This document shows, in pieces, positions 1-64,000 of a stretch of DNA of 64,000 bases. The position numbers and the translations under genes are program-made. This DNA is from a virus. Below the pieces are notes generated by a model. The model was not told where the DNA came from. It ran no database searches and saw only the letters and a program-made list of their open reading frames with translations. Each line of letters opens with the position of its first letter. Position 1 is the first letter of the stretch. Where the stretch lies: positions 1-64,000 of the IMG/VR virus record IMGVR_UViG_3300025816_000006; one strand, 5' to 3'.

Positions 1-98
1 CGCCAGACTTTCCAAGTACCTCAATTCTACCACGAAAGATGCCGGTTACAACACCTTTCTTCAATTTTGTGCCAAGTTTTACAACTGGCGTTTGTGGA

Positions 99-332
99 TC
101 AACCATCCTCATTTTCCTTTGCTTCTAGGGCGCGTTGTTGTTCTGCCGCTTCGTCGGCACGATCTTTACGAATACGATCCGCTTTACTGTTTAGTGTCTC
201 TGCTAGTGAGAGATACTGATCGTCTGTCATTGTAACACAGACTTCGTTCTGATCGGAATCGTTGAACGTCAGTGCTTTCCAACCAGTGTAAGCGTGGTCG
301 AATTTTAACTCTACGGTAGTTTTGACTTTCAT
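99..332 (-). CDS. small hypothetical early protein (start moved to MKVKTT)
   Basis: ATG at 332 preceded by GGAGAG SD and promoter 370-397. Confidence 0.75.
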   Translation of the reverse strand: MKVKTTVELKFDHAYTGWKALTFNDSDQNEVCVTMTDDQYLSLAETLNSKADRIRKDRADEAAEQQRALEAKENEDG

Positions 333-369
333 AAGTCTCTCCAAAAGGGGTTGTGAATTGAACTCTTCT

Positions 370-397
370 ATTATACTATACTTATCGGGCTTGTCAA
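370..397 (-). promoter_or_regulatory. sigma70-type promoter TTGACA-N16-TATAAT with internal CCGATAA box (representative of the early class)
   Basis: Minus strand TTGACAagcccgataagtatagTATAAT. Same class at 650-677, 1043-1070, 2434-2461, 2609-2637, 3309-3337, 3550-3577, 3783-3810, 4960-4988, 5174-5201, 6405-6433, 7854-7881, 8598-8625, 8853-8880, 9076-9103. Confidence 0.9.
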
Positions 398-406
398 GAA
401 AAAACT

Positions 407-610
407 TTAGAATCCATGTTGATATTTCTCAGGTAATTTGCAGTACCAAGACAGCATATCTTTCCAAGTCTTTGCCGCTTCTATTAGCCAAGTTCCATCG
501 TCATCGAATGGATGTTCTGCAAGCTCTTGAAGTTTGCTCGCATATCCCTTTAGCATATCTTCATGAACGCCTGCTTCTAGCTGCTCTTCTGTAAATTCAA
601 ATCCAATCAT
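407..610 (-). CDS. small hypothetical protein (start MIGFEF)
   Basis: AGGAG SD upstream of ATG 610; own promoter 650-677. Confidence 0.7.
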   Translation of the reverse strand: MIGFEFTEEQLEAGVHEDMLKGYASKLQELAEHPFDDDGTWLIEAAKTWKDMLSWYCKLPEKYQHGF

Positions 611-683
611 CTCAAATCTCCTAAAAAGTTTAGTGTAGTTTACTCTTCTATTATACTCTATCGTCATTCTTTGTCAAGTATCT

Positions 684-857
684 TTAGTTAATTTGCAAAA
701 TAATTTCGTCAAGAACTGCAAGGTCTGAATCTTTGTCGATGTAGATACTACCCGTTATTGCGTCTGAATCAGCAGGGAATCCCGCACCGTTCTTGACAGT
801 GTAGCGTACCTTGGTCTTAGTTTCTTTGTCTTTGGTAAAAACAATACTGTTAGTCAT
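684..857 (-). CDS. small hypothetical protein (start MTNSIV)
   Basis: TAATG stop/start overlap with upstream ORF 857-1018. Confidence 0.7.
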   Translation of the reverse strand: MTNSIVFTKDKETKTKVRYTVKNGAGFPADSDAITGSIYIDKDSDLAVLDEIILQIN

Positions 858-1018
858 TACTGTTTCCATTCTACTGTAAACTCCACTTTCTGTTTAGGTT
901 GTGCCGCCCATACGTCAGGCGATCCGGTTGTGATTCTGTAATTCCTTACGGGTTGACGACAGCCAATCAACATGCAACCCGCGAGAAATGCCAGTGCTAA
1001 AATCAGTGCTTCTCTCAT
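857..1018 (-). CDS. 53-aa putative lipoprotein (not in ORF track)
   Basis: MREALILALAFLAGCMLIGCRQPVRN...: hydrophobic signal plus LAGC/LIGC lipobox; AAGGA SD; promoter 1043-1070. Confidence 0.65.
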   Translation of the reverse strand: MREALILALAFLAGCMLIGCRQPVRNYRITTGSPDVWAAQPKQKVEFTVEWKQ

Positions 1019-1142
1019 TTGTCTCGTCCTTGTTATGTCTTGATTATACTATAGTTATCGTCATTGTCAAGACTTTACTTTAGTTTATTTTTTATTATTT
1101 TCGCTGGCTGGCTGGCTGTAATAACATAATCTGTTTAGATTA

Positions 1143-1214
1143 GAAAAGACAGGACGGGAAGCCATACCGTCCGAACCCTTTGGTCACAATGAGGCTTTAA
1201 CTGGGCTGTCTTAT
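1143..1214 (-). ncRNA. putative ~70-nt small RNA
   Basis: Promoter TTGACA(1243-1248)-N16-GATAAT with no ORF downstream; AAGACAG/CTGTCTT closing stem, GGACGG/CCGTCC hairpin, U-tract end. Confidence 0.4.
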
Positions 1215-1279
1215 AATATTATTATCGTCTAAAATGTGTGTTTGTCAATAGTCTATTTATAAGTTTTTTAAGAATAGCT

Positions 1280-1359
1280 GTAAGTCCTTGCCGCCAAAGG
1301 AGTTACGACGCCGGGGGCTGCCCCCGCCCGTCCTAAGTCGTTACCAGCAAACGAGTTAC
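1280..1359. repeat. paired-palindrome element, copy 1
   Basis: GTAAGTCCTT-N7-AAGGAGTTAC, 26-bp GC-rich linker, CTAAGTCGTT-N7-AACGAGTTAC. Confidence 0.95.
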
Positions 1360-1418
1360 GACAGTTAGGAACAAGGCGATAAAAAAGTTTAGAAAATAGA
1401 AAGTTTTAGGGTTGACAA

Positions 1419-1664
1419 TCATTCTTCTTCTCTGTGTATTCTTTCCAATAGTTCTTCTTTAGTTGCTTCCGCTTCGCTTTGCGTCCCACATATAAACATG
1501 GCAGGAACCCACGATCCACCCATCCGACCAAGACACCACGCGCCAGCGTCAAGTTGATCATCTGGACTATTTTTGAACGTCTTAGCGTCAAAAGGAGTTC
1601 TTATCATAACGCTGGATTCTGTTGACATTCTAAACAGTACCGCCCAAACGCTTATCTTTTCCAT
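1419..1664 (-). CDS. small hypothetical protein
   Basis: ORF track; ATG start directly after stop of 1666-1878. Confidence 0.7.
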   Translation of the reverse strand: MEKISVWAVLFRMSTESSVMIRTPFDAKTFKNSPDDQLDAGAWCLGRMGGSWVPAMFICGTQSEAEATKEELLERIHREEE

Positions 1665-1665
1665 T

Positions 1666-1878
1666 TTAGTATCCTAACCAGTTTACAAGTTGTTGTGAGT
1701 CCACTTCGCCATTCTCGTCCAGCATTGCTATGATCTCGTAACCTTCTTCGTCAAAGCTACAGCCTAGGTCGTTATCCACACCCTCAGCAACGTCATCCCA
1801 TCCGTGTGCTTCCAGAATCGTTTTTGCAATCTTTACCGATACGGTTGGGAACTGCTCTGCCCATTCTTGACTATCCAT
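1666..1878 (-). CDS. small acidic hypothetical protein
   Basis: AAGGA SD, CAA-rich leader. Confidence 0.75.
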   Translation of the reverse strand: MDSQEWAEQFPTVSVKIAKTILEAHGWDDVAEGVDNDLGCSFDEEGYEIIAMLDENGEVDSQQLVNWLGY

Positions 1879-1916
1879 TGTATTTCCTTAGTTGTTGTTT
1901 TTGTTGTTGGCGATTG

Positions 1917-2096
1917 TTACGCTTTTCGTTTTTGTGCTTGAACGTTGTCGCTCTTAGCTTTGGTGCGTAGATTCTCTTGCCAGTCGAGGTAATCTTCTGC
2001 ATCTTTATAACTCCAAAAATTTCTAGTTAGTCCAGTGGTCTTGTTTTCTACTTGCCACTGTGTACGCTTGTTGATTGTTACTTTAAAATTTGTCAT
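1917..2096 (-). CDS. small hypothetical protein
   Basis: ATG at 2096 overlapping the end of 2083-2397. Confidence 0.65.
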   Translation of the reverse strand: MTNFKVTINKRTQWQVENKTTGLTRNFWSYKDAEDYLDWQENLRTKAKSDNVQAQKRKA

Positions 2097-2397
2097 CAAA
2101 TTCAATTATCCCTTCTTTTACCATAGCACCAACAAAAGTTTGCTGGTTTGTATGTAGTGCGATTTCGTCGGTGTGTCCATTGTAATCGAACTCGCCGGTA
2201 GCGTCAACCTGTTTCCGGTAGTTCTCTATGTTTTCTTGCTTGATTCTTTTGAGTCTACGATACTCGCTTTCCTGCTCTTGCTTGAACAGGTCATCTTCTT
2301 GAGTGTAGAAAATGGTTTCACCATTACCAACATTCAGACCGTAAATCTCGTCGCGGGTCATTTCAGCATCAAGGCAGATTTCGTTGAAGTTCATCAT
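2083..2397 (-). CDS. hypothetical protein
   Basis: TAAGGA SD; promoter 2434-2461. Confidence 0.8.
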   Translation of the reverse strand: MMNFNEICLDAEMTRDEIYGLNVGNGETIFYTQEDDLFKQEQESEYRRLKRIKQENIENYRKQVDATGEFDYNGHTDEIALHTNQQTFVGAMVKEGIIEFDDKF

Positions 2398-2457
2398 GTT
2401 TTCCTTAGTAGTTGTTGTTTGTTGTATGTCTCTATTATACAGATAGAGTTGTGTTTG

Positions 2458-2601
2458 TCAAGGGGCAATTCGTAAATCGTCAAAGTTTTTTTGGATAAAC
2501 TTACAGATTGCATTCCAGCGTGGTGTGGATACGTCAGAGGGAACTTGCCCACCATATGCCCAGATATTTATCATTCTCATCATGTGTTTGCTTTTTCTCA
2601 T
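2458..2601 (-). CDS. 47-aa hypothetical protein, probably leaderless
   Basis: ATG lies ~7 nt after the -10 box at 2609-2614; MRKSKHMMRMINIWAYGG... Confidence 0.5.
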   Translation of the reverse strand: MRKSKHMMRMINIWAYGGQVPSDVSTPRWNAICKFIQKNFDDLRIAP

Positions 2602-2677
2602 GTTTTCCATTATACTATAGTTATCGGCTTTTGTCAACCCCTATCTATAGTTTATTTCTAATTTTTTATGAATTGTT

Positions 2678-2757
2678 CTAAGTCGTTGTCAGTAAAGGAC
2701 TTACGGTTGCCGGGGGCCGCCCCCGCCGTCCTAAACCCTTGCGGCGTAAGGACTTAG
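2678..2757. repeat. paired-palindrome element, copy 2
   Basis: CTAAGTCGTT-N7-AAGGACTTAC, 26-bp GC linker, CTAAACCCTT-N7-AAGGACTTAG. Confidence 0.95.
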
Positions 2758-2761
2758 GGAA

Positions 2762-2840
2762 AACAAAGAAGCGGGGTGGGACATCTGACTTACCTGCGGC
2801 GATCATTTCGCAGTACAGACCCGTTCGTCCCCGCATCTTC
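2762..2840 (-). terminator. extended GC hairpin with U-rich tail (terminator or 3' structured RNA)
   Basis: GCGGGG/CCCCGC, TCTG/CAGA and CTGCG/CGCAG stems followed by TTCTTTGTTT, downstream of ORF 2858-3052. Confidence 0.5.
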
Positions 2841-2857
2841 GCAACAACACAACAACA

Positions 2858-3052
2858 TTAGAACATAAGGTCAAGATTGTACTTATTACGCGCTAGACGC
2901 ACAATATACGGCACTTGCCCTTGGTGGGCGGTTCGGATCTTGCGACCCTTGCGGTCATACTCGCGGATCTCAGCGCGTTGGTGGCGCTGTGAGTTGGAGG
3001 TGTTGAGAATAACGCGAGCAGTGACAGCAGGTTTTGATTGTAAAGTTTTCAT
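2858..3052 (-). CDS. small basic hypothetical protein
   Basis: ORF track; AC-rich leader like neighbouring genes. Confidence 0.7.
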   Translation of the reverse strand: MKTLQSKPAVTARVILNTSNSQRHQRAEIREYDRKGRKIRTAHQGQVPYIVRLARNKYNLDLMF

Positions 3053-3342
3053 AATGTGAATTTCTCTATCTGTGGTTGTTGAAAAAAAGAGTCTCGGTTT
3101 TTTATCGTGGTTCTCTCCACGCTGCCGCTGTCAGGCCCATTGTGGGCGGCATCGCCTTTAGTTTCCGACTTTCATTCTCAGTTACTCTGCTGGTGTTGCG
3201 GTTTCTAGTAATACACCCATCGGGGCTTTCTAACATGCTACGGGTCTTGGCACTCATTACTGAACTTTTCGTTCTGCCCGTTTTAGTTGTCCATTGGATT
3301 ATATCTCCATTTTAACGTAGGTTGATGCCCTTGTCAAGTCAA

Positions 3343-3522
3343 TTACCACGGTTGTGGCTGATTATCTTGGAACTCGTTGTTGATTTCCATCCAAACATTT
3401 TCCCAGTGGATGCCTTGGGTGTCCTCGTCAGCTTTACGCTGCTCGCAGTATGCCAACAGTGCAGCGTACTCGTCTTGGTCGTACATATCTTCGATCTGAA
3501 GTTGAGTGTTAAAACTGTTCAT
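3343..3522 (-). CDS. 59-aa acidic hypothetical protein (not in track)
   Basis: AAGGA SD; promoter 3550-3577; MNSFNTQLQIEDMYDQDEY... Confidence 0.7.
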   Translation of the reverse strand: MNSFNTQLQIEDMYDQDEYAALLAYCEQRKADEDTQGIHWENVWMEINNEFQDNQPQPW

Positions 3523-3594
3523 CGTTTTTTCCTTTCGTGTTATGTTCTTATTATACAGTAGTTATCGGCGTTGTCAAGCCGAATCTTGACCTTT

Positions 3595-3744
3595 TTAGAA
3601 AAACTTTCGCAAGTTTCTCAAAGCCTTGACAGCATCGCGGATTGCTTCGCGGAACTCCTCGTTGTGGCTTGGGTTGTCGTATGCCACGATCTCGTCGCTG
3701 AGTTTGCCGATGAGAGTGAAGATGAATGATGGTTTAGTTTTCAT
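3595..3744 (-). CDS. 49-aa hypothetical protein (not in track)
   Basis: TAAGGA SD; promoter 3783-3810. Confidence 0.65.
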   Translation of the reverse strand: MKTKPSFIFTLIGKLSDEIVAYDNPSHNEEFREAIRDAVKALRNLRKFF

Positions 3745-3813
3745 AATTTTAATCCTTAAAGTGTTGTGTGTTGTATGCCTCTATTATACATAGTATCGGC
3801 AATTTGTCAAGTC

Positions 3814-3894
3814 CTACTTCTTACTTTCTTCTAAAATAATCATAAATACTTGAACCATTACCAAACTCGCCGCTGTGCAAATTGCAATTTCCAT
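3814..3894 (-). CDS. 26-aa hydrophobic micropeptide
   Basis: TAAGGAG SD; MEIAICTAASLVMVQVFMIILEESKK. Confidence 0.5.
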   Translation of the reverse strand: MEIAICTAASLVMVQVFMIILEESKK

Positions 3895-3984
3895 ATCGTT
3901 TATCTCCTTACTTATATTATCGGGCATGGCGTTGACAAGTCTGGTCACTCTTATCAGGAAAGTTTAGAAAAGACAGGAATAGTC

Positions 3985-4064
3985 ATAAGTCGTTGCTACG
4001 TAAGGACTTACGGCGCCGGGGGGCGGCCCCGCCGGTCCTAAACCCTTACAGGCAAAGGACTTAC
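3985..4064. repeat. paired-palindrome element, copy 3
   Basis: ATAAGTCGTT-N7-AAGGACTTAC, 26-bp GC linker, CTAAACCCTT-N7-AAGGACTTAC. Confidence 0.95.
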
Positions 4065-4065
4065 G

Positions 4066-4293
4066 TCAATCCCAGATCTCGGACAGCATTTCGCCGTCCT
4101 TCTCTACGCGCCGCATCTGGAGTACAGGCACACCGCCATACCCTTCGGGATGACCACCCGAAACGGTATGCGCTCCGCGCTTGCGGAGGTTCGCCCACGC
4201 CTGCTTGGGAGACTTCCCAAACGCAACGCTGCGCGTGGTGTAATAACCGAACCTGCCGAAGCACTCAACGTCTGAAACGATAACTTTGAACAT
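4066..4293 (-). CDS. small hypothetical protein
   Basis: TAGGA SD; lies at the 3' end of the ncRNA cluster. Confidence 0.7.
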   Translation of the reverse strand: MFKVIVSDVECFGRFGYYTTRSVAFGKSPKQAWANLRKRGAHTVSGGHPEGYGGVPVLQMRRVEKDGEMLSEIWD

Positions 4294-4337
4294 AATAAAA
4301 ATCCTAAAAAGTGTTGTGAAATTTGTATTGTAGGGTT

Positions 4338-4465
4338 AGGGGTGTGTGGGTGACGATCCCACGTTACCGGCGATTTGTTACGCTGTTAGGTCAATCCCCG
4401 CTAAAGGATTAGAGTCTACACTCTGTAACAAAAAGTAGCGTCCGGCTTCTTCCACAGAACACCCC
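4338..4465 (-). ncRNA. tRNA-like structured RNA (acceptor stem + T-arm + large internal domain)
   Basis: GGGGTGT/ACACCCC 7-bp stem directly preceded by GTGGG-ATCGTCA-CCCAC; internal GCCGG/CCGGT, TGTTAC/GTAACA, AGAGT/ACTCT and AATCCTT/GGGGATT helices. Confidence 0.6.
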
Positions 4466-4606
4466 GTATTGTATTGTTTGCGATTTTGTGGATTTGTCTG
4501 ATCTTACAGACCGGGACATCTTGCCCGACTCGCGTTGTGTGGTGAGGACTTACTATCCAACCTGCCGTTGAGCATAAGCCGACCTGTTAGTTTGCCTCTT
4601 GTGTTG

Positions 4607-4709
4607 CGACTGGTGAGGGAGTCGAACCCTCGCAGGTGGCTGATCGAGCCTATGCCGCCAATGTTTCCAGAGGGAGTCGAACCCTCGCATCCTGTCCCAA
4701 CTACCAGTC
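4607..4709 (-). ncRNA. tRNA-like RNA with duplicated T-arm
   Basis: GACTGGT/ACCAGTC 7-bp stem directly preceded by GAGGG-TTCGACT-CCCTC; identical hairpin repeated internally; stemless AGTTGGGA D-loop-like segment. Confidence 0.65.
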
Positions 4710-4867
4710 ATTGTATTGTTTGCGGGAATCGAACCCGCTCGGCTGTCAGGCGTAGCTTGCTGCTACGGTTTTCCTCACTTATTACCGTTCCGGTGTGTGG
4801 TGCGTATCTTGAATAGCTCGCCAGCTATGGCCGCGACTTGGGCGGTGCTTTCGGGTCAAGCCCTTGA

Positions 4868-4890
4868 AACTACCAAATTGTAAAAGATCA
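4868..4890 (-). promoter_or_regulatory. boxA-like antitermination signal, copy 1
   Basis: TGATCTTTTACAATTTGGTAGTT; first 16 nt match E. coli rrn boxA region TGCTCTTTAACAATTT at 14/16; ~60 nt after promoter 4960-4988, preceded by hairpins. Confidence 0.7.
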
Positions 4891-5088
4891 AAAAGTCAAG
4901 CTGACCGGCTGAGATTGGCCGTCATTAAGTCGCCTCGCAGACTCACTTAACATGCCCCCATTATACCATAAGTATCGGCATTTGTCAAGGGGTATCATGA
5001 CTAAAATTGTAAAAATTGGGGAAATTTTCTGAGGTCGTCTTTTCCTTTCTTGGCGACACGACTTGCCGCCTCCCCGTGGAGAATGTTG

Positions 5089-5111
5089 AACTACCAAATT
5101 GTAAAAGATCA
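5089..5111 (-). promoter_or_regulatory. boxA-like antitermination signal, copy 2
   Basis: Exact 23-bp repeat of 4868-4890; ~55 nt after promoter 5174-5201, preceded by GAGAG/CTCTC hairpin. Confidence 0.7.
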
Positions 5112-5249
5112 GTGAGAAGACTGATGAGAGCGTCCCAGTTCGTCGGGTGCTTTCCTCTCTGCTTCACTCCCCCATTATAATATATATCGGCTATTTGTCA
5201 AGCCCTAGGCCACTTTAATTCGCAATTATTTAGAAGTTTTATAGTTGAC

Positions 5250-5328
5250 GTAAGTTGTTGCTACGTAAGGACTTACGTCGCGGCGGGCTGCCCCGCCGGT
5301 CCTAAACCCTTACTGCTAAAGGACTTAC
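5250..5328. repeat. paired-palindrome element, copy 4
   Basis: GTAAGTTGTT-N7-AAGGACTTAC, 25-bp GC linker, CTAAACCCTT-N7-AAGGACTTAC. Confidence 0.95.
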
Positions 5329-5352
5329 AACTATTCTTAATAAAATAAGAAA

Positions 5353-5859
5353 TTATACCAAATAGGTCTTGACACCAACTTGACCGGCAAGGTCAACATT
5401 GTGTTGGTCATCATCGTAAAAGTAGACAACATCAAAAAGCTGATTCAAAGTCTGTAGAACCTTTTGCTTTTCTGCTGGAATATCAACTTTTTTATCATCG
5501 GAACCAACACCGAAAACGCGAACAGGTTTAACATCAAAACCGCAAAGCCAATCAACGATTGCATCGGCCACATTATCAGCGCGAGCAGTGAGAACATAAA
5601 CGCTATGTCCTTCGTCGTGAACTTCTTTAGCTAGAGCCATAAGAAAAGTAGGATTAGCGGAACGAATGAACTCAGCAGAACGGAACTCGGAAAAGTCATA
5701 TTCTTCACCGTCTGCTAGAACGTCAGTATTGAACTCAGCAGGAGTCAACTTGCGAATAGGTAAACCGCGAGTACCGCGACCGTTTGGACGACGAACGAGA
5801 ACCTTGCAGTCAGTAGTTGCCAAAGTGTCGTCAAAATCAAATACAAATGCTTTTTTCAT
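5353..5859 (-). CDS. HAD-superfamily phosphatase (PNKP/RNA-repair-like)
   Basis: Motif I FDFDDTL, motif II VLTAR, K, motif IV FYDDD. Confidence 0.85.
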   Translation of the reverse strand: MKKAFVFDFDDTLATTDCKVLVRRPNGRGTRGLPIRKLTPAEFNTDVLADGEEYDFSEFRSAEFIRSANPTFLMALAKEVHDEGHSVYVLTARADNVADAIVDWLCGFDVKPVRVFGVGSDDKKVDIPAEKQKVLQTLNQLFDVVYFYDDDQHNVDLAGQVGVKTYLV

Positions 5860-5914
5860 AATCTTAAATTCCTTAATTGTTGTTTTGTTGTATGCCCTAT
5901 TATAACATAGGGGT

Positions 5915-5931
5915 GTGACACGTTAGGTCAC
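5915..5931. promoter_or_regulatory. second upstream motif GTGAC-N7-GTCA(C)
   Basis: Exact GTGACACGTTAGGTCA at 5915, 6137, 7431, 7628; variant TTGACAAGTCTGGTCAC at 3932; always upstream of minus-strand genes lacking a TTGACA -35. Confidence 0.8.
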
Positions 5932-5940
5932 GAATCAGGA

Positions 5941-6081
5941 CTAATCCTGAGAAACGTGGAATCCACGTTTAACCAAGGACTCGCCGTGAGCGTGGGAAAC
6001 CAACATCAAACCGCCTGCCGAAATGGAAACGATAGTTGCGGTGATGATGCCGAAAGTGTTGTGATTGAATTTGATAGTCAT
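5941..6081 (-). CDS. 46-aa hypothetical protein (not in track)
   Basis: MTIKFNHNTFGIITATIVSISAGG...; downstream of motif 6137. Confidence 0.55.
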   Translation of the reverse strand: MTIKFNHNTFGIITATIVSISAGGLMLVSHAHGESLVKRGFHVSQD

Positions 6082-6155
6082 AATTTTTCTCTTAGTTAGT
6101 GTTGTCTCTTGTATATTACTATTATCGTCTATAGGCGTGACACGTTAGGTCAATT

Positions 6156-6365
6156 CTAACCAGCAATCTCAAAAGATTTTATATCTTTTTGTTGGGTGTG
6201 AATCCATCTTTGAATTTTGTGGTCGTAAAACATAACCCGATCACCATTGATGGAGACATTGTTGGCGGTGGTAGTGTGAACCCAACCACACTTGACACCG
6301 TTTCCGGTTACGGTGATGTTGGCGGTGGAATCAGTGTTGGTGATGAAGTTTTGAAAGTTAGTCAT
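6156..6365 (-). CDS. small hypothetical protein
   Basis: TAAGGT SD; promoter 6405-6433. Confidence 0.75.
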   Translation of the reverse strand: MTNFQNFITNTDSTANITVTGNGVKCGWVHTTTANNVSINGDRVMFYDHKIQRWIHTQQKDIKSFEIAG

Positions 6366-6542
6366 AGTTGTTTACCTTAAAGAGTTGTTGTTTGTTATGT
6401 CCTAAGTATATCATATATATCGTCATTTGTCAACCCCTCTCTACACCTAAAATGGAATTATATAGGAAATAATTTTACCCCCCTACTGGTGGTGTTGTAC
6501 CCCCCGTTGGCGTTACGGGTCAAGATAAGCAAAGACATTACC

Positions 6543-6621
6543 CTAAGTCGTTGCTACATAAGGAGTTACGTCAATCGGGGCTGCCCTGTCCATCCTAAGT
6601 CGTTACTACCAAAGGACTTAT
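6543..6621. repeat. paired-palindrome element, copy 5
   Basis: CTAAGTCGTT-N7-AAGGAGTTAC, 25-bp linker, CTAAGTCGTT-N7-AAGGACTTAT. Confidence 0.95.
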
Positions 6622-6666
6622 AACTATTCTGAGAAAATTGCAAAAATGTCTATTGACACGTCATAA

Positions 6667-6786
6667 TTAACTCCAGTGTAAAAGCATATAAACTATTGAC
6701 ATTATACCAAACATAATGGTAATAACGCAGATCCCCATCATAAATAAATCGAACAGGGCAGAACAAAGTTTTCCAAAGTTTTCCAT
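6667..6786 (-). CDS. 39-aa membrane micropeptide (not in track)
   Basis: GGAG SD; MENFGKLCSALFDLFMMGICVITIMFGIMSIVYMLLHWS. Confidence 0.55.
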   Translation of the reverse strand: MENFGKLCSALFDLFMMGICVITIMFGIMSIVYMLLHWS

Positions 6787-6789
6787 TTC

Positions 6790-6882
6790 TTACTCCACGG
6801 ACGCACAAGCATCACAAGTTGGCTGGACAACATCGTTGCGACGATTGGAGCAGTCGCAACCACAAATTACACAAATTTTCAT
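6790..6882 (-). CDS. 30-aa Cys-rich (Zn-ribbon-like) peptide (not in track)
   Basis: MKICVICGCDC...TCDACASVE, two CxxC pairs; TAGGA SD. Confidence 0.55.
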   Translation of the reverse strand: MKICVICGCDCSNRRNDVVQPTCDACASVE

Positions 6883-6915
6883 AATAGTTGTTTCCTAGTT
6901 GGAAGTTGTTAAGTT

Positions 6916-7005
6916 GTTGGGTCGCAGTTTTGATTACCTAGTATAACTTGCGGTTAAATTCCTAGAACCTGATTTATTTATATTCGGCAGGATATCCGAG
7001 TAGAA
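6916..7005. ncRNA. conserved pseudoknot + hairpin element, copy A
   Basis: Homologous to 8298-8390 with compensatory base changes in two helices. Confidence 0.65.
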
Positions 7006-7009
7006 CGCA

Positions 7010-7174
7010 CTACTTGGTGCGTTTGAATGGGCTATGCCCGTATTTTGCTACATAAGCAGCAAAGGCAGCAGCTTCACGCTGCTTACGATCAGCACGTTGT
7101 GCTGTCGTTTCAGGAGCAACCGGCTTGCGGTTTGCAACTGAATCCCAATAGTAGTTATTAGTTTTATAAGTCAT
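7010..7174 (-). CDS. small hypothetical protein (start MTYKTN)
   Basis: AAGGA SD before ATG 7174. Confidence 0.65.
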   Translation of the reverse strand: MTYKTNNYYWDSVANRKPVAPETTAQRADRKQREAAAFAAYVAKYGHSPFKRTK

Positions 7175-7220
7175 AAGTTTTGATCCTTTCAAGATCGGGT
7201 AAAAAATAGTAATTGTGCGA

Positions 7221-7373
7221 TCACTCGCAACCGAAGCGACCATTTACGGTCACTTGGTCGGCGGTGGGTTGGTGTGAACCTTCGCGGCGAACCTCAACGC
7301 GACCCTCTCGCATTGCAGCTTGGAACTGCTCAAGAGTCATGTTTTCAGTTTCTTTGGCGGTTAAAGTTTTCAT
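7221..7373 (-). CDS. 50-aa hypothetical protein (not in track)
   Basis: TAGGA SD; downstream of motif 7431. Confidence 0.6.
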   Translation of the reverse strand: MKTLTAKETENMTLEQFQAAMREGRVEVRREGSHQPTADQVTVNGRFGCE

Positions 7374-7646
7374 AGTTAGTTTTCCTAAAGGAGTTTTGAA
7401 TTTGTTATATAAGTAGTATCGTCTATGGTCGTGACACGTTAGGTCACTACTTTCGGGAATCTTCCAAGATTTTTAAAACTTCATCGGTTTGCTTGTTGGA
7501 CAATTTAAGGTTCAGAACCGCAAGGGTTTCGACAAATGCCGAGTTGATTTTGCGGGCTACAATTTTGTGGGCGATTGTTTTGCTGTTCATTGTTGTTTCT
7601 TTCATATTAGTATTATCGTCTAAGGGTGTGACACGTTAGGTCAATG

Positions 7647-7847
7647 TTAGATATAATTCCAGTGGAATTTGGAAACTTTATATTCTGCAAAATCGCGGTT
7701 GACGATATTCCAAACGATATTATTAACGCTGTTGTATGCTCCATCGCTGTTGATAACATACGTTTTATTGTAACGCTTACCATTAGCTAATGTCACGAAG
7801 ATTGATACGTTTTCTTTAATCATTGTTTTACTGTTGTTGTTTGTCAT
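7647..7847 (-). CDS. small hypothetical protein
   Basis: Promoter 7854-7881; start uncertain (7847 leaderless, or 7823). Confidence 0.6.
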   Translation of the reverse strand: MTNNNSKTMIKENVSIFVTLANGKRYNKTYVINSDGAYNSVNNIVWNIVNRDFAEYKVSKFHWNYI

Positions 7848-7991
7848 GCTTCTATTATACATACATCGGCAGATTTGTCAACCCCTCTGTACCCTAATTC
7901 CGAAAGTTTTTAAGAAATAATCTTACCCCCCCTGTCGGCGGTTGCATACCCCCCATTGGCGCTACGGGTCAGGATACGCTAAGACATTGAC

Positions 7992-8070
7992 GTAACCTGT
8001 TGCTACATAAGGACTTACGTCGCCCGCCGCTGCCCCGTCCGTCCTAAGTCGTTACTACCAAAGGACTTAC
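7992..8070. repeat. paired-palindrome element, copy 6
   Basis: GTAACCTGTT-N7-AAGGACTTAC, 25-bp linker, CTAAGTCGTT-N7-AAGGACTTAC. Confidence 0.95.
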
Positions 8071-8116
8071 GTCGATTTAAGAATAATCCAGTTTTTTGCC
8101 GGATTTGCTATTGACA

Positions 8117-8266
8117 TCATAGAGTTTTTTCTACAATCTCAAACCATTCTCTGTCGAGTTCAGGTTCATTTTGCACGTATACCTCTGCCTCTTTTCGGGT
8201 AGCGAAAGCGTCACAATACTTTTCGCAGGAATAGCCGTCGTCATAGGTTACAATGTAGATAGTCAT
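8117..8266 (-). CDS. 49-aa hypothetical protein (not in track)
   Basis: MTIYIVTYDDGYSCEKYCDAFATRKEAEVYV... Confidence 0.6.
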   Translation of the reverse strand: MTIYIVTYDDGYSCEKYCDAFATRKEAEVYVQNEPELDREWFEIVEKTL

Positions 8267-8297
8267 AATGTTTTTTCTAGTGTGTAGTGTGTAGTGT

Positions 8298-8390
8298 GTT
8301 GGGTTCGCAGTTTAGATTATCGGGTACAACTTGCGGTTAAACTATCCGAACCTAATTTATTTAAAGTGGGTAGGACATCCCACTTGACAG
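8298..8390. ncRNA. conserved pseudoknot + hairpin element, copy B
   Basis: Homologous to 6916-7005 with covariation. Confidence 0.65.
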
Positions 8391-8558
8391 CTACGCCAAT
8401 CGCTCAACGTATTCTTTAACCATTCCCTTTTGGTAGTAAACGTCTACCACGTATCCACGGGAAACGGAATCGGCAGCCATTCTGTAGGCTTGGGCTTTGT
8501 CCCAAACTTTGTCAGTGGAAACGGCTTTGTTATTAAGAAGTGTTACTAGTTTGTACAT
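8391..8558 (-). CDS. 55-aa hypothetical protein (not in track)
   Basis: TAAGGT SD; promoter 8598-8625. Confidence 0.65.
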   Translation of the reverse strand: MYKLVTLLNNKAVSTDKVWDKAQAYRMAADSVSRGYVVDVYYQKGMVKEYVERLA

Positions 8559-9340
8559 TGTTTTTTACCTTAGTAGTAGTGTTGTTGTTATGTCTCTATT
8601 ATACAGATATCGGCTGATTTGTCAACCCCTATCCAGTCTAATTCCAAAAGAATTAGGAAAGTAATTTTTCGCAATGCTCGCGAATTTCGTGTTCGTGGTA
8701 TCCTGCTCTGTCAAGACCTTCCATCCAAAAGATGGAAACAGCTTTGGAAAGATTCCCGCAAGCGTCAATTTTTGCGAGTAGTTTGCCGAGTGTGATTTGT
8801 GAAATTCTGTTCATTGTTTTTACCTTAGTAGTGTTGTGTCTTGTGTGCTTCTATTATACAGATATCGGCCAGTTTGTCAACCCCTATCCAGTCTAATTCT
8901 TAAATAATAAAGAAACTTTTGTTGATACCCAATTGTACCCTTTATCGTTCATATCCCAAACGAAAGCGTTAACGTGTGCTTTATTGCACATTACGAAGCG
9001 GGTGTCATTGGAAGCGTTTTGAAAAATCATTGTAATCATTGTTTTACCTTAGTAAGTGTTGTTGTTATGTCCCCCATTATACATACTTATCGGCATTTGT
9101 CAATAGGTGTGTGCAGTTATTCTAGAAGTTTTACAAAGAAAGTTTTTATCTGTTTTTTGTTAGTTTTTATCAATTTAGGGTTGACGGGGGTTATATCTTC
9201 GGGTAAAATGTACCTTCTTACCCCCCGAAAGAGGGGGGTGGTTTAGACACAATCCCCAAAAATATATGTAAATGTATCAGCCAATCTATTCGCCTTGAAG
9301 CTTCTCGACGCTTTCGTGTCTACATAAAACACATTTAAAT

Positions 9341-9544
9341 CTATGTTTGCCCGTCATCAGAAACACCTTCGTTCCGCATTTTTTGCACACTGGAGGCCCG
9401 TAGACGTATTTTGGAACAAACTTCTGTTTTTTCTTCTTCATTCATATTTCTCCAGTTAGAAATTTCTTGAGTAGTTCTGAAACACCCCAGACAAACTCCG
9501 TTTGTGTTGAGGCTACAGTGCTTAATACAGGGTGATTTAATCAT
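9341..9544 (-). CDS. DUF1289-like Cys-rich (predicted Fe-S) protein
   Basis: SPCxxxC...CxGCFRTxxEIxxW signature. Confidence 0.8.
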   Translation of the reverse strand: MIKSPCIKHCSLNTNGVCLGCFRTTQEISNWRNMNEEEKTEVCSKIRLRASSVQKMRNEGVSDDGQT

Positions 9545-9957
9545 TTTTGGTTATAAAATTATTTAGGGTATGTACACACCACCGGCTTTTATCCTACCAA
9601 GCAAGTAACTGCGCAGGATATGAGATACTAATCAGTGAGCCACAAACCGGATTCTTGCTTGAGCTTTGGGTGAGAGCCGTAAACTCACAACTAATTTTTA
9701 TTAGCTTCTCATTACTGAGACCGTAATCCGCCAAATGTATCAGGCACTGGTAATACCTGAGTCCAACTCCTAACAATCTTATAAATTTTTTATATCTGGC
9801 TTTCTACAAATTGTAGTTCGCCGTCCAAGCGCCACAAACAGGACAGGTTTTTAATGTGACTGCGTTATACAAAAATCTCAATTCCTAGTATCCCGACATA
9901 TATTGTCACTCATTATAGGTAAATTGATGCCAGTAAGTCAAGATTTTTATAAGAAAC

Positions 9958-9986
9958 TTGACAAAATCGCCTATACAGTGTATAAT
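9958..9986 (+). promoter_or_regulatory. promoter opening the plus-strand region
   Basis: TTGACA-N17-TATAAT, with GTGTATAAT motif at 9978-9986. Confidence 0.8.
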
Positions 9987-10134
9987 AGGTAAGAAAGCCC
10001 CCTAAACAGAGAATCAAAAATGAAAAATGCAAAAAAGATACAGTCTAACTTGTGCTGCAAGGCAACAGCTAGCCTCGGAATGGAAATACAAGATGAATTG
10101 ACAAAAAAGGACAAATCTTTAGGAAATTTACTAG

Positions 10135-10761
10135 ATGAACAAGAAAATAAAAACAAAAACCCTAATATCTGTGGGTGTTCAGAAAACAGAGACCAAGGAT
10201 GTCGAAATAGTATTTGACGCTCTTAGAAAACTTCCAGAGCCAGAAAAATCTGCAATACCAGTAGGTCAAAATTTTTTCTACCAAATAAAACAAACTAAAG
10301 ACGAAAGGCTTAATACATACTGTGAGTCTGGTCTTGGTGAATTTTACAAAAAACGCAATAAATTCTTTTTTAAAAGAGAATATGTATTTTGGGTAGAAAA
10401 AGACGACACATCATACAGACCAAGAAACGGAACGCCACCAGTTCTAAACGACCTTGAAGGTCATAACTTTATTCTTTTGAAATATCTGCCAGAAAATTAC
10501 AAAAATATTCTCGTAAGCAAAAATAGTGTACTTTGTTCCACAGAGCCGTTTACTCCAACGCCAGTAGAACTACAAGATAACACTCTCTTAGGCAAGCTTA
10601 ATAATATTATACAGTCTATAGATCAAAATGAATTATGGTCTATACTCTTACAAAATAATAAAAAGCCCGTTGAAGGAAGCATTAAGTACAACAAGAAAGA
10701 TAAATGCTTTGAAGGATACGACGGAAAACAATGGCGCGCACTAATGTGGGGTGAAGAATGA
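10135..10761 (+). CDS. hypothetical protein
   Basis: 208-aa ORF, ATGA-coupled to next gene. Confidence 0.8.
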   Translation: MNKKIKTKTLISVGVQKTETKDVEIVFDALRKLPEPEKSAIPVGQNFFYQIKQTKDERLNTYCESGLGEFYKKRNKFFFKREYVFWVEKDDTSYRPRNGTPPVLNDLEGHNFILLKYLPENYKNILVSKNSVLCSTEPFTPTPVELQDNTLLGKLNNIIQSIDQNELWSILLQNNKKPVEGSIKYNKKDKCFEGYDGKQWRALMWGEE

Positions 10762-11270
10762 AGATACCCCCTAACATGATAGAAGATGAAGTACTAAGAG
10801 TTATAGAAAAGGTTATCAATAAGACTGCTGCTAAATATACCTTTTATGGATATACAGTAGATGACATAAAACAAGAGTCTTTCATTATATGTATAGATGC
10901 GCTCCAACGATATGATGGTAAACGCCCGTTGGAAAACTTCCTCAGTGTAAATCTATCTAATCGTCTTAAAAATTTCATTCGTGACAATCACTTCATCTCA
11001 AACTCGGATGATGAACGAATAAAAGTCTTACAACCGGCGCAACTGGATTATGAAGAAACTCTTTTGGATGAAAACGAAAAATATGCAGTAGACGAAGAAC
11101 ATTTTGATTATTTATACATTTCCACGAACATTGATAGGCTTCTTCCGGCGTCAATGCGTATGGATTACCTCAAGATGATTGCAGGAGTCTACCTTCCCAA
11201 AGCAAGAAAAGAAGAAATATCTAAAAGAATATTAGAAATAATGGAGGACTGTGGCTATGAAGAAAGGTAG
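10758..11270 (+). CDS. phage sigma-factor-like protein (sigma70 region 2)
   Basis: DDIKQESFIICIDALQRYDGKRPLENFL...NRLKNFIRD resembles sigma70_r2. Confidence 0.7.
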   Translation: MKIPPNMIEDEVLRVIEKVINKTAAKYTFYGYTVDDIKQESFIICIDALQRYDGKRPLENFLSVNLSNRLKNFIRDNHFISNSDDERIKVLQPAQLDYEETLLDENEKYAVDEEHFDYLYISTNIDRLLPASMRMDYLKMIAGVYLPKARKEEISKRILEIMEDCGYEER

Positions 11271-12042
11271 GATCTCTAAAGAAGAAGAGGCGATCATAGA
11301 AAAGAGCATAGGTACTATGTCCTACGAAGATATAGCGGACAAGCTTGACAGAGACCCTGAGAGCGTCGAGAAGTTTATTAAGCGTAAGTTCAATGTTGGT
11401 GCATCTAAAGAAGAGAAAGCGGCTTTTGAGCTTGACCAGAGACCCTACTGGGTTGAAGTAAAACAGCAGTTTACAGAGGACGAACTGAAGCTTTTTAGAT
11501 ATCACTGGGCTAGAATCATTTCACAGTTTCGTGATGACGTTATTCCTACAGAAGAACTACAGGTTGTTGACCTCATCAAGTTAGAGCTACTAATGAACAG
11601 GTCACTCAAGCAGAATAAAGATAACATAGAGCAGATCTCTACGCTAGAGGGTCTAATACAAGCAGAGAGGGCGCGCGACCCAGATCAGCAAGATGTAGAC
11701 ATGGTGTTTAACATGGAGCGTCAGGCGGCTTCTCTGAAGGCTTCACAGGAATCTTTAAACAAAGACTATCGTGAACTCCAAACAAAGAAAAACTCGATGC
11801 TCAAGGAAATGAAGGCAACAAGAGAGCAAAGAGTCAAGAGACTAGAAGACAGCAAACAGAGTCTTGTTGGATGGATAGCATACCTTATGGGTAATCCAGA
11901 TGTAACAAGTCAATACGGAATAGAAATGGAAAAGATGCGACTAGCCATGAAAAAAGAAAAAGAGAGACTGGGAGCATTCCACAAATTTACAGATGGACAG
12001 GTAGACCAACCCTTTTTAAACTCGGACACTATCAAGGACTAA
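11257..12042 (+). CDS. HTH/coiled-coil protein, possible terminase small subunit
   Basis: N-terminal SYEDIADKLDRDPESV HTH-like segment, long coiled coil; upstream of terL. Confidence 0.45.
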   Translation: MKKGRISKEEEAIIEKSIGTMSYEDIADKLDRDPESVEKFIKRKFNVGASKEEKAAFELDQRPYWVEVKQQFTEDELKLFRYHWARIISQFRDDVIPTEELQVVDLIKLELLMNRSLKQNKDNIEQISTLEGLIQAERARDPDQQDVDMVFNMERQAASLKASQESLNKDYRELQTKKNSMLKEMKATREQRVKRLEDSKQSLVGWIAYLMGNPDVTSQYGIEMEKMRLAMKKEKERLGAFHKFTDGQVDQPFLNSDTIKD

Positions 12043-12043
12043 A

Positions 12044-13123
12044 ATGAAGACAGCTATAATATTTGGCGTAACGGGACAAGATGGAAGCCATTTAGCGGAC
12101 TTGCTACTGGAGAAAAACTACTCAGTTATAGGCGCAACAAGAAGGACGAGTACTGATAACACGACACGTATTTCGCATATTCTTAATAACAATAATTTTA
12201 AGTTAGTTAGTGGCGACATTACAGATTCGTCTAGTGTTTTAAATATATTTAAAAATCACGGAGAAGTAGATGAAGTCTATAATTTAGCTGCACAATCTCA
12301 TGTTGCGGTTTCTTTTAATCAGCCGGGATTAACTTGGGATATAACAGGAAAAGGCTGTTTAAATATCTTGCAAAGCTTAGTGGATCTTAATATGGTGGGA
12401 GCTAGATTCTACCAAGCGAGTAGTAGCGAGATGTTTGGAAAAAATTATGACATCGAAGTTGGTATGACTGCTGAAAGTAAATATCAAAATGAAGAAACTA
12501 AATTCTTGCCGCAAAGTCCATATGCTATAGCAAAGTGCGCTGCTCATTACATGACTAGACTGTACAGAGAAGGTTATGGACTACACGCAAGTGCCGGAAT
12601 ACTATTTAATCACGAAGGACCACGTAGAGGTGAAAACTTTGTAACGAGAAAGATTACCAAGTGGATTGGTGAGTTTGTCAAATGGAACAATCCAACAAAC
12701 GAGATGGGGGCGATTATAGATATCCCTAAGCAAGACGATGAGAATATGCTTTATAACTCCCCTGTGGACGGAGAGGGTTTTCCCAAGCTTCGTCTAGGCA
12801 ATCTAGACGCATATCGAGACTGGGGATACGCTGGAGACTACTGTGAAGCGATGTGGATGATGTTGCAGCAAGACTGTCCTGATGATTACGTAATTTGTAC
12901 AGGTGAAACACATACTATCAGAGAATTTTTAAACGTTGCATTTAAAGAGGTTGGTATTGAGGATTGGTCTGACTATGTAGTACAAGATCCAGAGTTTTAT
13001 AGACCAGCGGAAGTAGATTATTTACGTGGAGACGCTAGTAAAGCAAGCAAGAACTTAGGCTGGACACCCAAGCATAGTTTTGAAGATTTAGTTAAAATGA
13101 TGGTAAAGCATGATCTAGAATGA
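12044..13123 (+). CDS. gmd: GDP-mannose 4,6-dehydratase
   Basis: GVTGQDG, YNLAAQSHV, QASSSE, SPYAIAK, GILFNHE, RGENFVTRKI, RDWG, RPAEVD motifs. Confidence 0.97.
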   Translation: MKTAIIFGVTGQDGSHLADLLLEKNYSVIGATRRTSTDNTTRISHILNNNNFKLVSGDITDSSSVLNIFKNHGEVDEVYNLAAQSHVAVSFNQPGLTWDITGKGCLNILQSLVDLNMVGARFYQASSSEMFGKNYDIEVGMTAESKYQNEETKFLPQSPYAIAKCAAHYMTRLYREGYGLHASAGILFNHEGPRRGENFVTRKITKWIGEFVKWNNPTNEMGAIIDIPKQDDENMLYNSPVDGEGFPKLRLGNLDAYRDWGYAGDYCEAMWMMLQQDCPDDYVICTGETHTIREFLNVAFKEVGIEDWSDYVVQDPEFYRPAEVDYLRGDASKASKNLGWTPKHSFEDLVKMMVKHDLE

Positions 13124-13368
13124 AGATATACAAAGTACACATGGTGTTAACACTCGTTATATCCAGATTAAAAGAATATAATTTAGATGATTACAATAGT
13201 TCTACCCCTATAATATTTGTTGAAGCGAAAGACCCAGACGACGCATGTTACAAAGCTATGCACAAGCTTGCTATTAAGATACTAAAGTCAGATCACTCTA
13301 TAGAGACTTTGAATTTTATAAAAGATATTTTCAACGATATAAGAATTATTAAGATAGAGATACCATGA
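13120..13368 (+). CDS. hypothetical protein
   Basis: ATGA overlaps on both sides. Confidence 0.75.
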   Translation: MKIYKVHMVLTLVISRLKEYNLDDYNSSTPIIFVEAKDPDDACYKAMHKLAIKILKSDHSIETLNFIKDIFNDIRIIKIEIP

Positions 13369-13631
13369 GAAGAGACTACAACGATCCGGTATACAAACGC
13401 TGGAGAATAAGCGTCTACAAAAGAGACGACTTTACATGCCAGATGCCCGGATGTTCTTATAAAAAGTATCTAAACGCACACCATATACAAAAATGGGCCA
13501 GTGCCTCTACACTGAGGTTTGATGTTGATAATGGAATTACACTTTGTAAAAACTGCCACAAAAAGGTTACAGGTAGTGAACAACACTATCAAGGTTTATT
13601 TCAACAAATAGTGAGAAAGAATAATGGCTAA
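13365..13631 (+). CDS. HNH endonuclease
   Basis: RDxxxC...C...LNAHHI...NGITLCKNCH. Confidence 0.9.
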   Translation: MRRDYNDPVYKRWRISVYKRDDFTCQMPGCSYKKYLNAHHIQKWASASTLRFDVDNGITLCKNCHKKVTGSEQHYQGLFQQIVRKNNG

Positions 13632-14127
13632 ATATAAGACTGCCCCCAGTTATACTGTGATTCGAGACACAAGAGAGCAGCAGGGTTATTTTTTCAAAAA
13701 GTTTAACACATGCAACGGGACGGTCCAGAGAAAACTAGAGACTGGCGACTATTCTATCTTAGGTATGGAAGATAAGGTTTGCATAGAAAGAAAAGCTAGC
13801 GTCTCAGAAATAGCGCTTAACTTAGGAAAAGGAAAGTATGCCTTCTACAACGAAGTAGAAAGAATGAGGGAATATGAACATAAATTTATAGTATGTGAGT
13901 TCTCTATGGAGGATGTAATGAAATTTCCAGAGGGCGCAAAGATACCCAAAGAACTAAAAGGTAAAGTAAAAATAACGGGAAAGTATATACTAAGATGTTT
14001 AATGGAGTTTGCCGTATTTAACGATGTACACGTTGTGTTTGCCGGTAGCGAAAGGGGTGCATTTGATTTAATCAGCAGTTTACTAAAAAGGATTAATGAA
14101 AAATACACAATAGGGCGCAAGTCATGA
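13624..14127 (+). CDS. ERCC4-type nuclease
   Basis: DTREQ...LETGDYS...IERK motif. Confidence 0.85.
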   Translation: MAKYKTAPSYTVIRDTREQQGYFFKKFNTCNGTVQRKLETGDYSILGMEDKVCIERKASVSEIALNLGKGKYAFYNEVERMREYEHKFIVCEFSMEDVMKFPEGAKIPKELKGKVKITGKYILRCLMEFAVFNDVHVVFAGSERGAFDLISSLLKRINEKYTIGRKS

Positions 14128-14735
14128 CAACAAACAGAGACAGTGTGGGTGAAATCCACGCTTATAATCTAGACGTAAAAAATAGAGAAATATACATAAA
14201 TGAGTTTGACGACTCAGGAGAATCTGCTGGAGTAGATCACAGAATGCTCCAAAACTTTATTAAAAATATAAACATACTAAAAAACCTAAGCAAAGATCCA
14301 ATTACTATACATATGCAGACAGTGGGTGGCTGCTGGTATTCTGGGATGGGTATATACGATGCAATAAGAAGCTGTAAATGTAAAACCACTTTTATTGGCT
14401 ATGGTCAGTTATGCTCTATGGGTACTGTTATTATACAAGCTGCAACAAGACGATTAGTTACTAACAACTCTGCGTTTATGGTTCACTGGGGTAGTAGCGA
14501 GATAAGTGGACATTATCTAACCACACAAAACCTAGCTGACTTTGAAAAATATATTGCGCAACAAATGATAGAAATATATGCAGAAAGATGCCAAAAAGGA
14601 GAATATTTTAAAGAACGTCAAAATAATTTATCTAAAACTAAATCGTACATAAAAAGAAAACTAGGAGGTGGCGACTGGTATATGACAGCAGACGAAGCTG
14701 TCTATTACGGGTTTGTCGATGGAATTTATAAATGA
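14124..14735 (+). CDS. ClpP-like serine protease
   Basis: GG..YSGMGIYDAI, GQLCSMG (Ser), MVH (His), DWYMTADEAVYYGFVD (Asp). Confidence 0.9.
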   Translation: MTTNRDSVGEIHAYNLDVKNREIYINEFDDSGESAGVDHRMLQNFIKNINILKNLSKDPITIHMQTVGGCWYSGMGIYDAIRSCKCKTTFIGYGQLCSMGTVIIQAATRRLVTNNSAFMVHWGSSEISGHYLTTQNLADFEKYIAQQMIEIYAERCQKGEYFKERQNNLSKTKSYIKRKLGGGDWYMTADEAVYYGFVDGIYK

Positions 14736-16720
14736 ATAAACTAAAAAAAATAGATGAAGCTTGGTTAAAAATAGATGTAGACGAAAAAGAATTATTCGAC
14801 CCTACCTCAATATTAAATTCCTCAGACGACGACTTTCACCTCAAGCTTACTTGGCTTATGACAAGGCCAGAATATTTTTCTTTCTTGGTCAAGGAAATAT
14901 TTAACGTACAACTACTACCCTCACAGTCGCTCATACTATACGAACTTTGGAATCGTAAGTTCCCTATGCTTATAGCTAGTCGTGGTTTCGGTAAATCTTT
15001 CATGCTGTCTCTATACTCTATGCTAAGAGCGCTCTTGCTTCCGGGCAGGAAGGTTGTTGTTGTGGGCGCTGCCTTTAGGCAATCTAAAGTTCTTTTTGAA
15101 TACATGGAAACTATATGGAACAATTCTCCAATTTTAAGGGACATATGTGATGGAAACTCTGGCCCACGTAGAGACGTTGATCGTTGCGTTATGCGGATTA
15201 ACGATTCTCGTATTACTTGCTTACCACTTGGCGACGGACAAAAAATTAGGGGTCAAAGAGCTAACGATATTATCTCTGACGAATTTGCTTCTATTCCTCG
15301 CGATATTTTCGAGACTGTTGTGGCAGGTTTTGCTGCTGTAAGTTCAGACCCTATTGAGAATGTCAAAAGATTGGCCGCAGAAAAAAAGGCGAAAGAACTA
15401 GGCGTACAAATAACTGATGAAGACGAGAACAAGCTAGAAGATAAAGATAATCAAATCATACTATCTGGTACTGCTTACTACGACTTTAATCATTTCGCTA
15501 CATATTGGAAAAGATGGAAATCTATAATAAAAAGTCAAGGAGACCCAGTAAAGCTAAGAGAAGTATTCGGAGGAGACGATGTTCCTACCAATTTTGACTG
15601 GACAGAGTATTCCATAATGAGAATACCTTACGAGCTATTGCCAGAAGGGTTCATGGATGCCTCACAGGTCGCTAGATCTAAGGCAACAGTTCATGCTGGT
15701 ATCTATCAAATGGAGTTTGGAGCAGTGTTTACTCGCGACTCAGAGGGGTTCTTTAAGAGATCTCTAATAGAGTCTTGCGTAGTGGACGATAAAGAGACAA
15801 CAAAAGACTCTAAGGGTAATGATATTATCTTTGAGGCAAAGCTGATGGGCGATCCAAACAAGAAGTATGTGTTTGGCGTTGACCCAGCTTCGGAAGTTGA
15901 CAACTTTAGCATTATTGTGCTAGAGATCAATCATGACCACAGAAGGATAGTTAACTGTTGGACTACCAACAGGTCAGAACATAAAGAAAAGGTAAAAAGG
16001 GGCTATTCTACAGAGACAGATTTTTATTCTTACTGCGCTAGGAAGATCAGAGACCTTATGAGGCTGTTTCCATGTATACACATTGCTATGGATGCACAAG
16101 GTGGCGGTATCGCCGTAATGGAGTCCTTACACGACAGGGATAAAATACAAGAAGGAGAAATAGAGATATGGCCCGTCATAGATGAAGACAAACCCAAAGA
16201 CACGGACGATCAGCGTGGCTTACATATCTTAGAGATGTGTCAATTTGCTAAGTACGAATGGTTAGCAGAAGCTAATCACGGACTAAGAAAAGACTTAGAG
16301 GATCAAGTAATCTTATTTCCTCGTTTTGATTCAGTTACCGTGGGTATCTCCAATATAGACGATGGAATGAAGGGTAGAATGTATGACACCTTAGAGGAAT
16401 GTGTTATGGACATAGAAGAACTTAAAGACGAACTTTCTATGATCCAGATGACACAAACTGCATCCGGTAGGGATAGGTGGGACACCCCAGAGGTTATCGT
16501 AGCTGCCGGAAAGAAAAGCAAAATGAGAAAAGACAGGTACTCATCCTTAATAATGGCTAACATGGCAGCAAGAAAAATAGCAAGAACACCAACTAAAGAA
16601 GATTATGAATTTTTTGGTGGCTTTGCCGGATCTATTCCAAAAGACTCAAAACAGAAGAAAGATCAAAGTCTATATAGCGGTCCAAGTTGGTTTTCTGAAA
16701 ACATGAAGGATATCTATTAA
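14732..16720 (+). CDS. terL: terminase large subunit
   Basis: Walker A ASRGFGKS, IRGQRA..IISDE Walker B, GVDPA and KDRYSSL nuclease motifs. Confidence 0.93.
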   Translation: MNKLKKIDEAWLKIDVDEKELFDPTSILNSSDDDFHLKLTWLMTRPEYFSFLVKEIFNVQLLPSQSLILYELWNRKFPMLIASRGFGKSFMLSLYSMLRALLLPGRKVVVVGAAFRQSKVLFEYMETIWNNSPILRDICDGNSGPRRDVDRCVMRINDSRITCLPLGDGQKIRGQRANDIISDEFASIPRDIFETVVAGFAAVSSDPIENVKRLAAEKKAKELGVQITDEDENKLEDKDNQIILSGTAYYDFNHFATYWKRWKSIIKSQGDPVKLREVFGGDDVPTNFDWTEYSIMRIPYELLPEGFMDASQVARSKATVHAGIYQMEFGAVFTRDSEGFFKRSLIESCVVDDKETTKDSKGNDIIFEAKLMGDPNKKYVFGVDPASEVDNFSIIVLEINHDHRRIVNCWTTNRSEHKEKVKRGYSTETDFYSYCARKIRDLMRLFPCIHIAMDAQGGGIAVMESLHDRDKIQEGEIEIWPVIDEDKPKDTDDQRGLHILEMCQFAKYEWLAEANHGLRKDLEDQVILFPRFDSVTVGISNIDDGMKGRMYDTLEECVMDIEELKDELSMIQMTQTASGRDRWDTPEVIVAAGKKSKMRKDRYSSLIMANMAARKIARTPTKEDYEFFGGFAGSIPKDSKQKKDQSLYSGPSWFSENMKDIY

Positions 16721-16722
16721 TT

Positions 16723-16731
16723 GTGTATAAT
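16723..16731 (+). promoter_or_regulatory. putative late promoter motif GTGTATAAT
   Basis: Recurs ~20-50 nt upstream of structural genes: 16723, 18823 (GTGTATATT), 22001, 30214, 41514, 47184. Confidence 0.7.
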
Positions 16732-16776
16732 ACAATAACAATTGAAATGCATTCCGATTACCTATAAAGGGACAAG

Positions 16777-18792
16777 ATGAACGAAGAAAACTCTCTAATA
16801 ACTTGGAACGACGCCGACGCTTCCAGTAGAGCTACAGCATTCCAACAATTCTCTGAAGCTGGCGAAAGCTACGCAGGAGTATCAAAAGCTAATCATTATA
16901 GAGACTTCAAAGACATCGAAACAAACAGGTCTGTAAGGCCGGGATTTACAAGTCAAGATTATCATGCGTTTAGACCAGACGAAAAAGTTCCACATAAGCA
17001 GAAGCGCATTATCAAAATGTGCATGGACGCTTACGACAAAGTAGGCATCATTAGAAATGTAATTGATCTCATGGGTGATTTTACCTGTCAGGGAATAAAT
17101 ATTGTTCATGAAAATAAAAGTGTTGAAAAATTTTACCAACAGTGGTTTAAAAAGTGTGGCGGAAAAGAAAGATCTGAAAGATTTGCAAACCTGCTTTACA
17201 GATCAGGACAGGTGATTGCCTACCGAAGCTACGCGAATATTACACCCGATGTAACAAAGTACATCAAGTCAATGGGTAAAGACATCACTGTAGAAGTACC
17301 TGAATTTGAAAAAGGTCAAATTCCTTGGAGATACAATTACTTTAATCCACTTTCTATTGATATGAAGGATAGTCAACTAAACCTTTTCTTGGGTAGGAAT
17401 AGATTTGAGATAAGAACGAATTCTATCTTAGATAACTTTAAAGACGGCTCAATACCCGCACACGTAATCGAAACACTTCCTCCAGAATTAAAGCAGAAGA
17501 TAAAACAGGGCGCAAGAAAAGTTGAACTAGACCCAGAAAGAGTATCTGTATTTTATTACAAAAAAGACGACTGGACAAACTGGGCAAATCCTTTAATATA
17601 CGCAATTCTTGACGATATTATCATGTTGGAAAAAATGAGGCTTGCCGACCTTTCTGCCTTAGATGGGGCTATTTCTAATATTAGACTGTGGACACTTGGT
17701 AACTTAGATCATAAGATTCTTCCAAATAAAGCCGCAATAAACAAGCTTAGAGACATCCTTGCGAGCAATGTTGGTGGAGGTACGATGGAACTGGTTTGGG
17801 GGCCAGAGCTTTCTTACACAGAGTCAAACAGTCAGGTGTACAAATTTTTAGGTTCAGAGAAATATAACTCTGTTCTCAATAGTATCTATGCTGGACTGGG
17901 TGTTCCTCCAACTCTTACAGGTATGGCTGGAAATGGCGGCGGGTTTACAAATAATTTCATATCTTTAAAAACACTTGTAGAAAGACTGCAATACGGCAGA
18001 GACCAACTTACAAAGTTCTGGGAGCAAGAGTGTGAGATTGTTAGAAAAGCTATGGGCTTTAGAAAATCTCCACATATTGTTTACGATCAAATGAGTTTGT
18101 CTGATGAGTCAACAGAAAAGAATCTTCTTATACAGTTGGCTGATAGAGATATAATATCTCATGAAACAGTGCTTGAAAGATTCAAAGAAGTTCCGGGCGT
18201 TGAGAAAATGAGGCTTAAAAGAGAAGACAAAGCCAGAAATTCAGAGAACCTACCAGAAAAAGCTAGTCCTTTTCACAACCCTAATCATAGTCAAGATCTT
18301 GAAAAAATAGATAAGCAGGGGCAAATTAGTGAAAAATTAGCAGAAAAAAAAGAATCTGAAAAACCAATCAACCCCAACGGTAGACCTCCAGCAAAGCTTG
18401 ACGAAGGACCAAGAAAGAAAAGAGTAGACACCCCAAAGTCTAAACCCGGAGTTGCTGAATTTATAGTCTGGACTAATCAAACCTTTGACAAAATATCAGC
18501 CACTTTAAATAGTGCTTATTTGGGAATCCACAAAAAGAAAAACATGAGAGGTCTAACAAAATCTCAGGTAAAAGAGCTTGAAAGACTTAAAATACATGTT
18601 CTTTTAAACACAACTGCTATGTCAGATATATCTGAAGATGAAATCTGCAAGACAGTTGCTTCTAACAAGAGGATGCCACAAGATTTCTCTAATATTCTAA
18701 ACTCTGGTAAAATTAATCCAGAAAATATGAATATAGAAGATTACAAAAGACACGCCATATCAGCGTATGTAGAGTACTTTTTAGATAGATAA
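16777..18792 (+). CDS. portal protein
   Basis: Follows terL; size, and IYAGLGVPPTLTG-type portal motif. Confidence 0.85.
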   Translation: MNEENSLITWNDADASSRATAFQQFSEAGESYAGVSKANHYRDFKDIETNRSVRPGFTSQDYHAFRPDEKVPHKQKRIIKMCMDAYDKVGIIRNVIDLMGDFTCQGINIVHENKSVEKFYQQWFKKCGGKERSERFANLLYRSGQVIAYRSYANITPDVTKYIKSMGKDITVEVPEFEKGQIPWRYNYFNPLSIDMKDSQLNLFLGRNRFEIRTNSILDNFKDGSIPAHVIETLPPELKQKIKQGARKVELDPERVSVFYYKKDDWTNWANPLIYAILDDIIMLEKMRLADLSALDGAISNIRLWTLGNLDHKILPNKAAINKLRDILASNVGGGTMELVWGPELSYTESNSQVYKFLGSEKYNSVLNSIYAGLGVPPTLTGMAGNGGGFTNNFISLKTLVERLQYGRDQLTKFWEQECEIVRKAMGFRKSPHIVYDQMSLSDESTEKNLLIQLADRDIISHETVLERFKEVPGVEKMRLKREDKARNSENLPEKASPFHNPNHSQDLEKIDKQGQISEKLAEKKESEKPINPNGRPPAKLDEGPRKKRVDTPKSKPGVAEFIVWTNQTFDKISATLNSAYLGIHKKKNMRGLTKSQVKELERLKIHVLLNTTAMSDISEDEICKTVASNKRMPQDFSNILNSGKINPENMNIEDYKRHAISAYVEYFLDR

Positions 18793-18848
18793 AATCTGAA
18801 ATTAAATAAAAATTCTTTTTTCGTGTATATTTATTGTAGAGGTAATAC

Positions 18849-20375
18849 ATGACAATTAAAATATTCCAAAACGAAATAAATGACGGCATTGGCGAACTCG
18901 TAAAGAGTACGGCCAGTGTTGCGTATTGCTCTCAAGCTACTACCTTTAAAGGGCAGCAGTTTTCCGAGAAGCTTGCGAGCGCTATGGAAAATACAAAAGT
19001 TGCTGAAAAAATATTAGCAGAGAACAAAGACCAAATAGACCTCTATTATCTAGAGTCTGTTTTGGTCTCTTGCGGTTGGAACAAAAACGACGACGTTTTC
19101 CAGCCAGAGCCGACTTGGGCCGCTAGGAATACCCCTGAAGATAAACAATTTAACTTTATGCACGATGAGAGTGACATCATCGGACATATCACCGGTAGCT
19201 ATGTGCTATCAAAAGATGGCAAGGCGGTTTCTGAAGATTCCCCTATGCCAGAAGATTTTGATATAATCACTCAAGCCGTTCTTTATAATAGCTGGACAAA
19301 AAGCGAAAATAAAGAAAGGATGGAGCAGATTATTGCAGAAATTGAAGAAGGCAAGTGGTACGTTTCTATGGAATGTTTGTTTGCTGGATTTGATTACGCT
19401 TTATCAAATGAAGATGGATCTAAGAAGGTTTTAGCTAGAGATGAAGAGTCTTCGTTCCTAACAAAACACCTTAGAGTATATGGCGGAACCGGAGAGTATG
19501 AGGGATATAAAGTGGGCAGAGCCTTGAAGAATATCTCTTTTTCTGGTAAGGGTTTGGTTTCCAAGCCTGCCAACCCACGTAGTGTTATTCTTAAAAGTGT
19601 TGCATTTAACGTAGATAACGATTTTAATCTTGACATAGGAGATTTAAAAATGTCTGATAATCTTTTAGAGAAGCAATTGGCCGATGTTCGTGCCGATCTC
19701 GCTTCAGCTAAAGCTGAGAACGAGGCGATTAAAGCTAAGATCGAAGAAGCAAAAGATAAAGAGTTTGCTTCCAAGGTAGAGGCTTTTGAGTCCACTGTAG
19801 ACGAGAAAGACGCAAGCATTGCGGAACTTGAAGAAAGCATCAAAAGCACACAAGCTAGAGTTGCTGAACTTGAGGACGCGCTTGCTAAATCTCAAGATGA
19901 CCTCACCGTCGCCATGAAAGATATGGATGCGATGAAAAAGAAAGAAAAGATGGAGAAGCGTAAAGCTGGTCTAGTAGAGGCTGGTTTAACCGAAGAAGAA
20001 GTTGCTGAATCTCTTGCCAATTTCGACGCTCTTGAGGACGAAGCTTTTGAAGCTGTTATCGCACTCATGAAAAAGAAAGACGAAAAGAAGAAAGAGGCAG
20101 AGGCCGCTTTACCTCCAGCGCTTAAAGAAGCTATCGAAAAGAAGAAGGAAAAAGAAGGTAAAGATAAAGAAGCAGAAGCCAAGCCAGCACCACCGGCTCC
20201 AAAGAAGCCAATGGCTGAAGAGGCAGAAGCTGACGTAACACCCGAACTTCTTGAAGATGTAGAAACTTCTGAAGCAACTTTGGTAGAAGCTACCCCAGAG
20301 GTAGACGAAGTGGAATCAACAAGAGCCAGTATTTCAAATTGGCTTGAAACTAACGTTCTCAACAAAAAATCTTAA
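18849..20375 (+). CDS. prohead protease / scaffold fusion
   Basis: N-terminal NKNDD, FMH..IIGH, VSMEC, PANP motifs; C-terminal acidic coiled coil; between portal and capsid genes. Confidence 0.8.
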   Translation: MTIKIFQNEINDGIGELVKSTASVAYCSQATTFKGQQFSEKLASAMENTKVAEKILAENKDQIDLYYLESVLVSCGWNKNDDVFQPEPTWAARNTPEDKQFNFMHDESDIIGHITGSYVLSKDGKAVSEDSPMPEDFDIITQAVLYNSWTKSENKERMEQIIAEIEEGKWYVSMECLFAGFDYALSNEDGSKKVLARDEESSFLTKHLRVYGGTGEYEGYKVGRALKNISFSGKGLVSKPANPRSVILKSVAFNVDNDFNLDIGDLKMSDNLLEKQLADVRADLASAKAENEAIKAKIEEAKDKEFASKVEAFESTVDEKDASIAELEESIKSTQARVAELEDALAKSQDDLTVAMKDMDAMKKKEKMEKRKAGLVEAGLTEEEVAESLANFDALEDEAFEAVIALMKKKDEKKKEAEAALPPALKEAIEKKKEKEGKDKEAEAKPAPPAPKKPMAEEAEADVTPELLEDVETSEATLVEATPEVDEVESTRASISNWLETNVLNKKS

Positions 20376-20393
20376 TCATAGGAGATTTAAATC

Positions 20394-20885
20394 ATGGCTC
20401 TTAAAGCAGATAGATACGAAGAATCAACAGATATCAGCTTTTTCTATAATGCTGATGTAGCAACTCGCGGTGGAGTTGTATGTTTGGCAGATCTAGGTCT
20501 TGCCTCCGGTGCATCTTTGGACCAAGGTGAAAACCTTGTTTCTTATCAACAAACAACGGGCGCTTCTCAGATTCCTGTTGGAATCCTTCTTAATGATGTT
20601 GTTAATAAGGATCTTACAAGAACTCACCTTAATCAGTATAAGGATGAAGTTCAAAAAGGTGGCAAAGTCACCGTCCTTACTCGCGGTTGGGTCGTAACCA
20701 ACAACGTAACTGGAACCCCAACTGCTGGCGCTTTGGCTTATGCCGATGGCGTTACTGCTGGTAATATTACCGCTGGTGCAGTAGATCCAAACGCTTCCGG
20801 CAGCGCAGTTATCGGTCGCTGGATGTCACGTAAAGATGCTGACGGTTACGCTAAATTGTACGTCAATCTTCCCAACTTCGCTTAA
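20394..20885 (+). CDS. capsid decoration/cement protein
   Basis: Small Gly-rich beta protein immediately upstream of the capsid gene. Confidence 0.65.
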   Translation: MALKADRYEESTDISFFYNADVATRGGVVCLADLGLASGASLDQGENLVSYQQTTGASQIPVGILLNDVVNKDLTRTHLNQYKDEVQKGGKVTVLTRGWVVTNNVTGTPTAGALAYADGVTAGNITAGAVDPNASGSAVIGRWMSRKDADGYAKLYVNLPNFA

Positions 20886-20910
20886 TTCTATTAACTAGGA
20901 GAATAAAACA

Positions 20911-21918
20911 ATGTCATATACAGAGAGACCTAGCGAAGAATTTCTTAGCGTTCTTCGTCAATCTGGTAACGGTAATCTTGAGACAGCTATGGCTGCTCAA
21001 AGAGAATTTGCAGTTGCCTTGGAAACACCACTTCGTAAGGGTGTTTTGGTAGGAAATATTCTTGGTAATATTTTCGAGAAAATTAATGTAGAGCCGGGCG
21101 GAAGCACTGAGTATCCACTGGATCTCATTAGTCCCGGACTTGAAGGTGAGCATGTTGCTTACACCAACCCCGGTCATGGTCGCATTCCTGAACGTGCGGT
21201 CGAGAGCGATTACGTCATGATTCCAACTTACAGCATTACGAGCAGCATCGACTTCTTGTTGCGTTATGCTCGCGAAGCTCGTTGGGATATTGTCGGTCGT
21301 GCCATGCAAGTCATGGAAGCCGGTTTCACCAAGAAGATGAACGATGACGGCTGGCACACAATCCTTGCTGCTGGTGTTGATCGCAACATCTTGGTTTACG
21401 ATGGTGACGCAACTGCTGGCATGTTCTCAAAGAGACTTGTTAGCTTGCTTCAAACTGTCATGCGTCGTAACTCTGGTGGAAACACTGGTTCTGCAAACCG
21501 TGGTCGGTTGACAGATCTTTATCTTTCTCCAGAAGCGCTTGAAGACATTCGCAACTGGGGATTTGATCAAGTTTCTGACGCTGTTAGAACTGCGATCTAC
21601 AATGCTGGTGGAGAAGGTTCTCCTGTTCCTAACATCTTCGGTGTTAACCTTCATGATCTTGACGAGCTTGGCGAAGGTCAAGAGTATCAAGACTTCTTCA
21701 CGAACGGTCTTGGCGGATCTGTTCAAGGCAGTGACACAGAATTGGTTGTCGGCCTTGACCAAAGCGCTAACGACAGCTTCGTTATGCCAATGAAGCAAGA
21801 AATCTCTGTTCACGAAGATCCAACCATGCATCGCCAACAGCGCGCTGGCTGGTATGGATTCGCTGAACTTGGTTTCGGTGTCCTTGATAACCGTAGAGTT
21901 ATCCTCGGAAGCTTCTAA
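20911..21918 (+). CDS. major capsid protein
   Basis: 335 aa, position, strongly biased codon use, strong downstream terminator. Confidence 0.85.
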   Translation: MSYTERPSEEFLSVLRQSGNGNLETAMAAQREFAVALETPLRKGVLVGNILGNIFEKINVEPGGSTEYPLDLISPGLEGEHVAYTNPGHGRIPERAVESDYVMIPTYSITSSIDFLLRYAREARWDIVGRAMQVMEAGFTKKMNDDGWHTILAAGVDRNILVYDGDATAGMFSKRLVSLLQTVMRRNSGGNTGSANRGRLTDLYLSPEALEDIRNWGFDQVSDAVRTAIYNAGGEGSPVPNIFGVNLHDLDELGEGQEYQDFFTNGLGGSVQGSDTELVVGLDQSANDSFVMPMKQEISVHEDPTMHRQQRAGWYGFAELGFGVLDNRRVILGSF

Positions 21919-21945
21919 TATTTATTATTAGTTATATATTATTCT

Positions 21946-21979
21946 AGAAAGGTGGTTCAATAGAGCCACCTTTCTTTTT
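21946..21979 (+). terminator. intrinsic terminator
   Basis: AGAAAGGTGGTTC-AATA-GAGCCACCTTTCT followed by T-tract. Confidence 0.9.
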
Positions 21980-22051
21980 ATATGCTATCTGCCTATAAAT
22001 GTGTATAATACTACATACATGTATATCTAGGATTTATTCAAGGAGTCTAAA

Positions 22052-22537
22052 ATGGCTAATATGTCAGACTTTCTAGAATCTGGTTTGCTAAACCATGTTT
22101 TTAGAGGTCATAGTTTTGCTAAACCACAAGGTATGGCTATCGCACTAACCAGCGGCGTACCAGTTGAGTCGGGTTCTGCAAAAAATCTTATTACAGGCAG
22201 TTTCCTTATGGAGCTTCCAAAAGACGAAGGCTCAACAGATACGGGGTATCGTAGAGTTGATTTAGGTGTTCCATCCACAAATGGCAACTCCACTTGGAAG
22301 TTTTCCACAGATGAAGAATTTGCTGCCGGTAGCGGATTTGTTAAAAACTGCAATACAGTATATTTTGGAACTGCACTTACAGAATGGGGCTGGGTATCAG
22401 GTATTGCTATTTGTAGCTCTGGAGTTTGGGGTTCTGGCGATTTACTAATGCAATCCCAATTAGACAATCCTAGATACGTATTTAAAGGGGATTCTTTAAA
22501 ATTTGATGCTGGTCAGTTAAGAATTCAATTTAAATAA
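22052..22537 (+). CDS. virion structural protein
   Basis: MSDFLE..LLNH...Y.RV...WG.VSG pattern typical of phage fibre-associated proteins. Confidence 0.65.
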   Translation: MANMSDFLESGLLNHVFRGHSFAKPQGMAIALTSGVPVESGSAKNLITGSFLMELPKDEGSTDTGYRRVDLGVPSTNGNSTWKFSTDEEFAAGSGFVKNCNTVYFGTALTEWGWVSGIAICSSGVWGSGDLLMQSQLDNPRYVFKGDSLKFDAGQLRIQFK

Positions 22538-22546
22538 GGTTTTAAA

Positions 22547-25500
22547 ATGGCTCAGTTGTCTAGACAAGAATTCAATGAATTCTTACAAGCAAATCTTCCA
22601 GATAATTCAAGTAGAGACATATCTGCACTTGATTTAAGAAATACTTTCTTAAATTTAGCTGACTCTGTTGTGTCTTTTCTTTCTGATCAAAATTTATCAT
22701 CTAACAACTTCTCGTCCATTAGTACACGTTCTACTGTTGCTGGAGATATTGCTCTAGAAAGAAGAGGTGTAGCAGGAGTTGAGAATCAAGACAACTCAGC
22801 TTTTGGTTATGCTGCCCTAGAAGTAAATTTTGCTGGCGTTAAGAATACAGCGATAGGATCGCTTGCGGCATCTTGCAATGCATTGGGTTCAAATAACATA
22901 GCAGTAGGTGTTAACTCTTTAGGTAGTATAACTACAGGTTCAGGAAATCTAGGTCTAGGTAACTACTCTTTAATGAGTAATAAGTTTGGTGATTTTAATA
23001 TAGCCATAGGTCATGGTGCAGGATATTTAGCACCAAAAAGTTCAAGTTTTAAGTTTTATTTAGGCGTTTATCCCGAAGCTAGTGGTGATTGCGATCAACT
23101 AGTTGACGGTATAGATAAACCACCGTTGCTTTATGGTGATCTACAGAGCTTACAGCTTGGTATCGGTGTTTCTGGTTTTAGGGGTTCAGAAAAGCTTGCT
23201 GTTTCTGGAGATATTATACCTTACGAATCAGGTGGAGCATTTAGTTTAGGATCTGGCGACTACAGATGGAATGCACACATACAAGATCTTTATGTCAGTG
23301 GTAGTATATTTACAGGCAGTGAATCCGCTTCGTTTTATGAATACAAAATAACAGATGGTCTTTCTGCTGCTGATGTTATATCTGATGGCGAAACTGTGGC
23401 AATAAGCGGGATTAGCGGAATTCTTACTGACTACTCATCTAATATAATGAGAATTTCTGCCGCACCCCTAAGTGGAGTTATTGATTCTCAATTCCTTAGT
23501 CTTTCTGGTGTAGATCCATCTTTCGGAGGTGTTAGCGGGTTAATCTGGAATGTTAGTGGTTGGGCAGAACAATATGCGGATTCTGTCGGCGCTGCTGCCG
23601 GTGCTTACACCCACTGGAAAGTTTCTGACGGAACGAACAATAATAATATTACTGCACCGCCAAACGCAGTAAATACTTTAATTTTTGGTGGAATTAGTGG
23701 GGTAACAACAAATTATCGAAGTGATACAAATACTTTAGAAGTATCTGCACACCCTCTGTCTGGATTTGTTGACTTTAGATTTGAAGAAGTTTCTGGAAAA
23801 TTAAACGATATCTCTGGAGTTAACGGGCTAATAAATGGACTTAGTGGTGTTCTTCAGCCTCAAATAACTACAAACGATTCAAGAGCAAGTGGATTAATAC
23901 ACGCCAGCGGTGATTACTTATTAAATTTGATATACAATAGCGGTGATAATGTACGTAAACATGCAGATCAAGTATTAATAGACGCAAAGGCTTTTACCAA
24001 TCTTGCTAGCGGCGCTTTAAGAGGAGCTATTGCCGACAGTGGGTACTTATTTAGTGGTATCCTACAATCTCAGATTAACACAAATGATAGTAGAACTAGC
24101 GGAATCTTTAACACTCTTTCAGGTGTAGCGCCTTCTATTTTTGGTCCTAGTGGTTTAATATATCACGTTAGTGGTGCTGCTTTTGAACATGCTAACAATA
24201 TCGCTGCTGCTGCCGGTTCTTACACTCATTGGAATTTAACAGACGGGTCTAATAATAAAAATATAGAACATTCTAATGTAGTTAGATTTACGGGTGAGAA
24301 TGGAGTCACAGCAGTTTACGACAGTGTTGCTAGCATATTCACAATTAATGCTGGACCAATTAGCGGTGTTTTAATAAAAACATCTGTTGCAAACGACACA
24401 AACGCCAGTGGTCTGATAGCTTTTAATGACTCAAGAGCTAGTGGTCTAATATCTTTTACAAGCGGTGTCTTAGACAGGTTTATAAAAAGCGCTAGTGGTA
24501 ATGTATTAAGCTACAGCGAAGATCTCAGCGGTGTTCTTAGGGGTGAAATAAATGACTTAACTACAGCTACGGTTGGTACTATTGATCAGCGAATTGCTGC
24601 CTCAAAAGCCGACATAGTAAACAATGTAATAACTCCTTTAGACAACTCTATACACAGTCCAGCGGGTTTAAGCGGTACGTTGCAGCACGACATAGATAGT
24701 GTCAGTGGTTACACAGAAGGTTTAAACAATTTCTTTGACACTAGAGCTAGCGGCTATATAAACACTTTAAGCGGTGTTATAATAGACCACGACTTCTTTG
24801 CTTTTGATGGTATAGTACATAAAGTAAGCGGTGTAGCTTTAAGAGAAATTGCCAGACAAATTAGTGAGTTTAGTACTGATTTGCTTTCAGGTGACACTGG
24901 AAAATGGAAAGTTGGTGATCAAACGCTTGCTGACACAAAAGATATTTCTTTTAACAGCACATTAAATATTGTTGGTAAAGACGGTTTAACGACTTTTCTT
25001 GGTGGTGATTCAACTCCTTTCTCGTTAACAGTTGACGCGCAACCTATATCTGGATATCTTGAGGCCATAGCCTATGAGATAACGGGCGTTCAGGGTTGTT
25101 TTGAAAGCAAAATAAGAGCCGCGAGCGGCCTTGCTCTTTATGTTAGCGGGGTTGCCAGAGAAGCTGTTGGGGCCAGCGGAGCGCTAATTAGTGGCTGGGC
25201 GCACGATTCCTTTTTACACTATGACAATAGAGCGAGTGGACTATCAGATCATCTTAGTGGTATACTTAGGGCTGGAATTTCTGATAGCGGTGCGTTTTTT
25301 GACAACAGGGCTAGCGGATTAATTGCATTTACAAGTGGGGTAGCAAGAGAAGCTGTTGGAGCTAGCGGCGCTTTAATCAGTGGTTGGGCGCACGACTCCT
25401 TCTTATACTACAATGATAGAGCAAGCGGCCTACCCGTCCATGTTAGCGGTATTCTAAACGACAAAATCCAAGCTCTTACTCTTGCTAGTGACGCATATAT

Positions 25501-26509
25501 AAATTGGACTATCAGTGATGGAACAGTAACAAGAAACATAAGATCACTTGAAGAAACTCAATTCCTTGGTATTAGCGGCATAGAAACACAAACTAAAACC
25601 ACTGGTGCTAGCGGGCTTTCCATATCCGCAAGACCAATATCTGGAGTTTTGCATGGAATCATTGGGGAAAGCGGTGCAAAAATACTTAACTATGTTAACG
25701 GTAGCTTCTTTGATGATTTAGTCAAGCCACAGATTAGTACTATAGCTGGAAATTTAGACTCGGCTATTGATACGAATTTGAGAGGCTTAATAGCAGACAA
25801 CACTAATTCTGTCAGCGGTCTAATTGGATTTACTAGCGGTGTATTAGATAGACACATTGACTTTGTAAGCGGTGTTCTTGATAGATATGTGGATGTTGCT
25901 AGTGGTAATTTGGATAGTTATATTGATACCGTTAGTGGGTTTTTCCTCGATGCTACGGTCAATAATAACACTTCTGCTGGAAGCGGCTTGGTAAAAATAG
26001 CAGGACAGTTCAATACCGCTGGAAGCGGTAACTTTGAAAGAGTAATATTAAATCAAAATGGAACTCACCCAAGTGGACAGATTGTTGCTGACAGTGGACG
26101 CGAAGGTGTTACTCAATACCACGACATTGTTAACAGTAGCGGATATTTAGTAGTTCCTGTTAGGTCGAAATTTGAAGACTTAAAAACTCTTAATCATATA
26201 AATCCTGTCAACAGCGGAGCGATTGCTTTCGCCGGTGGACATGTTAGAGTAGCCAATGGTTTAGCTTGGTCTAGACCTCCAGTAATTGAAGGGTTTATGG
26301 ATGAAGATCTTGACGCTCCTACAGATTATTCAAGTCCAACTAGTGGTAAACTTGTAACGAGAAACGAGCTTTTTCAAGCCTCGGATATCCACTACGTAAC
26401 GAACAGAGATCATACTTTTGCTGCTAGTGGCGGATATTTCTTGATGGCAATGTTAGTAAATAACGAATACAGGCCGGTTTGGAGTACATGCTCTGGCTGT
26501 GCATCTTAG
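22547..26509 (+). CDS. large Ser-Gly-rich fibre protein
   Basis: N-terminal NxAxG 14-aa beta-roll (YadA/Hep_Hag-like) repeats, then SG-punctuated coiled-coil-like repeats. Confidence 0.75.
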   Translation: MAQLSRQEFNEFLQANLPDNSSRDISALDLRNTFLNLADSVVSFLSDQNLSSNNFSSISTRSTVAGDIALERRGVAGVENQDNSAFGYAALEVNFAGVKNTAIGSLAASCNALGSNNIAVGVNSLGSITTGSGNLGLGNYSLMSNKFGDFNIAIGHGAGYLAPKSSSFKFYLGVYPEASGDCDQLVDGIDKPPLLYGDLQSLQLGIGVSGFRGSEKLAVSGDIIPYESGGAFSLGSGDYRWNAHIQDLYVSGSIFTGSESASFYEYKITDGLSAADVISDGETVAISGISGILTDYSSNIMRISAAPLSGVIDSQFLSLSGVDPSFGGVSGLIWNVSGWAEQYADSVGAAAGAYTHWKVSDGTNNNNITAPPNAVNTLIFGGISGVTTNYRSDTNTLEVSAHPLSGFVDFRFEEVSGKLNDISGVNGLINGLSGVLQPQITTNDSRASGLIHASGDYLLNLIYNSGDNVRKHADQVLIDAKAFTNLASGALRGAIADSGYLFSGILQSQINTNDSRTSGIFNTLSGVAPSIFGPSGLIYHVSGAAFEHANNIAAAAGSYTHWNLTDGSNNKNIEHSNVVRFTGENGVTAVYDSVASIFTINAGPISGVLIKTSVANDTNASGLIAFNDSRASGLISFTSGVLDRFIKSASGNVLSYSEDLSGVLRGEINDLTTATVGTIDQRIAASKADIVNNVITPLDNSIHSPAGLSGTLQHDIDSVSGYTEGLNNFFDTRASGYINTLSGVIIDHDFFAFDGIVHKVSGVALREIARQISEFSTDLLSGDTGKWKVGDQTLADTKDISFNSTLNIVGKDGLTTFLGGDSTPFSLTVDAQPISGYLEAIAYEITGVQGCFESKIRAASGLALYVSGVAREAVGASGALISGWAHDSFLHYDNRASGLSDHLSGILRAGISDSGAFFDNRASGLIAFTSGVAREAVGASGALISGWAHDSFLYYNDRASGLPVHVSGILNDKIQALTLASDAYINWTISDGTVTRNIRSLEETQFLGISGIETQTKTTGASGLSISARPISGVLHGIIGESGAKILNYVNGSFFDDLVKPQISTIAGNLDSAIDTNLRGLIADNTNSVSGLIGFTSGVLDRHIDFVSGVLDRYVDVASGNLDSYIDTVSGFFLDATVNNNTSAGSGLVKIAGQFNTAGSGNFERVILNQNGTHPSGQIVADSGREGVTQYHDIVNSSGYLVVPVRSKFEDLKTLNHINPVNSGAIAFAGGHVRVANGLAWSRPPVIEGFMDEDLDAPTDYSSPTSGKLVTRNELFQASDIHYVTNRDHTFAASGGYFLMAMLVNNEYRPVWSTCSGCAS

Positions 26510-26518
26510 GGGGTTTAA

Positions 26519-29215
26519 ATGGCTAGAGGTAACTGTTGTGACATATGCACTCCCCCTCCAGACTCCTGTGTGCTAGGGGCTTGCTGCTATGACGACGGAG
26601 ATAACGTTGACATTACCTGTGAAGATAATGTAACGGAGTCGTATTGTCTCACAAAAGCAAATTCTGTATTTAACGCTAGAGGTGTTTGCGGAGAAAAAAT
26701 AACTTGTGACAGTTACTATGAACCTAAACTATCTCAGCTTGGGGGTTATTCTTACATAGTTATAAAGTCGGATGGATCTGTAGTCACTTGGAAGACAATA
26801 TCAGAGGAAGATGATCCATTTAGAAGAAGGTCTGGCATAAACACCGAAGAGTCTTTGATGCTTTCAGACGAAGACGCTTTAAGAATACAACCCACACCGT
26901 TTGGTGACAATGGCGCTGTTAGGATACATGCAGATGGTAATCAATTTTGCGCCGTAAGGAAAAAAGATGGAACATTTGTTGCATGGGGTAAGCATATAGA
27001 TAGCTCTCAGGCGACAGTTATAGAAGAGGGTATAAAAAACGCAAAGAAAATAATATACTCTACAAATTCTGGTTGCGCCCTGAAAGAAGATGGAACGATA
27101 TTTACTTTCTACTTTGGCCCTGTTTATCAATCCACTCTTAATACTGGTTTCCGTATACCTGCAAATCTTTCTGCTTTATTGTCAGACCCAAACAATCCCG
27201 TTGTAGATATATTTGTTAATGGCGAGCAAGGCATCGGCGGTGCGTTTTGCGCACTTCTTAAAGATAACAACGCTTTTATGTGGGGCTATGTTACGGCGGG
27301 GTCGCAACAAGGCTATCATCCCTATGATGTGAATGAAGACGGGAGAATAACGACTTCTGATATACTTTCAATTCTTAACTTTGTTAGTCGTGGAGATCCT
27401 TATAACAGCAGATACGATTTAAATAACGACGGGAGAGTAACGTCTTCTGATACTCTTTTAATTCTCAACTACACCTCCTCGTATGGAGAGAGTAGCGACA
27501 GCGAGACAGAGGGCATTCAAAAACCGATTACAAATGTTAGCGGTGTATTCGGTGGCGCTGCCAGCTTTAGTTTCATAAAAAATGATGGATCTTTTTATAC
27601 AACATTGAATCCCGGCAGCAAGCAGTCTCAATTAACAAACGTTAGCGGTGTTTTCTTTACACGGAGCGCAGCTTGTGCATTACAGCACGACGGAACAGTT
27701 GTTGCTTGGGGCAACTCTAGTTATGGTGGGTTTATTGATCCTGTGCTTCAGCAAAGTTTAGATGAAAGGCCGATCACAAATGTGTTTGCGTCAGAAGGAG
27801 CCTTTGTTGCCACAAGAGGTCCATCTCCAAACAGGCTACTTTCTGTCGAAAACTTAATCTCTTGGGGACACGCTGATTACGGTGGTGATAAATCGAAAAT
27901 ATATACGGGTTTTAATGACCCGAACACCGACTTAAAATTTAGAGGCGGGCCGTATCATGTTTTTGAAACAAGAAAAGGATTTGTTTTTTCTAGCATGACT
28001 CATTGGGGAGGTCTAAACTACACAAATTTTGACCCATACGGAAACAATAATTTTATTGATGACAAATCTCCGTTTAAACCGGCTGTTGATGTCAAATCTA
28101 ATTATTATGCAATTTCAGCGATTAATGATGAAGGAAGGGTGTTTTCTTTTGGTAGAATTGCCAACGGTGGATACGGAACAAGTGAGAGGTTTGATGGTTT
28201 AGATCGTAAGTTTACGCCCATTAGAAAGCTCAGACTTGAGGTTTTAGTTTCTAATGAAAATTCGTTTGCGGGTTTTTCCAAAGATGGCGGCATAGTTTGT
28301 TGGGGAAATGCTGATTTTACTGAGGACTGCATAAGTGTTGATACGGATGCTGAATACATCGAGGCGTCTTTGAATAGAAATACTACAACTGGCGTTACTC
28401 AACGTTTTATTGACAAGCAACTGAAAAAGATAGGATCTAATGTAAATCTTCATGGAGACCTAATAACGGCTGGTTATGAAGGATGTACATCATCTTCTAC
28501 CCAGAAAGATTTCTGTAAAACAGAAGATAGTCTAAGAGTAGATTGTAATCCACACACCGGCAAGTGTGATTACGGATTGGGAGATTTTTATCCTTTTATT
28601 AAAGTTGATAATTGTAAACAATGCGAAGAAATAGCTAACAATAAATCTTACGGCTCGACTCCCTATACCAGTATCCATCTTTTCACCAGAGACGCCGTGC
28701 TTGTGCCTAATTTTCAGCCAACGCAAAATGGAACAGAAGTTACATGTTTTAGAGAAGATTCAAACTGCGAAACTATTGGTGGCGGTCTTCGGGTTATAAC
28801 AAACGGCTCCTCTTCCTACGCTACAACAAAATCACGGTGTGAACAAGGAAATCTCGGCAACAGAGGCGTAGCCGTAAGCGGTGATGAAACATACTACAGT
28901 AAATTCCCAACTCCCATATTTGGAGCGGATGTTGGCCCCGGACCTAGCGGTTCTTGCTGCTTTGGTTTGATTTGCGAAGAAGGATATAATGAATATAAAC
29001 ACCACCCTAATTCAGAACAATGTAGAGACTTTAAGATATGCTACGAGCTTTTAACGGAGCAGCAGTGCTATCAACAAAAGTTTACCTTGAAGGCAGGAAC
29101 GTCTTTAACACCAATTAATTTTCTTAATAATGAAATAACTTATAAAACATATCATGATTTTGTTCCAGACGTAAATTGCGTAGACAGAACAGGGGAGGAA
29201 GGATGTCAACCGTAG
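26519..29215 (+). CDS. Cys-rich protein with RCC1-like repeats and dockerin-type duplicated Ca-binding motif
   Basis: LGACC/GSCC ends; DGxVVxWG repeats; YDVNEDGRITTSDILSILNF / YDLNNDGRVTSSDTLLILNY. Confidence 0.75.
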   Translation: MARGNCCDICTPPPDSCVLGACCYDDGDNVDITCEDNVTESYCLTKANSVFNARGVCGEKITCDSYYEPKLSQLGGYSYIVIKSDGSVVTWKTISEEDDPFRRRSGINTEESLMLSDEDALRIQPTPFGDNGAVRIHADGNQFCAVRKKDGTFVAWGKHIDSSQATVIEEGIKNAKKIIYSTNSGCALKEDGTIFTFYFGPVYQSTLNTGFRIPANLSALLSDPNNPVVDIFVNGEQGIGGAFCALLKDNNAFMWGYVTAGSQQGYHPYDVNEDGRITTSDILSILNFVSRGDPYNSRYDLNNDGRVTSSDTLLILNYTSSYGESSDSETEGIQKPITNVSGVFGGAASFSFIKNDGSFYTTLNPGSKQSQLTNVSGVFFTRSAACALQHDGTVVAWGNSSYGGFIDPVLQQSLDERPITNVFASEGAFVATRGPSPNRLLSVENLISWGHADYGGDKSKIYTGFNDPNTDLKFRGGPYHVFETRKGFVFSSMTHWGGLNYTNFDPYGNNNFIDDKSPFKPAVDVKSNYYAISAINDEGRVFSFGRIANGGYGTSERFDGLDRKFTPIRKLRLEVLVSNENSFAGFSKDGGIVCWGNADFTEDCISVDTDAEYIEASLNRNTTTGVTQRFIDKQLKKIGSNVNLHGDLITAGYEGCTSSSTQKDFCKTEDSLRVDCNPHTGKCDYGLGDFYPFIKVDNCKQCEEIANNKSYGSTPYTSIHLFTRDAVLVPNFQPTQNGTEVTCFREDSNCETIGGGLRVITNGSSSYATTKSRCEQGNLGNRGVAVSGDETYYSKFPTPIFGADVGPGPSGSCCFGLICEEGYNEYKHHPNSEQCRDFKICYELLTEQQCYQQKFTLKAGTSLTPINFLNNEITYKTYHDFVPDVNCVDRTGEEGCQP

Positions 29216-30264
29216 GAAAGCTTTCAATAGGAATAGCCCATCACAATGATTTCGATGGCGCTTACTTCACAATTCAGGACATTAGAAAGGAACTTATTTA
29301 TAACGGAAGAAAAGATTTATTTGATAGAATAGAGTTTGTAATTGTAGAAAACAACAAAAAATCAGATCATGCAGAGGAATTGAAAAACTTTGCGGCCTCT
29401 ACGCTTTCTCAAAATAGATCACTAAATTATAATATATTCAGCGAGAGTGGCACTGCCGCCGTAAAAGATGAGATCGTAAGGCGCGCGACCGGAGACTTTG
29501 TTTTAGTTTTAGATTGTCATGTTTTGTTGTGTCCGACTGTATTGGTTATAGAGAAAATATTTGATTTTATGGAGAAAAATCCAGAGACAAACGACATCTA
29601 TAACGGACCATTAGTTCATGACAATATGTTTGGTCTCTCTACACACTATGAAAATACTTGGAGAGATAACAACTGGGGTACTTGGTCGTCTGCCTTCAAA
29701 TGCTCTTGCGGAGAGCTATACTTTGATATAGACTCAGACGTTGAAGAAGAAGAAATTATAATAAAAGATATATTTGATAACACTGAGGTACATCAATGCC
29801 CAAGCTGCTGTAAGGTTATGCCCAAAGATAAAGAACAGCTAAACAAAATGCTATCGTCTCAAGAATTACTACCCGTAGGACTTAATCCAGACGAAGAACC
29901 TTTTGAGATATTTGCCCAAGGAACCGGGTGTTTTTTGGTTAGAAGAGAATCTTGGCTTGGGTATAATGAACACGCAAGCGGCTTTGGTGGAGAAGAATGT
30001 TACATACACGAAAAGTATAGACAAAATGGAAACAAGGCATACTGCTTGCCGTTTTTAAAATGGCTACATAGATTTGGAAGGTCTGAAGATATAGAGTATC
30101 CAGCAAAGGTAGAATACAAGCTAAGAAACTATGTATTAGAATTTGTAGAGTTAAATTTAGACATGACTCCAATTTACCAGCATTTCGTTAAAGAAAATGG
30201 GTTTGACGAAATAGTGTATAATAGTTTTGTAAGAGAGGCAAAATATCTATATAATAGGGAATAG
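29203..30264 (+). CDS. GT-A fold (GT2-like) glycosyltransferase with Cys-rich insert
   Basis: LSIGIAHHND, EFVIVEN, ATGDFVLVLDCH, GFGGEE, WLHRF; start at ATG 29203 after GGAGG. Confidence 0.85.
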   Translation: MSTVGKLSIGIAHHNDFDGAYFTIQDIRKELIYNGRKDLFDRIEFVIVENNKKSDHAEELKNFAASTLSQNRSLNYNIFSESGTAAVKDEIVRRATGDFVLVLDCHVLLCPTVLVIEKIFDFMEKNPETNDIYNGPLVHDNMFGLSTHYENTWRDNNWGTWSSAFKCSCGELYFDIDSDVEEEEIIIKDIFDNTEVHQCPSCCKVMPKDKEQLNKMLSSQELLPVGLNPDEEPFEIFAQGTGCFLVRRESWLGYNEHASGFGGEECYIHEKYRQNGNKAYCLPFLKWLHRFGRSEDIEYPAKVEYKLRNYVLEFVELNLDMTPIYQHFVKENGFDEIVYNSFVREAKYLYNRE

Positions 30265-30267
30265 AAA

Positions 30268-33200
30268 ATGGCACTTATAATAGCAGATAGAGTAAAAGAA
30301 ACCACCATCACTCAGGGTACTGGAACAATTACCCTTAGTGGCGCTACATTTGGTGGTTTTCAGTCATTTTCCGATGCTATTGGTGAAGGTAACACCACCT
30401 ACTATTGCGTACAAAATGAGAGTAATTTTGAAATTGGTATTGGTACATTCTCATCCGGCAGTTTAAGCAGAGACACCGTAATAAAAAGTTCTAATTCTGA
30501 CAATAAAATATCTATTGTTGGAGTAGCTGTGGTCTTTGGGGTGGTTCCATCAAATAAACTTATATACAAAAACGCAGACGGTAACTTTGTAATATCGGGC
30601 GATATAAATGTAGACGATGTAAATGCCGATCTAGTTAGTGCAAACAGTGGCGACTTTGGATCTATCTTGACAAATGGTGCCACTAGCAGCGGGTTGCTTA
30701 CTTTAAAAAGAACTAACGCTGGAAACTTTATACATGCATATGTGGACGATGCAAACGATAGAACAATTGGTCTTTACTCTGACGCAAATACTTCCCCTAC
30801 GTGGAGGTTGGGGTTAAAAACTTCACCTCTTGACCCAACTGCTGCACCTAGTTATGGATATTTCTATGCCAGCGAGGGCGCTGGTGGATTGATTGGAAAT
30901 GCTGATAATCAAATAACCATAGCAAACTCTGCCCCTTTTGTAGTAAAACATCAAGGTGTAGATGTCATAACTGCTCACTATAGCACAGGTGTACACTTAC
31001 AATCTAACAGTAGTTCTTATCCAGCCTTCGTTGTCAACGGTGGTGCGGCGCTTTCTGCTGATATTCAAAGATGGAACAACAATGCAGGAACCGCTTTGTC
31101 TGTTGTTGATAATGCTGGTAATTTTGGAATTAGAAATTCTAATCCGTCCTATCAGTTAGACGTTACCGGAACTGGGAATTTTAGTCAAAGTATTCGTTTT
31201 GGCGACGGCACTGTTCAATCAACAGCTTATGTAAACTCTAGCGGCGAATTACAGTCTCAAATTACAACCAACGCCGCCGTTAGTGGGTCTTTACAATCAC
31301 AAATCACTTCTAATACTGCTGTGAGTGGGTCATTACAACCTCAAATTACAGTTAACGCTGCTGTTAGCGGTGTTTTGCAGTCTCAAATATCTAACATTGA
31401 ATCTACTTCTGTTCTTAGCGGTGTTCTTCAGCCTCAGATTACTATCAACGCTGCCGTTAGCGGCGTACTACAACCACAGATTACAACCAACGACACTAGA
31501 GCCAGTGGTTTAATAGCGAGCGTTAGCGGTGTATTGCAACATCCCGTTACTCTCAACTCTAACTTGAGTGGTGTATTACAACCACAGATTACAACCAACG
31601 ACACTAGAGCCAGTGGTCTGATTGCCAGCGTTAGCGGTGCGTTGCAGCACCCTGTTACTCTCAACTCCAATCTAAGTGGCGTTTTACAACCGCAAATCAC
31701 AACTAACGATACCAGAGCTAGCGGGCTTATACAGAGTACTATTGATAGTATGTCTGGAATTATCGTTAAAGAAGCCGATGGAAGCCCAAACGTAAGCAAT
31801 GTAAACACAATAGTTGTTGGCAATGGCACACTTACGGACAATAGTAATGGGCAAGTAACAATCACTACTGGAGGTGGAGTTGGTGGTATCTCCAACGTGG
31901 TTGAAGACACAACACCTCAGTTGGGTGGTACTTTAGATGCTAACGGAAATAGCATTGACATGGGTACTAACACCATTACTGACGCCAAGGTCGGACAGTG
32001 GGATACTGCATACGGATGGGGAGATCACAGTTCTGCTGGATACTTAACTGCTCATCCAACAATTGGCGCTGCTTCAAGCAGTGATAATTCAGGTAGAACT
32101 TACATCCAAGACATTACTCTTGATAGTAATGGACATGTTACGGGATTGGTAACAGCAACAGAGACAGTAACAAACACAGATACTCAACTCACCCAAGAGC
32201 AGGTTGAGGACTTTGTGGGAGGTATGCTAGACGGCGATGAGACATTTATAACTGTCACTTACGACGATACGGATGGCAATATAGACTTTACCGTTCCCGT
32301 TAAAGACGAAGATAATATGGCCTCTAATAGTGCTAGCCATTTAGCTACACAACAATCTATTAAATCTTATGTAGACACAGAGATAACCAATCTTATTGGT
32401 GGAGCGCCCGGAGCTTTAGATACACTGAATGAACTTGCAGCAGCGATTAATGACGATGCTAGTTATGCCTCAACTATTACTACTGCATTAGCTGGCAAAC
32501 AAGCTGTAGACGCAGGCTTGACATCTATAGCTGGATTAACTACCGCTGCTGACAAGATGATTTACACCACAGGCTCTGATACGTATGCTGTTACGGACTT
32601 GACAGCAGCAGCTAGGGGTTTATTGGATGATGCGAATGTTTCAGCGATGAGAACTACACTAGGTGTAGACGCTGCCGGTACTGACAACTCCACGAATGTA
32701 ACATTGGTTACATCAAGTCATGATTATCTTTCAATTTCAACTCAAGCAATAACGCTGGGTCAAATTGACATTGGGGATGACACAAACCTTACTGCTGGAG
32801 ACGGTTTAACATTAACGGGCGATACTTTAAGTGTAAATGTTGATGACAGCACAATAGAAATAAATAGTGATTCGCTAAGAGTTAAAGCCGATGGTATTGG
32901 TGCATCGCATCTTGCAAACACATCCGTAACTGCTGGAAGTTACACAAATGCAGACATCACGGTTGATGCTCAAGGTAGAATTACCGCCGCTGCCAATGGA
33001 AGCGGTGGAGGTGGTGGTGGTAGTATGTCTCAATTCATTCTAGAGGATGACAGTGGTGACGAAGTAACAATAGACAACAATAAAGAAGTCAAATTTATTG
33101 GTGCTGGCGGACTTACCATTAATTGGACTGACACAGATAACGGCACAGATGCCGACCCATACGACCTAACATTCACTATAGGTACACTTAACCAAAATAC

Positions 33201-34503
33201 AACAGGAAGTGCAGCTACTCTTACCACAGCAAGAGCTATAGCGCTAGATGGAGACGTAACAGGTACAGCAAACTTTGACGGTTCGGCAGGCATATCCATT
33301 ACTAGCACAATAGCTGATGATGCTGTCACTTACGCGAAGATGCAGAATGTCACCGCGACGAACGTGGTTCTTGGTAGAGATAGTGCTGGAGCAGGTATTG
33401 TAGAAGAAATAAGTGCTGCAAACCTCAGAACGATAATTAATGTTGAGGATGGGGCAGACGTTACAGATGCTACCAATGTGACCGCAGCGGGCGCCCTAAT
33501 GGATAGCGAGCTAACCGACTTAGCTGGTGTTAAAGGGGTTACTATCTCTACACTACAGGTTAAACCCACTGAAGGAGCTTTTGCCAATGGAGATAAGACT
33601 AAGCTAGATGGCATTGAGGCTAGTGCTGACGTAACGGATACAGCCAATGTAACTTCTGCTGGAGCCTTGATGGATTCAGAGGTAACAAATCTCGCACTTG
33701 TAAAAGCCTTAACAAAGGGTATTTCAGACGGAAACGTTCTAACAGCTAACGATGCAGTAGCAGACGATGACTTCCTTAGAATTAATGGTACAGAAGTAGA
33801 AGGTCGCACCGCTTCGGAAGTTCTCTCAGATATCTCAGCAGCACCAGCGGCGGGTAGCTCCAGTATTGTTACCGTAGGAACTATTGGCACAGGCACATGG
33901 CAGGGAACGGCGATTGCTACCGCGTATATTGCTGACGATGCTGTTACGGCTGACAAGCTAGCCAATACGTCAGTAACTGCGGGATCATACACAGCCGCTG
34001 ATATTACTGTGGATGCTCAAGGTAGAATTACCGCTGCTTCTAATGGTAGTGGCGGTGCTGTTTCTGCTGTTGCCAATGGTGCAGACAACAGAGTGGTAAC
34101 ATTCAGTAGCACTGACGCTCTAAATGGTGAAGCAAATCTAACTTTTGACGGCTCCACCCTCGCGGTCAATGGTGCTTTCACAGCAACCACAAAGTCGTTC
34201 TTGATAGACCACCCAACAAAAGAAGGGATGAAACTTCAGTATGCGTCTCTGGAAGGTCCAGAAAATGGTGTATATATTAGGGGAACTAGTGGTTCTAATA
34301 TTATTACACTGCCAGACTATTGGGCGGATTTAGTAGATCAGTCTACTGTCACAGTTACTCTTACTCCAATAGGATTTTATCAAGCACTTTACATAGAAGA
34401 AAAAGATAAAAATTACATAAAGGTTGGTGGCTCTAAAGGCAGTTATGATTACGTTGTTTACGGTGAGCGCAAAGACGTTGAAAAACTAAAGGTGGAGTGG
34501 TAA
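30268..34503 (+). CDS. long tail fibre protein
   Basis: ADRVKET N-terminus, APGALDTLNELAAAI, VTAGSYT..ITVDAQGRITAA, C-terminal KSFLIDHP...LEGPE domain. Confidence 0.85.
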   Translation: MALIIADRVKETTITQGTGTITLSGATFGGFQSFSDAIGEGNTTYYCVQNESNFEIGIGTFSSGSLSRDTVIKSSNSDNKISIVGVAVVFGVVPSNKLIYKNADGNFVISGDINVDDVNADLVSANSGDFGSILTNGATSSGLLTLKRTNAGNFIHAYVDDANDRTIGLYSDANTSPTWRLGLKTSPLDPTAAPSYGYFYASEGAGGLIGNADNQITIANSAPFVVKHQGVDVITAHYSTGVHLQSNSSSYPAFVVNGGAALSADIQRWNNNAGTALSVVDNAGNFGIRNSNPSYQLDVTGTGNFSQSIRFGDGTVQSTAYVNSSGELQSQITTNAAVSGSLQSQITSNTAVSGSLQPQITVNAAVSGVLQSQISNIESTSVLSGVLQPQITINAAVSGVLQPQITTNDTRASGLIASVSGVLQHPVTLNSNLSGVLQPQITTNDTRASGLIASVSGALQHPVTLNSNLSGVLQPQITTNDTRASGLIQSTIDSMSGIIVKEADGSPNVSNVNTIVVGNGTLTDNSNGQVTITTGGGVGGISNVVEDTTPQLGGTLDANGNSIDMGTNTITDAKVGQWDTAYGWGDHSSAGYLTAHPTIGAASSSDNSGRTYIQDITLDSNGHVTGLVTATETVTNTDTQLTQEQVEDFVGGMLDGDETFITVTYDDTDGNIDFTVPVKDEDNMASNSASHLATQQSIKSYVDTEITNLIGGAPGALDTLNELAAAINDDASYASTITTALAGKQAVDAGLTSIAGLTTAADKMIYTTGSDTYAVTDLTAAARGLLDDANVSAMRTTLGVDAAGTDNSTNVTLVTSSHDYLSISTQAITLGQIDIGDDTNLTAGDGLTLTGDTLSVNVDDSTIEINSDSLRVKADGIGASHLANTSVTAGSYTNADITVDAQGRITAAANGSGGGGGGSMSQFILEDDSGDEVTIDNNKEVKFIGAGGLTINWTDTDNGTDADPYDLTFTIGTLNQNTTGSAATLTTARAIALDGDVTGTANFDGSAGISITSTIADDAVTYAKMQNVTATNVVLGRDSAGAGIVEEISAANLRTIINVEDGADVTDATNVTAAGALMDSELTDLAGVKGVTISTLQVKPTEGAFANGDKTKLDGIEASADVTDTANVTSAGALMDSEVTNLALVKALTKGISDGNVLTANDAVADDDFLRINGTEVEGRTASEVLSDISAAPAAGSSSIVTVGTIGTGTWQGTAIATAYIADDAVTADKLANTSVTAGSYTAADITVDAQGRITAASNGSGGAVSAVANGADNRVVTFSSTDALNGEANLTFDGSTLAVNGAFTATTKSFLIDHPTKEGMKLQYASLEGPENGVYIRGTSGSNIITLPDYWADLVDQSTVTVTLTPIGFYQALYIEEKDKNYIKVGGSKGSYDYVVYGERKDVEKLKVEW
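31459..31735 (+). repeat. intragenic tandem repeat (~108-nt / 36-aa unit)
   Basis: SGVLQPQITTNDTRASGLIASVSG(V/A)LQHPVTLNSNL x2 plus partial. Confidence 0.85.
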
Positions 34504-35183
34504 TGGCTGTAACATACAACTCTAGTATTATTAGGGATAATTTAATTTTTTGCATGGACGCTGCTGATATAAATGGAGGATCGTCTGCTGAAGACATTGT
34601 AGGTTCTTCTACAACAGCGCTTGTTAATGAAGCTTCGTTTGATAGCGCTGATTACGGTTCTATTTTATTAGACGGTACGGATGATCACATAACTACAAAT
34701 TTAAGTAATTCTGTTTTCTCTAGTACTGACACGCAGTTTACTATAGATATTTGGTTAAAAGCAGACATAAATAATTCTGCACTTGGTATATATGGATTTA
34801 CTGATGGCGGGGGAGAGTATATAGAAATTAGAATGGATGGAACTAAATACATGTTTTCTACAAGGTATAATTCTATCACTAGAAGCGCAACTGGAACAGC
34901 GGTTACGAACACTTGGACAAACTTGACGTGCGTAAAAGCTCCGGGGCTACAAGATGTTTACCTTAATGGTGAGATAGAAACGGTTGGGTCTCCAAACACA
35001 GCGCAGGGAGACGATCTAAGTTTTGGAAGCATGTCGCCGGTTTTTGGGGCTAGAGGAAATTCTGCAAGTCCATCTGCCTCTTATTGGAATGGAAATATTT
35101 CTGTTGTCAGAGTTTACGATAGAGCTTTATCAAGTGTTGAAATAAGGACAAACTACAATGCTACTAAGAGGAGATATTTATGA
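34503..35183 (+). CDS. LamG/concanavalin-like domain protein
   Basis: LDGTDD...W.NLTCV...YLNG...GNISVVRVYDRALS..EI..NYNA. Confidence 0.85.
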   Translation: MAVTYNSSIIRDNLIFCMDAADINGGSSAEDIVGSSTTALVNEASFDSADYGSILLDGTDDHITTNLSNSVFSSTDTQFTIDIWLKADINNSALGIYGFTDGGGEYIEIRMDGTKYMFSTRYNSITRSATGTAVTNTWTNLTCVKAPGLQDVYLNGEIETVGSPNTAQGDDLSFGSMSPVFGARGNSASPSASYWNGNISVVRVYDRALSSVEIRTNYNATKRRYL

Positions 35184-35446
35184 GTCATAGTGATTTTGAC
35201 CACAGACATTACGTTGTTATTTCAGCAAGTGATGTCCCAAATATAGACTTTACTCAAGTGATGGAAACGTCTGCTGAGACTTTGCGTTTCAGTGTAGACG
35301 GAACCTTGACGTTTGTAAAGTATGAGGGCGACATGCCTTCAAGTGTAACCGCCTGCTCCAGCAAGAGTCAAGAGTATTCTCATGATGAGATTCTGGCGAT
35401 TCTGAATAATGAAGATCAGGTTTGGTGGGTGGAGGAAACACCGTAA
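35180..35446 (+). CDS. small hypothetical virion-associated protein
   Basis: Translationally coupled between LamG genes. Confidence 0.75.
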   Translation: MSHSDFDHRHYVVISASDVPNIDFTQVMETSAETLRFSVDGTLTFVKYEGDMPSSVTACSSKSQEYSHDEILAILNNEDQVWWVEETP

Positions 35447-36132
35447 TGGGATTAACACACTCCCCTAAAATTGTTACAGACGGTCTGGTGCTGTGTTTGG
35501 ATGCTGCAAATCAACGTAGCTACCCCAAGTCTGGAACGACTTGGAGTGATCTTACAGGCGGAAATAATGGAACATTAGCTAATGGACCTTCTTTCGGCGC
35601 TGAAAACGGTGGGGTTATTTCGTTAGATGGAAGTGATGATAAAATTTCAATATCTAATACTGATATATTTTCTTTAGTCGCTAATCAGGGTTTTTCTATT
35701 TGTATAATAGCTAAAGATATTGGCTACTTATTTTATATAGATCTTGGTTCAAATCTCGGCGAGCAAATGGGGTTTAACAATACGGAATTTTATTGGTCGG
35801 GTGCGGGCAGAGGTGCTGCTTATGCAGAAGTAGAATATAACACCACTTTTTCTGCTGGCACTTGGTATCATATCGTTTGCACTAGAGATACTTCGGGAAA
35901 CCCCAGAGTTTATATCAATGGGGTGTTTAAAGGAACTACCAATCCTAACAATGCCAATAACATTAATTCTTCAATTGATTTTTCTTCTGCTTCTGAATTT
36001 CAACTTGGATACTCTACCTCCTACAACAGCTATGGTTCGACCACTTTTTCTCATTTTTCTTATTATAATCGTGAACTAACCGCCAAAGAAATCCGCCAGA
36101 ATTACGAAGCAACAAAAGGGAGGTACACATAA
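35446..36132 (+). CDS. LamG/concanavalin-like domain protein
   Basis: SPKIVTDGLVLCLDAAN..SYP.SGTTW.DL; YNRELT..EI.QNY. Confidence 0.85.
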   Translation: MGLTHSPKIVTDGLVLCLDAANQRSYPKSGTTWSDLTGGNNGTLANGPSFGAENGGVISLDGSDDKISISNTDIFSLVANQGFSICIIAKDIGYLFYIDLGSNLGEQMGFNNTEFYWSGAGRGAAYAEVEYNTTFSAGTWYHIVCTRDTSGNPRVYINGVFKGTTNPNNANNINSSIDFSSASEFQLGYSTSYNSYGSTTFSHFSYYNRELTAKEIRQNYEATKGRYT

Positions 36133-36836
36133 TGGCTATTAATGCTGGACCCAAAATAGAAATAGATGACCTTGACTTTGTTTTAGATGCTGCCAATCCA
36201 AGAAGTTATCCTAGAAACGGATCAAACTGGAAGGGGCTAAAAAGAAAGAACAATTTCGCCCTTACAAATAACCCTAGTTTCAACACTGCAAACGGCGGGT
36301 TTTTTACTTTTGATGGAACTGATGACTATGTGGACTTGGGTGATCTTTCGTCTCAATTAAGCAACGTAACCCAGTATTCAATAGGTTGCTGGTTTTATAT
36401 ACCAGATATAACCGTTGCTGGCAATGGCGGTATTCTTGGAAGGAACAATAATACACCTAGTCAACTTAGTATCATGTTTTCTGGCGTTAGATTACGAATA
36501 CGTAGTAAAAATGATCGCGTGAAATATGGACAAATTGATATATCTACAATAACATCAAACAATAAATGGACACATCTTTTTGTAGTTTTTGACGGTTCTG
36601 GTACGGGCAATGCAGAAAGATTAAAATGTTTTATTGACGGAGAACAGGTTACATTGAGTTTTACTGGCACGATAAACAGTACTACGGGAACTGTAAGTGC
36701 AACAGATTACACTCTTGGTAGAGGTAGAAGTAATTATTTAGATGGTGGTATTTCTAATTTTAAAATTTATAAACGCGCACTAAGTGCAAGGCGAATACTC
36801 GGAAACTACAAGGCAACCAGAGGGAGATATACATAA
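36132..36836 (+). CDS. LamG/concanavalin-like domain protein
   Basis: LDAANPRSYP; FDGTDDYV; IYKRALS. Confidence 0.85.
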   Translation: MAINAGPKIEIDDLDFVLDAANPRSYPRNGSNWKGLKRKNNFALTNNPSFNTANGGFFTFDGTDDYVDLGDLSSQLSNVTQYSIGCWFYIPDITVAGNGGILGRNNNTPSQLSIMFSGVRLRIRSKNDRVKYGQIDISTITSNNKWTHLFVVFDGSGTGNAERLKCFIDGEQVTLSFTGTINSTTGTVSATDYTLGRGRSNYLDGGISNFKIYKRALSARRILGNYKATRGRYT

Positions 36837-38014
36837 TGGCGCAAGACATTCTAATAACACCCGGAAGCGGTGAGCCACAAATACTGTTTCGTGGTAGCGG
36901 CACGTATGATAGCGCTATAGAGCTTAACGTTCTGTCTAGTTATCAAAGCGCTGGCGCTGGATCAGGGTCTGCTTTAATTTTTGAAGGTACTCAAGGTCAA
37001 TTATTTGGTATTACAGATAACCTTTCTAGTGGTACTATATTTAGTGTTTCAGATATTACAGGTCTACCGTCCATAGAAGTTAACTCTGATGCTCAGGTAA
37101 AAATATGTGAATATGGCAGTGGTACATTATTATTTAATGATCTTACTGGCAATGACTCTTTAATAAATATAAGTGGTGTTGCTCTTGGTATTAGTGGTGT
37201 AAGATTTTCTGATAATACAACTTTAACGACTGCGCCCAGTGCCGGTATGTCTAATTTTATCCTAGAAGATGATGATGGGACTGAGGTTACAGTCTCCGAT
37301 GGAAAAGAAGTTAAAATTATTGGTGATGGGATCACTACAAATTGGACGGATGTCAGCGATGGGTCAGATGGCGACCCTTATGATTTAACCTTATCTGTGG
37401 ATGCTGCTCAAACTAATATTACGTCTATATTAGCAACTGATGTTAAAATTGGTGAAGATGATCAGACAAAGATTGACTTTGAGACGGAAGATGAAATTCA
37501 CTTTTATGCAGCTAACGCAGAACAAGTGTACGTTGCTGATGGCGTGTTTGGCCCGCAAACAGATAGCGATGTTGACTTAGGTGCTACTAGTGTTCGCTGG
37601 AAAGATGCTTACGTTGATAGTATAACAACTACCGACAAGATAACTGCTGGAGGTTCTATCAACCAAGCTCCAAACACTGCTACCGATGGTGGTATTGTGG
37701 ATATTGATTGCAGCACTTCTAACTATCATGAAATACTTATGAACGCAGATGCTACAAGAATTAACTTCACAAATGTAACCGCTGGTCAGAGAGTTATAGT
37801 TAGATTCAAACAACATAGCTCACATATTGACTTGAACTCTAGTGAAGGATTTAATGATGTAGATGTCAACGGTGGTAATGCCACTATTAAGTGGGCTGGA
37901 GGTATTGTGCCTACCTTGACAGAATCAAACAACGCTGTTGATGTTTATGGATTTATATTTGAAAGTACTGTAACAAATGTTATGGCGTTTATTATTGGTC
38001 AGGATATTAAATAA
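36836..38014 (+). CDS. tail fibre-like protein
   Basis: Shares FILEDD..EVT...EVK module with 30268-34503; DLGATSVRWKDAY; KWAGG..PTLT...VD C-terminus. Confidence 0.75.
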   Translation: MAQDILITPGSGEPQILFRGSGTYDSAIELNVLSSYQSAGAGSGSALIFEGTQGQLFGITDNLSSGTIFSVSDITGLPSIEVNSDAQVKICEYGSGTLLFNDLTGNDSLINISGVALGISGVRFSDNTTLTTAPSAGMSNFILEDDDGTEVTVSDGKEVKIIGDGITTNWTDVSDGSDGDPYDLTLSVDAAQTNITSILATDVKIGEDDQTKIDFETEDEIHFYAANAEQVYVADGVFGPQTDSDVDLGATSVRWKDAYVDSITTTDKITAGGSINQAPNTATDGGIVDIDCSTSNYHEILMNADATRINFTNVTAGQRVIVRFKQHSSHIDLNSSEGFNDVDVNGGNATIKWAGGIVPTLTESNNAVDVYGFIFESTVTNVMAFIIGQDIK

Positions 38015-38421
38015 TGGCTAGGAATTTAAGAAACCACGTTGTAATTATAGCTACAGTAGAATCGTACAATGAAGGCTCCGTGGGCGGTTCTGGTCCTAGT
38101 TATACAGTAACATATGATTCAGGGCAAGACATAAGCGCAGTACAAGTTGGTCAATTTGTATATGCCGAAAAAAGAACGGCTGGAGCAGGCACTAGCAGTA
38201 CCGTTGCATCTACTTATGTTTATTTAATAACCGCCATTGGTGAAACCGGAGAATTTGGCGATCAACCCGAAATGACTTTGAAATACATATACGATACTGC
38301 TAATACTGGTGACGACTCTCCCGCCGACTTACATCGAGGAGGGGGAAGTTCTGGTTCACCTCAAATCGCAGATCACAAAGTGGTAATGGTTTTAGGGGAA
38401 GCATTTAACGTTTTTATATAG
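38014..38421 (+). CDS. hypothetical protein
   Basis: Coupled ORF. Confidence 0.7.
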   Translation: MARNLRNHVVIIATVESYNEGSVGGSGPSYTVTYDSGQDISAVQVGQFVYAEKRTAGAGTSSTVASTYVYLITAIGETGEFGDQPEMTLKYIYDTANTGDDSPADLHRGGGSSGSPQIADHKVVMVLGEAFNVFI

Positions 38422-38429
38422 GATTAATA

Positions 38430-39461
38430 ATGTCGGTTAAGGAATGTCAATGCCCTCAAGCGGGTTATTGTGAATATTTTAGACAGGAAATGACATACAG
38501 CCCACCAAACTGGCAGTGGTGTCAGGGTGCTAGTGAAGAAGAAAGAGCAAGTTATAAGATAGATTGCGATAAAAAGCACGATAGAAGAAAATTAGTTCTT
38601 GATGGTAAATATATTACTAATCAACAGTTGATAAAAGACTGTGTAGATTATCTTATACCAAAAATAGCTAACTTAAACATAAAAGGAATTGCGCCAGTTC
38701 CAAGGTCTGGATTTTTACCTGCAAGCTTTTGCTCTGTTATGCTTAACCTTCCTTTGTATTCTATGCAAAAAGACGGTTCTGTTGAACCTATGTCTGGAGT
38801 ATGTAAGTTTGGCGGAAAGAGAATGGAGAACCATAAAGATTTAGACGGCAAGATTTTGGTTTTAGACGATACGGTATATGCAGGTAATTCATTAGCCCGT
38901 ATAAAAAAACAACTAGGTAGAGATAATTTTCTATTCGGTTCTTTATATGTACATCCTTCTTCGTTAAAATTAGTTGATCTCTACGGTAAAAAGTTACCAC
39001 CTCCACATTTATTAGAGTGGAATTTTTTTAATAGTTCTTACGTTAGTCAGTGTCTACTTGATTTCGACGGAATACTATGCCCTAATGTTCCATATCAAAT
39101 TGCTAAAGATGAAGAAAAATATATTGATTATATAAAAAATGTAGAACCTTATCATCACAGGTTACCAAAAGTACATACGTGCAAGGGTATAGTAACAGCA
39201 AGGCTTGAAAAATACAGAGACGAAACAGAAGAGTGGCTGGAAAAACACAAAGTAAAATATAGATTTCTTAGAATGTTTCCTAGTGAAAGACAACAGGAGA
39301 GAGATGCTAACCATGCAGTAGAGGCCGCTAAGTTTAAATCAGATGTTTTGCGCGAAGTTGATGCTCATTTTTTTATGGAGAGCGAAAAACTTGAGGCGCA
39401 ACTTATGAGATCTCAGAGCGAAAGACTTATAATATGCCCAGAGGAGGGGTCGTTTAGATGA
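38430..39461 (+). CDS. phosphoribosyltransferase-like + HAD-like fusion
   Basis: VPRSG, ILVLDDTVYAGNS (PRPP-binding loop), LDFDGIL, IVTAR. Confidence 0.8.
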   Translation: MSVKECQCPQAGYCEYFRQEMTYSPPNWQWCQGASEEERASYKIDCDKKHDRRKLVLDGKYITNQQLIKDCVDYLIPKIANLNIKGIAPVPRSGFLPASFCSVMLNLPLYSMQKDGSVEPMSGVCKFGGKRMENHKDLDGKILVLDDTVYAGNSLARIKKQLGRDNFLFGSLYVHPSSLKLVDLYGKKLPPPHLLEWNFFNSSYVSQCLLDFDGILCPNVPYQIAKDEEKYIDYIKNVEPYHHRLPKVHTCKGIVTARLEKYRDETEEWLEKHKVKYRFLRMFPSERQQERDANHAVEAAKFKSDVLREVDAHFFMESEKLEAQLMRSQSERLIICPEEGSFR

Positions 39462-40255
39462 AGCCACTAACTCCTGTGATACAATTTGATGATGTTCTAC
39501 CTCGTCAAAATTCAGACATTGCTATTTGTGTAATTCCAGCCAATGATATTGCCTCAAGACAGCTTGATATAACAAGGTCAAACATATTAAATTACGCTAA
39601 CTCTTGTGGCGCTGACTACGTTGAGCTAGACGGAGATTTATCCCAAGACTGGCCTATGTCTAATAAGTATAGATTGAGACAAGTAGTCGAGAAATACGAA
39701 CATACCTTGTACTTAGATTGCGACATTGTAGTTAAGCAGGGTTCTCCAAATGTATTTGACGTATTTAATAAAGATAAAATATCCTTTGTAGATGAATTTC
39801 ACATACTAAAAAACTCTTACCACTATACTTTATTTAAGCATTTTTGCTACGAAAGATTTTTGATCTTAGAAGATTATCCTGATTTTTATAAAAACAATAG
39901 AGCCGTTCAGCCAAATGGTGGCATGATGTTTTTTCCTAAAAGACTTGCTGAAAAGTATTCACAACCAAAAAATCCTTATTATAAAACATGGTGCTTTGAT
40001 CAAGATTATCTTATTCTTAATTTAGACGAGGACGATTTTGAGTTGGTTGACTGGAGATACAACCTAGAGTTTATAGACTTTGGGTTCTGGTCTAAGATTG
40101 AAGACGCTTATTTTGTACACCTAAATGGCTGTAGACCAATTAACTATAGGTTAGAGCTTTTAAAGAGAATAACTCAGGGTGATTACGGATATTTTCCACA
40201 ACCAGAGGTAGATCACCAAGAGTCTTTTAGGCCATTATGGAAAGAGACATGTTAA
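39458..40255 (+). CDS. GT-A glycosyltransferase (GT8/GT34-like)
   Basis: LYLDCDIVV, NGGMM, DQDYL, HLNG. Confidence 0.8.
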   Translation: MKPLTPVIQFDDVLPRQNSDIAICVIPANDIASRQLDITRSNILNYANSCGADYVELDGDLSQDWPMSNKYRLRQVVEKYEHTLYLDCDIVVKQGSPNVFDVFNKDKISFVDEFHILKNSYHYTLFKHFCYERFLILEDYPDFYKNNRAVQPNGGMMFFPKRLAEKYSQPKNPYYKTWCFDQDYLILNLDEDDFELVDWRYNLEFIDFGFWSKIEDAYFVHLNGCRPINYRLELLKRITQGDYGYFPQPEVDHQESFRPLWKETC

Positions 40256-40806
40256 TAAATAACTCTAAAAATATTTTAGTTTGGCAACCCTTCAAGAATT
40301 ACAGCACGTCTATCGCTAATTATTTAACGAGCTATAAGGTGTTTGGTGTTGATAAGTTTGTTTTTGTTCAGGGTCCAGTGCCATACCTACCAAACGATGT
40401 CGCCCAACCAGAACATGAGCCAGCTTTAGGGCATACAAACTGGTTTTCTAAAAGGGCTACAAATTACACTAAAGTTCTTCCAATTAGAAACCCCTATGAC
40501 AGAGCGCTTAGTCAGTGGAAACATGCTCTTAAAAGCAACAGCGAACTTAGCTTTGACGATTGGCTGATGATTCATTCCAAGCAATTGATAAAGTTTCCAG
40601 CAACAAAGATGTACAAATATGATTATTTGTTAAAAGTAGAAGATGTAGAAAATGGATTGCGTGAACTAAATCTTTTTAAAGAAGAACACGCTTTCCCTCA
40701 TAGTAATAAGTCTGACGATCTCGACTTTACTCTAACACAATACCACAAAGATATGATATACTATTTACATTATAGTGATTTTCTGGAAGGTAGATACGAG
40801 AAATGA
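40249..40806 (+). CDS. sulfotransferase-like protein
   Basis: IRNPYDRALSQW 3'-PB motif; divergent KNYSTS 5'-PSB; Y..DF...Y C-terminus. Confidence 0.65.
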   Translation: MLINNSKNILVWQPFKNYSTSIANYLTSYKVFGVDKFVFVQGPVPYLPNDVAQPEHEPALGHTNWFSKRATNYTKVLPIRNPYDRALSQWKHALKSNSELSFDDWLMIHSKQLIKFPATKMYKYDYLLKVEDVENGLRELNLFKEEHAFPHSNKSDDLDFTLTQYHKDMIYYLHYSDFLEGRYEK

Positions 40807-41546
40807 GATTGCTTGATAAGTCTTTATTTGCGCCAATATTTGAAGATTTAAAAGGTCTTAGGGTTGGGATTGTAGACGGATTTGGTAATGTTGGTGATGA
40901 TTTACTGTACTTGGCTACTAGGCGGTTTTGCCAAGAGTTTGGTGTTGACCACTTCACAGTAAACGCTTTAGCGGAAGACACTATACCCAAATGCGACAAG
41001 TTATTGCTTTTTGCTGGCGGAAATGTAGGCTACCCAAAGTGCGCAGCTATAAGAAAAAAGGCTTTTGAGTCTGGAATACCCTGCTGGATGCTACCTCAAT
41101 CGGTATTTAAGAAGGAAGATTTACCGTTTGAAAGATTATATTTCAGGGATTCTGTCAGCAGAGATATAATAGGCAGGGGAGATATAGTGCCAGATTTAGC
41201 GCTAGGATTTGATTTTCCAGAAGTTATTTGCGAAAAAGGTGGAGATGAAACATTTCTTAGAAAAACCGGAGAAACTGTATTTCAATATATACCACCCCCC
41301 GAAAGAAAAGACCCTTCTTTCTTTTGTCACACACCTCAGCAATATTGGGAATATGCAGCAACCCTATCTTCGGTAAAAACCGATAGGCTTCATTTTGCTA
41401 TTTGCTCTCTGGCTATGGGGGTAAAAACTACCCTACTTCCTGTGTACTACCACAAGAATAAAACTATGCACAATGAGTATTTAAACGATCTTGGCTGTTT
41501 TTGGTCAGATTCAGTGTATAATATTAATATCGCCAGACTTAAATAA
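40803..41546 (+). CDS. polysaccharide pyruvyl transferase-like protein
   Basis: GNVGD, GGN, PQS, RD..S, PDLA, TDRLH motifs. Confidence 0.8.
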   Translation: MRLLDKSLFAPIFEDLKGLRVGIVDGFGNVGDDLLYLATRRFCQEFGVDHFTVNALAEDTIPKCDKLLLFAGGNVGYPKCAAIRKKAFESGIPCWMLPQSVFKKEDLPFERLYFRDSVSRDIIGRGDIVPDLALGFDFPEVICEKGGDETFLRKTGETVFQYIPPPERKDPSFFCHTPQQYWEYAATLSSVKTDRLHFAICSLAMGVKTTLLPVYYHKNKTMHNEYLNDLGCFWSDSVYNINIARLK

Positions 41547-41556
41547 AGGATAAATT

Positions 41557-41853
41557 ATGGCAGAATTTAGAATAGAAATCGCAGACTCAGACGTTAATAG
41601 AGTCTTGACATCTTTTGCTGCAAATTACCGAAGACCAGATCAAGTAAATAACCCAGACTTTGATTCAACTCAGCCAATTTCTGATATTAACCCGCAAATG
41701 ATTGACAATCCAGAAACCCTTGCTCAGTTTGGCAATAGAATGGTTAGAAATTTTTTAGCAGAAAATGTATCAGCGTATGAGATTAGACTTGCAAAACAGC
41801 AAGCCGCAGATGCTTTGAATACAAATGTCTCAATTAGTGATCCGGCAATTTAA
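41557..41853 (+). CDS. hypothetical protein
   Basis: AAGGA SD; GTGTATAAT upstream. Confidence 0.75.
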   Translation: MAEFRIEIADSDVNRVLTSFAANYRRPDQVNNPDFDSTQPISDINPQMIDNPETLAQFGNRMVRNFLAENVSAYEIRLAKQQAADALNTNVSISDPAI

Positions 41854-42092
41854 TGTTTGTAGGTGTTTGTTATAGCGAATTTCCGCTCTGTACGTCTGAA
41901 GAAATGACCAAGACGTTTAACGGAGAGGTTGTAGAGTATGATATATCAATAGACCAACAACTTCTTGAAGATATTCACGTTAACCAAAAATATAGCAATA
42001 TCGTGTATATTAATACAGGGGAATCATTTACTACAAGTATAGATAAACAAGTAAAATACGACATTTATATAGATCAGCAATTAAAACTATAG
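41853..42092 (+). CDS. hypothetical protein
   Basis: TAATG-coupled ORF. Confidence 0.6.
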   Translation: MFVGVCYSEFPLCTSEEMTKTFNGEVVEYDISIDQQLLEDIHVNQKYSNIVYINTGESFTTSIDKQVKYDIYIDQQLKL

Positions 42093-42105
42093 TTTGGAAA
42101 AATAA

Positions 42106-42423
42106 ATGGCTAGTGAAATACATAAGGACGACGTAGGAACTAGATTCTTACTTACAGTAAAAGACGGTTCAGATGTTGTCAATGTTTCTGGCGCTGTTGC
42201 GCTACAAGTGGATTTTAGAAAACCAAGCGACACCATTGTAAATAGGTCTGCGCTGAGACTAGACGATGGAAGCTCAATTTCAGGCGTTATATATTACGAT
42301 GCCGTTGCGGGTGATTTAGATGAAGCTGGAAACTACAAGCTCCAAGGAAGAGTTTTTCTTGGTGGAGGAAGTGGGACTTTTTACACAGATATTCACACAT
42401 TCAAAGTACACTGTAATCTATAG
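42106..42423 (+). CDS. BppU/Ig-like small structural protein
   Basis: D.GT...TV.D...FRKPS...G.IYY....GDLDEAG.Y pattern. Confidence 0.6.
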   Translation: MASEIHKDDVGTRFLLTVKDGSDVVNVSGAVALQVDFRKPSDTIVNRSALRLDDGSSISGVIYYDAVAGDLDEAGNYKLQGRVFLGGGSGTFYTDIHTFKVHCNL

Positions 42424-42431
42424 AGGTAATT

Positions 42432-42950
42432 ATGAGTTGGCAAGGTCAAATGTCCACAATAGTAAGACATCTGGTAGACGATCTAGATTCTAGTTCTTAC
42501 ACCTACAGCGATAAAAGAATAGAAACTTCAATCTTAGTGGCTTCTCAGTTGATGGTGATGAATGTTGACTTTAACAATACTTACACAATAAATGTAGAGA
42601 CTTGCTCACTTTCGCCCGACCCTACAGATGCGGGAACAAAAGACGATCCCTTTGTAACACTATCTTGCATTCGTGCAGCGTGTATAATCATAGGAAGTCA
42701 GATAAGGAAAGAGTCTGGTAACGCGATATCCATCAAAGATGGCCCATCTGCAATTGACCTCAGAGGGGTCACGCAAACACTCATAGTTCTTTATAAAGAT
42801 TTATGTGAAAAATACGAAAATTTACTACTAGAATACAGGGCTGGAAATAGTGTTGCTGGTCATGCCATACTTGGCCCTTATTCCCCCGGTTCAGAATTTA
42901 TTTCAAGAAATAATACAGGCCATAGATCTGGCGGATATTTCAACTATTAG
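42432..42950 (+). CDS. head-tail adaptor-like protein
   Basis: VRHLVDD....Y.YSD..I pattern; position. Confidence 0.55.
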   Translation: MSWQGQMSTIVRHLVDDLDSSSYTYSDKRIETSILVASQLMVMNVDFNNTYTINVETCSLSPDPTDAGTKDDPFVTLSCIRAACIIIGSQIRKESGNAISIKDGPSAIDLRGVTQTLIVLYKDLCEKYENLLLEYRAGNSVAGHAILGPYSPGSEFISRNNTGHRSGGYFNY

Positions 42951-42960
42951 GAGAGAATAA

Positions 42961-43923
42961 ATGGCTACTATGAAAAGCTCTGGTGACTTACTTGCTAGTA
43001 TCGGCGCAGATTTATCAGATAATAACGCAGGTCTTATTTCTGCTGAAGACGTAAGACATAACATGGAAGATACTGTGTTTTCCATAAATAGGATTGTTGC
43101 CAGCGGTGATACAGAAGTTGAATTCCCGTTTTTTAACAATGTGACCATCTCCAATGCTCATGGCACCAAAGGTAAGCTTTTTGTTGAGTCTGGAATAATG
43201 TTTCCAAATTCTCCAACTGTCTCTGAAAGAACTGAGATCCAACTTAGACCTTGGCTTGGTCCCGGTGGTATCCAGCATAATGATTTAGCTGGGTTAACAG
43301 TAGGAGACGTGCATACTCAATACATTCCTATCAATGGAAGTAGGGCGCTTACAGGTAATTTTGCAGCATCTAATAAATGGATAAACTCTTCCGGCACTGT
43401 AAATGGCGACAGTAATGACAACGGAATAAAATTTGTGTACAATAGTCCAACGGTTGGTGATGATGTTGTCGTCGGTACTTCTGGGCATCTAAAATTCAAT
43501 AAAGATCAATCCAGTGTGGATAGTTTTCACGGAGTCGCAAAAGCTTGGTTAAATTTTGACGGAAGCGGTAACGCTGCGCCTCATCATCCAGAAATTAGAT
43601 CTTACCACAACATTCATAGTCTTCAAAGAATAGCAAAGGGTACTTTTAAAGTTACCTTTACTAGTGGTACATTTATGGATAACAATTATGTAGCTATTGG
43701 GTCAAGTAATGGTGAGGGTACTTCCGGTACTTACGACACCATAGACGTAAACACCGTTGGCATACTTCTTAGAGAAGGTGACGATGGAACTGATCTTAGA
43801 AGCCTACACTTTACCGTCAAAACAGATGACAATGATAATGTAAATGCTAAAATAAACGAGCTAGTTTGCTACGGCTTGGAGCCGGGGTCTAATTCTGGCG
43901 TAGAACCCATTATTATAACTTAG
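42961..43923 (+). CDS. fibre-like structural protein
   Basis: N-terminus homologous to 22547 (L.DN....ISA.D.R); C-terminal AKAWLNFDG..IRS..NI.S domain. Confidence 0.7.
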   Translation: MATMKSSGDLLASIGADLSDNNAGLISAEDVRHNMEDTVFSINRIVASGDTEVEFPFFNNVTISNAHGTKGKLFVESGIMFPNSPTVSERTEIQLRPWLGPGGIQHNDLAGLTVGDVHTQYIPINGSRALTGNFAASNKWINSSGTVNGDSNDNGIKFVYNSPTVGDDVVVGTSGHLKFNKDQSSVDSFHGVAKAWLNFDGSGNAAPHHPEIRSYHNIHSLQRIAKGTFKVTFTSGTFMDNNYVAIGSSNGEGTSGTYDTIDVNTVGILLREGDDGTDLRSLHFTVKTDDNDNVNAKINELVCYGLEPGSNSGVEPIIIT

Positions 43924-43930
43924 GGTTTAA

Positions 43931-44875
43931 ATGTCTGATAAAATAAAACTTAGAGATCGAATAAAAGAAAAAAGCTATAGCGTAGGAACTGGCTCTATAC
44001 TTCTAGAGGGCAAGTTTGATGGTTTTAGCTCTTTTTCTGGTGTCTATGCGTCTGGCGAGGCTCTATTTTACGCTATTAGTGATGGTTCTAAATATGAGGT
44101 AGGTTCTGGCGTTTACATAGAAACAGAAACTGCATCTATGATTTCTAGAGCGCCGTTTGACACTAGTAACGACTCTGATACAATTATTGATTTCCCTGTT
44201 GGGTTAAAGCAAGTTTATGTATCATATCCCGGAAGATATTCCGTATTTAGTTCAAGTGGAAACACACCTGAAGCCAGCGGTTTAGCTTACTGGTCTTCTG
44301 AACATGCGATTGCTTATAATTCCAATTTAGTTTGGGATTCTACAAACTCAAACCTTGGCATCAAAGAGTCTAATCCTGAGTATGCAATAGACGTTGGGGG
44401 TGGTGACAATCACTTGTCTACGATTAGATCTTCAGGATTCATTGTGGGCGATTCTGGAATTATGTTTAGTGGCATAAATCCATTATACTCTGGAGGCAGA
44501 CAGTTAGAACCATTTATAAGAAATAAACTAAACGCTACGACTTATTCCGACGACGTGCTTGAGCTTAGTGGCGTTGTAAGCCAAAACATACTATTAAAAA
44601 AACAACCCGCTAGCACCGTATTTGCTGGTCCATCTGGAGATTGTGGTTGCACAAGTGATTACCCATCATTTAGACCTCTAAGGTTTGATGACATAAATGG
44701 CGTAAATCAGATAATAAATAGCAGTGGTAATTTAGCCGTTCCCGTTTATGATACTGTTCAGCAAGTTATAACTAATATAACTTCAAACCAAACGGGAGCT
44801 ATAGCATTTGCAAAGAATGACAGTTTTATAATGATAGCCAATGGGACAAGTTGGGTTAGTGGTCAATTAATTTAA
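43931..44875 (+). CDS. fibre-like structural protein
   Basis: N-terminus homologous to 30268; C-terminus homologous to end of 22547. Confidence 0.7.
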   Translation: MSDKIKLRDRIKEKSYSVGTGSILLEGKFDGFSSFSGVYASGEALFYAISDGSKYEVGSGVYIETETASMISRAPFDTSNDSDTIIDFPVGLKQVYVSYPGRYSVFSSSGNTPEASGLAYWSSEHAIAYNSNLVWDSTNSNLGIKESNPEYAIDVGGGDNHLSTIRSSGFIVGDSGIMFSGINPLYSGGRQLEPFIRNKLNATTYSDDVLELSGVVSQNILLKKQPASTVFAGPSGDCGCTSDYPSFRPLRFDDINGVNQIINSSGNLAVPVYDTVQQVITNITSNQTGAIAFAKNDSFIMIANGTSWVSGQLI

Positions 44876-44893
44876 TAATACTCGGAGAGAAAA

Positions 44894-45091
44894 ATGTCAG
44901 ACGTAATCAGGCCAGTTATTACATCGAAAGTTATAAAGAATGGCACCATTATAACGTATCAAAATAATACCGGCGAATTTTCTAAAAGAGATCCAGATCT
45001 TAATTCTCATCAACCCTCTGGAACTATACAGTCAAATCTAACCGACAGGTTTGACGACGTTAGATATTACTCTGGAGATACGGCGAATTAG
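44894..45091 (+). CDS. small hypothetical protein
   Basis: GGAGA SD. Confidence 0.65.
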   Translation: MSDVIRPVITSKVIKNGTIITYQNNTGEFSKRDPDLNSHQPSGTIQSNLTDRFDDVRYYSGDTAN

Positions 45092-45095
45092 TGAT

Positions 45096-45578
45096 ATGCC
45101 TATAACTATACCTCAATCAGTATTCGATAAGTACTACGACGTAGTTGACTCCACGTTTAATATATTTGGAGTTACCTGTCAATTAGTATACATAGAAAAA
45201 GTAGAAGTTATAGACAATACTTTTAATAATATTCCAGATAATAGATCTGTAAATCCGCACAGAAGACCGGGTGGTGGAAATTACAGAAGAGACAACAAGG
45301 TTATTAAAGAAGTAGAAAAGACTGAGGATATTAAAATCAAGGTATATTGGGACAGTAAAAACTGGACTAATGTGGGCGGCAACATTGTGTTACCTGAAAA
45401 TGGAATACAGACGATATTTTATGCTACAGATTTAGATAAGATCACAAGGGCCAAAGAGTTGATTGTCCACAAAGACATAAAAGACTTAAAAGAGATGAGA
45501 TTTAGGCGGGCTGGAGAACCTTTTCCTATGGGTTTAAAACAAGAAAGATATTTTGGCTGCTTCTGGGAGAGGTCATGA
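45096..45578 (+). CDS. head closure/neck protein (putative)
   Basis: Position in head-tail block; start moved to MPIT. Confidence 0.5.
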   Translation: MPITIPQSVFDKYYDVVDSTFNIFGVTCQLVYIEKVEVIDNTFNNIPDNRSVNPHRRPGGGNYRRDNKVIKEVEKTEDIKIKVYWDSKNWTNVGGNIVLPENGIQTIFYATDLDKITRAKELIVHKDIKDLKEMRFRRAGEPFPMGLKQERYFGCFWERS

Positions 45579-46204
45579 TTACCGTAAAAATAAAAGAATC
45601 AGACTTACAGCTACAGAGATCTATAAATAAAGCTATTGCTGAACATATAAATAAAAAGATTAGATCTAAAAACAATTTTTTAGTAGGAAAAATAAAAAGG
45701 GCTGTTGAAAACTGGGTTTCTTCTCAGCCGGAAATAAAAAGCTTACTGTCTGATGGAGTTCCAAATAGCCTGAATTCTCAATTTGGATTAGCCAGAGGTT
45801 CTTCTAAAGGTGCTGTTAGTAGTATCGTAAAGGCAGTAGTTGATGCTACACAAGTCAAAGTCACCAAAGTTAACGAAAAACTAGAAGGCGGTATAGAGTT
45901 TAGATTTCAGCCTAAAGATTTTGTTAATTTGCTTTCTCTTTCTTCCGGTGTCGCTGCAACAGAAAAAGGGGCAAATCTAAGATGGCTTGAGTGGCTTTTA
46001 AAGGAAGGCGATAGAATTGTAGTTATAGGATATAGATATCAACCCTCTGAAGACGGTCGTGCTGGAGGAGGAACTATGCTTTCTGGGAGTGGCTTTAGGG
46101 TTCCACCTCAATTCTCTGGTACAGTAGAAGATAACTTTATAACCAGAGCCTTTTCTGGCAGAAGTAGTGAATTAAGTCAATTGCTGTCCGGGGTATTTAG
46201 ATAA
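45575..46204 (+). CDS. tail completion/neck protein (putative)
   Basis: WLEWLL..G...GT..DNFITRA pattern; position. Confidence 0.5.
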   Translation: MITVKIKESDLQLQRSINKAIAEHINKKIRSKNNFLVGKIKRAVENWVSSQPEIKSLLSDGVPNSLNSQFGLARGSSKGAVSSIVKAVVDATQVKVTKVNEKLEGGIEFRFQPKDFVNLLSLSSGVAATEKGANLRWLEWLLKEGDRIVVIGYRYQPSEDGRAGGGTMLSGSGFRVPPQFSGTVEDNFITRAFSGRSSELSQLLSGVFR

Positions 46205-47178
46205 TGGGTACTTTCCAAAAACTAAAAGGTATTTCAGATGTATTTGAGTACACTCTTAACAATGATATTCAGGATGGGCTGATTGAATATTTTGACTGGG
46301 CCTTACTTGATATTGGTAATTATTTTAATTCAACACTTGGAGAGTCCTCTCCAAACGGTCAAGACTATAGTAAACTAAGGCTTTCTTCAAATGATCAGTA
46401 TACAGCAGGTCAAGTTTGGGAGGGGTTTAGAAAAAATTGGATATGGCAGAGCGGGGTAAATTATTCTCCAGCGCCTTTAGTTGGCACTAATAATGTAAAA
46501 CCGGGAGTTTCTGGTGTTTATGTTGACGATGTATTTTATCCAAACACAACAACTGGAACTTATGCTCATACAATAGATCATTTTAACGGAAGAGTTATCT
46601 TTGACTCTGCTATACCATCTACGTCAAAAGTTCAAGCAGAACATAGCTACAAATGGATTAATGTTGTTTATGCAAATTCTGTGCCTTGGTTAAGAGAAAT
46701 ACAAACCGAAACAACTGAGCCAACTAGCAGTTTTTTTGATAAAGATAAGGGAAGTTGGAATATTCCTCCCGAATCTAGGCTGCAATTACCCGCAATCGCC
46801 GTAGAGGTTGTTGCGACTAGAAGGTTTAAAGCTTATGCTCTTGGAGGAGGACAATGGGTATATACAGATGTTATATTCCACTGTTTGGCAGAGGATGAAA
46901 TAACTAGAAATAAGCTTATAGACATTATTTCTATGCAAAGTGACAAAAATGTACCACTTTTTGATAGTAATAGTATAAATACAAGCGGAGACTACCCTCT
47001 GGACTACCAAGGAGTTCCTGTATCTGGAGCTTTGAGGTATCCAGAACTAGTGGAAAAACATAACGGAGGAACCTTGAGGCTAACAAACGCTATTGTACAG
47101 GACATGATCAGTGTAGATTCTGATATATTTGGAGGCGTTGTCAGATTTACAACAGAGGGAATTAAAACCAATATATAA
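46204..47178 (+). CDS. tail terminator-like protein (putative)
   Basis: QLPAIAVE motif; directly upstream of tail tube gene. Confidence 0.55.
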   Translation: MGTFQKLKGISDVFEYTLNNDIQDGLIEYFDWALLDIGNYFNSTLGESSPNGQDYSKLRLSSNDQYTAGQVWEGFRKNWIWQSGVNYSPAPLVGTNNVKPGVSGVYVDDVFYPNTTTGTYAHTIDHFNGRVIFDSAIPSTSKVQAEHSYKWINVVYANSVPWLREIQTETTEPTSSFFDKDKGSWNIPPESRLQLPAIAVEVVATRRFKAYALGGGQWVYTDVIFHCLAEDEITRNKLIDIISMQSDKNVPLFDSNSINTSGDYPLDYQGVPVSGALRYPELVEKHNGGTLRLTNAIVQDMISVDSDIFGGVVRFTTEGIKTNI

Positions 47179-47229
47179 TTTTTGTGTATAATAATATAGA
47201 AAATTTTTCTTTAAAAGGAGAGACTTAAA

Positions 47230-48495
47230 ATGTCCAGTAATAATAGAATTCTTTATTCGTGCCAAGTGCCAGCGATTGTTAATCACGGCGTTGGTGGTAG
47301 CGGTCTTGGTGGCAACGTAGATGCCAGAATAGCTCCCGGTATGGTTCATGGTGTACAAAGTATCGGTATTACCACCAACTTTAATCTAGAACAAGCGTTT
47401 GAGTTAGGTCAAATCGAGATTTATGAGAATATCGAGGGTACTCCCGACGTTGAAGTTACGATGGAGAAATTCATCGACGGCTATCCGTTAATGTATCTTT
47501 TGGCTTCAACTGGTGTCACTGGATCTAACGCTAGCGGTCTTGTTGCCCGATCTAAAGAGCGGTGTGACGTGGTTTTAGGCATTTTTGGCGAAGAATTCAA
47601 CAATGTAGCAGCGGCGGGTGGTGACGCTGAAGCTGAAGTTTACATGTCTGGTATGTACATTTCTAGTATCTCCTACAATATTCCGGTTGATGGAACCTGT
47701 ACTGAATCTATTACACTGGTTGGAAATAGTAAAGAATGGCTAACTGGTGATACTGTTTCCATGAGTGGTGCAGCTGTTAATGATTTTGACGGTCTAGACC
47801 AACCTTTGTCTATGGGTGTTACTGGTCCGTTTGGTCCCAGTGGTGGTCTTCAAAGACGTGAAGATGTGCTTCTTGAGCATAGTATCTTGCCTGTTGGTAT
47901 TCAGGGTGTTAACGGAACTGGGCTTGGTAATTCCTATAGAGAAACTGAAGCATCTTACGCAGCAAGCGCTTCAATAGCCGATCAAAACACAGCAAGAAAT
48001 CTAGCGAGATTTACAGCCAGTGGATTGGGTGTTCACGTTCAAAGTGTTAGTATTAGTACTGACTTTAGTCGTGAAGACGTTTTCGAGCTTGGTAGAAAAA
48101 CTCCTTTCTATCGTCCTGCTAACTTCCCCATTGAAGTTAGCTGTGAGATTGAAGCTATTACCACTTCTGGTGACTTCATTAACGCACTTGAAAATGGAGA
48201 CCCATCACTCTTCCAGACCACAGCTTCTGGTAATAATACCGGAGAAGAGAATATCTTCTTTACGCTTCGTGGTGGTATAACAATTGATGTTGGTACTAAG
48301 AATAGACTTTCAAGTGTTAGTTATGGTGGAGCAGACGCAACTGGTGGTAACGCATCGTGTACCTACAGCTACACTAACTTTAACGACTTGGATGTTAAGC
48401 AGCTTGGTCATAACGATATCACCAAGATGGGTTTCAAAGACACAAACGCAACTACATACTTCAAAACGCAGACCGACAGTGAAGGCGATGCATAA
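47230..48495 (+). CDS. major tail tube protein
   Basis: Two GVQS...FELG repeats; strong SD and late motif; upstream of chaperones and tape measure. Confidence 0.75.
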   Translation: MSSNNRILYSCQVPAIVNHGVGGSGLGGNVDARIAPGMVHGVQSIGITTNFNLEQAFELGQIEIYENIEGTPDVEVTMEKFIDGYPLMYLLASTGVTGSNASGLVARSKERCDVVLGIFGEEFNNVAAAGGDAEAEVYMSGMYISSISYNIPVDGTCTESITLVGNSKEWLTGDTVSMSGAAVNDFDGLDQPLSMGVTGPFGPSGGLQRREDVLLEHSILPVGIQGVNGTGLGNSYRETEASYAASASIADQNTARNLARFTASGLGVHVQSVSISTDFSREDVFELGRKTPFYRPANFPIEVSCEIEAITTSGDFINALENGDPSLFQTTASGNNTGEENIFFTLRGGITIDVGTKNRLSSVSYGGADATGGNASCTYSYTNFNDLDVKQLGHNDITKMGFKDTNATTYFKTQTDSEGDA

Positions 48496-48588
48496 TAATT
48501 AACCACTAAGCGATAGCTTTCAGGACAGCAAGTAAAGTGGAATAGGAAAGGATAATATGAATATACAAACTCCCGCCGTGAGGTTTCT

Positions 48589-49626
48589 ATGAAGCAACAT
48601 GAGCGGGAGTATTTTGTATCTAGGATAAGGTCTGGATTTTATGTTGCTAAATATAATGAATCTAGATTAAAGATATTGACTCCGACTATAGAAGATGAGT
48701 TTGAAATAAATCAGGACTTTATGGATTCCTACGAATCTTCTTTAGAAAGAGGATTAAAAACAGAAGACGAGATGATAGAATGGATGATCGAACGTGGTTT
48801 ATGGGGGAATGAAGACGAAGAAAGAATAAAAGGATTAGATAAAGACATAGAAAGATTAAAGTTAGAGATATATCAGGCCGCTAATGACGATAAACTTAAA
48901 AGTCAAATAAGACTATATTTAAGAGCAGGAGAGAAGCAGCTATCTCAAATGCACAGCAAAAAGTCTAAGTATTTTTTAAACACATGCGAAGGCGTAGCTA
49001 ATATTTGTAAAATACATAAAATGCTCAAGCTATGTACTTATAACGGCTCAGACTTGTGTGACTTTGATTTATTCCCAATTGATTTAATTTCTAATTATTA
49101 TTTCTCGATGGTTCTGGGGGAGCGCAAAATAAGAGAGCTTGCCAGAACAGATCCTTGGAGGGGCATCTGGTCTATGAATGATTCTAATGCTTATAAATTA
49201 TTTTCTAACTTAGATAGACAACTGTCAATTGATCAAAGAAATATACTAATATGGTCTAGAATGTATGATAATGTTCAGGAGTCTTTAGAGTGTCCTTCTG
49301 ATGATATTATTGAGGATGACGACATGTTAGACGGCTGGTTTATTAGTCAGAGGAAAAAGCGAGAACAAGAAAAAACAGAAGCGGAGATAGAGGGTACGAT
49401 GAATGAAAAAGTAGCAAATTCTAGCGAAGTTTACGTAGTGGCTAAATCTCAAAAAGATCACGAAAGAATCGAAAGCTTAAATAATCCACATGCTAAAATG
49501 GTTAAAAAACAAAGAATGGCGGTGATCAAACAAAAGGGAAAGGCTGGTCAGTTGGATTTTCAAGACGAAAAATTAAAAATGAGAGCGAAACAAACTGATC
49601 AATACAAGGAAAAATTTAGGAGATAA
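48589..49626 (+). CDS. hypothetical protein (possible tail assembly chaperone)
   Basis: Position; ECPSDDIIEDDDMLDGW motif. Confidence 0.55.
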   Translation: MKQHEREYFVSRIRSGFYVAKYNESRLKILTPTIEDEFEINQDFMDSYESSLERGLKTEDEMIEWMIERGLWGNEDEERIKGLDKDIERLKLEIYQAANDDKLKSQIRLYLRAGEKQLSQMHSKKSKYFLNTCEGVANICKIHKMLKLCTYNGSDLCDFDLFPIDLISNYYFSMVLGERKIRELARTDPWRGIWSMNDSNAYKLFSNLDRQLSIDQRNILIWSRMYDNVQESLECPSDDIIEDDDMLDGWFISQRKKREQEKTEAEIEGTMNEKVANSSEVYVVAKSQKDHERIESLNNPHAKMVKKQRMAVIKQKGKAGQLDFQDEKLKMRAKQTDQYKEKFRR

Positions 49627-49628
49627 AA

Positions 49629-49994
49629 ATGGAGGATTATAATAATCTTATCAGACAACATTCTGAGTATAAAAAGGTAAAGGAGGATAAATATAGATGT
49701 GACTCAAAAGATAGACTTTCTAAGATATTAAGAAAAAAAGTTGAAACTACAATGATTGGCGCACTAAGCTCTATGGAAAAACACCTTGGGTTCCTTTGGA
49801 CCAGCGAGGGAGATTTAACCCCAGAACAAAAAACCATGTATGATATCTACCAGAAAGTTAGAGAAGAGGTGCTAGACAAAGGTAACTCTCAAGCTAGAAA
49901 CGTTGACGCAGAACTAAATCAATATGAAGTAAAGTGGTTAAGATACACTTCTACTATTCCGGTAAAAACCAAAAAGGAAGGAAATGATGAATAA
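49629..49994 (+). CDS. hypothetical protein
   Basis: ORF in operon. Confidence 0.7.
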   Translation: MEDYNNLIRQHSEYKKVKEDKYRCDSKDRLSKILRKKVETTMIGALSSMEKHLGFLWTSEGDLTPEQKTMYDIYQKVREEVLDKGNSQARNVDAELNQYEVKWLRYTSTIPVKTKKEGNDE

Positions 49995-50832
49995 AAAAGA
50001 CGTAACTGTAACTCTTCAAGACGACAAAGAGGTTAAGATTTATGTAACTTCTCCCACCGCAAAAACGGTGCAGAGGGCAGATAGATACAGAGCTAAAACT
50101 TGGACTGAATGCATTGAAGATGGCATCAAGACTAAAGATGAGTTAGCCACGATGATGAAGAATCGTGGAGTCTGGACGAAAGACCACGAAGAAAGAGAGC
50201 GCGATATCACTCAGAAATTGATTCAGTGTGAAAAAGACTTATATCTTGGTAACGGAAAAAAGAAGGTTCCCCTATCTGATGGCAAGGAAATTGCCGTAAA
50301 AATGAGAGTTTTGAGAAACGAGCTTAGGCAGCTTTATATGGAAAGATCTTCTTTGGAACAGAATTCAGCAGAGGCGTTGGCAGATAACGCTAGATTTGAT
50401 TATCTTGTGTCTGGCTCTACCTTCTATGAAAACGGAGAAAAGGTGTATAATGGTATAGAAGATTATAACAGTAAAAGTTCAGATGAGGTCGCTTTTGCGG
50501 CAGCGGGCGCTTTAGCTGAAATGATGTATAATTATGACCCATCGACAGAGCAAAATCTACCAGAAAACAAGTGGTTAAAAACATTTGAATTAGTAGATGA
50601 TAATCTTAGTTTAGTAAACGAAGATAAAAAGTTGGTGGATTTAGATGGTAGAACTATTAATGAATTTGGCTTTTTTGTCAATGAAGATGGTAGCAGGATA
50701 GATAAAGACGGAAACCTTTTGGACGATAATGGTAATTACGTAATCAAGGTGGATTACGAAAAACCAAGTTCCAGAAAAAAACCAAGGAAAACTACAAGAA
50801 CTACAAAAACAAAAGTAACAACGGAAAGTTAA
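49984..50832 (+). CDS. putative tail assembly chaperone
   Basis: Directly upstream of tape measure gene. Confidence 0.5.
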   Translation: MMNKKDVTVTLQDDKEVKIYVTSPTAKTVQRADRYRAKTWTECIEDGIKTKDELATMMKNRGVWTKDHEERERDITQKLIQCEKDLYLGNGKKKVPLSDGKEIAVKMRVLRNELRQLYMERSSLEQNSAEALADNARFDYLVSGSTFYENGEKVYNGIEDYNSKSSDEVAFAAAGALAEMMYNYDPSTEQNLPENKWLKTFELVDDNLSLVNEDKKLVDLDGRTINEFGFFVNEDGSRIDKDGNLLDDNGNYVIKVDYEKPSSRKKPRKTTRTTKTKVTTES

Positions 50833-50867
50833 AGGGTAGTGTGGTCAATATTTCCTAGAGAGATACA

Positions 50868-53800
50868 ATGTCGAAATTTGTACTAACAGCCCAGTTACAA
50901 TTAAAAGCTCCAGCAAATACTAAACAGGTTGTTTCCCAGATGCGGAGACAGCTTAGTGGTATTAATGTGAACGTAGGTGTCAAAGGCGCACCGCAGGCAC
51001 AAAAACAAATAGCAAAAGTAAATCAACAAGTCAATAAGCTAAACAAGACTGGCACAAGGTTAGGTAAGACTTTTGGTTTGGCTATCAACAGATTCGCAGC
51101 TTTTACGGTTGCGTCTAGGGCTGTAAGTCTGTTCACAAACGGGCTTGCCAATGCTACTAGGGAAGCTATTGACTTTGAAAGAGAGTTAGTTAAAATCTCT
51201 CAGGTTACTGGAAAGACAATACAAGAATTGTCTGGTCTTAATAATACTATAACTCAATTATCTGTAAATCTTGGCACATCTAGTAAAGACCTTCTTGCTA
51301 CAACCAGAATCTTGGCTCAAGCTGGTATTCAAGCTAGAGACTTGGATGTTGCCCTTGCTGCTCTTGCAAAAACAACTTTAGCCCCTACATTTGAAGATAT
51401 AACGAAGACGGCAGAAGGTGCGGTTGCTATTCTTGCTCAGTTTGGTCAGGGTGTTGGCGCATTAGAAAGTCAGCTTGGTGCTATTAATGCTGTCGCTGGT
51501 CAGTTTGCTGTTGAGTCTGGTGACTTGATCTCTGTTGTTCGTCGTACTGGTGGTGTGTTTAAGGCCGCTGGTGGTGACTTAAATGAACTTCTTGCTTTAT
51601 TCACAAGTGTTCGTGCAACAACGCGAGAAAGCGCAGAAAGTATTGCAACAGGTTTGCGTACTATTTTCACACGTATTCAACGTCCTAAAACGATTGAGTT
51701 TCTTAAACAGTTTGGTGTTGAATTAGTAGATCTTAATGGTAAATTTGTTGGACCTTTTGAAGCTGTGAAACAACTTAGTAGTGCCTTATCTGGACTTGGT
51801 GAGGGTGATATTAGGTTTGTTCAAATCGCTGAAGAGCTTGGTGGATTCCGTCAAATTGGTAAAGTTATCCCACTTCTTCAACAGTTTGAGACTGCGGAGA
51901 GGGCAAGGCAAGCAGCGCTGGAAGGTGGAGGTAGCTTGACTAGAGATGCTGCCACAGCGCAACAGGCTCTTGCTGTTCAAATCACAAAGGTTAAAGAAGA
52001 GTTTCTTGCTCTTGTTCGTAGTATAAGCCAGACGGGTAGCTTCCAAACCTTTGTAAAAACCACACTGGACTTGGCAAGTGCGCTTATTAGTGTTGCTGAT
52101 GCACTCAAGCCTATTATACCATTACTTACCGCCTTCGCTGGTATAAAACTAGCAAGAGGTCTTGCGGGTTTTGGTTCTGGCATTGGCGCTGCACTTAAAG
52201 GCGGTCCTAGAGGATTTAATTCTGGCGGCTTGGTTCCGGGGAGTGGAAACAGGGATACTGTTCCGGCTATGCTTACGCCCGGAGAGTTCGTTATACGCAA
52301 GAGTAGTGTTTCAAAAATGGGTGTTGGCGCTCTTGCTGAGATGAATAACAGTAAGTACGCTAAAGGCGGTAGCGTTAAGATAATAGATCCTATTGGTCAA
52401 ATAGCCCCAAGAGGCGCTCCGGGAAATTCTCAAAGTCAAACCAAAACTAAAACAGTAGGTGAGCTATCTGGAAAAAGTAGCACACTATCTAGAAAATTTA
52501 AAGCCGCAGGTTTGAAAAGTGGTGATACGATTGACATCCAACCACAAAAAGTAGGTCAATTTACCTTAGATAGAGGAAATCAATTTGCGGAAAGCGACTT
52601 CATGAGGGATGTCGTTCCAAGTATAAACGCCGCAATTAAAAAACAACTTACAGCAAAAATAGGTAGCATAGGTCAATTTAGATCAATAGGCAATGACGCA
52701 AAGGCAAAAGAGTCTTTAGGTGGTTTTGCATTTGAAAGATTTGCTGGTGCTATTTTAGGTATTTCTCCGGGGGGAGACACTACACCCTTCGACTTTGCCT
52801 TGGCTGGAGGTAGGAAGAAAGAACTTGAAGAAGAGACTAAAAATGATCCTTTAGCAAAGTTTGTTGACGCTAAAAGGTCTTTCGTTGGTGCTGGTCAAAT
52901 TGTTAGTAAAGCGATTAGAGATAGTAGGGTTCAAAAACAATTTATACCAGTCAAAGGAAATCAAAAAAAACGTAGACCTAAGTTCTTTGGCGGTGCTATT
53001 CAAAAGTTTGCCCTTGGTGGTCTTGCTCAAAAGAATAGAATGGGCTTTGCTATTCTTGATCCAGACAGAAAAGCTCAGGACATGGACGCGAAAGTTACAC
53101 GCGCTCAAATTAGAGGTGCTGTCAAGGGAACTGAAGGACAAAGAAAAGCTTTAGACAAAGAACTTAGCTGGTCTAATAAGAACTTTAAAGTCGCCAGACA
53201 AGGACTTAACGCAAAAACATCTGAAAAATTCTACAGCACATTATCAAGAGAGGCTGCTCAAGGAGTTTCTGTTGCCGCTGCTGGTCTTTCTAGTGATTTG
53301 GGCTTGGGTAGTATTACAGTCCCTGAAACATCTAAGAATTTGCTAGCTGATAGTATCAGAAAATCTGGCTCTATGATGGGCAAAGTGTTTGAAGATGTTG
53401 TAAATGTTATGGACGGTAGAGGTAAGTTTTCTCCATCGCCTCCCGGTGCGCCTTTTGACTTTAAAGGTGGATTACAAGGCGCTCTTAAAGATAATTACGA
53501 TAAACTTCCTTCTACTTTTGTAGACGCTAAAACTAGCTATACAGAAGCTAGCGCTGGCGAAGCTCAAAAGAAAATTATCAACGAGCTTGCTCAAACCTAT
53601 CAACAAACACCCACTTATGCTAACAATAAGAAAGGTGACAAGAAAGGTGAAACTCAGAAACAAGCTGCCGCCAGAATGCAGAGAGAGCAAAAGGGTCAAG
53701 CAAGACTTGCTAAACTAAGAGCAAAAGCTGGTTACAATATGGGCGGCGCTGCTCCTTCTGATACAGTTCCAGCGTTGTTGACCCCCGGCGAATTTGTTAT

Positions 53801-56800
53801 CAATAAGAGTGCTGCTTCTAAGATTGGTAAAGCAAATCTAGATCGCATGAACAAGCAGGGCGTGAAAGGCTTTGCTGACGGCGGTATTGTTCAACGATTT
53901 GTAAATGGCGGTCAACCAAAAGCTGTTAACTTTGGTAATATAACTAACAGTGGTATAAACCTATCTGCGGCAGCGGAAAGACGTGCCGCTGCGGGAAATG
54001 AGATTAAAAAACAAGAAAGCACTCTTGTTAAAGCGTTGCAGAGTATTAGTAAAAGCGTTATAAATGCTGGAATTGCAATAACGAAAACCCCGCAGCAAAT
54101 TAAGGGACTAGATACTGCTATAACAAATACAAGCAATGCAATTACTAAAGCTGGGACAAATATTTCAAGCGGGCTTTCTGGTGCTGGAAAGGTAGTACAA
54201 GCAGTAGACTCTAGAATTGGAAATGCTTTCAATAAAATTGTAGGAGTTGCTACTAAAGAAGGTAGTTTAATTCAAAAATCATTTAGTGGTGTAAATAGGG
54301 CTGTACAATCAGGACAGAAATTACTTTCTGGTGGTTTTAGTGGTGTTGTTAATACTATAAATATAAAAGGCCCAAAAGTTTTAGATGGTGTACTCCGTAC
54401 TATTGCTAGAAAAACTCCACAACTTAATGACGCTTTTTCATTTATATCAAAAGGTATAAAAGTTAGTGGAGAAGGAGTAACAGCAGCGCTGGCTTCAGCT
54501 AAAAATAAAATATCAACTTCTGCTCCAGCCGCTGCTGGCCCTAAAACGAGAACGGTGTATAGCTCCAAGGGAACTGGCGCTTTTGGGCGAACATTCGACG
54601 GACGCGCAGCTAAGGTTGACGCTGCTCAAAGATCATTAGAAAAAAGGATGAAGCTTCAGGGTGTATCTGCAAGAAACACTACAAAAGGCTTGCAGGCTCT
54701 CTCGGTCGCTGCACAACAAGGAGGAAGCAGAGCCGATATGCTCGCAAAAGGAATGGCTGCTGCTGGTGTTACTGTTGAAAAACTAAAAGTAGCGCAACAA
54801 AAAGCCGCTGCCGCATCAGAAAAAGCAGCAAAAATGGCCGAACGTAGGGCCGAAAGAGAAAAGCGTGGTGGCGGTGGCAGAATAGATGGGATGGGCGCTT
54901 TCTTTGCTCTTTCAAGCATATCTATGATGATACCAAAGGTTGAGGGTGCTACAGAAGGTTTGGGTGCAATTCAAAATGCTAGCGGTGATTTGATAATGCA
55001 ACTTGGTACGTTTGGCTTTGTTGTTCAGTCGCTTGGCGTAAAGATGAATGCATTTACCGCCGGTATAGGCGGTGCTTTAGCAGCGACTTATGCGATTACA
55101 AGTGTAATGGACGCTTATAGCGGTGTTCACGAAAAAGCTAAAGCGGCTGTAGAAGAAGGTAGAATAGCAGATGCGGGAGCGGCGGCAGTTTCTAGTCAAG
55201 CTCAAAAAGACCTAAACAAACTTGCTTTGGGCGCAGCGGCTGCTGGTGCTACAATAGGAGTAGTTTTTGGGCCTGCTGGAACTTTGGTTGGAGGTATTGT
55301 TGGAGGTCTTGTTGGAACTCTTGCTGGGATTGGAGTTAAGCTACTTCCAGAAAGTACAGTAAATTCGTTTAGAGATAAATTTAGTACTATTTTTGGCACT
55401 GACTCAACAGCATTAATAAAAGAAAGAGCGGAAGCTGCTGCTGCACTTAAAAAGGCCGAGCTAAATGCTGCTGACGCTGCTGATCGAGCCGCAGAAGCTT
55501 TAAAGAGAATAGCCTCTGGCGATGAAACGCTTCTTGACGCCTTCCAAAGCGGCGAGTTAACAGTAAACGTACAAGACTTCAAGAGAGCGCTCGCAGAAGC
55601 TACCGATGTAGAAAAACAAGCGGCTAAAGATAGAGCTAATACATTAGAAATTGAAAACAAGGGCGCAGTAGAAGCTGGCGGCGTTCTAGCTGGAATACTT
55701 ACTGGCGCTGCGGCAGGTGCGGCTATTGGTTCAGGTTTTGCTGGAGTTGGAGCTATACCCGGAGTGGTTGTTGGGGGCATCGCTGGAGGTATTGCTGGGG
55801 GTGGTGCAGGATTTGGTATTGCAAGAGCATTTACCGGAGCAGATGAGCGAGCCGATGCAAAAGTTGAAGCAGCAAAAAAGGCTAGAGAAGAAACAGAAAA
55901 GGCTTTAAATGAAGCTATTAAAAAACGTATACCTCAGTTTAATCAATTAGGCAGAGAGCTATTTCGTGCCGGTGCAAGTTTTGAAGATTTTGTTGGCAAG
56001 ATTGAAAGTTTTCCGGGTTTTGAAGATACTGGCTTTGAAGACCTTGATCCTTTAGTTCAGAAAAAACTGGCGCAAGGATTTAGAAACAACGCAGTAGCTG
56101 TTGCTGAAAACACAGCAGCGTTTTCTCGAATTACTTTAGGGTTGAGACCGGTAATTGCCGCCACCAGTGGATTAAACGTATCGCTAGACAGAACTATTTC
56201 TATAGTAGAAGGTAAATTTAATGGACTGTCTTCTGCTTTATCTACAGTGGAGGCAGGACTTTCTGGAGCCACGATTGATACTAGCGAGTTTGACCAAGCA
56301 CTAGCTCAAATAAATAGCGAGTTTAAAAGCTTTGGTGTTGCTGATTCTACTATCAATAAATTAAATAAAAACTTTAGCGCACTAAGGATTGCTAGCGGTG
56401 GCTTCCAAGACGCACTAGAGAAAGTTAAAGACAAAGTTATAAATGATGAGCTTGGTGGTAAGTCTATAAAAGAAGTAATAATAAGTGAACTTACTAATCT
56501 ACAGGGACTAGATGATGCTGGAAGAAAGATCATTGCCGATGTATTTGGCAATGTTGACTTTACCGGCGACGATGCTGAAGCGTTAGCAAAAGGCAACCTT
56601 GATGTCGTACTAAATAAGCTCGACGAAGCTGGTAAAAAGGCTTTTGAAAAATCTTTAGCTGCTGGAAACGCACTGGCTGAAGCTCAGAATAAACTTGTAA
56701 AAATTGCTGAAAAAACAGTAAGCTCTCAAGAGAAGATGATAGCGGCTCAGATTAAGTCTATAAATCTTCAAGAAGAAGCAATTAAGCTTAGAGGGAAGGA

Positions 56801-58262
56801 AAACACTACCTCAAAAATTGATTTCGCAAGAAGGAGGGCGTCTAGTCAGTTAGGCACAGACATCTCTGCTGCTAACGCAATTGGCACAATAAGTTCTATA
56901 CAAGCCGGTGTTGTTGCTGCCACCGGACGATTAGCTGGTGCTGCTGGGGGAGGAAGTTCAAATACCTTCCAAAATAGACAAGATAGATTATTCTTAGATA
57001 AAGCAAATAAAGATCTTGACGCATTGGCTACTTTTGCTAGAGAAAGAGCCAAGATCTACAAAGAAGAACTTGATATAGTTAAAAAGAAAAACGCTTTAGA
57101 AAGAAGCGCTCTTGACAAATTGATTTCTGGTGATACAATTGGTTTCATAGAAGATCAAGCCGCTGCTGCTGCTGCGTCTGCACTTAGAATGGGCGATGCT
57201 AGTACGGCGTTGCAGTTTTCTAGTAAAGCCCTGAGTGCAGGTTTTAAAAGCCTAGAGGGTCAGGGGCTTTCTGATGCAGACATGAGGACGGCAGCGCGTA
57301 CTGCGCTTGGTCCTTTCGCGAGCGCGAGAAATGTCGGAGTGTTATCACAAACAACTTCTGAAGAGTCAGCTATAAAAGCAGCTATAGATCAATCAGCTTC
57401 AATACTAGAGCAAATTGCTCCAGCAATTCAGGTGCTTGGTTCTGCTGATTTTAAAGTCAGTGTTGCTGGACTTAAAAAAGCAAATCAAGATTTCGTAAAC
57501 GCTCAAACCGAAGCAGCAAAAGCCTCTGAACAAATGGCAACATCTCTACAGAAATCTGCCGATCTAGCAAAGAAACAAGCGGAAGCCGCACAGGAAGCAA
57601 TTAAGGCTACAGAGGGTGTGATTGAAAGAGCAAATCAGGCACTATCTTCTGGTGACGCAAAGTCAAGTGTTGATATTGATGCTCGCGGAGCAAACGTTAA
57701 ACTTACTCTAGGTGCTGCCGGTGCAATTCCGGGACTTTCAGACGCTGTTAGTCTTTCTCAAGGTGGGCCAGTTTATGCTAGTCGTGGTATGTTTGTTCCT
57801 CGCGGTACAGATACAGTGCCAGCTATGCTCACGCCCGGAGAGTTTGTTGTAAATCGTGCTTCTGTGCAAAGAGGTAATAACTTACAAGTACTTCAGGCCA
57901 TGAATGGCAACGGCGCTGCTCCAGCCGCCGCTCCTGCTCAGGGAATGTCTAGAGGTGGTCCTGTTTATATGGACAAGGGAGGCACAGTGCCATCAACAGA
58001 CATGACTGCCATGTTTAAAACGTTTGAATCTTCTGCTAGAGTATTTAGTGATGCAGTAAGCAGGCTAACAGGATTTAAACTAAACGTACAGTTAGACCCT
58101 ACGAATGTAAATGTAAATCTAAACGGTGGGACATTCTTAAACCAGATGAAAAAAGAATTGAAAACAGAGCTATTAGAAATAGTTAGCGAAAGAATTAAAG
58201 GCTCAAGCTTTGACTTTACTGGCGATATACAAATGGACCCTTACACGCAAAGTATAGCTTAA
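50868..58262 (+). CDS. tape measure protein (TP901-like core) with accessory domains
   Basis: Ala/Gly/Lys-rich, TP901-type N-terminal region, hydrophobic Gly-rich segments, three DTVPAxLTPGEFV motifs. Confidence 0.92.
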   Translation: MSKFVLTAQLQLKAPANTKQVVSQMRRQLSGINVNVGVKGAPQAQKQIAKVNQQVNKLNKTGTRLGKTFGLAINRFAAFTVASRAVSLFTNGLANATREAIDFERELVKISQVTGKTIQELSGLNNTITQLSVNLGTSSKDLLATTRILAQAGIQARDLDVALAALAKTTLAPTFEDITKTAEGAVAILAQFGQGVGALESQLGAINAVAGQFAVESGDLISVVRRTGGVFKAAGGDLNELLALFTSVRATTRESAESIATGLRTIFTRIQRPKTIEFLKQFGVELVDLNGKFVGPFEAVKQLSSALSGLGEGDIRFVQIAEELGGFRQIGKVIPLLQQFETAERARQAALEGGGSLTRDAATAQQALAVQITKVKEEFLALVRSISQTGSFQTFVKTTLDLASALISVADALKPIIPLLTAFAGIKLARGLAGFGSGIGAALKGGPRGFNSGGLVPGSGNRDTVPAMLTPGEFVIRKSSVSKMGVGALAEMNNSKYAKGGSVKIIDPIGQIAPRGAPGNSQSQTKTKTVGELSGKSSTLSRKFKAAGLKSGDTIDIQPQKVGQFTLDRGNQFAESDFMRDVVPSINAAIKKQLTAKIGSIGQFRSIGNDAKAKESLGGFAFERFAGAILGISPGGDTTPFDFALAGGRKKELEEETKNDPLAKFVDAKRSFVGAGQIVSKAIRDSRVQKQFIPVKGNQKKRRPKFFGGAIQKFALGGLAQKNRMGFAILDPDRKAQDMDAKVTRAQIRGAVKGTEGQRKALDKELSWSNKNFKVARQGLNAKTSEKFYSTLSREAAQGVSVAAAGLSSDLGLGSITVPETSKNLLADSIRKSGSMMGKVFEDVVNVMDGRGKFSPSPPGAPFDFKGGLQGALKDNYDKLPSTFVDAKTSYTEASAGEAQKKIINELAQTYQQTPTYANNKKGDKKGETQKQAAARMQREQKGQARLAKLRAKAGYNMGGAAPSDTVPALLTPGEFVINKSAASKIGKANLDRMNKQGVKGFADGGIVQRFVNGGQPKAVNFGNITNSGINLSAAAERRAAAGNEIKKQESTLVKALQSISKSVINAGIAITKTPQQIKGLDTAITNTSNAITKAGTNISSGLSGAGKVVQAVDSRIGNAFNKIVGVATKEGSLIQKSFSGVNRAVQSGQKLLSGGFSGVVNTINIKGPKVLDGVLRTIARKTPQLNDAFSFISKGIKVSGEGVTAALASAKNKISTSAPAAAGPKTRTVYSSKGTGAFGRTFDGRAAKVDAAQRSLEKRMKLQGVSARNTTKGLQALSVAAQQGGSRADMLAKGMAAAGVTVEKLKVAQQKAAAASEKAAKMAERRAEREKRGGGGRIDGMGAFFALSSISMMIPKVEGATEGLGAIQNASGDLIMQLGTFGFVVQSLGVKMNAFTAGIGGALAATYAITSVMDAYSGVHEKAKAAVEEGRIADAGAAAVSSQAQKDLNKLALGAAAAGATIGVVFGPAGTLVGGIVGGLVGTLAGIGVKLLPESTVNSFRDKFSTIFGTDSTALIKERAEAAAALKKAELNAADAADRAAEALKRIASGDETLLDAFQSGELTVNVQDFKRALAEATDVEKQAAKDRANTLEIENKGAVEAGGVLAGILTGAAAGAAIGSGFAGVGAIPGVVVGGIAGGIAGGGAGFGIARAFTGADERADAKVEAAKKAREETEKALNEAIKKRIPQFNQLGRELFRAGASFEDFVGKIESFPGFEDTGFEDLDPLVQKKLAQGFRNNAVAVAENTAAFSRITLGLRPVIAATSGLNVSLDRTISIVEGKFNGLSSALSTVEAGLSGATIDTSEFDQALAQINSEFKSFGVADSTINKLNKNFSALRIASGGFQDALEKVKDKVINDELGGKSIKEVIISELTNLQGLDDAGRKIIADVFGNVDFTGDDAEALAKGNLDVVLNKLDEAGKKAFEKSLAAGNALAEAQNKLVKIAEKTVSSQEKMIAAQIKSINLQEEAIKLRGKENTTSKIDFARRRASSQLGTDISAANAIGTISSIQAGVVAATGRLAGAAGGGSSNTFQNRQDRLFLDKANKDLDALATFARERAKIYKEELDIVKKKNALERSALDKLISGDTIGFIEDQAAAAAASALRMGDASTALQFSSKALSAGFKSLEGQGLSDADMRTAARTALGPFASARNVGVLSQTTSEESAIKAAIDQSASILEQIAPAIQVLGSADFKVSVAGLKKANQDFVNAQTEAAKASEQMATSLQKSADLAKKQAEAAQEAIKATEGVIERANQALSSGDAKSSVDIDARGANVKLTLGAAGAIPGLSDAVSLSQGGPVYASRGMFVPRGTDTVPAMLTPGEFVVNRASVQRGNNLQVLQAMNGNGAAPAAAPAQGMSRGGPVYMDKGGTVPSTDMTAMFKTFESSARVFSDAVSRLTGFKLNVQLDPTNVNVNLNGGTFLNQMKKELKTELLEIVSERIKGSSFDFTGDIQMDPYTQSIA

Positions 58263-58281
58263 AGGATATTAAGGATAAAAA

Positions 58282-61200
58282 ATGAAGTCTTGCGAAACAA
58301 TTTCGGTTACGATGAACGGTGTAGGCGACTTAGATCGTTGTACTGTCAGTATGGATTTAGGCGCTAGTCAGGAGTTGAATGGCGTTGGTTTTGTAGAACA
58401 AGCCAAAGTCACCAGAGTATGTACATCTAAAAAATTAATAACAACCGCTATTGGGTCTGGTCCTCTTTACGATATAACTCTTGATGAAATAATTGAAGAT
58501 GAGCATAAAAAATTCTTTGATGAACGCCCAGTAGAAGCGGTTATTGAGTATGAGAGAAAACTAGAGAAACCAGAGATCAATCGTGCGCTTCTTGGTGGCG
58601 AGCAGTTTGCTTTTTCTCCATCTTTAAATGAGCCAAACTACGGCAAATTTGATATTGAAGTTCCAAGTCTATTTATTGACAATCCAGAATCACACGCAAA
58701 ATCAGATTTTTGCAGGGTATTGAAAAGTAAGCTTAGTGGGGATGGCTCTACACTTGCTATTTTGGCTGATCGTGTAGATACCGGTGTAGACGGATTCAAA
58801 AACACGCAACTTTACATCTATAAAAGAAATGGCGAACAGTGGAATACACACAGTACTATTGTTGTTGATGAAACTTCTCTATCTGAAATATCTAATGAGA
58901 ACCAGTTTTACGGAAATAAATATCTTGACTCAAATCTTGCTATAAATAAAAATGGTGATTTTATAGCTGTGTCTTTCCTAGACAGGGGCGACAATTCCGA
59001 TCTTCTAGGCAGAGCGCATCTCTACAAGTTAGGATTTTCTACAAATGATGAGTACGACCTTTGCGCTCTTTCCGCGTTTCTTGGTGGCTTTGAGTATTTA
59101 GGTGTTGATTTATCACTAAGTGACGACGGAACCATTTTAGCGGCTTCTTCCAGAACTTGGAGTGGTTCGGCTTTCCCTAGATTTCAAGGTAATGTTCGCG
59201 TACTTAAATTTACTGAGACTTCTAGCACTGAACCGGCGGCTAATTTTCAGCAACTCGGAAGCACTCTGACTAGCAATATTTTTGGTCAATATTTTCGCGT
59301 AAATGCTTTTGGCGAAAAAATAGCGATAAATGGCAATGGAGATAGACTTGCTGTTTTAAGAATTGATACATCAACTGGTATTCAAAGCGAGAACACCAAG
59401 GCATTCGTAAATATATATGAATATCAGTCTGACGCTTGGGTTTTAGTTCAACAACTTGAAAATGATAAATTTCTGTTTGACCCCGGAGAAGAAGCGTACT
59501 TTGGGAACGATGGAGGAACTGGTTATAGACAAGAAGACAGTACCTCTGGTTTTGACCTTGCTATTAGTCAGGATGGTAAAGCTGTTGCTTTTGGTGCTAT
59601 AGACCCATTCCCAGATTCTTTTAATGACGCTCGCGGTGGGGCTGTTATAACTTGGAGGGAGACTTCAACAAATGTATGGAAAACATTAACGGTAATAAAA
59701 CCAGACTATACAAGAGAGAGAGACGACGCAGGGAGCTTTGATGCTGTGGGTCTTGGTGGAAATTTGAGCTTTTCTTCAGACGGCAAAAAGCTTATGATTT
59801 CTCAAGATAAGTCTGTCTGTGTATACGAGGATATATCTGAGTCTCCTGTTTCTAGCCCCTTACCCCAACCCGGATACTTTGTAGTTGGTTCAGCTGATTC
59901 TGACGACTGGGTAAAAGTTTCTCAAATAGATATATTTAATTGTCCACCAATTACACGTAACGACAAGATAAAAAGACCGTTTAATGCGTATCATCCTATA
60001 ACTGACGCTTCTATGAGTCAAGATGGCTCGTATGTAGTTATACTGAAAAATAATTTTATTCATCCAACTCAAGATGGATTTCTTGTACAGCCAGACCAAG
60101 CTTCTCAGCAAGCTGTTTATAAAGTTGATTACACCAAAGCCGTTAACAAGTTTGATAGAGACCTATTATCCAACTATATTGACTGGAAAGACGGCAGTAT
60201 ATCTTGTAAAGATTTAAAATTTCAAAGTGAGCTTGAAATAGATACTGATTCTCTACGAGATTATAGATGTATAGATTCCCCTTACAATGCTGACTTCAAA
60301 CAATCAGAAATTTTTCAGTCAGATGCAAACATAGAAGTTTCAGACAATATGTCCGTTTCTTTCTTTCTTAATGGCCCTACCAGTAATCTTTACTCATCTG
60401 ACCCTGTTATTAAAATATACAATTCTAATGGGTCTATGAGTGTGGGTTTAGACAATTTAAACAATTCTCAAGACCGACTTTTTTTAAGCTTCAATCAATT
60501 TGGAAGCTCCAGTATTGGATTCCTTAGATCGTCTGAAGATCCTGCGCATTATGATTCAGATCAATTTGGTGGACTCTATGAAATAAAAGCGGATAATAAC
60601 TATGAGTCTGACTGGCATCATTATTGTATAACATCAGAGTCTCATCCTTCTGACCCAGATCTAAATATAATAAAAGGCTATGTGGATGGAAGATTCATAG
60701 ACCAAATAACAATAGAGAATATTCCAGACAATTCAAATCTCTTTGGCTGTAAGCTTAGTCTAGATAGCCCCAGAACAGCTTTAGATCCTTATGACGGGGA
60801 AGAAAGGCAAGACTTTAACGGAAACTTAACGCCTGCTTACGACGATATAAGGGTTTACAATAAAACTTTATCCCAAAATGAAATCAATCTTCTTGCTAGT
60901 CATAGAGTAAAAGTTACTAGAAGAGATATTTATTTCTACGATTACTTAAAAGAAGAAAATGGCGTAATTTCTTTAGAGTACAATAGATCAACATATAAAG
61001 ATGTTCCTATTTCTTCTTTCTGTAAAGATCAACCCATACCAGCGCCGCCAGATTTTGCGGGATGTGATTTTGGTACAGAATGTGTTATAGACGCTGAAAT
61101 TAAATTCTGTTATGATTCCACCTTACCGAACATTGTTCCTATATTTGGTTTGTATGCAAGTGGTATAAGTGGTGTTGGCTTTTTAGAATCTAACTCTCCT

Positions 61201-64000
61201 CCGCATATTCAGTTAGTATCCTACCATCAAAAAAATCTTCTAGGAAGAGGTATAATATTTGATGGTGGCTTAATGGCGCACAGCCTCAACTTGAAAATGA
61301 GCGGTGTGTCTGATCTCTCAACTGGATTTGTTGATAAGTATAACGGAAGTTTCTTTGATTTATCTGCTGTGCAAAAACTTTATCCCTCAAGTGACATCTC
61401 GAATGTTGGCTTTGTTAGCTCTGATGGCGATTTTGATTTATTCAACAAGATAGACGAAGGTGTTTACGAAGGTGATTGGCAGATAGACAGCACTAGAATT
61501 TCTGATGACTCTGAGTCTTATGTTCAGCTAATTGCCCCTGACACAAAAGGTAGCTTCTCGTATGAGTGCGGAATTACAAATACTTTGTTTGATCCAGAAG
61601 AATCTCTAATTAGGTTTAGATTGTCTGGACCTACTTCTACTAGTGACTGCGCATTGCCGCCTAGATACACAATTAAAAACATAAAACTCAAAGATCCCCA
61701 AGGAACTTTGATAACACAATATGAAGACATTGTGTTTATTGGTGACTCTGATTTTGATAATGATATAAACTACACAAGTGTTGTTAGATCAGAAAAAATA
61801 AATAAAGTTAAGGGTTTTTATAGGTGGCAGGATACTTATCCCACACTAGATAGTGGAAATGCGCCTCACGGATTCTCTTTATCTTTTGATATTGATGCTG
61901 AAGATCTCGGCGCAGAGTTTACTTTAGGCTACAGCAAAGCATTCAAAGAAGACACAACGCAACTAAGTTCGCCCTCAATAAATAATTCACTAAGAATATC
62001 TGCAATAGAAATATTGACAAGTGGTAGAGCTTCAAATTATCAAGAACACTATATAAACTTGATGACCCCGGTTGTAGATACTGGCAGAAGAATTGAGAAG
62101 TGTTTCCATCCGACCTTCTTCCCTAAGTTTGATTTTGACACAGGAATTTGGCCGTCCGTTAGCAGTATCTGGTATGCAAACAACGATGTAGATTATTCTA
62201 ATCAAAGCACTCAGGGGTCTTTACAGTTATTGGAAAATATTAGAGACCCAGAAGATGATACCTTTGCTATCCTAAACTCTATGGGAGATATAGAAAATTC
62301 TGGTAAGCTGACGCTTAAATTTGGCTATAGCCCATCTTCACAAAAAGAAATTCAAGCGGGTAGTTTTTCAGATGCGTTCGGAGAAGGTAGGAATAAAAGA
62401 GATAATATTTGGTTCAGTCCTTCTGGCGCGTTCTCTGGACTAACGACAAGCACAACAGATATTGATCACAACTTCTTTAAGTTTGACTCCATAACGCTTA
62501 AAGTCAGGGCTAAAAAAGCTGTAGGTAGTAGAGACTATGTGTTAGATGTAGTTGGATACAGCGATGACTGCCTCTTGAATGTAACTTCTGCTGTTGGCGG
62601 TTTCTTGCAAAATACTTCTGGGGTCACATTCCCTGATCACTCAGATGATAGCTTGGTGTTCTATGGTAATACCGGAAGCATACCAACGACATCTGGATTT
62701 AAAAATGTAGATGATCTTGGTCTATCTACTGAGCCGTTCTCTAATAAAGATCATTACTTTGAGTCTAATTCTACGAACAATGCTGGTGGAGATCACTATC
62801 TCTTAACAACTTACCCTACTGTCACGTCTACTGAATTTGAATGGTACGAAATACCCCTAAAAGCTTACGAAGACAACGTAGAAATTGGTAGATCGAAACA
62901 GTATAATTTAAGTTCATTGCTTGAAAGATTGTACCTAGATATTTACCCCTTGCCAACTGGCGCTGCTATTTCAAATATTCATTTGTGTGTAAGGTATGCG
63001 CCACAAAATGCATTTAACCTTACCTCTCAAGGTGGAGAAAAGATAGGCAGAATTGCAGACGGAAGGACTGAAGGCTCTTACTTCCCAACTTCCAGACAGT
63101 CTAATGACTTGATTATAAATGCTGGCTCTGGTTTTAATCCGTTGTCGTACATATCTGGAATACCTCAAGCCTTTACAACCCCTGACAGCTTAAAATCTAA
63201 CTACTCCAGAAGATGGAGAGGTATGGAGGGTACTGTACAAGGTCCATATGACGTAGATCAGTTTGGATTTGGGTTTGAAAACCCACACCTAGATTATCCA
63301 TTCATATCAGGTTTCTACTTGTTTGAGGATAACTCCACAACTATAAGACCTGTTGTTGGCGCGTTGACTGGAACGCTTACGACATCATATGATAATTTCC
63401 AATTTACAAATATAGGCTGGAGATTCTCTAACAGCGGATTGTTTACTGATCGCTGGCCTACTTACTCTACTCCTTACACAACGACGGACTGGACTGCATT
63501 AGAAGATGGCTCTAATAACTTCCAAAACCATGAGTTATACGGTCAAGTTGCAGATGCGTTTAGAAATGTTGTAAGAATATCTGGTCAAAATTCATTCATT
63601 AACTTTGGTAATATCAACTATGGACCTCAAGGAGACTTAGGTCTTTCTGTTTACATAAGATTTACTCCAGACGCTAATGTTTCTGGTGCTAATTATAACC
63701 TGTTCAACAGTGGCGTTCTTGTTTCTAAGTATGACGCTGGACAAGACATTGAGTTCTGCTTAGGTTACTCTGACGGTTATTTGGTCGCCAAAGCTAAAGA
63801 CGCTACTAGTGGATCAATCAAACAAGCTATTGATACGGTTAAATATTCAGGATATCAGTATCCTCTGAGTGTTATCATGACTTACAATGATGACAATTCA
63901 CATAAGTTAAAACTTTATACCGACAATGAATTTGAGTCAAACTGGACTACGCTTCGCGCTACATCTGACTCATTCTACATGGACGTTAATAGTAGCGATT
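58282..64000 (+). CDS. very large tail/baseplate protein with beta-propeller and LamG domains, 3'-truncated (>1900 aa; absent from ORF track)
   Basis: AAGGA SD + ATG 58282; frame open wherever I spot-checked to the window end; seven xSxDGxxxxx-type blades (LSGDGSTLAI, LSDDGTILAA, ISQDGKAVAF...); WHHYCIT..YVDG..DDIRVYN LamG. Confidence 0.85.
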   Translation, partial: MKSCETISVTMNGVGDLDRCTVSMDLGASQELNGVGFVEQAKVTRVCTSKKLITTAIGSGPLYDITLDEIIEDEHKKFFDERPVEAVIEYERKLEKPEINRALLGGEQFAFSPSLNEPNYGKFDIEVPSLFIDNPESHAKSDFCRVLKSKLSGDGSTLAILADRVDTGVDGFKNTQLYIYKRNGEQWNTHSTIVVDETSLSEISNENQFYGNKYLDSNLAINKNGDFIAVSFLDRGDNSDLLGRAHLYKLGFSTNDEYDLCALSAFLGGFEYLGVDLSLSDDGTILAASSRTWSGSAFPRFQGNVRVLKFTETSSTEPAANFQQLGSTLTSNIFGQYFRVNAFGEKIAINGNGDRLAVLRIDTSTGIQSENTKAFVNIYEYQSDAWVLVQQLENDKFLFDPGEEAYFGNDGGTGYRQEDSTSGFDLAISQDGKAVAFGAIDPFPDSFNDARGGAVITWRETSTNVWKTLTVIKPDYTRERDDAGSFDAVGLGGNLSFSSDGKKLMISQDKSVCVYEDISESPVSSPLPQPGYFVVGSADSDDWVKVSQIDIFNCPPITRNDKIKRPFNAYHPITDASMSQDGSYVVILKNNFIHPTQDGFLVQPDQASQQAVYKVDYTKAVNKFDRDLLSNYIDWKDGSISCKDLKFQSELEIDTDSLRDYRCIDSPYNADFKQSEIFQSDANIEVSDNMSVSFFLNGPTSNLYSSDPVIKIYNSNGSMSVGLDNLNNSQDRLFLSFNQFGSSSIGFLRSSEDPAHYDSDQFGGLYEIKADNNYESDWHHYCITSESHPSDPDLNIIKGYVDGRFIDQITIENIPDNSNLFGCKLSLDSPRTALDPYDGEERQDFNGNLTPAYDDIRVYNKTLSQNEINLLASHRVKVTRRDIYFYDYLKEENGVISLEYNRSTYKDVPISSFCKDQPIPAPPDFAGCDFGTECVIDAEIKFCYDSTLPNIVPIFGLYASGISGVGFLESNSPPHIQLVSYHQKNLLGRGIIFDGGLMAHSLNLKMSGVSDLSTGFVDKYNGSFFDLSAVQKLYPSSDISNVGFVSSDGDFDLFNKIDEGVYEGDWQIDSTRISDDSESYVQLIAPDTKGSFSYECGITNTLFDPEESLIRFRLSGPTSTSDCALPPRYTIKNIKLKDPQGTLITQYEDIVFIGDSDFDNDINYTSVVRSEKINKVKGFYRWQDTYPTLDSGNAPHGFSLSFDIDAEDLGAEFTLGYSKAFKEDTTQLSSPSINNSLRISAIEILTSGRASNYQEHYINLMTPVVDTGRRIEKCFHPTFFPKFDFDTGIWPSVSSIWYANNDVDYSNQSTQGSLQLLENIRDPEDDTFAILNSMGDIENSGKLTLKFGYSPSSQKEIQAGSFSDAFGEGRNKRDNIWFSPSGAFSGLTTSTTDIDHNFFKFDSITLKVRAKKAVGSRDYVLDVVGYSDDCLLNVTSAVGGFLQNTSGVTFPDHSDDSLVFYGNTGSIPTTSGFKNVDDLGLSTEPFSNKDHYFESNSTNNAGGDHYLLTTYPTVTSTEFEWYEIPLKAYEDNVEIGRSKQYNLSSLLERLYLDIYPLPTGAAISNIHLCVRYAPQNAFNLTSQGGEKIGRIADGRTEGSYFPTSRQSNDLIINAGSGFNPLSYISGIPQAFTTPDSLKSNYSRRWRGMEGTVQGPYDVDQFGFGFENPHLDYPFISGFYLFEDNSTTIRPVVGALTGTLTTSYDNFQFTNIGWRFSNSGLFTDRWPTYSTPYTTTDWTALEDGSNNFQNHELYGQVADAFRNVVRISGQNSFINFGNINYGPQGDLGLSVYIRFTPDANVSGANYNLFNSGVLVSKYDAGQDIEFCLGYSDGYLVAKAKDATSGSIKQAIDTVKYSGYQYPLSVIMTYNDDNSHKLKLYTDNEFESNWTTLRATSDSFYMDVNSSD

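Follow-up and report, generated by a model that had tools for sequence, protein, structure and literature searches.

A paired-palindrome module that often precedes early promoters and most likely marks sites of cassette exchange in uncultured phages

The stretch of phage DNA analysed here (64,000 nucleotides, called the window) contains a repeated module of about 80 bp that consists of paired palindromes. In the phage, the module lies before strong sigma70 promoters of the host type and thereby delimits successive early transcription units. Most likely, the sites it occupies are also those where small gene cassettes are acquired, lost or exchanged among related phages. As to its function, we favour, at roughly even confidence, a putative double-stranded docking site for a protein, located upstream of strong early promoters. 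The window contains six of these elements, found at the sites given in the original prediction, and five sigma70-type early promoters associated with them:

1221..1248, minus strand: sigma70-type early promoter (11 of 12 consensus bases), 32 bp downstream of element 1
1281..1358, minus strand: element 1, palindromes 1281-1305 and 1334-1358 flanking a GC-rich core; follows the stop of the ORF at 1419-1664 (minus strand)
2609..2637, minus strand: consensus sigma70-type early promoter (12 of 12), 41 bp downstream of element 2
2679..2756, minus strand: element 2, palindromes 2679-2703 and 2732-2756
3986..4063, minus strand: element 3, palindromes 3986-4010 and 4039-4063; 2 nt lie between palindrome and stop codon of the ORF at 4066-4293 (minus strand)
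5174..5201, minus strand: consensus sigma70-type early promoter (12 of 12), 49 bp downstream of element 4
5251..5327, minus strand: element 4, palindromes 5251-5275 and 5303-5327; starts 25 nt past the stop of the HAD-like gene at 5353-5859 (minus strand)
6405..6433, minus strand: sigma70-type early promoter (11 of 12), 110 bp downstream of element 5
6544..6620, minus strand: element 5, palindromes 6544-6568 and 6596-6620
7854..7881, minus strand: consensus sigma70-type early promoter (12 of 12), 111 bp downstream of element 6
7993..8069, minus strand: element 6, palindromes 7993-8017 (degenerate) and 8045-8069

Each element is built from two inverted pairs of half-sites, four in all, every half-site being about 15 bp long (Y-AAGGACTTA-CGnCnA) and every pair having a 7-bp spacer of fixed length. 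The half-site profile reaches into the flank as CGnCnA. The predicted distance of 52-53 bp between palindrome starts was borne out in all six window elements, as were the single orientation of all copies and the agreement of the quoted spacers between neighbours (copies 3 and 4, copies 5 and 6). In the viral family as a whole, the two palindromes of a pair start 53 bp apart in 145 cases and 52 bp apart in 50. This distance corresponds to five helical turns, and the two palindromes therefore lie on the same face of the helix. The GC-rich linker had been described as 25-26 bp long and partly self-complementary; we measured 27-28 bp, the core of element 6 reads as having no self-complementarity, and family-wide the core folds no better than shuffled sequences (z-score about 0). 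The preferred half-site variant differs with its position in the element (ACCC, GTCC, GTCC and GTCG, in this order), and such position-specific variants would fit a double-stranded docking site for a protein.

In the complete genome sequence record of 162,690 bp there are ten elements rather than six, because the array continues across the record ends; near the opposite end, further elements are located at 157888, 159150, 160111 and 161635. Scanning the genome with a degenerate pattern gave ten forward and seven reverse matches compared to none for the reversed control, and outside the array the half-site 9-mers occur at chance frequency. As predicted, the late region is free of copies. The gaps between the elements of the genome are 1262, 961, 1524, 2336, 1398, 1307, 1265, 1293 and 1449 bp, the one of 2336 bp spanning the record ends on the assumption of a circular map, and in about 135 related loci they range from 0.2 to more than 2 kb. 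The gaps reflect cassette size and not the period of about 1.3-1.45 kb that had been proposed. With gaps between 961 and 2336 bp there is therefore no ruler, and irregular spacing in this genome and in the family refutes that part of the original prediction. That the module acts as a physical ruler along the DNA, or as a stop signal, in DNA entry, looping, partition or replication is thus extremely improbable, although the copies are confined to one terminal-looking early block and have a single orientation. A search for ParB in three complete or near-complete family genomes did not find it, and the module is also dispersed before promoters in a bacterial chromosome. The injection-stop region of phage T5 differs in kind, since it consists of one untranslated repeat block, which lies in a terminal repeat and has DnaA boxes in a set order, whereas the copies here are interspersed with genes across about 13 kb (10.1101/866236).

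The elements had been thought to be placed regardless of the genes between them. Instead, each window element comes after a gene end, and five of the six precede a sigma70-type promoter by 32 to 111 bp. Throughout the family, -10 promoter motifs are enriched on the downstream side of the module only. A sigma70-type promoter was located within 300 nt of 69 of 100 composites, with distances clustering at about 31, 41, 51 and 61 bp, a 10-bp ladder; the copies behind it are in part related to one another within genomes, and neighbouring periods score almost equally. For the remaining 31 composites no recognisable promoter was found within 300 nt, and many consensus early promoters in the window have no element. 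Both observations weaken the docking reading, as does the consideration that promoters with a perfect consensus should need no activator.

The module is carried by a large set of uncultured phages that probably infect planctomycetes, and 674 distinct palindromes were found in the related loci. All 100 composites in 33 oriented loci are located on the early side of a sigma-like gene, and in three complete genomes the copies occur only within 8-17 kb adjoining the phage sigma-factor gene. The polarity of the module relative to early transcription is most often the same throughout the family. The copies are separated by small ORFs on the minus strand, which gave hardly any family matches; the array of the phage encodes homologues of L5 gp82 and gp88, and gene order is mosaic among relatives. 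The large terminase shows only about 27% identity to terminases of Bacillus siphoviruses, and the phage is not evidently T4-like.

The module is not a selected hairpin. Symmetric arms were observed in three palindromes compared to 45 expected, and arms of the same palindrome have 2.29 mismatches compared to 2.03 with shuffled partners (none of 1000 shuffles reached the observed value). Pairing of the arms is imperfect both locally and long-range, there are almost no compensated arm changes, and no base-pair covariation was found. That the module acts as RNA, be it as terminator, processing site, mRNA-stabilising structure or three-hairpin small RNA, is highly unlikely given this lack of covariation, the arm complementarity below chance and a core that folds like shuffled sequence. 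Its location is that of a terminator, past gene ends and on an early strand without canonical terminators, and where the palindrome occurs by chance in Firmicutes, it belongs to an ordinary terminator; however, no U-tract can be read in the sequence after the module and an Rfam search gave no match. One palindrome type here pairs with G-U on the gene-sense strand only, but the strand that permits these pairs flips among relatives. Three of four tested copies fold much better than shuffled sequences on the sense strand (two with z-scores of -3.6 and -4.0), whereas one tested copy folds worse than shuffles.

For the docking site we propose that a host or phage protein, perhaps as a dimer of dimers, would bind the module. 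Once bound, it could tune or insulate the downstream early promoter, or halt read-through from upstream. HU/IHF-family proteins were not found in the five family genomes searched. The IHF consensus WATCAANNNNTTR gave 38 matches compared to 11 in shuffles, each arm contributing AANNNNTTA, and the fit to this consensus appears weak, with the T of WATC disfavoured (5-9%) and the four "N" positions conserved at 46-92%. Many copies of one protein-binding site, spread across transcription units in one orientation with respect to transcription, are also present in the temperate mycobacteriophage L5, in which the stoperators are single 13-bp asymmetric repressor sites. In contrast, the putative binding sites here are paired palindromes before promoters, and neither a repressor nor an integrase was identified.

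A protein that binds the palindromes might also act on a different promoter class. Sigma54 enhancers typically consist of two dyad sites on one helical face, as does the module, and a host enhancer-binding ATPase bound to the palindromes could activate neighbouring sigma54-type boxes and so drive small RNAs, or transcripts antisense to the early genes, later in infection. We regard this as unlikely. A search of 1.3 Mb from related loci with the pattern TGGCAC-N5-TTGCW, at most one mismatch being allowed, gave 145 sigma54-type boxes. A palindrome lies no more than 60 bp away from 84 of these boxes, most often at a gap of 13-14 bp. One locus (L032) contains seven repeats of a unit made of sigma70 promoter, genes, module and antisense sigma54 box, and in a complete genome (G009) the boxes lie 37-50 bp from the modules, some facing away from them as from a classical upstream enhancer. 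Such boxes are common beside the module in other relatives, and in the genome studied here the copy at 159150 is preceded by a perfect box at a distance of 14 bp. Nevertheless, boxes no more than 90 bp away were found for only one of the ten modules here and for none of the nine in another complete genome (G006), and aligned host copies carry sigma70 and not sigma54 promoters. The commonest geometry places the module downstream of the presumed start site, and some loci contain face-to-face pairs of boxes that are hard to read as promoters. The activating enhancer-binding protein (bEBP) was not found in 22 family records and the sigma54 DNA-binding domain not in the five records searched.

The exchange of gene cassettes at the module can be followed among relatives, and blocks between elements have indeed been lost or moved. 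In a near-identical marine relative (L256), a single hybrid element replaces an element, a 1.26-kb cassette and a second element; its right-hand half is that of element 3 and its partner is element 4, and the crossover is within a stretch of near identity that spans the second palindrome. In L261, a HAD-hydrolase cassette has moved with its junction inside an element, the left-hand half of this hybrid being element 5 and the partner element 4. In L254, a replacement begins exactly at an element end. Of 50 synteny breakpoints, 10 fall at elements, an enrichment of about 3-fold over the expected 6.9% (p=0.002); most breakpoints lie away from elements, though, many at repeated promoter modules. 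The prediction of cassette shuffling thus holds for the outcome, with the two hybrids and the enriched breakpoints, and its mechanism, recombination at sites of the tyrosine-recombinase type, is not supported.

The geometry of the palindromes, with arms of 9-13 bp around a 7-bp spacer, fits tyrosine-recombinase core sites, neighbouring copies have common spacers, and the junctions of the deleted and the moved cassette are inside elements. The module could be compared to integron attC and dif/pdif sites, which likewise have two inverted pairs of short arms with 6-8-bp spacers and same-orientation cassettes of about 1 kb. Site-specific recombination at these cores by a host Xer-like or integron-like enzyme, with cassettes moving as circles, is nonetheless quite improbable. 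Tyrosine recombinases (PF00589) were not found in six family genomes, this one included, of which three are complete and one is 98% complete (G000, G002, G005, G006, G008, G009), and serine recombinases were not found in three complete or near-complete genomes. Outer arms have 2.58 and inner arms 1.55 mismatches, without the R/L box complementarity needed for attC folding, and the sequence reads as having no likeness to dif or the integron GTTRRRY core. In addition, the cassettes bear their own promoters, and the L256 crossover lies where both parent elements are nearly identical, as expected from homology-driven exchange.

Since no dedicated recombinase was found in the family genomes searched, homologous exchange is the likeliest route for the cassettes. 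The arrays contain 10-16 similar copies in direct orientation, and because of this, homologous recombination between copies could delete, insert and swap promoter-gene cassettes. Exchange at the module would most likely proceed by homology as with the promoter-early stem-loops (PeSLs), motifs of T4-type phages (PMC2839356, PMC4122927). Like the module, PeSLs are repeated composite motifs amid small, functionally uncharacterised early genes in a plastic region, with a near-consensus sigma70 promoter directly downstream (here in five of six window and 69 of 100 family copies) and with indels or replacements bordering the repeat, here in L254, L256 and L261 (PMC2839356, PMC4122927). They differ in that the upstream half of a PeSL is a stem-loop, whereas the module is rigid and about 80 bp long, with four half-sites, a GC-rich core and no covariation, and its arms are conserved among the members of a large, diverse phage family and also on a bacterial chromosome.

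This chromosome belongs to a Planctomycetia assembly (G024), in which 73 motif matches were found compared to 2 in the control; the 45 matches listed on the main contig group into 35 loci, so that at least 35 dispersed loci are present. In a survey of 151 Planctomycetota genomes, this assembly had 16 matches and a second one (G110) 6, each compared to none in the control, and most genomes were at control level. All nine aligned copies of G024 have TTGACA-N17-TATAAT about 35 bp after the second palindrome. The centres between the palindromes differ while palindromes and promoter are kept, which suggests functional selection over recent copying. On the other hand, strong expansion in one planctomycete genome and absence from most of the others surveyed would be more typical of a mobile repeat than of a conserved regulon.

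It is conceivable, though doubtful, that the module, alone or together with its promoter, represents a small non-autonomous mobile element, mobilised in trans by a host transposase, spread in host and phage and later co-opted. It could then be likened to MITEs, REP/BIME or Correia elements, or to derivatives of IS200/IS605 ends. HUH transposases (IS608, REP/RAYT) recognise imperfect hairpins, and the palindromes of the module are almost never perfect. Expansion in single lineages (G024, G110), the dispersal of the loci in G024 and the uniform orientation of phage copies are consistent with such an element. G024 contains 41 matches to Y1 HUH transposases, and 7 of the 35 motif loci are within 3.5 kb of one compared to 1.2 expected; however, the multi-copy 751-bp Y1 element, the only one examined, has ends unrelated to the palindrome. 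Y1 transposases were not found in three complete or near-complete phage genomes, nor was a DDE-independent serine or tyrosine recombinase in the phage genomes searched. Neither target-site duplications nor empty sites were defined, placement in the phages is highly regular, and the conservation pattern of the host copies also argues against mobility. Correia elements (Neisseria) and REP/BIME (RIP, enterobacteria) are likewise short sequences made up of inverted repeats, dispersed between genes and expanded in particular lineages. Promoters and protein-binding sites can lie within or beside them, but the module is in addition arrayed unidirectionally in phage early regions.

More speculatively, module and promoter might together form a portable regulatory cassette that is exchanged between planctomycete chromosomes and large phages. 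The obligately imperfect palindromes would then be read by one conserved regulator or strand-specific HUH-type enzyme, a tentative suggestion. Equally tentatively, this protein could regulate the promoters attached to the module and, in addition, catalyse or direct the movement of the cassettes. If true, such a portable cassette would represent an integron-like system of gene shuffling that works without an integrase and is common to virus and host.

The viral record, 162,690 bp long and 98% complete, has the window as its first 64 kb. The six composite elements of the original prediction (starts 1281, 2679, 3986, 5251, 6544 and 7993, all in the same orientation) are indeed present, each consisting of two imperfect 9+7+9 palindromes, with starts 52-53 bp apart, around a GC-rich stretch of 27-28 bp. 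However, the count of six was too low, since four further copies at the other record end (157888, 159150, 160111 and 161635) extend the array there and bring the total to ten. A degenerate pattern matched the genome 10 times forward and 7 times in reverse, versus 0 for the reversed control. Half-site 9-mers occur at chance level across the remainder of the genome, which led us to reject the idea that the phage sigma factor uses half-sites as its promoters. The claimed period of about 1.3-1.45 kb did not hold: the inter-element gaps are 1262, 961, 1524, 2336 (across the record ends), 1398, 1307, 1265, 1293 and 1449 bp in this genome, and range from 0.2 to more than 2 kb across about 135 loci of the family. 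This irregular spacing rules out a periodic ruler, and a ruler function of the element is unlikely.

Features in the window and elsewhere in the phage genome (G000)
Window 4320-5201, minus strand: stretch of about 600 nt with no convincing ORF, behind two consensus promoters
Window 6478-6620 and 7927-8069: duplicated non-coding stretch by elements 5 and 6 (copies 81% identical), with ACCCCCC runs between element and promoter
Window 6919-7004 and 8302-8387: second duplicated non-coding stretch by elements 5 and 6 (copies 77% identical)
Window 10-16.7 kb, strand opposite to the early genes: in order, sigma70-region-2 protein, helix-turn-helix protein, GDP-mannose dehydratase, HNH nuclease, ERCC4 nuclease, ClpP protease, large terminase
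Window 10758-12042, plus strand: 170-aa protein whose only sigma70 region is region 2, then 263-aa protein whose N-terminal domain is a region-4-like helix-turn-helix
Window 13365-14127, plus strand: the HNH and ERCC4 nucleases
G000:C1:114113-116493, minus strand, outside the window: two full-length DUF1501 genes in tandem
G000:C1:138988-139302, minus strand, outside the window: permuted tmRNA (ARAGORN; tag ADESLALAA) beside tRNA-Glu
G000, 147-153 kb: four more tRNA genes
G000:C1:154952-155503, plus strand: endonuclease VII-like protein
G000:C1:159120-159135, plus strand, outside the window: perfect sigma54-type box TGGCACAGTATTTGCA, facing antisense to the early genes, with 14 bp between it and the element that follows (159150)

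The genes of the element block are all small minus-strand ORFs with nearly no family matches, and every element is placed after a gene end. Within 10 kb, thirteen minus-strand sigma70 promoters of the block match the consensus at 12 of 12 positions, and canonical terminators were not found in it. Read in the transcribed direction, five of the six window copies are followed by a listed sigma70-type promoter after 32, 41, 49, 110 or 111 bp. In related loci such a promoter is located within 300 nt of 69 of 100 composites, at distances clustering near 31, 41, 51 and 61 bp, a ladder that is suggestive only because copies of one genome are related. Motif enrichment was limited to the downstream flank, where -10 regions and, in some loci, also reverse-complemented sigma54-type boxes were found. 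With moderate confidence, we read the module as a docking site upstream of promoters: a candidate protein would dock on the double-stranded module upstream of an early promoter, one early transcription unit would thereby be bounded from the next, and the same module would act as the joint for recombination between copies. The 170-aa and 263-aa genes, both present in more than 40 related loci, resemble a split or T4 gp55-like late sigma system.

A hairpin of RNA or single-stranded DNA was rejected on missing covariation and on arm pairing that is worse than chance. Symmetric palindromes, with both arms of the same type, were observed 3 times versus 45 expected (minimum 26 in 2000 shuffles), arm mismatches averaged 2.29 versus 2.03 for shuffled partners (a value reached in 0 of 1000 shuffles), and a variant base at positions 4-7 of an arm hardly ever has a compensating change opposite it. 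Outer arms, or inner arms, paired with each other over a long range match no better, shuffled sequences fold at least as well as the GC core, and the G-U pairs, which in this genome are on the gene-sense strand, fall on the opposite strand in relatives. Rfam and ARAGORN gave no match to the element, and an RNA function of the module is unlikely. The four half-sites carry position-specific variants (ACCC, GTCC, GTCC and GTCG in sense orientation), and the conserved half-site reaches outward (Y-AAGGACTTA-CGnCnA). Judged from sequence, such a pattern would be expected of a double-stranded site whose contacts with protein are not equivalent. An IHF site was a weak fit with a partial consensus match, and phage-encoded HU/IHF was not found in the five family genomes searched. 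It is a speculation that structure-specific nucleases such as the endonuclease VII-like, HNH and ERCC4 proteins of the phage might account for the avoidance of perfect palindromes.

The module is a feature of a whole phage family. One palindrome variant with 18 fixed bases has matches in at least 119 viral contigs, and a relaxed scan of about 135 loci yielded 674 distinct palindromes, with start-to-start spacings within a pair of 53 bp (145 cases), 52 bp (50) and 42 bp (12). A sigma-to-terminase block is common to at least 44 loci; all 100 composites in 33 oriented loci are located on the early side of the sigma gene, and in three complete genomes the copies are confined to 8-17 kb adjoining it. 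A phage collection searched for cultured relatives contained no match to the element, the 7-kb array or the sigma-like protein. The family is large, so far uncultured, found in marine and freshwater samples and probably planctomycete-infecting, and the module is a practical marker to recognise it and its early regions in metagenomes.

As one of two alternatives, the original prediction had proposed that the elements are recombination sites at which cassettes are shuffled. Exchange of blocks was found between the phage and near-identical relatives that are present among marine metagenome contigs. In L256, a single hybrid element stands in for elements 3 and 4 and the 1.26-kb cassette between them, with the switch point inside the element, where both parents are nearly identical; in L261, one element combines halves of two (left half from element 5, right half from element 4), with the HAD cassette located elsewhere; in L254, a replacement has its start exactly at the end of an element. 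Of 50 synteny breakpoints, 10 lie in an element (within 15 bp) versus 6.9% expected (p=0.002); many of the remaining ones are at repeated promoter modules. Gene-family order is mosaic over six early regions, and units often recur directly after an element. A recombinase or ParB-like gene was not found elsewhere in the genome either: tyrosine recombinase (PF00589) is lacking in six family genomes, and serine recombinase (PF00239) and ParB (PF02195) in the three complete or near-complete genomes searched. Site-specific recombination at the elements is unlikely. The cassette data are best fitted by homology-driven exchange at repeated regulatory DNA, which has likewise been proposed for the promoter-early stem-loops (PeSLs) of T4-type phages (PMC4122927). 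The stretch at 4320-5201 contains several T-arm-like GGTTCGA hairpins, with no ARAGORN tRNA calls and only a sub-threshold chance match in Rfam; a 73-nt piece of it is 96% identical in the relative L216, and its cassette is wholly absent from L256.

Sigma54-type boxes often accompany the module: 84 of 145 boxes in 1.3 Mb of related loci are within 60 bp of a palindrome, most commonly 13-14 bp from it and facing it, and in L032 a unit of sigma70 promoter, genes, module and antisense box is repeated seven times. This proximity would suit a sigma54 enhancer, a reading that we consider improbable, though less so than site-specific recombination, an RNA function or a ruler: this genome has a box at one copy only (159150), the sole perfect consensus match in the genome, and the complete genome G006 has modules without a box. 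Another complete genome, G009, has other box-module geometries. A phage-encoded activator (enhancer-binding) ATPase was not found in 22 family records searched, nor a sigma54 DNA-binding domain in five. The boxes are therefore a frequent yet dispensable companion of the module. The literature searched on the motif, and on sigma54 promoters in phage genomes, contained nothing relevant.

In bacterial genome assemblies, motif matches are mostly in Planctomycetota bins; those in Listeria, Erysipelothrix, Domibacillus, Clostridia and Vibrio were rejected as ordinary terminator hairpins or chance level (we estimate about 17 chance matches for this collection). One Planctomycetia assembly (G024) has 73 matches versus 2 in the control, dispersed over the chromosome in at least 35 loci. 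Nine aligned copies read palindrome, about 65 nt (different in part of the copies), palindrome, about 35 nt and TTGACA-N17-TATAAT. Of 151 other Planctomycetota genomes, most do not rise above the control, so that the expansion is specific to a few lineages. Dispersal and restricted expansion could also reflect a mobile repeat, which we regard as less probable than a docking module but as the likeliest of the alternatives. Y1 transposase (PF01797) is lacking in the three complete or near-complete phage genomes searched, and the ends of a multi-copy 751-bp Y1 element of the planctomycete genome, tried as the palindromes' partner, are unrelated.

In a second G024 context, a single palindrome stands beside a conserved CATCAACAGTCAACAAACTGCACC ... 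GGTGCAATAAG stretch (L339:4854, L342:4086, L344:4582, L338:2310 and L341:1945). For three of these five sites, a double-palindrome-plus-promoter unit is located 0.7-1.1 kb upstream, which makes the G024 units look like roughly 1-kb cassettes as well.

DUF1501 proteins, a family expanded in planctomycetes, are encoded by the phage and three relatives (one to three genes each in G002, G005 and G013), and one G024 motif copy is located upstream of a DUF1501 gene. In addition, G024 carries a type I-E-like CRISPR array (L345:3502-7192) with 60 spacers, about five of them with element half-sites; one example reads through CCG-TAAGTCGTT-GCTGGGT-AAGCA. No spacer matched the related viral loci compared over its full length (best 22 of 33 bases). 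Together, the DUF1501 and CRISPR results point to planctomycetes as hosts.

The module provides a sequence-defined handle on how early, host-takeover genes are organised and reshuffled in an uncultured phage family, and ties a phage promoter architecture to a repeat of a planctomycete chromosome. To our knowledge, transcription control has hardly been studied in this phylum, and a protein identified as binding the module would be a candidate for a global regulator or insulator common to host and virus.

Follow-up and report, generated by a model that had tools for sequence, protein, structure and literature searches.

The nutL and nutR sites of phage lambda and the putL and putR sites of HK022 are found in one or two copies per genome, in early operons, within the untranslated gap after a small first gene. 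They are cis-acting structured RNAs with covarying stems and conserved loops. In T4 and RB69, the translational operator of gene 32 consists of a 5′ H-type pseudoknot and an unstructured leader covering the ribosome-binding site (PMC535899). T4-like phages also carry promoter-stem-loop cassettes, named PeSL and PmSL (PMC2839356, PMC4122927). Here we describe an element of ~90 nt, present in two copies between the tiny early genes of a phage. It resembles the nut and put sites in copy number, in its position in an early-operon gap and in being a covarying structured RNA. With the PeSL/PmSL cassettes it shares its repeated intergenic occurrence in a hyperplastic early region, in which small ORFs are inserted, deleted and swapped. 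The results support well that it represents a structured RNA family previously undescribed and missing from Rfam.

The window, that is the whole stretch of 64,000 nucleotides analyzed, is the first 64 kb of an IMG/VR phage record of 162,690 bp, which is 98% complete (CheckV). Bases 1-10,000 held ~30 tiny ORFs, every one on the minus strand. A consensus scan detected near them ~14 perfect TTGACA-16/17-TATAAT promoters, all on the minus strand as well, and the leader behind each consensus promoter of this early region was CA-rich and had an SD sequence of the AAGG type. From 10,135 onward the genes were on the plus strand and included a sigma-like protein, the large terminase, tail fibres and a tape measure protein of 2464 aa; an ORF of 4846 aa starts at 58,282, within this plus-strand part. 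The large terminase had 27% identity to the terminases of Bacillus phages, indicating that there is no close isolate. More than 215 relatives of a neighbouring protein were present in IMG/VR. The phage is a member of an abundant, uncultured marine phage group.

Both copies noticed in the initial annotation were recovered, at 6915-7009 (copy A) and 8298-8392 (copy B), and they aligned without gaps over 95 columns. A degenerate core pattern of 36 nt matched only 6923-6958 and 8306-8341, with 0 matches expected in shuffles. No third copy was found in the rest of the genome, including searches with the richer models R2 and R3. Each copy had been placed directly after the stop codon of a gene, which is correct for both, but applies to the minus strand (stops at 7010-7012 and 8391-8393). 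The elements and their neighbours are:

7010..7243, minus strand: 77-aa gene upstream of copy A, with its stop codon 7 nt from hairpin P1
6923..7002, minus strand: copy A of the element (PK-B core and PK-A), scoring 112 bits with the covariance model (CM) and 103 bits with R3
6883..6922, minus strand: leader of copy A, 40 nt, CA-rich and unstructured, running to the ATG at 6880-6882
6790-6882, minus strand: 30-aa Cys-rich gene downstream of copy A, starting at that ATG
8625-8598, minus strand: consensus promoter driving the 55-aa gene
8391..8558, minus strand: 55-aa gene upstream of copy B, with its stop codon 5 nt from P1
8306..8385, minus strand: copy B of the element, scoring 103.9 bits with the CM and 97.9 bits with R3
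8267..8305, minus strand: leader of copy B, 39 nt, CA-rich, running to the ATG at 8264-8266
8117-8266, minus strand: 49-aa gene downstream of copy B, starting at that ATG
8384..8389, minus strand, with a second copy at 8111-8116: 6-bp direct repeat flanking a 273-nt unit, recognized by comparison with empty sites
10758-11270, plus strand: sigma-like protein

Pattern scans found 5 further copies on 4 contigs in IMG/VR, and 56 loci in marine metagenomes with a pattern that required the S1 sequence (see below). A CM built from six copies then gave 68 hits on marine viral and metagenomic contigs, 66 of them full-length, and 44 distinct rows. Patterns free of the S1 requirement, applied to IMG/VR and GTDB genomes, gained few new copies and no S1 variants. 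The one new true copy, L181, was on a 6.2-kb contig binned with a Thalassolituus MAG, which is a weak hint toward the host. Of the IMG/VR pattern matches, L006, L009, L010-L015 and L155 fell in coding DNA and were due to chance. Isolate phages and plasmids gave only chance BLAST matches (E>=3).

Rfam 15 gave no hit at gathering scores in the whole window, and cmscan at E<=10 over 6700-8600 returned a sole, irrelevant hit of 16 bits at 7044-7063; the families covered include SAM-II, preQ1, pistol, twister, hatchet, HDV-like and ToxI. The initial annotation had proposed a novel structured RNA with a pseudoknot, absent from Rfam, and this proposal passed both checks that the annotation had named as able to refute it: no Rfam model matched the element, and >60 additional homologs keep the pairings. 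It was also extended, by the helix S3 described below.

Sufficiently long contigs often had two copies, in the same orientation and 1.1-2.4 kb apart, and the helix variant (S2/S3 type) always differed between the two copies of one contig. The family has little depth, comprising three to five sequence types. Among 80 loci from relatives, the element was present in one, and the models R2 and R3 found no diverged copies in these loci. Since only 1/80 of the relatives' loci carry it, the element is a dispensable accessory feature of a sub-lineage.

The helices of the fold have the following positions in the two copies:

6981..7002, minus strand: hairpin P1 of copy A (stems 6981-6987/6996-7002, 8-nt loop 6988-6995), with family covariation in 3/7 pairs
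8364..8385, minus strand: hairpin P1 of copy B (stems 8364-8370/8379-8385, loop 8371-8378), with family covariation
6968..6971, minus strand: linker strand of S3 in copy A, pairing with loop bases 6988-6991 (mutual information); P1 and S3 together form PK-A
8351..8354, minus strand: linker strand of S3 in copy B, pairing with loop bases 8371-8374 (mutual information)
6937..6966, minus strand: S2 of copy A, the covarying 4-5 bp crossing helix (6937-6941/6962-6966), whose variants pair in register
8320..8349, minus strand: S2 of copy B (8320-8324/8345-8349), whose variants pair in register
6923..6952, minus strand: putative S1 of copy A (6923-6929/6945-6952), with one bulged base, invariant and without covariation
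8306..8335, minus strand: putative S1 of copy B (8306-8312/8328-8335), invariant and without covariation

P1 is a hairpin of 6-7 bp. The compensating changes reported for its stems were found across the family, where three pairs covary. Its loop had been described as a conserved YAGGAYAT; it is not a free loop, its first four bases being paired with the linker in 44/44 rows. This pairing, a new 4-bp helix (S3) detected by a mutual-information scan, joins bases 1-4 of the hairpin loop (plus strand) to four linker bases. A loop with TAGG, CAGG or TGAG covaries with a linker with CCTA, CCTG or CTCA (plus strand), with double changes in three of the four pairs. Because its loop pairs with the linker, the hairpin is itself an H-type pseudoknot (PK-A), in which a loop pairs outside its own hairpin and both P1 and S3 are supported.

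The crossing helix S2 changes from CTAG/CTAG in copy A to CGGG/TCCG in copy B, as was first noticed in these two copies, and in the family it occurs also as TCTAG/CTAGA, TCGG/CCGA and TTCGG/CCGAA, with the register kept throughout. None of the 43 full-length distinct rows breaks any of its three central pairs, for each of which 2-3 pair types were seen. S1, formed by CGCAGTT/AACTTGCG, is complementary and invariant between copies A and B, as claimed, and it was the same in every family copy, with zero covariation. RNAalifold picks S1, and a helix of this size arises in 72% of shuffles under a loose criterion. Its invariance is partly a matter of ascertainment, because the metagenome pattern demanded the S1 sequence. 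The S1 half of the second pseudoknot (PK-B, S2 crossing S1) is putative, because it lacks covariation and similar helices are that common in shuffles. PK-B is thus half proven: of the pseudoknot initially proposed, the crossing helix stands by its covariation, but the invariant helix does not have this support.

With all helices pooled, 95% of the cells pair, a value reached by 0/500 shuffles, and partners slid out of register gave 21-48%. Taken singly, the helices are short and of low stability (-0.6 to -5.8 kcal/mol), and the loops are invariant across the family. Covariation in three helices, of which two cross, indicates a folded RNA and not a promoter or an operator. An intrinsic terminator was called in neither copy, on either strand; an A-rich tail follows P1. 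Four further pairings were considered and rejected: an outer helix GGUUC/GAACC (RNAfold, copy B) is not conserved, nor is a pistol-like P2 pairing, an alternative helix competing with S1 forms in some variants only, and a pairing of the loop with the downstream SD region is inconsistent.

G-U pairs had been taken to favour the plus strand. This fails in the larger alignment, where the strands tie, with 95.4% of the cells paired on the plus and 95.3% on the minus strand. Positions that pair on a single strand only occur in both directions, so the G-U pairs do not decide the strand. On the plus-strand side are an internal U-G in P1 of copy A and a terminal U-G in 20 distinct rows, both pairing on that strand only, which together with the equal fraction paired could suit an antisense RNA as the functional molecule. 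We consider this very unlikely. Minus-only positions are equal in number (the terminal S2 pair in 29 rows, and the hairpin of L108), and the position of the U-G of copy A is T:T in L110. On the plus strand the upstream flank is the variable leader, with no conserved promoter, and an antisense RNA would leave the constant spacing to the minus-strand stop unexplained.

The context favours the minus, gene-sense strand. The spacer from the stop codon to P1 was 5-7 nt in 49/50 distinct contexts, whichever of the ~6 upstream gene families and of the three stop codons was present. Both pseudoknots, read on the minus strand, have an A-rich third loop, as is usual for the H-type. Copy B is located ~210 nt downstream of a minus-strand consensus promoter and no terminator was called between them, so that sense transcription of this copy is expected.

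On the other side of the element, the leader between S1 and the ATG was 30-46 nt long, CA-rich and unstructured across contexts, and sequence conservation stops where the leader starts. The genes that follow are tiny ORFs for which no Pfam or PHROG function was found, and they fall into at least 14 families unrelated to each other. On three contigs, which between them have two different upstream genes, a GC-rich long-hairpin module and no gene comes directly after the element. An extension of the upstream protein by stop-codon read-through or frameshifting was rejected: a stop ends the frames after 9-25 codons, and they are not the same from one context to the next.

Comparisons with other contigs showed how the element moves. 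At empty sites (L120, L126 and others) the 55-aa gene runs straight into an end-of-operon module, and at the same point the window has a 273-nt unit, consisting of copy B, its leader and the 49-aa gene, between 6-bp direct repeats. The 30-aa gene was found elsewhere coupled directly to another upstream gene, with neither element nor promoter, indicating that expression by read-through is the local norm. Together, the empty sites and the 30-aa gene indicate that the element travels as the 5′ part of promoterless gene cassettes, which would be expressed from the resident operon by transcription read-through.

Such mobility could also mean that the element has no function as RNA and is a DNA site at which mobile gene cassettes recombine, either attC-like or as a portable block of homology. 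The element sits right behind the stops of unrelated genes amid mosaic cassette content, its filled/empty polymorphism of 273 nt comes with a 6-bp direct repeat, there are two direct copies per genome, and the core has a GTTRRRY-like word. We regard this explanation as highly improbable. No tyrosine recombinase (integrase) was found in the genome, in a search whose control was detected in 14/14 genomes, and the covarying helices cross, unlike those of a folded attC hairpin; an integron attC site was rejected on these two grounds. Moreover, copies that share a genome are always of different S2/S3 type, a poor basis for homologous exchange.

Chief among the rivals is an unusual promoter within a cassette of the PeSL/PmSL kind, that is, a DNA-level arrangement of a stem-loop, an AT-rich tract and a non-sigma70 (middle-type) promoter, used by the host RNA polymerase with a phage factor. 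The sigma-like protein encoded by the phage is a candidate for this factor. The element fills the exact slot in which other cassettes have consensus promoters or a GTGAC-N7-GTCAC module, its conservation ends at the leader, and in the contexts compared a promoter was never present between the element and the following ATG. From stem-loop and AT-rich tract through the conserved block to SD and ATG, the element's layout corresponds to the description of PeSL (PMC4122927). In L110 and L128, PK-A occurs alone, fused just past its last paired base to the promoter-like GTGAC-N7-GTCAC module. The promoter slot and this fusion also speak against the RNA-based reading that we favour below.

Still, a promoter is unlikely. 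Compensation in three helices, two of them crossing, would not be expected of one. The consensus scan found no sigma70-like -35/-10 site inside either copy, the best -10-like hexamer has a G at the critical second position in most copies, and by eye there was no fit to a sigma54, sigma28 or ECF-type promoter. The core words are not enriched elsewhere in the 163-kb genome, which would leave a promoter class of only two members, and copies with a hairpin module and no gene behind them make little sense as promoters. A phage RNA polymerase was not found in the genome, although the positive control of one of these searches gave no signal.

Our preferred reading, to which we assign a probability of roughly 0.4, is a cis-acting structured RNA in the early polycistronic mRNA, serving as a platform recognized by a factor. 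The analysis establishes the family, covariation in three helices, the rules of position and the behaviour as a cassette; we infer the strand, the transcript ends, the read-through transcription, helix S1 and all steps of the mechanism. The ~90-nt module would lie on the minus strand, inside polycistronic early mRNAs, and fold into two adjacent pseudoknotted domains. In PK-A, the loop of the 6-7 bp hairpin would pair with four bases past a 10-nt A-rich linker; in PK-B, the covarying 4-5 bp helix would cross the invariant 7-bp helix, the putative S1. The distance of 5-7 nt from the stop codon may be the closest one that spares the module from unwinding by the terminating ribosome. The module would act as the 5′ adaptor of promoterless accessory gene cassettes, presenting a compact, ribosome-proof platform that could be recognized in trans by the elongating RNA polymerase, in a nut/put-like manner, or, in the way of the T4 gene 32 operator, by an RNA-binding protein. 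This recognition would set the expression and/or the stability of the cistrons on both sides.

Several observations shape this platform reading. The invariant loops and S1 point toward specific recognition and not generic structure. By its position rules the fold is linked to the end of translation on its upstream side and, downstream, to a cistron that lacks a promoter. With at least 14 unrelated families downstream, a general expression module is suggested and not a gene-specific switch, and for the same reason the riboswitch considered in the initial annotation is unlikely; a ribozyme, a nuclease-blocking RNA and a type III antitoxin mimic were the other candidate functions offered there. 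A function directed purely at the downstream gene fits badly, because on three contigs the hairpin module comes next and not a gene. The platform reading is weakened further by the tie between the strands in pairing, by the low stability of the single helices, by the lack of significance of S1 on its own and by the absence of the element from most relatives. Inside the platform reading, we would divide the weight roughly into 40% for factor-dependent read-through or antitermination, 35% for mRNA stabilization or translational control, and 25% for other roles. With a strong promoter before nearly every early gene, the phage would have no obvious need for antitermination.

The tolerance for any gene context, including no downstream gene, would also suit an RNA freed from the early transcript to act in trans, as a decoy. 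Such an RNA could inhibit or mimic a component of host defence, like a type III antitoxin, or be the cofactor of a phage protein. Its loops are invariant, its short covarying helices could equally be intermolecular, and it is an accessory element of an early region that has other non-coding RNAs, e.g., the tRNA-like sequences at ~4300-5200. However, the tandem repetition that is the hallmark of type III antitoxins is missing, the two copies being dispersed 1.1-2.4 kb apart, and there is no recognizable toxin or defence gene adjoining, the neighbouring ORFs matching no family. In addition, there is no similarity to plasmid or isolate-phage DNA, and a decoy would explain neither the strict spacing from the stop codon nor why a promoter never follows. 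We therefore give the decoy a slim chance.

Small ribozyme classes often sit in phage intergenic regions. The compact multi-pseudoknot fold, its invariant loop and junction nucleotides and its intergenic occurrence in one or two copies per phage genome could fit an element by which the early polycistronic RNA is cut between its cistrons, either a self-cleaving ribozyme or a site dedicated to processing by an RNase. We see a small chance for this. No ribozyme model of Rfam 15 matches, even at E<=10, side-by-side H-type pseudoknots match none of the hammerhead, twister, pistol, hatchet or HDV-like ribozymes in topology, and the pistol-like P2 pairing is the one that is not conserved. A bolder and doubtful proposal is a new class of tandem-pseudoknot RNAs, catalytic or machinery-binding, attached by phages to promoterless cassettes, which would either self-cleave or reprogram the polymerase or the terminating ribosome.

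The element links a complex fold to a precise stop-codon spacing and to the movement of promoterless accessory genes. Should the platform reading hold, with control of read-through, stability or translation, the element would serve phage gene cassettes as a portable adaptor for their expression. Such an adaptor would represent a new principle of regulation in the hyperplastic early regions that large phages have, and would give synthetic operons a compact part. If the catalytic or machinery-binding proposal were true, any gene placed behind the module would be expressed from the resident operon, and a catalytic RNA would be a new ribozyme class.

The known systems differ in how closely they approach the element. 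With the SAM-II and preQ1-I riboswitches it shares the H-type pseudoknot topology, A-rich loops and short words. The resemblance to SAM-II suggested at first was not supported: no CM match to either class was obtained at E<=10, the genes that follow are unrelated tiny ORFs and not a metabolic regulon, and the SD is 30-46 nt away and not sequestered.

The placement is of the nut/put type, with the promoter at 8625-8598, then the 55-aa gene, then copy B. Downstream of copy B there are only a terminator-like hairpin (~8085-8110) and GC-rich long hairpins. Unlike nut and put, which are one or two plain hairpins, the element is pseudoknotted, and it is without boxA/boxB-like sequence; an N-like factor was not identified in the phage.

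As in the PeSL/PmSL layout, a stem-loop lies upstream of an AT-rich tract, with the SD and the start codon at the 3′ end. The conserved block differs in having no sigma70-like or Mot-type promoter, and in carrying compensatory changes of the RNA type, including crossing helices.

Compared with the gene 32 operator, the element has two adjacent pseudoknot domains in ~90 nt, no detectable sequence similarity and a CA-rich leader without UUAAA/UAAA repeats, and it is followed by at least 14 unrelated genes and not by one autoregulated gene for an ssDNA-binding protein. The two are alike in being intercistronic pseudoknots of phage mRNA that may abut or overlap the upstream reading frame. In the gene 32 operator ~40 nt of unstructured RNA then lead to the start codon, and here the pseudoknots are likewise followed by an unstructured leader of 30-46 nt that reaches the ribosome-binding site.

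In the family alignment of the element copies, the two loop columns 51 and 66 (positions 6960 and 6945 in copy A, 8343 and 8328 in copy B) were always occupied by an identical purine: of the 41 distinct sequences, 32 had A at both positions and 9 had G at both. The match could be due to a non-Watson-Crick tertiary contact, or to shared descent.

Several other modules were recognized between the early genes, and sigma-like matches elsewhere in the genome:

7985-8085, 6535-6630, 5235-5335, 3975-4070, 2671-2734 and 1273-1362: GC-rich hairpin repeat, with further copies in the genome at about 157.9, 159.1, 160.1 and 161.6 kb
7606-7646, 7374-7446, 6082-6155 and 5860-5940: GTGAC-N7-GTCAC module
about 8085-8116, minus strand: short hairpin resembling a terminator, with a weak U-tract, 3' of the 49-aa gene
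4300-5200, minus strand: non-coding stretch of ~1 kb, downstream of two tandem consensus promoters
10758-11270: 170-aa ORF, sigma70 region 2 match (24 bits)
11251-12042: 263-aa ORF, weak sigma70 region 4 match at the N-terminus
134556-134657 of the genome, minus strand: second, weak region 2 match

The terminator-like hairpin marks the operon end, since in contigs lacking the element this module lies directly 3' of the 55-aa gene. The GC-rich repeats, ~100 nt each and predicted to fold into a long imperfect hairpin, were spaced ~1.3 kb apart at the early operon ends, immediately 5' of the next consensus promoter. Their folding energy went down to -40 kcal/mol, and two copies had z values of -3.4 to -4.5. 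Candidate roles are a terminator or an RNase III-type site; a REP-like module is another possibility.

A second class of intergenic module had GTGAC-N7-GTCAC in place of the -35 box, followed by a GATAAT-like box, and is probably a factor-dependent promoter. One of these modules had only 6 nt between the GATAAT-like box and the ATG, a spacing suggestive of a leaderless transcript in that case. With respect to sigma factors, the 170-aa and 263-aa ORFs overlap and, judging from their domain matches, may encode a phage sigma factor that is split or consists of two parts. The non-coding stretch may contain tRNA or tRNA-like genes, because several T-arm-like GGTTCGA motifs were found on its minus strand.

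Beyond the early region, a DnaE-type DNA polymerase III alpha was divided between two ORFs outside the window (genome 106960-108519 and 109649-111319), one with PHP plus NTPase domains and the other with finger plus OB domains; a 225-aa and a 158-aa ORF lay between them. In the virion region, a 2464-aa tape measure protein was followed by a single 4846-aa ORF with FG-GAP repeats (window 58282 to genome 72822), and then by ORFs of 1773 and 1505 aa. The products of the last three are unusually large for virion-region proteins, and none was assigned to a family.

A full-length element copy was found on a 6.2-kb contig (JARGOI010000157.1) from a GTDB genome, binned into a Thalassolituus MAG. This binning weakly hints at a marine gammaproteobacterium as host; the consensus sigma70 promoters would agree with such a host.
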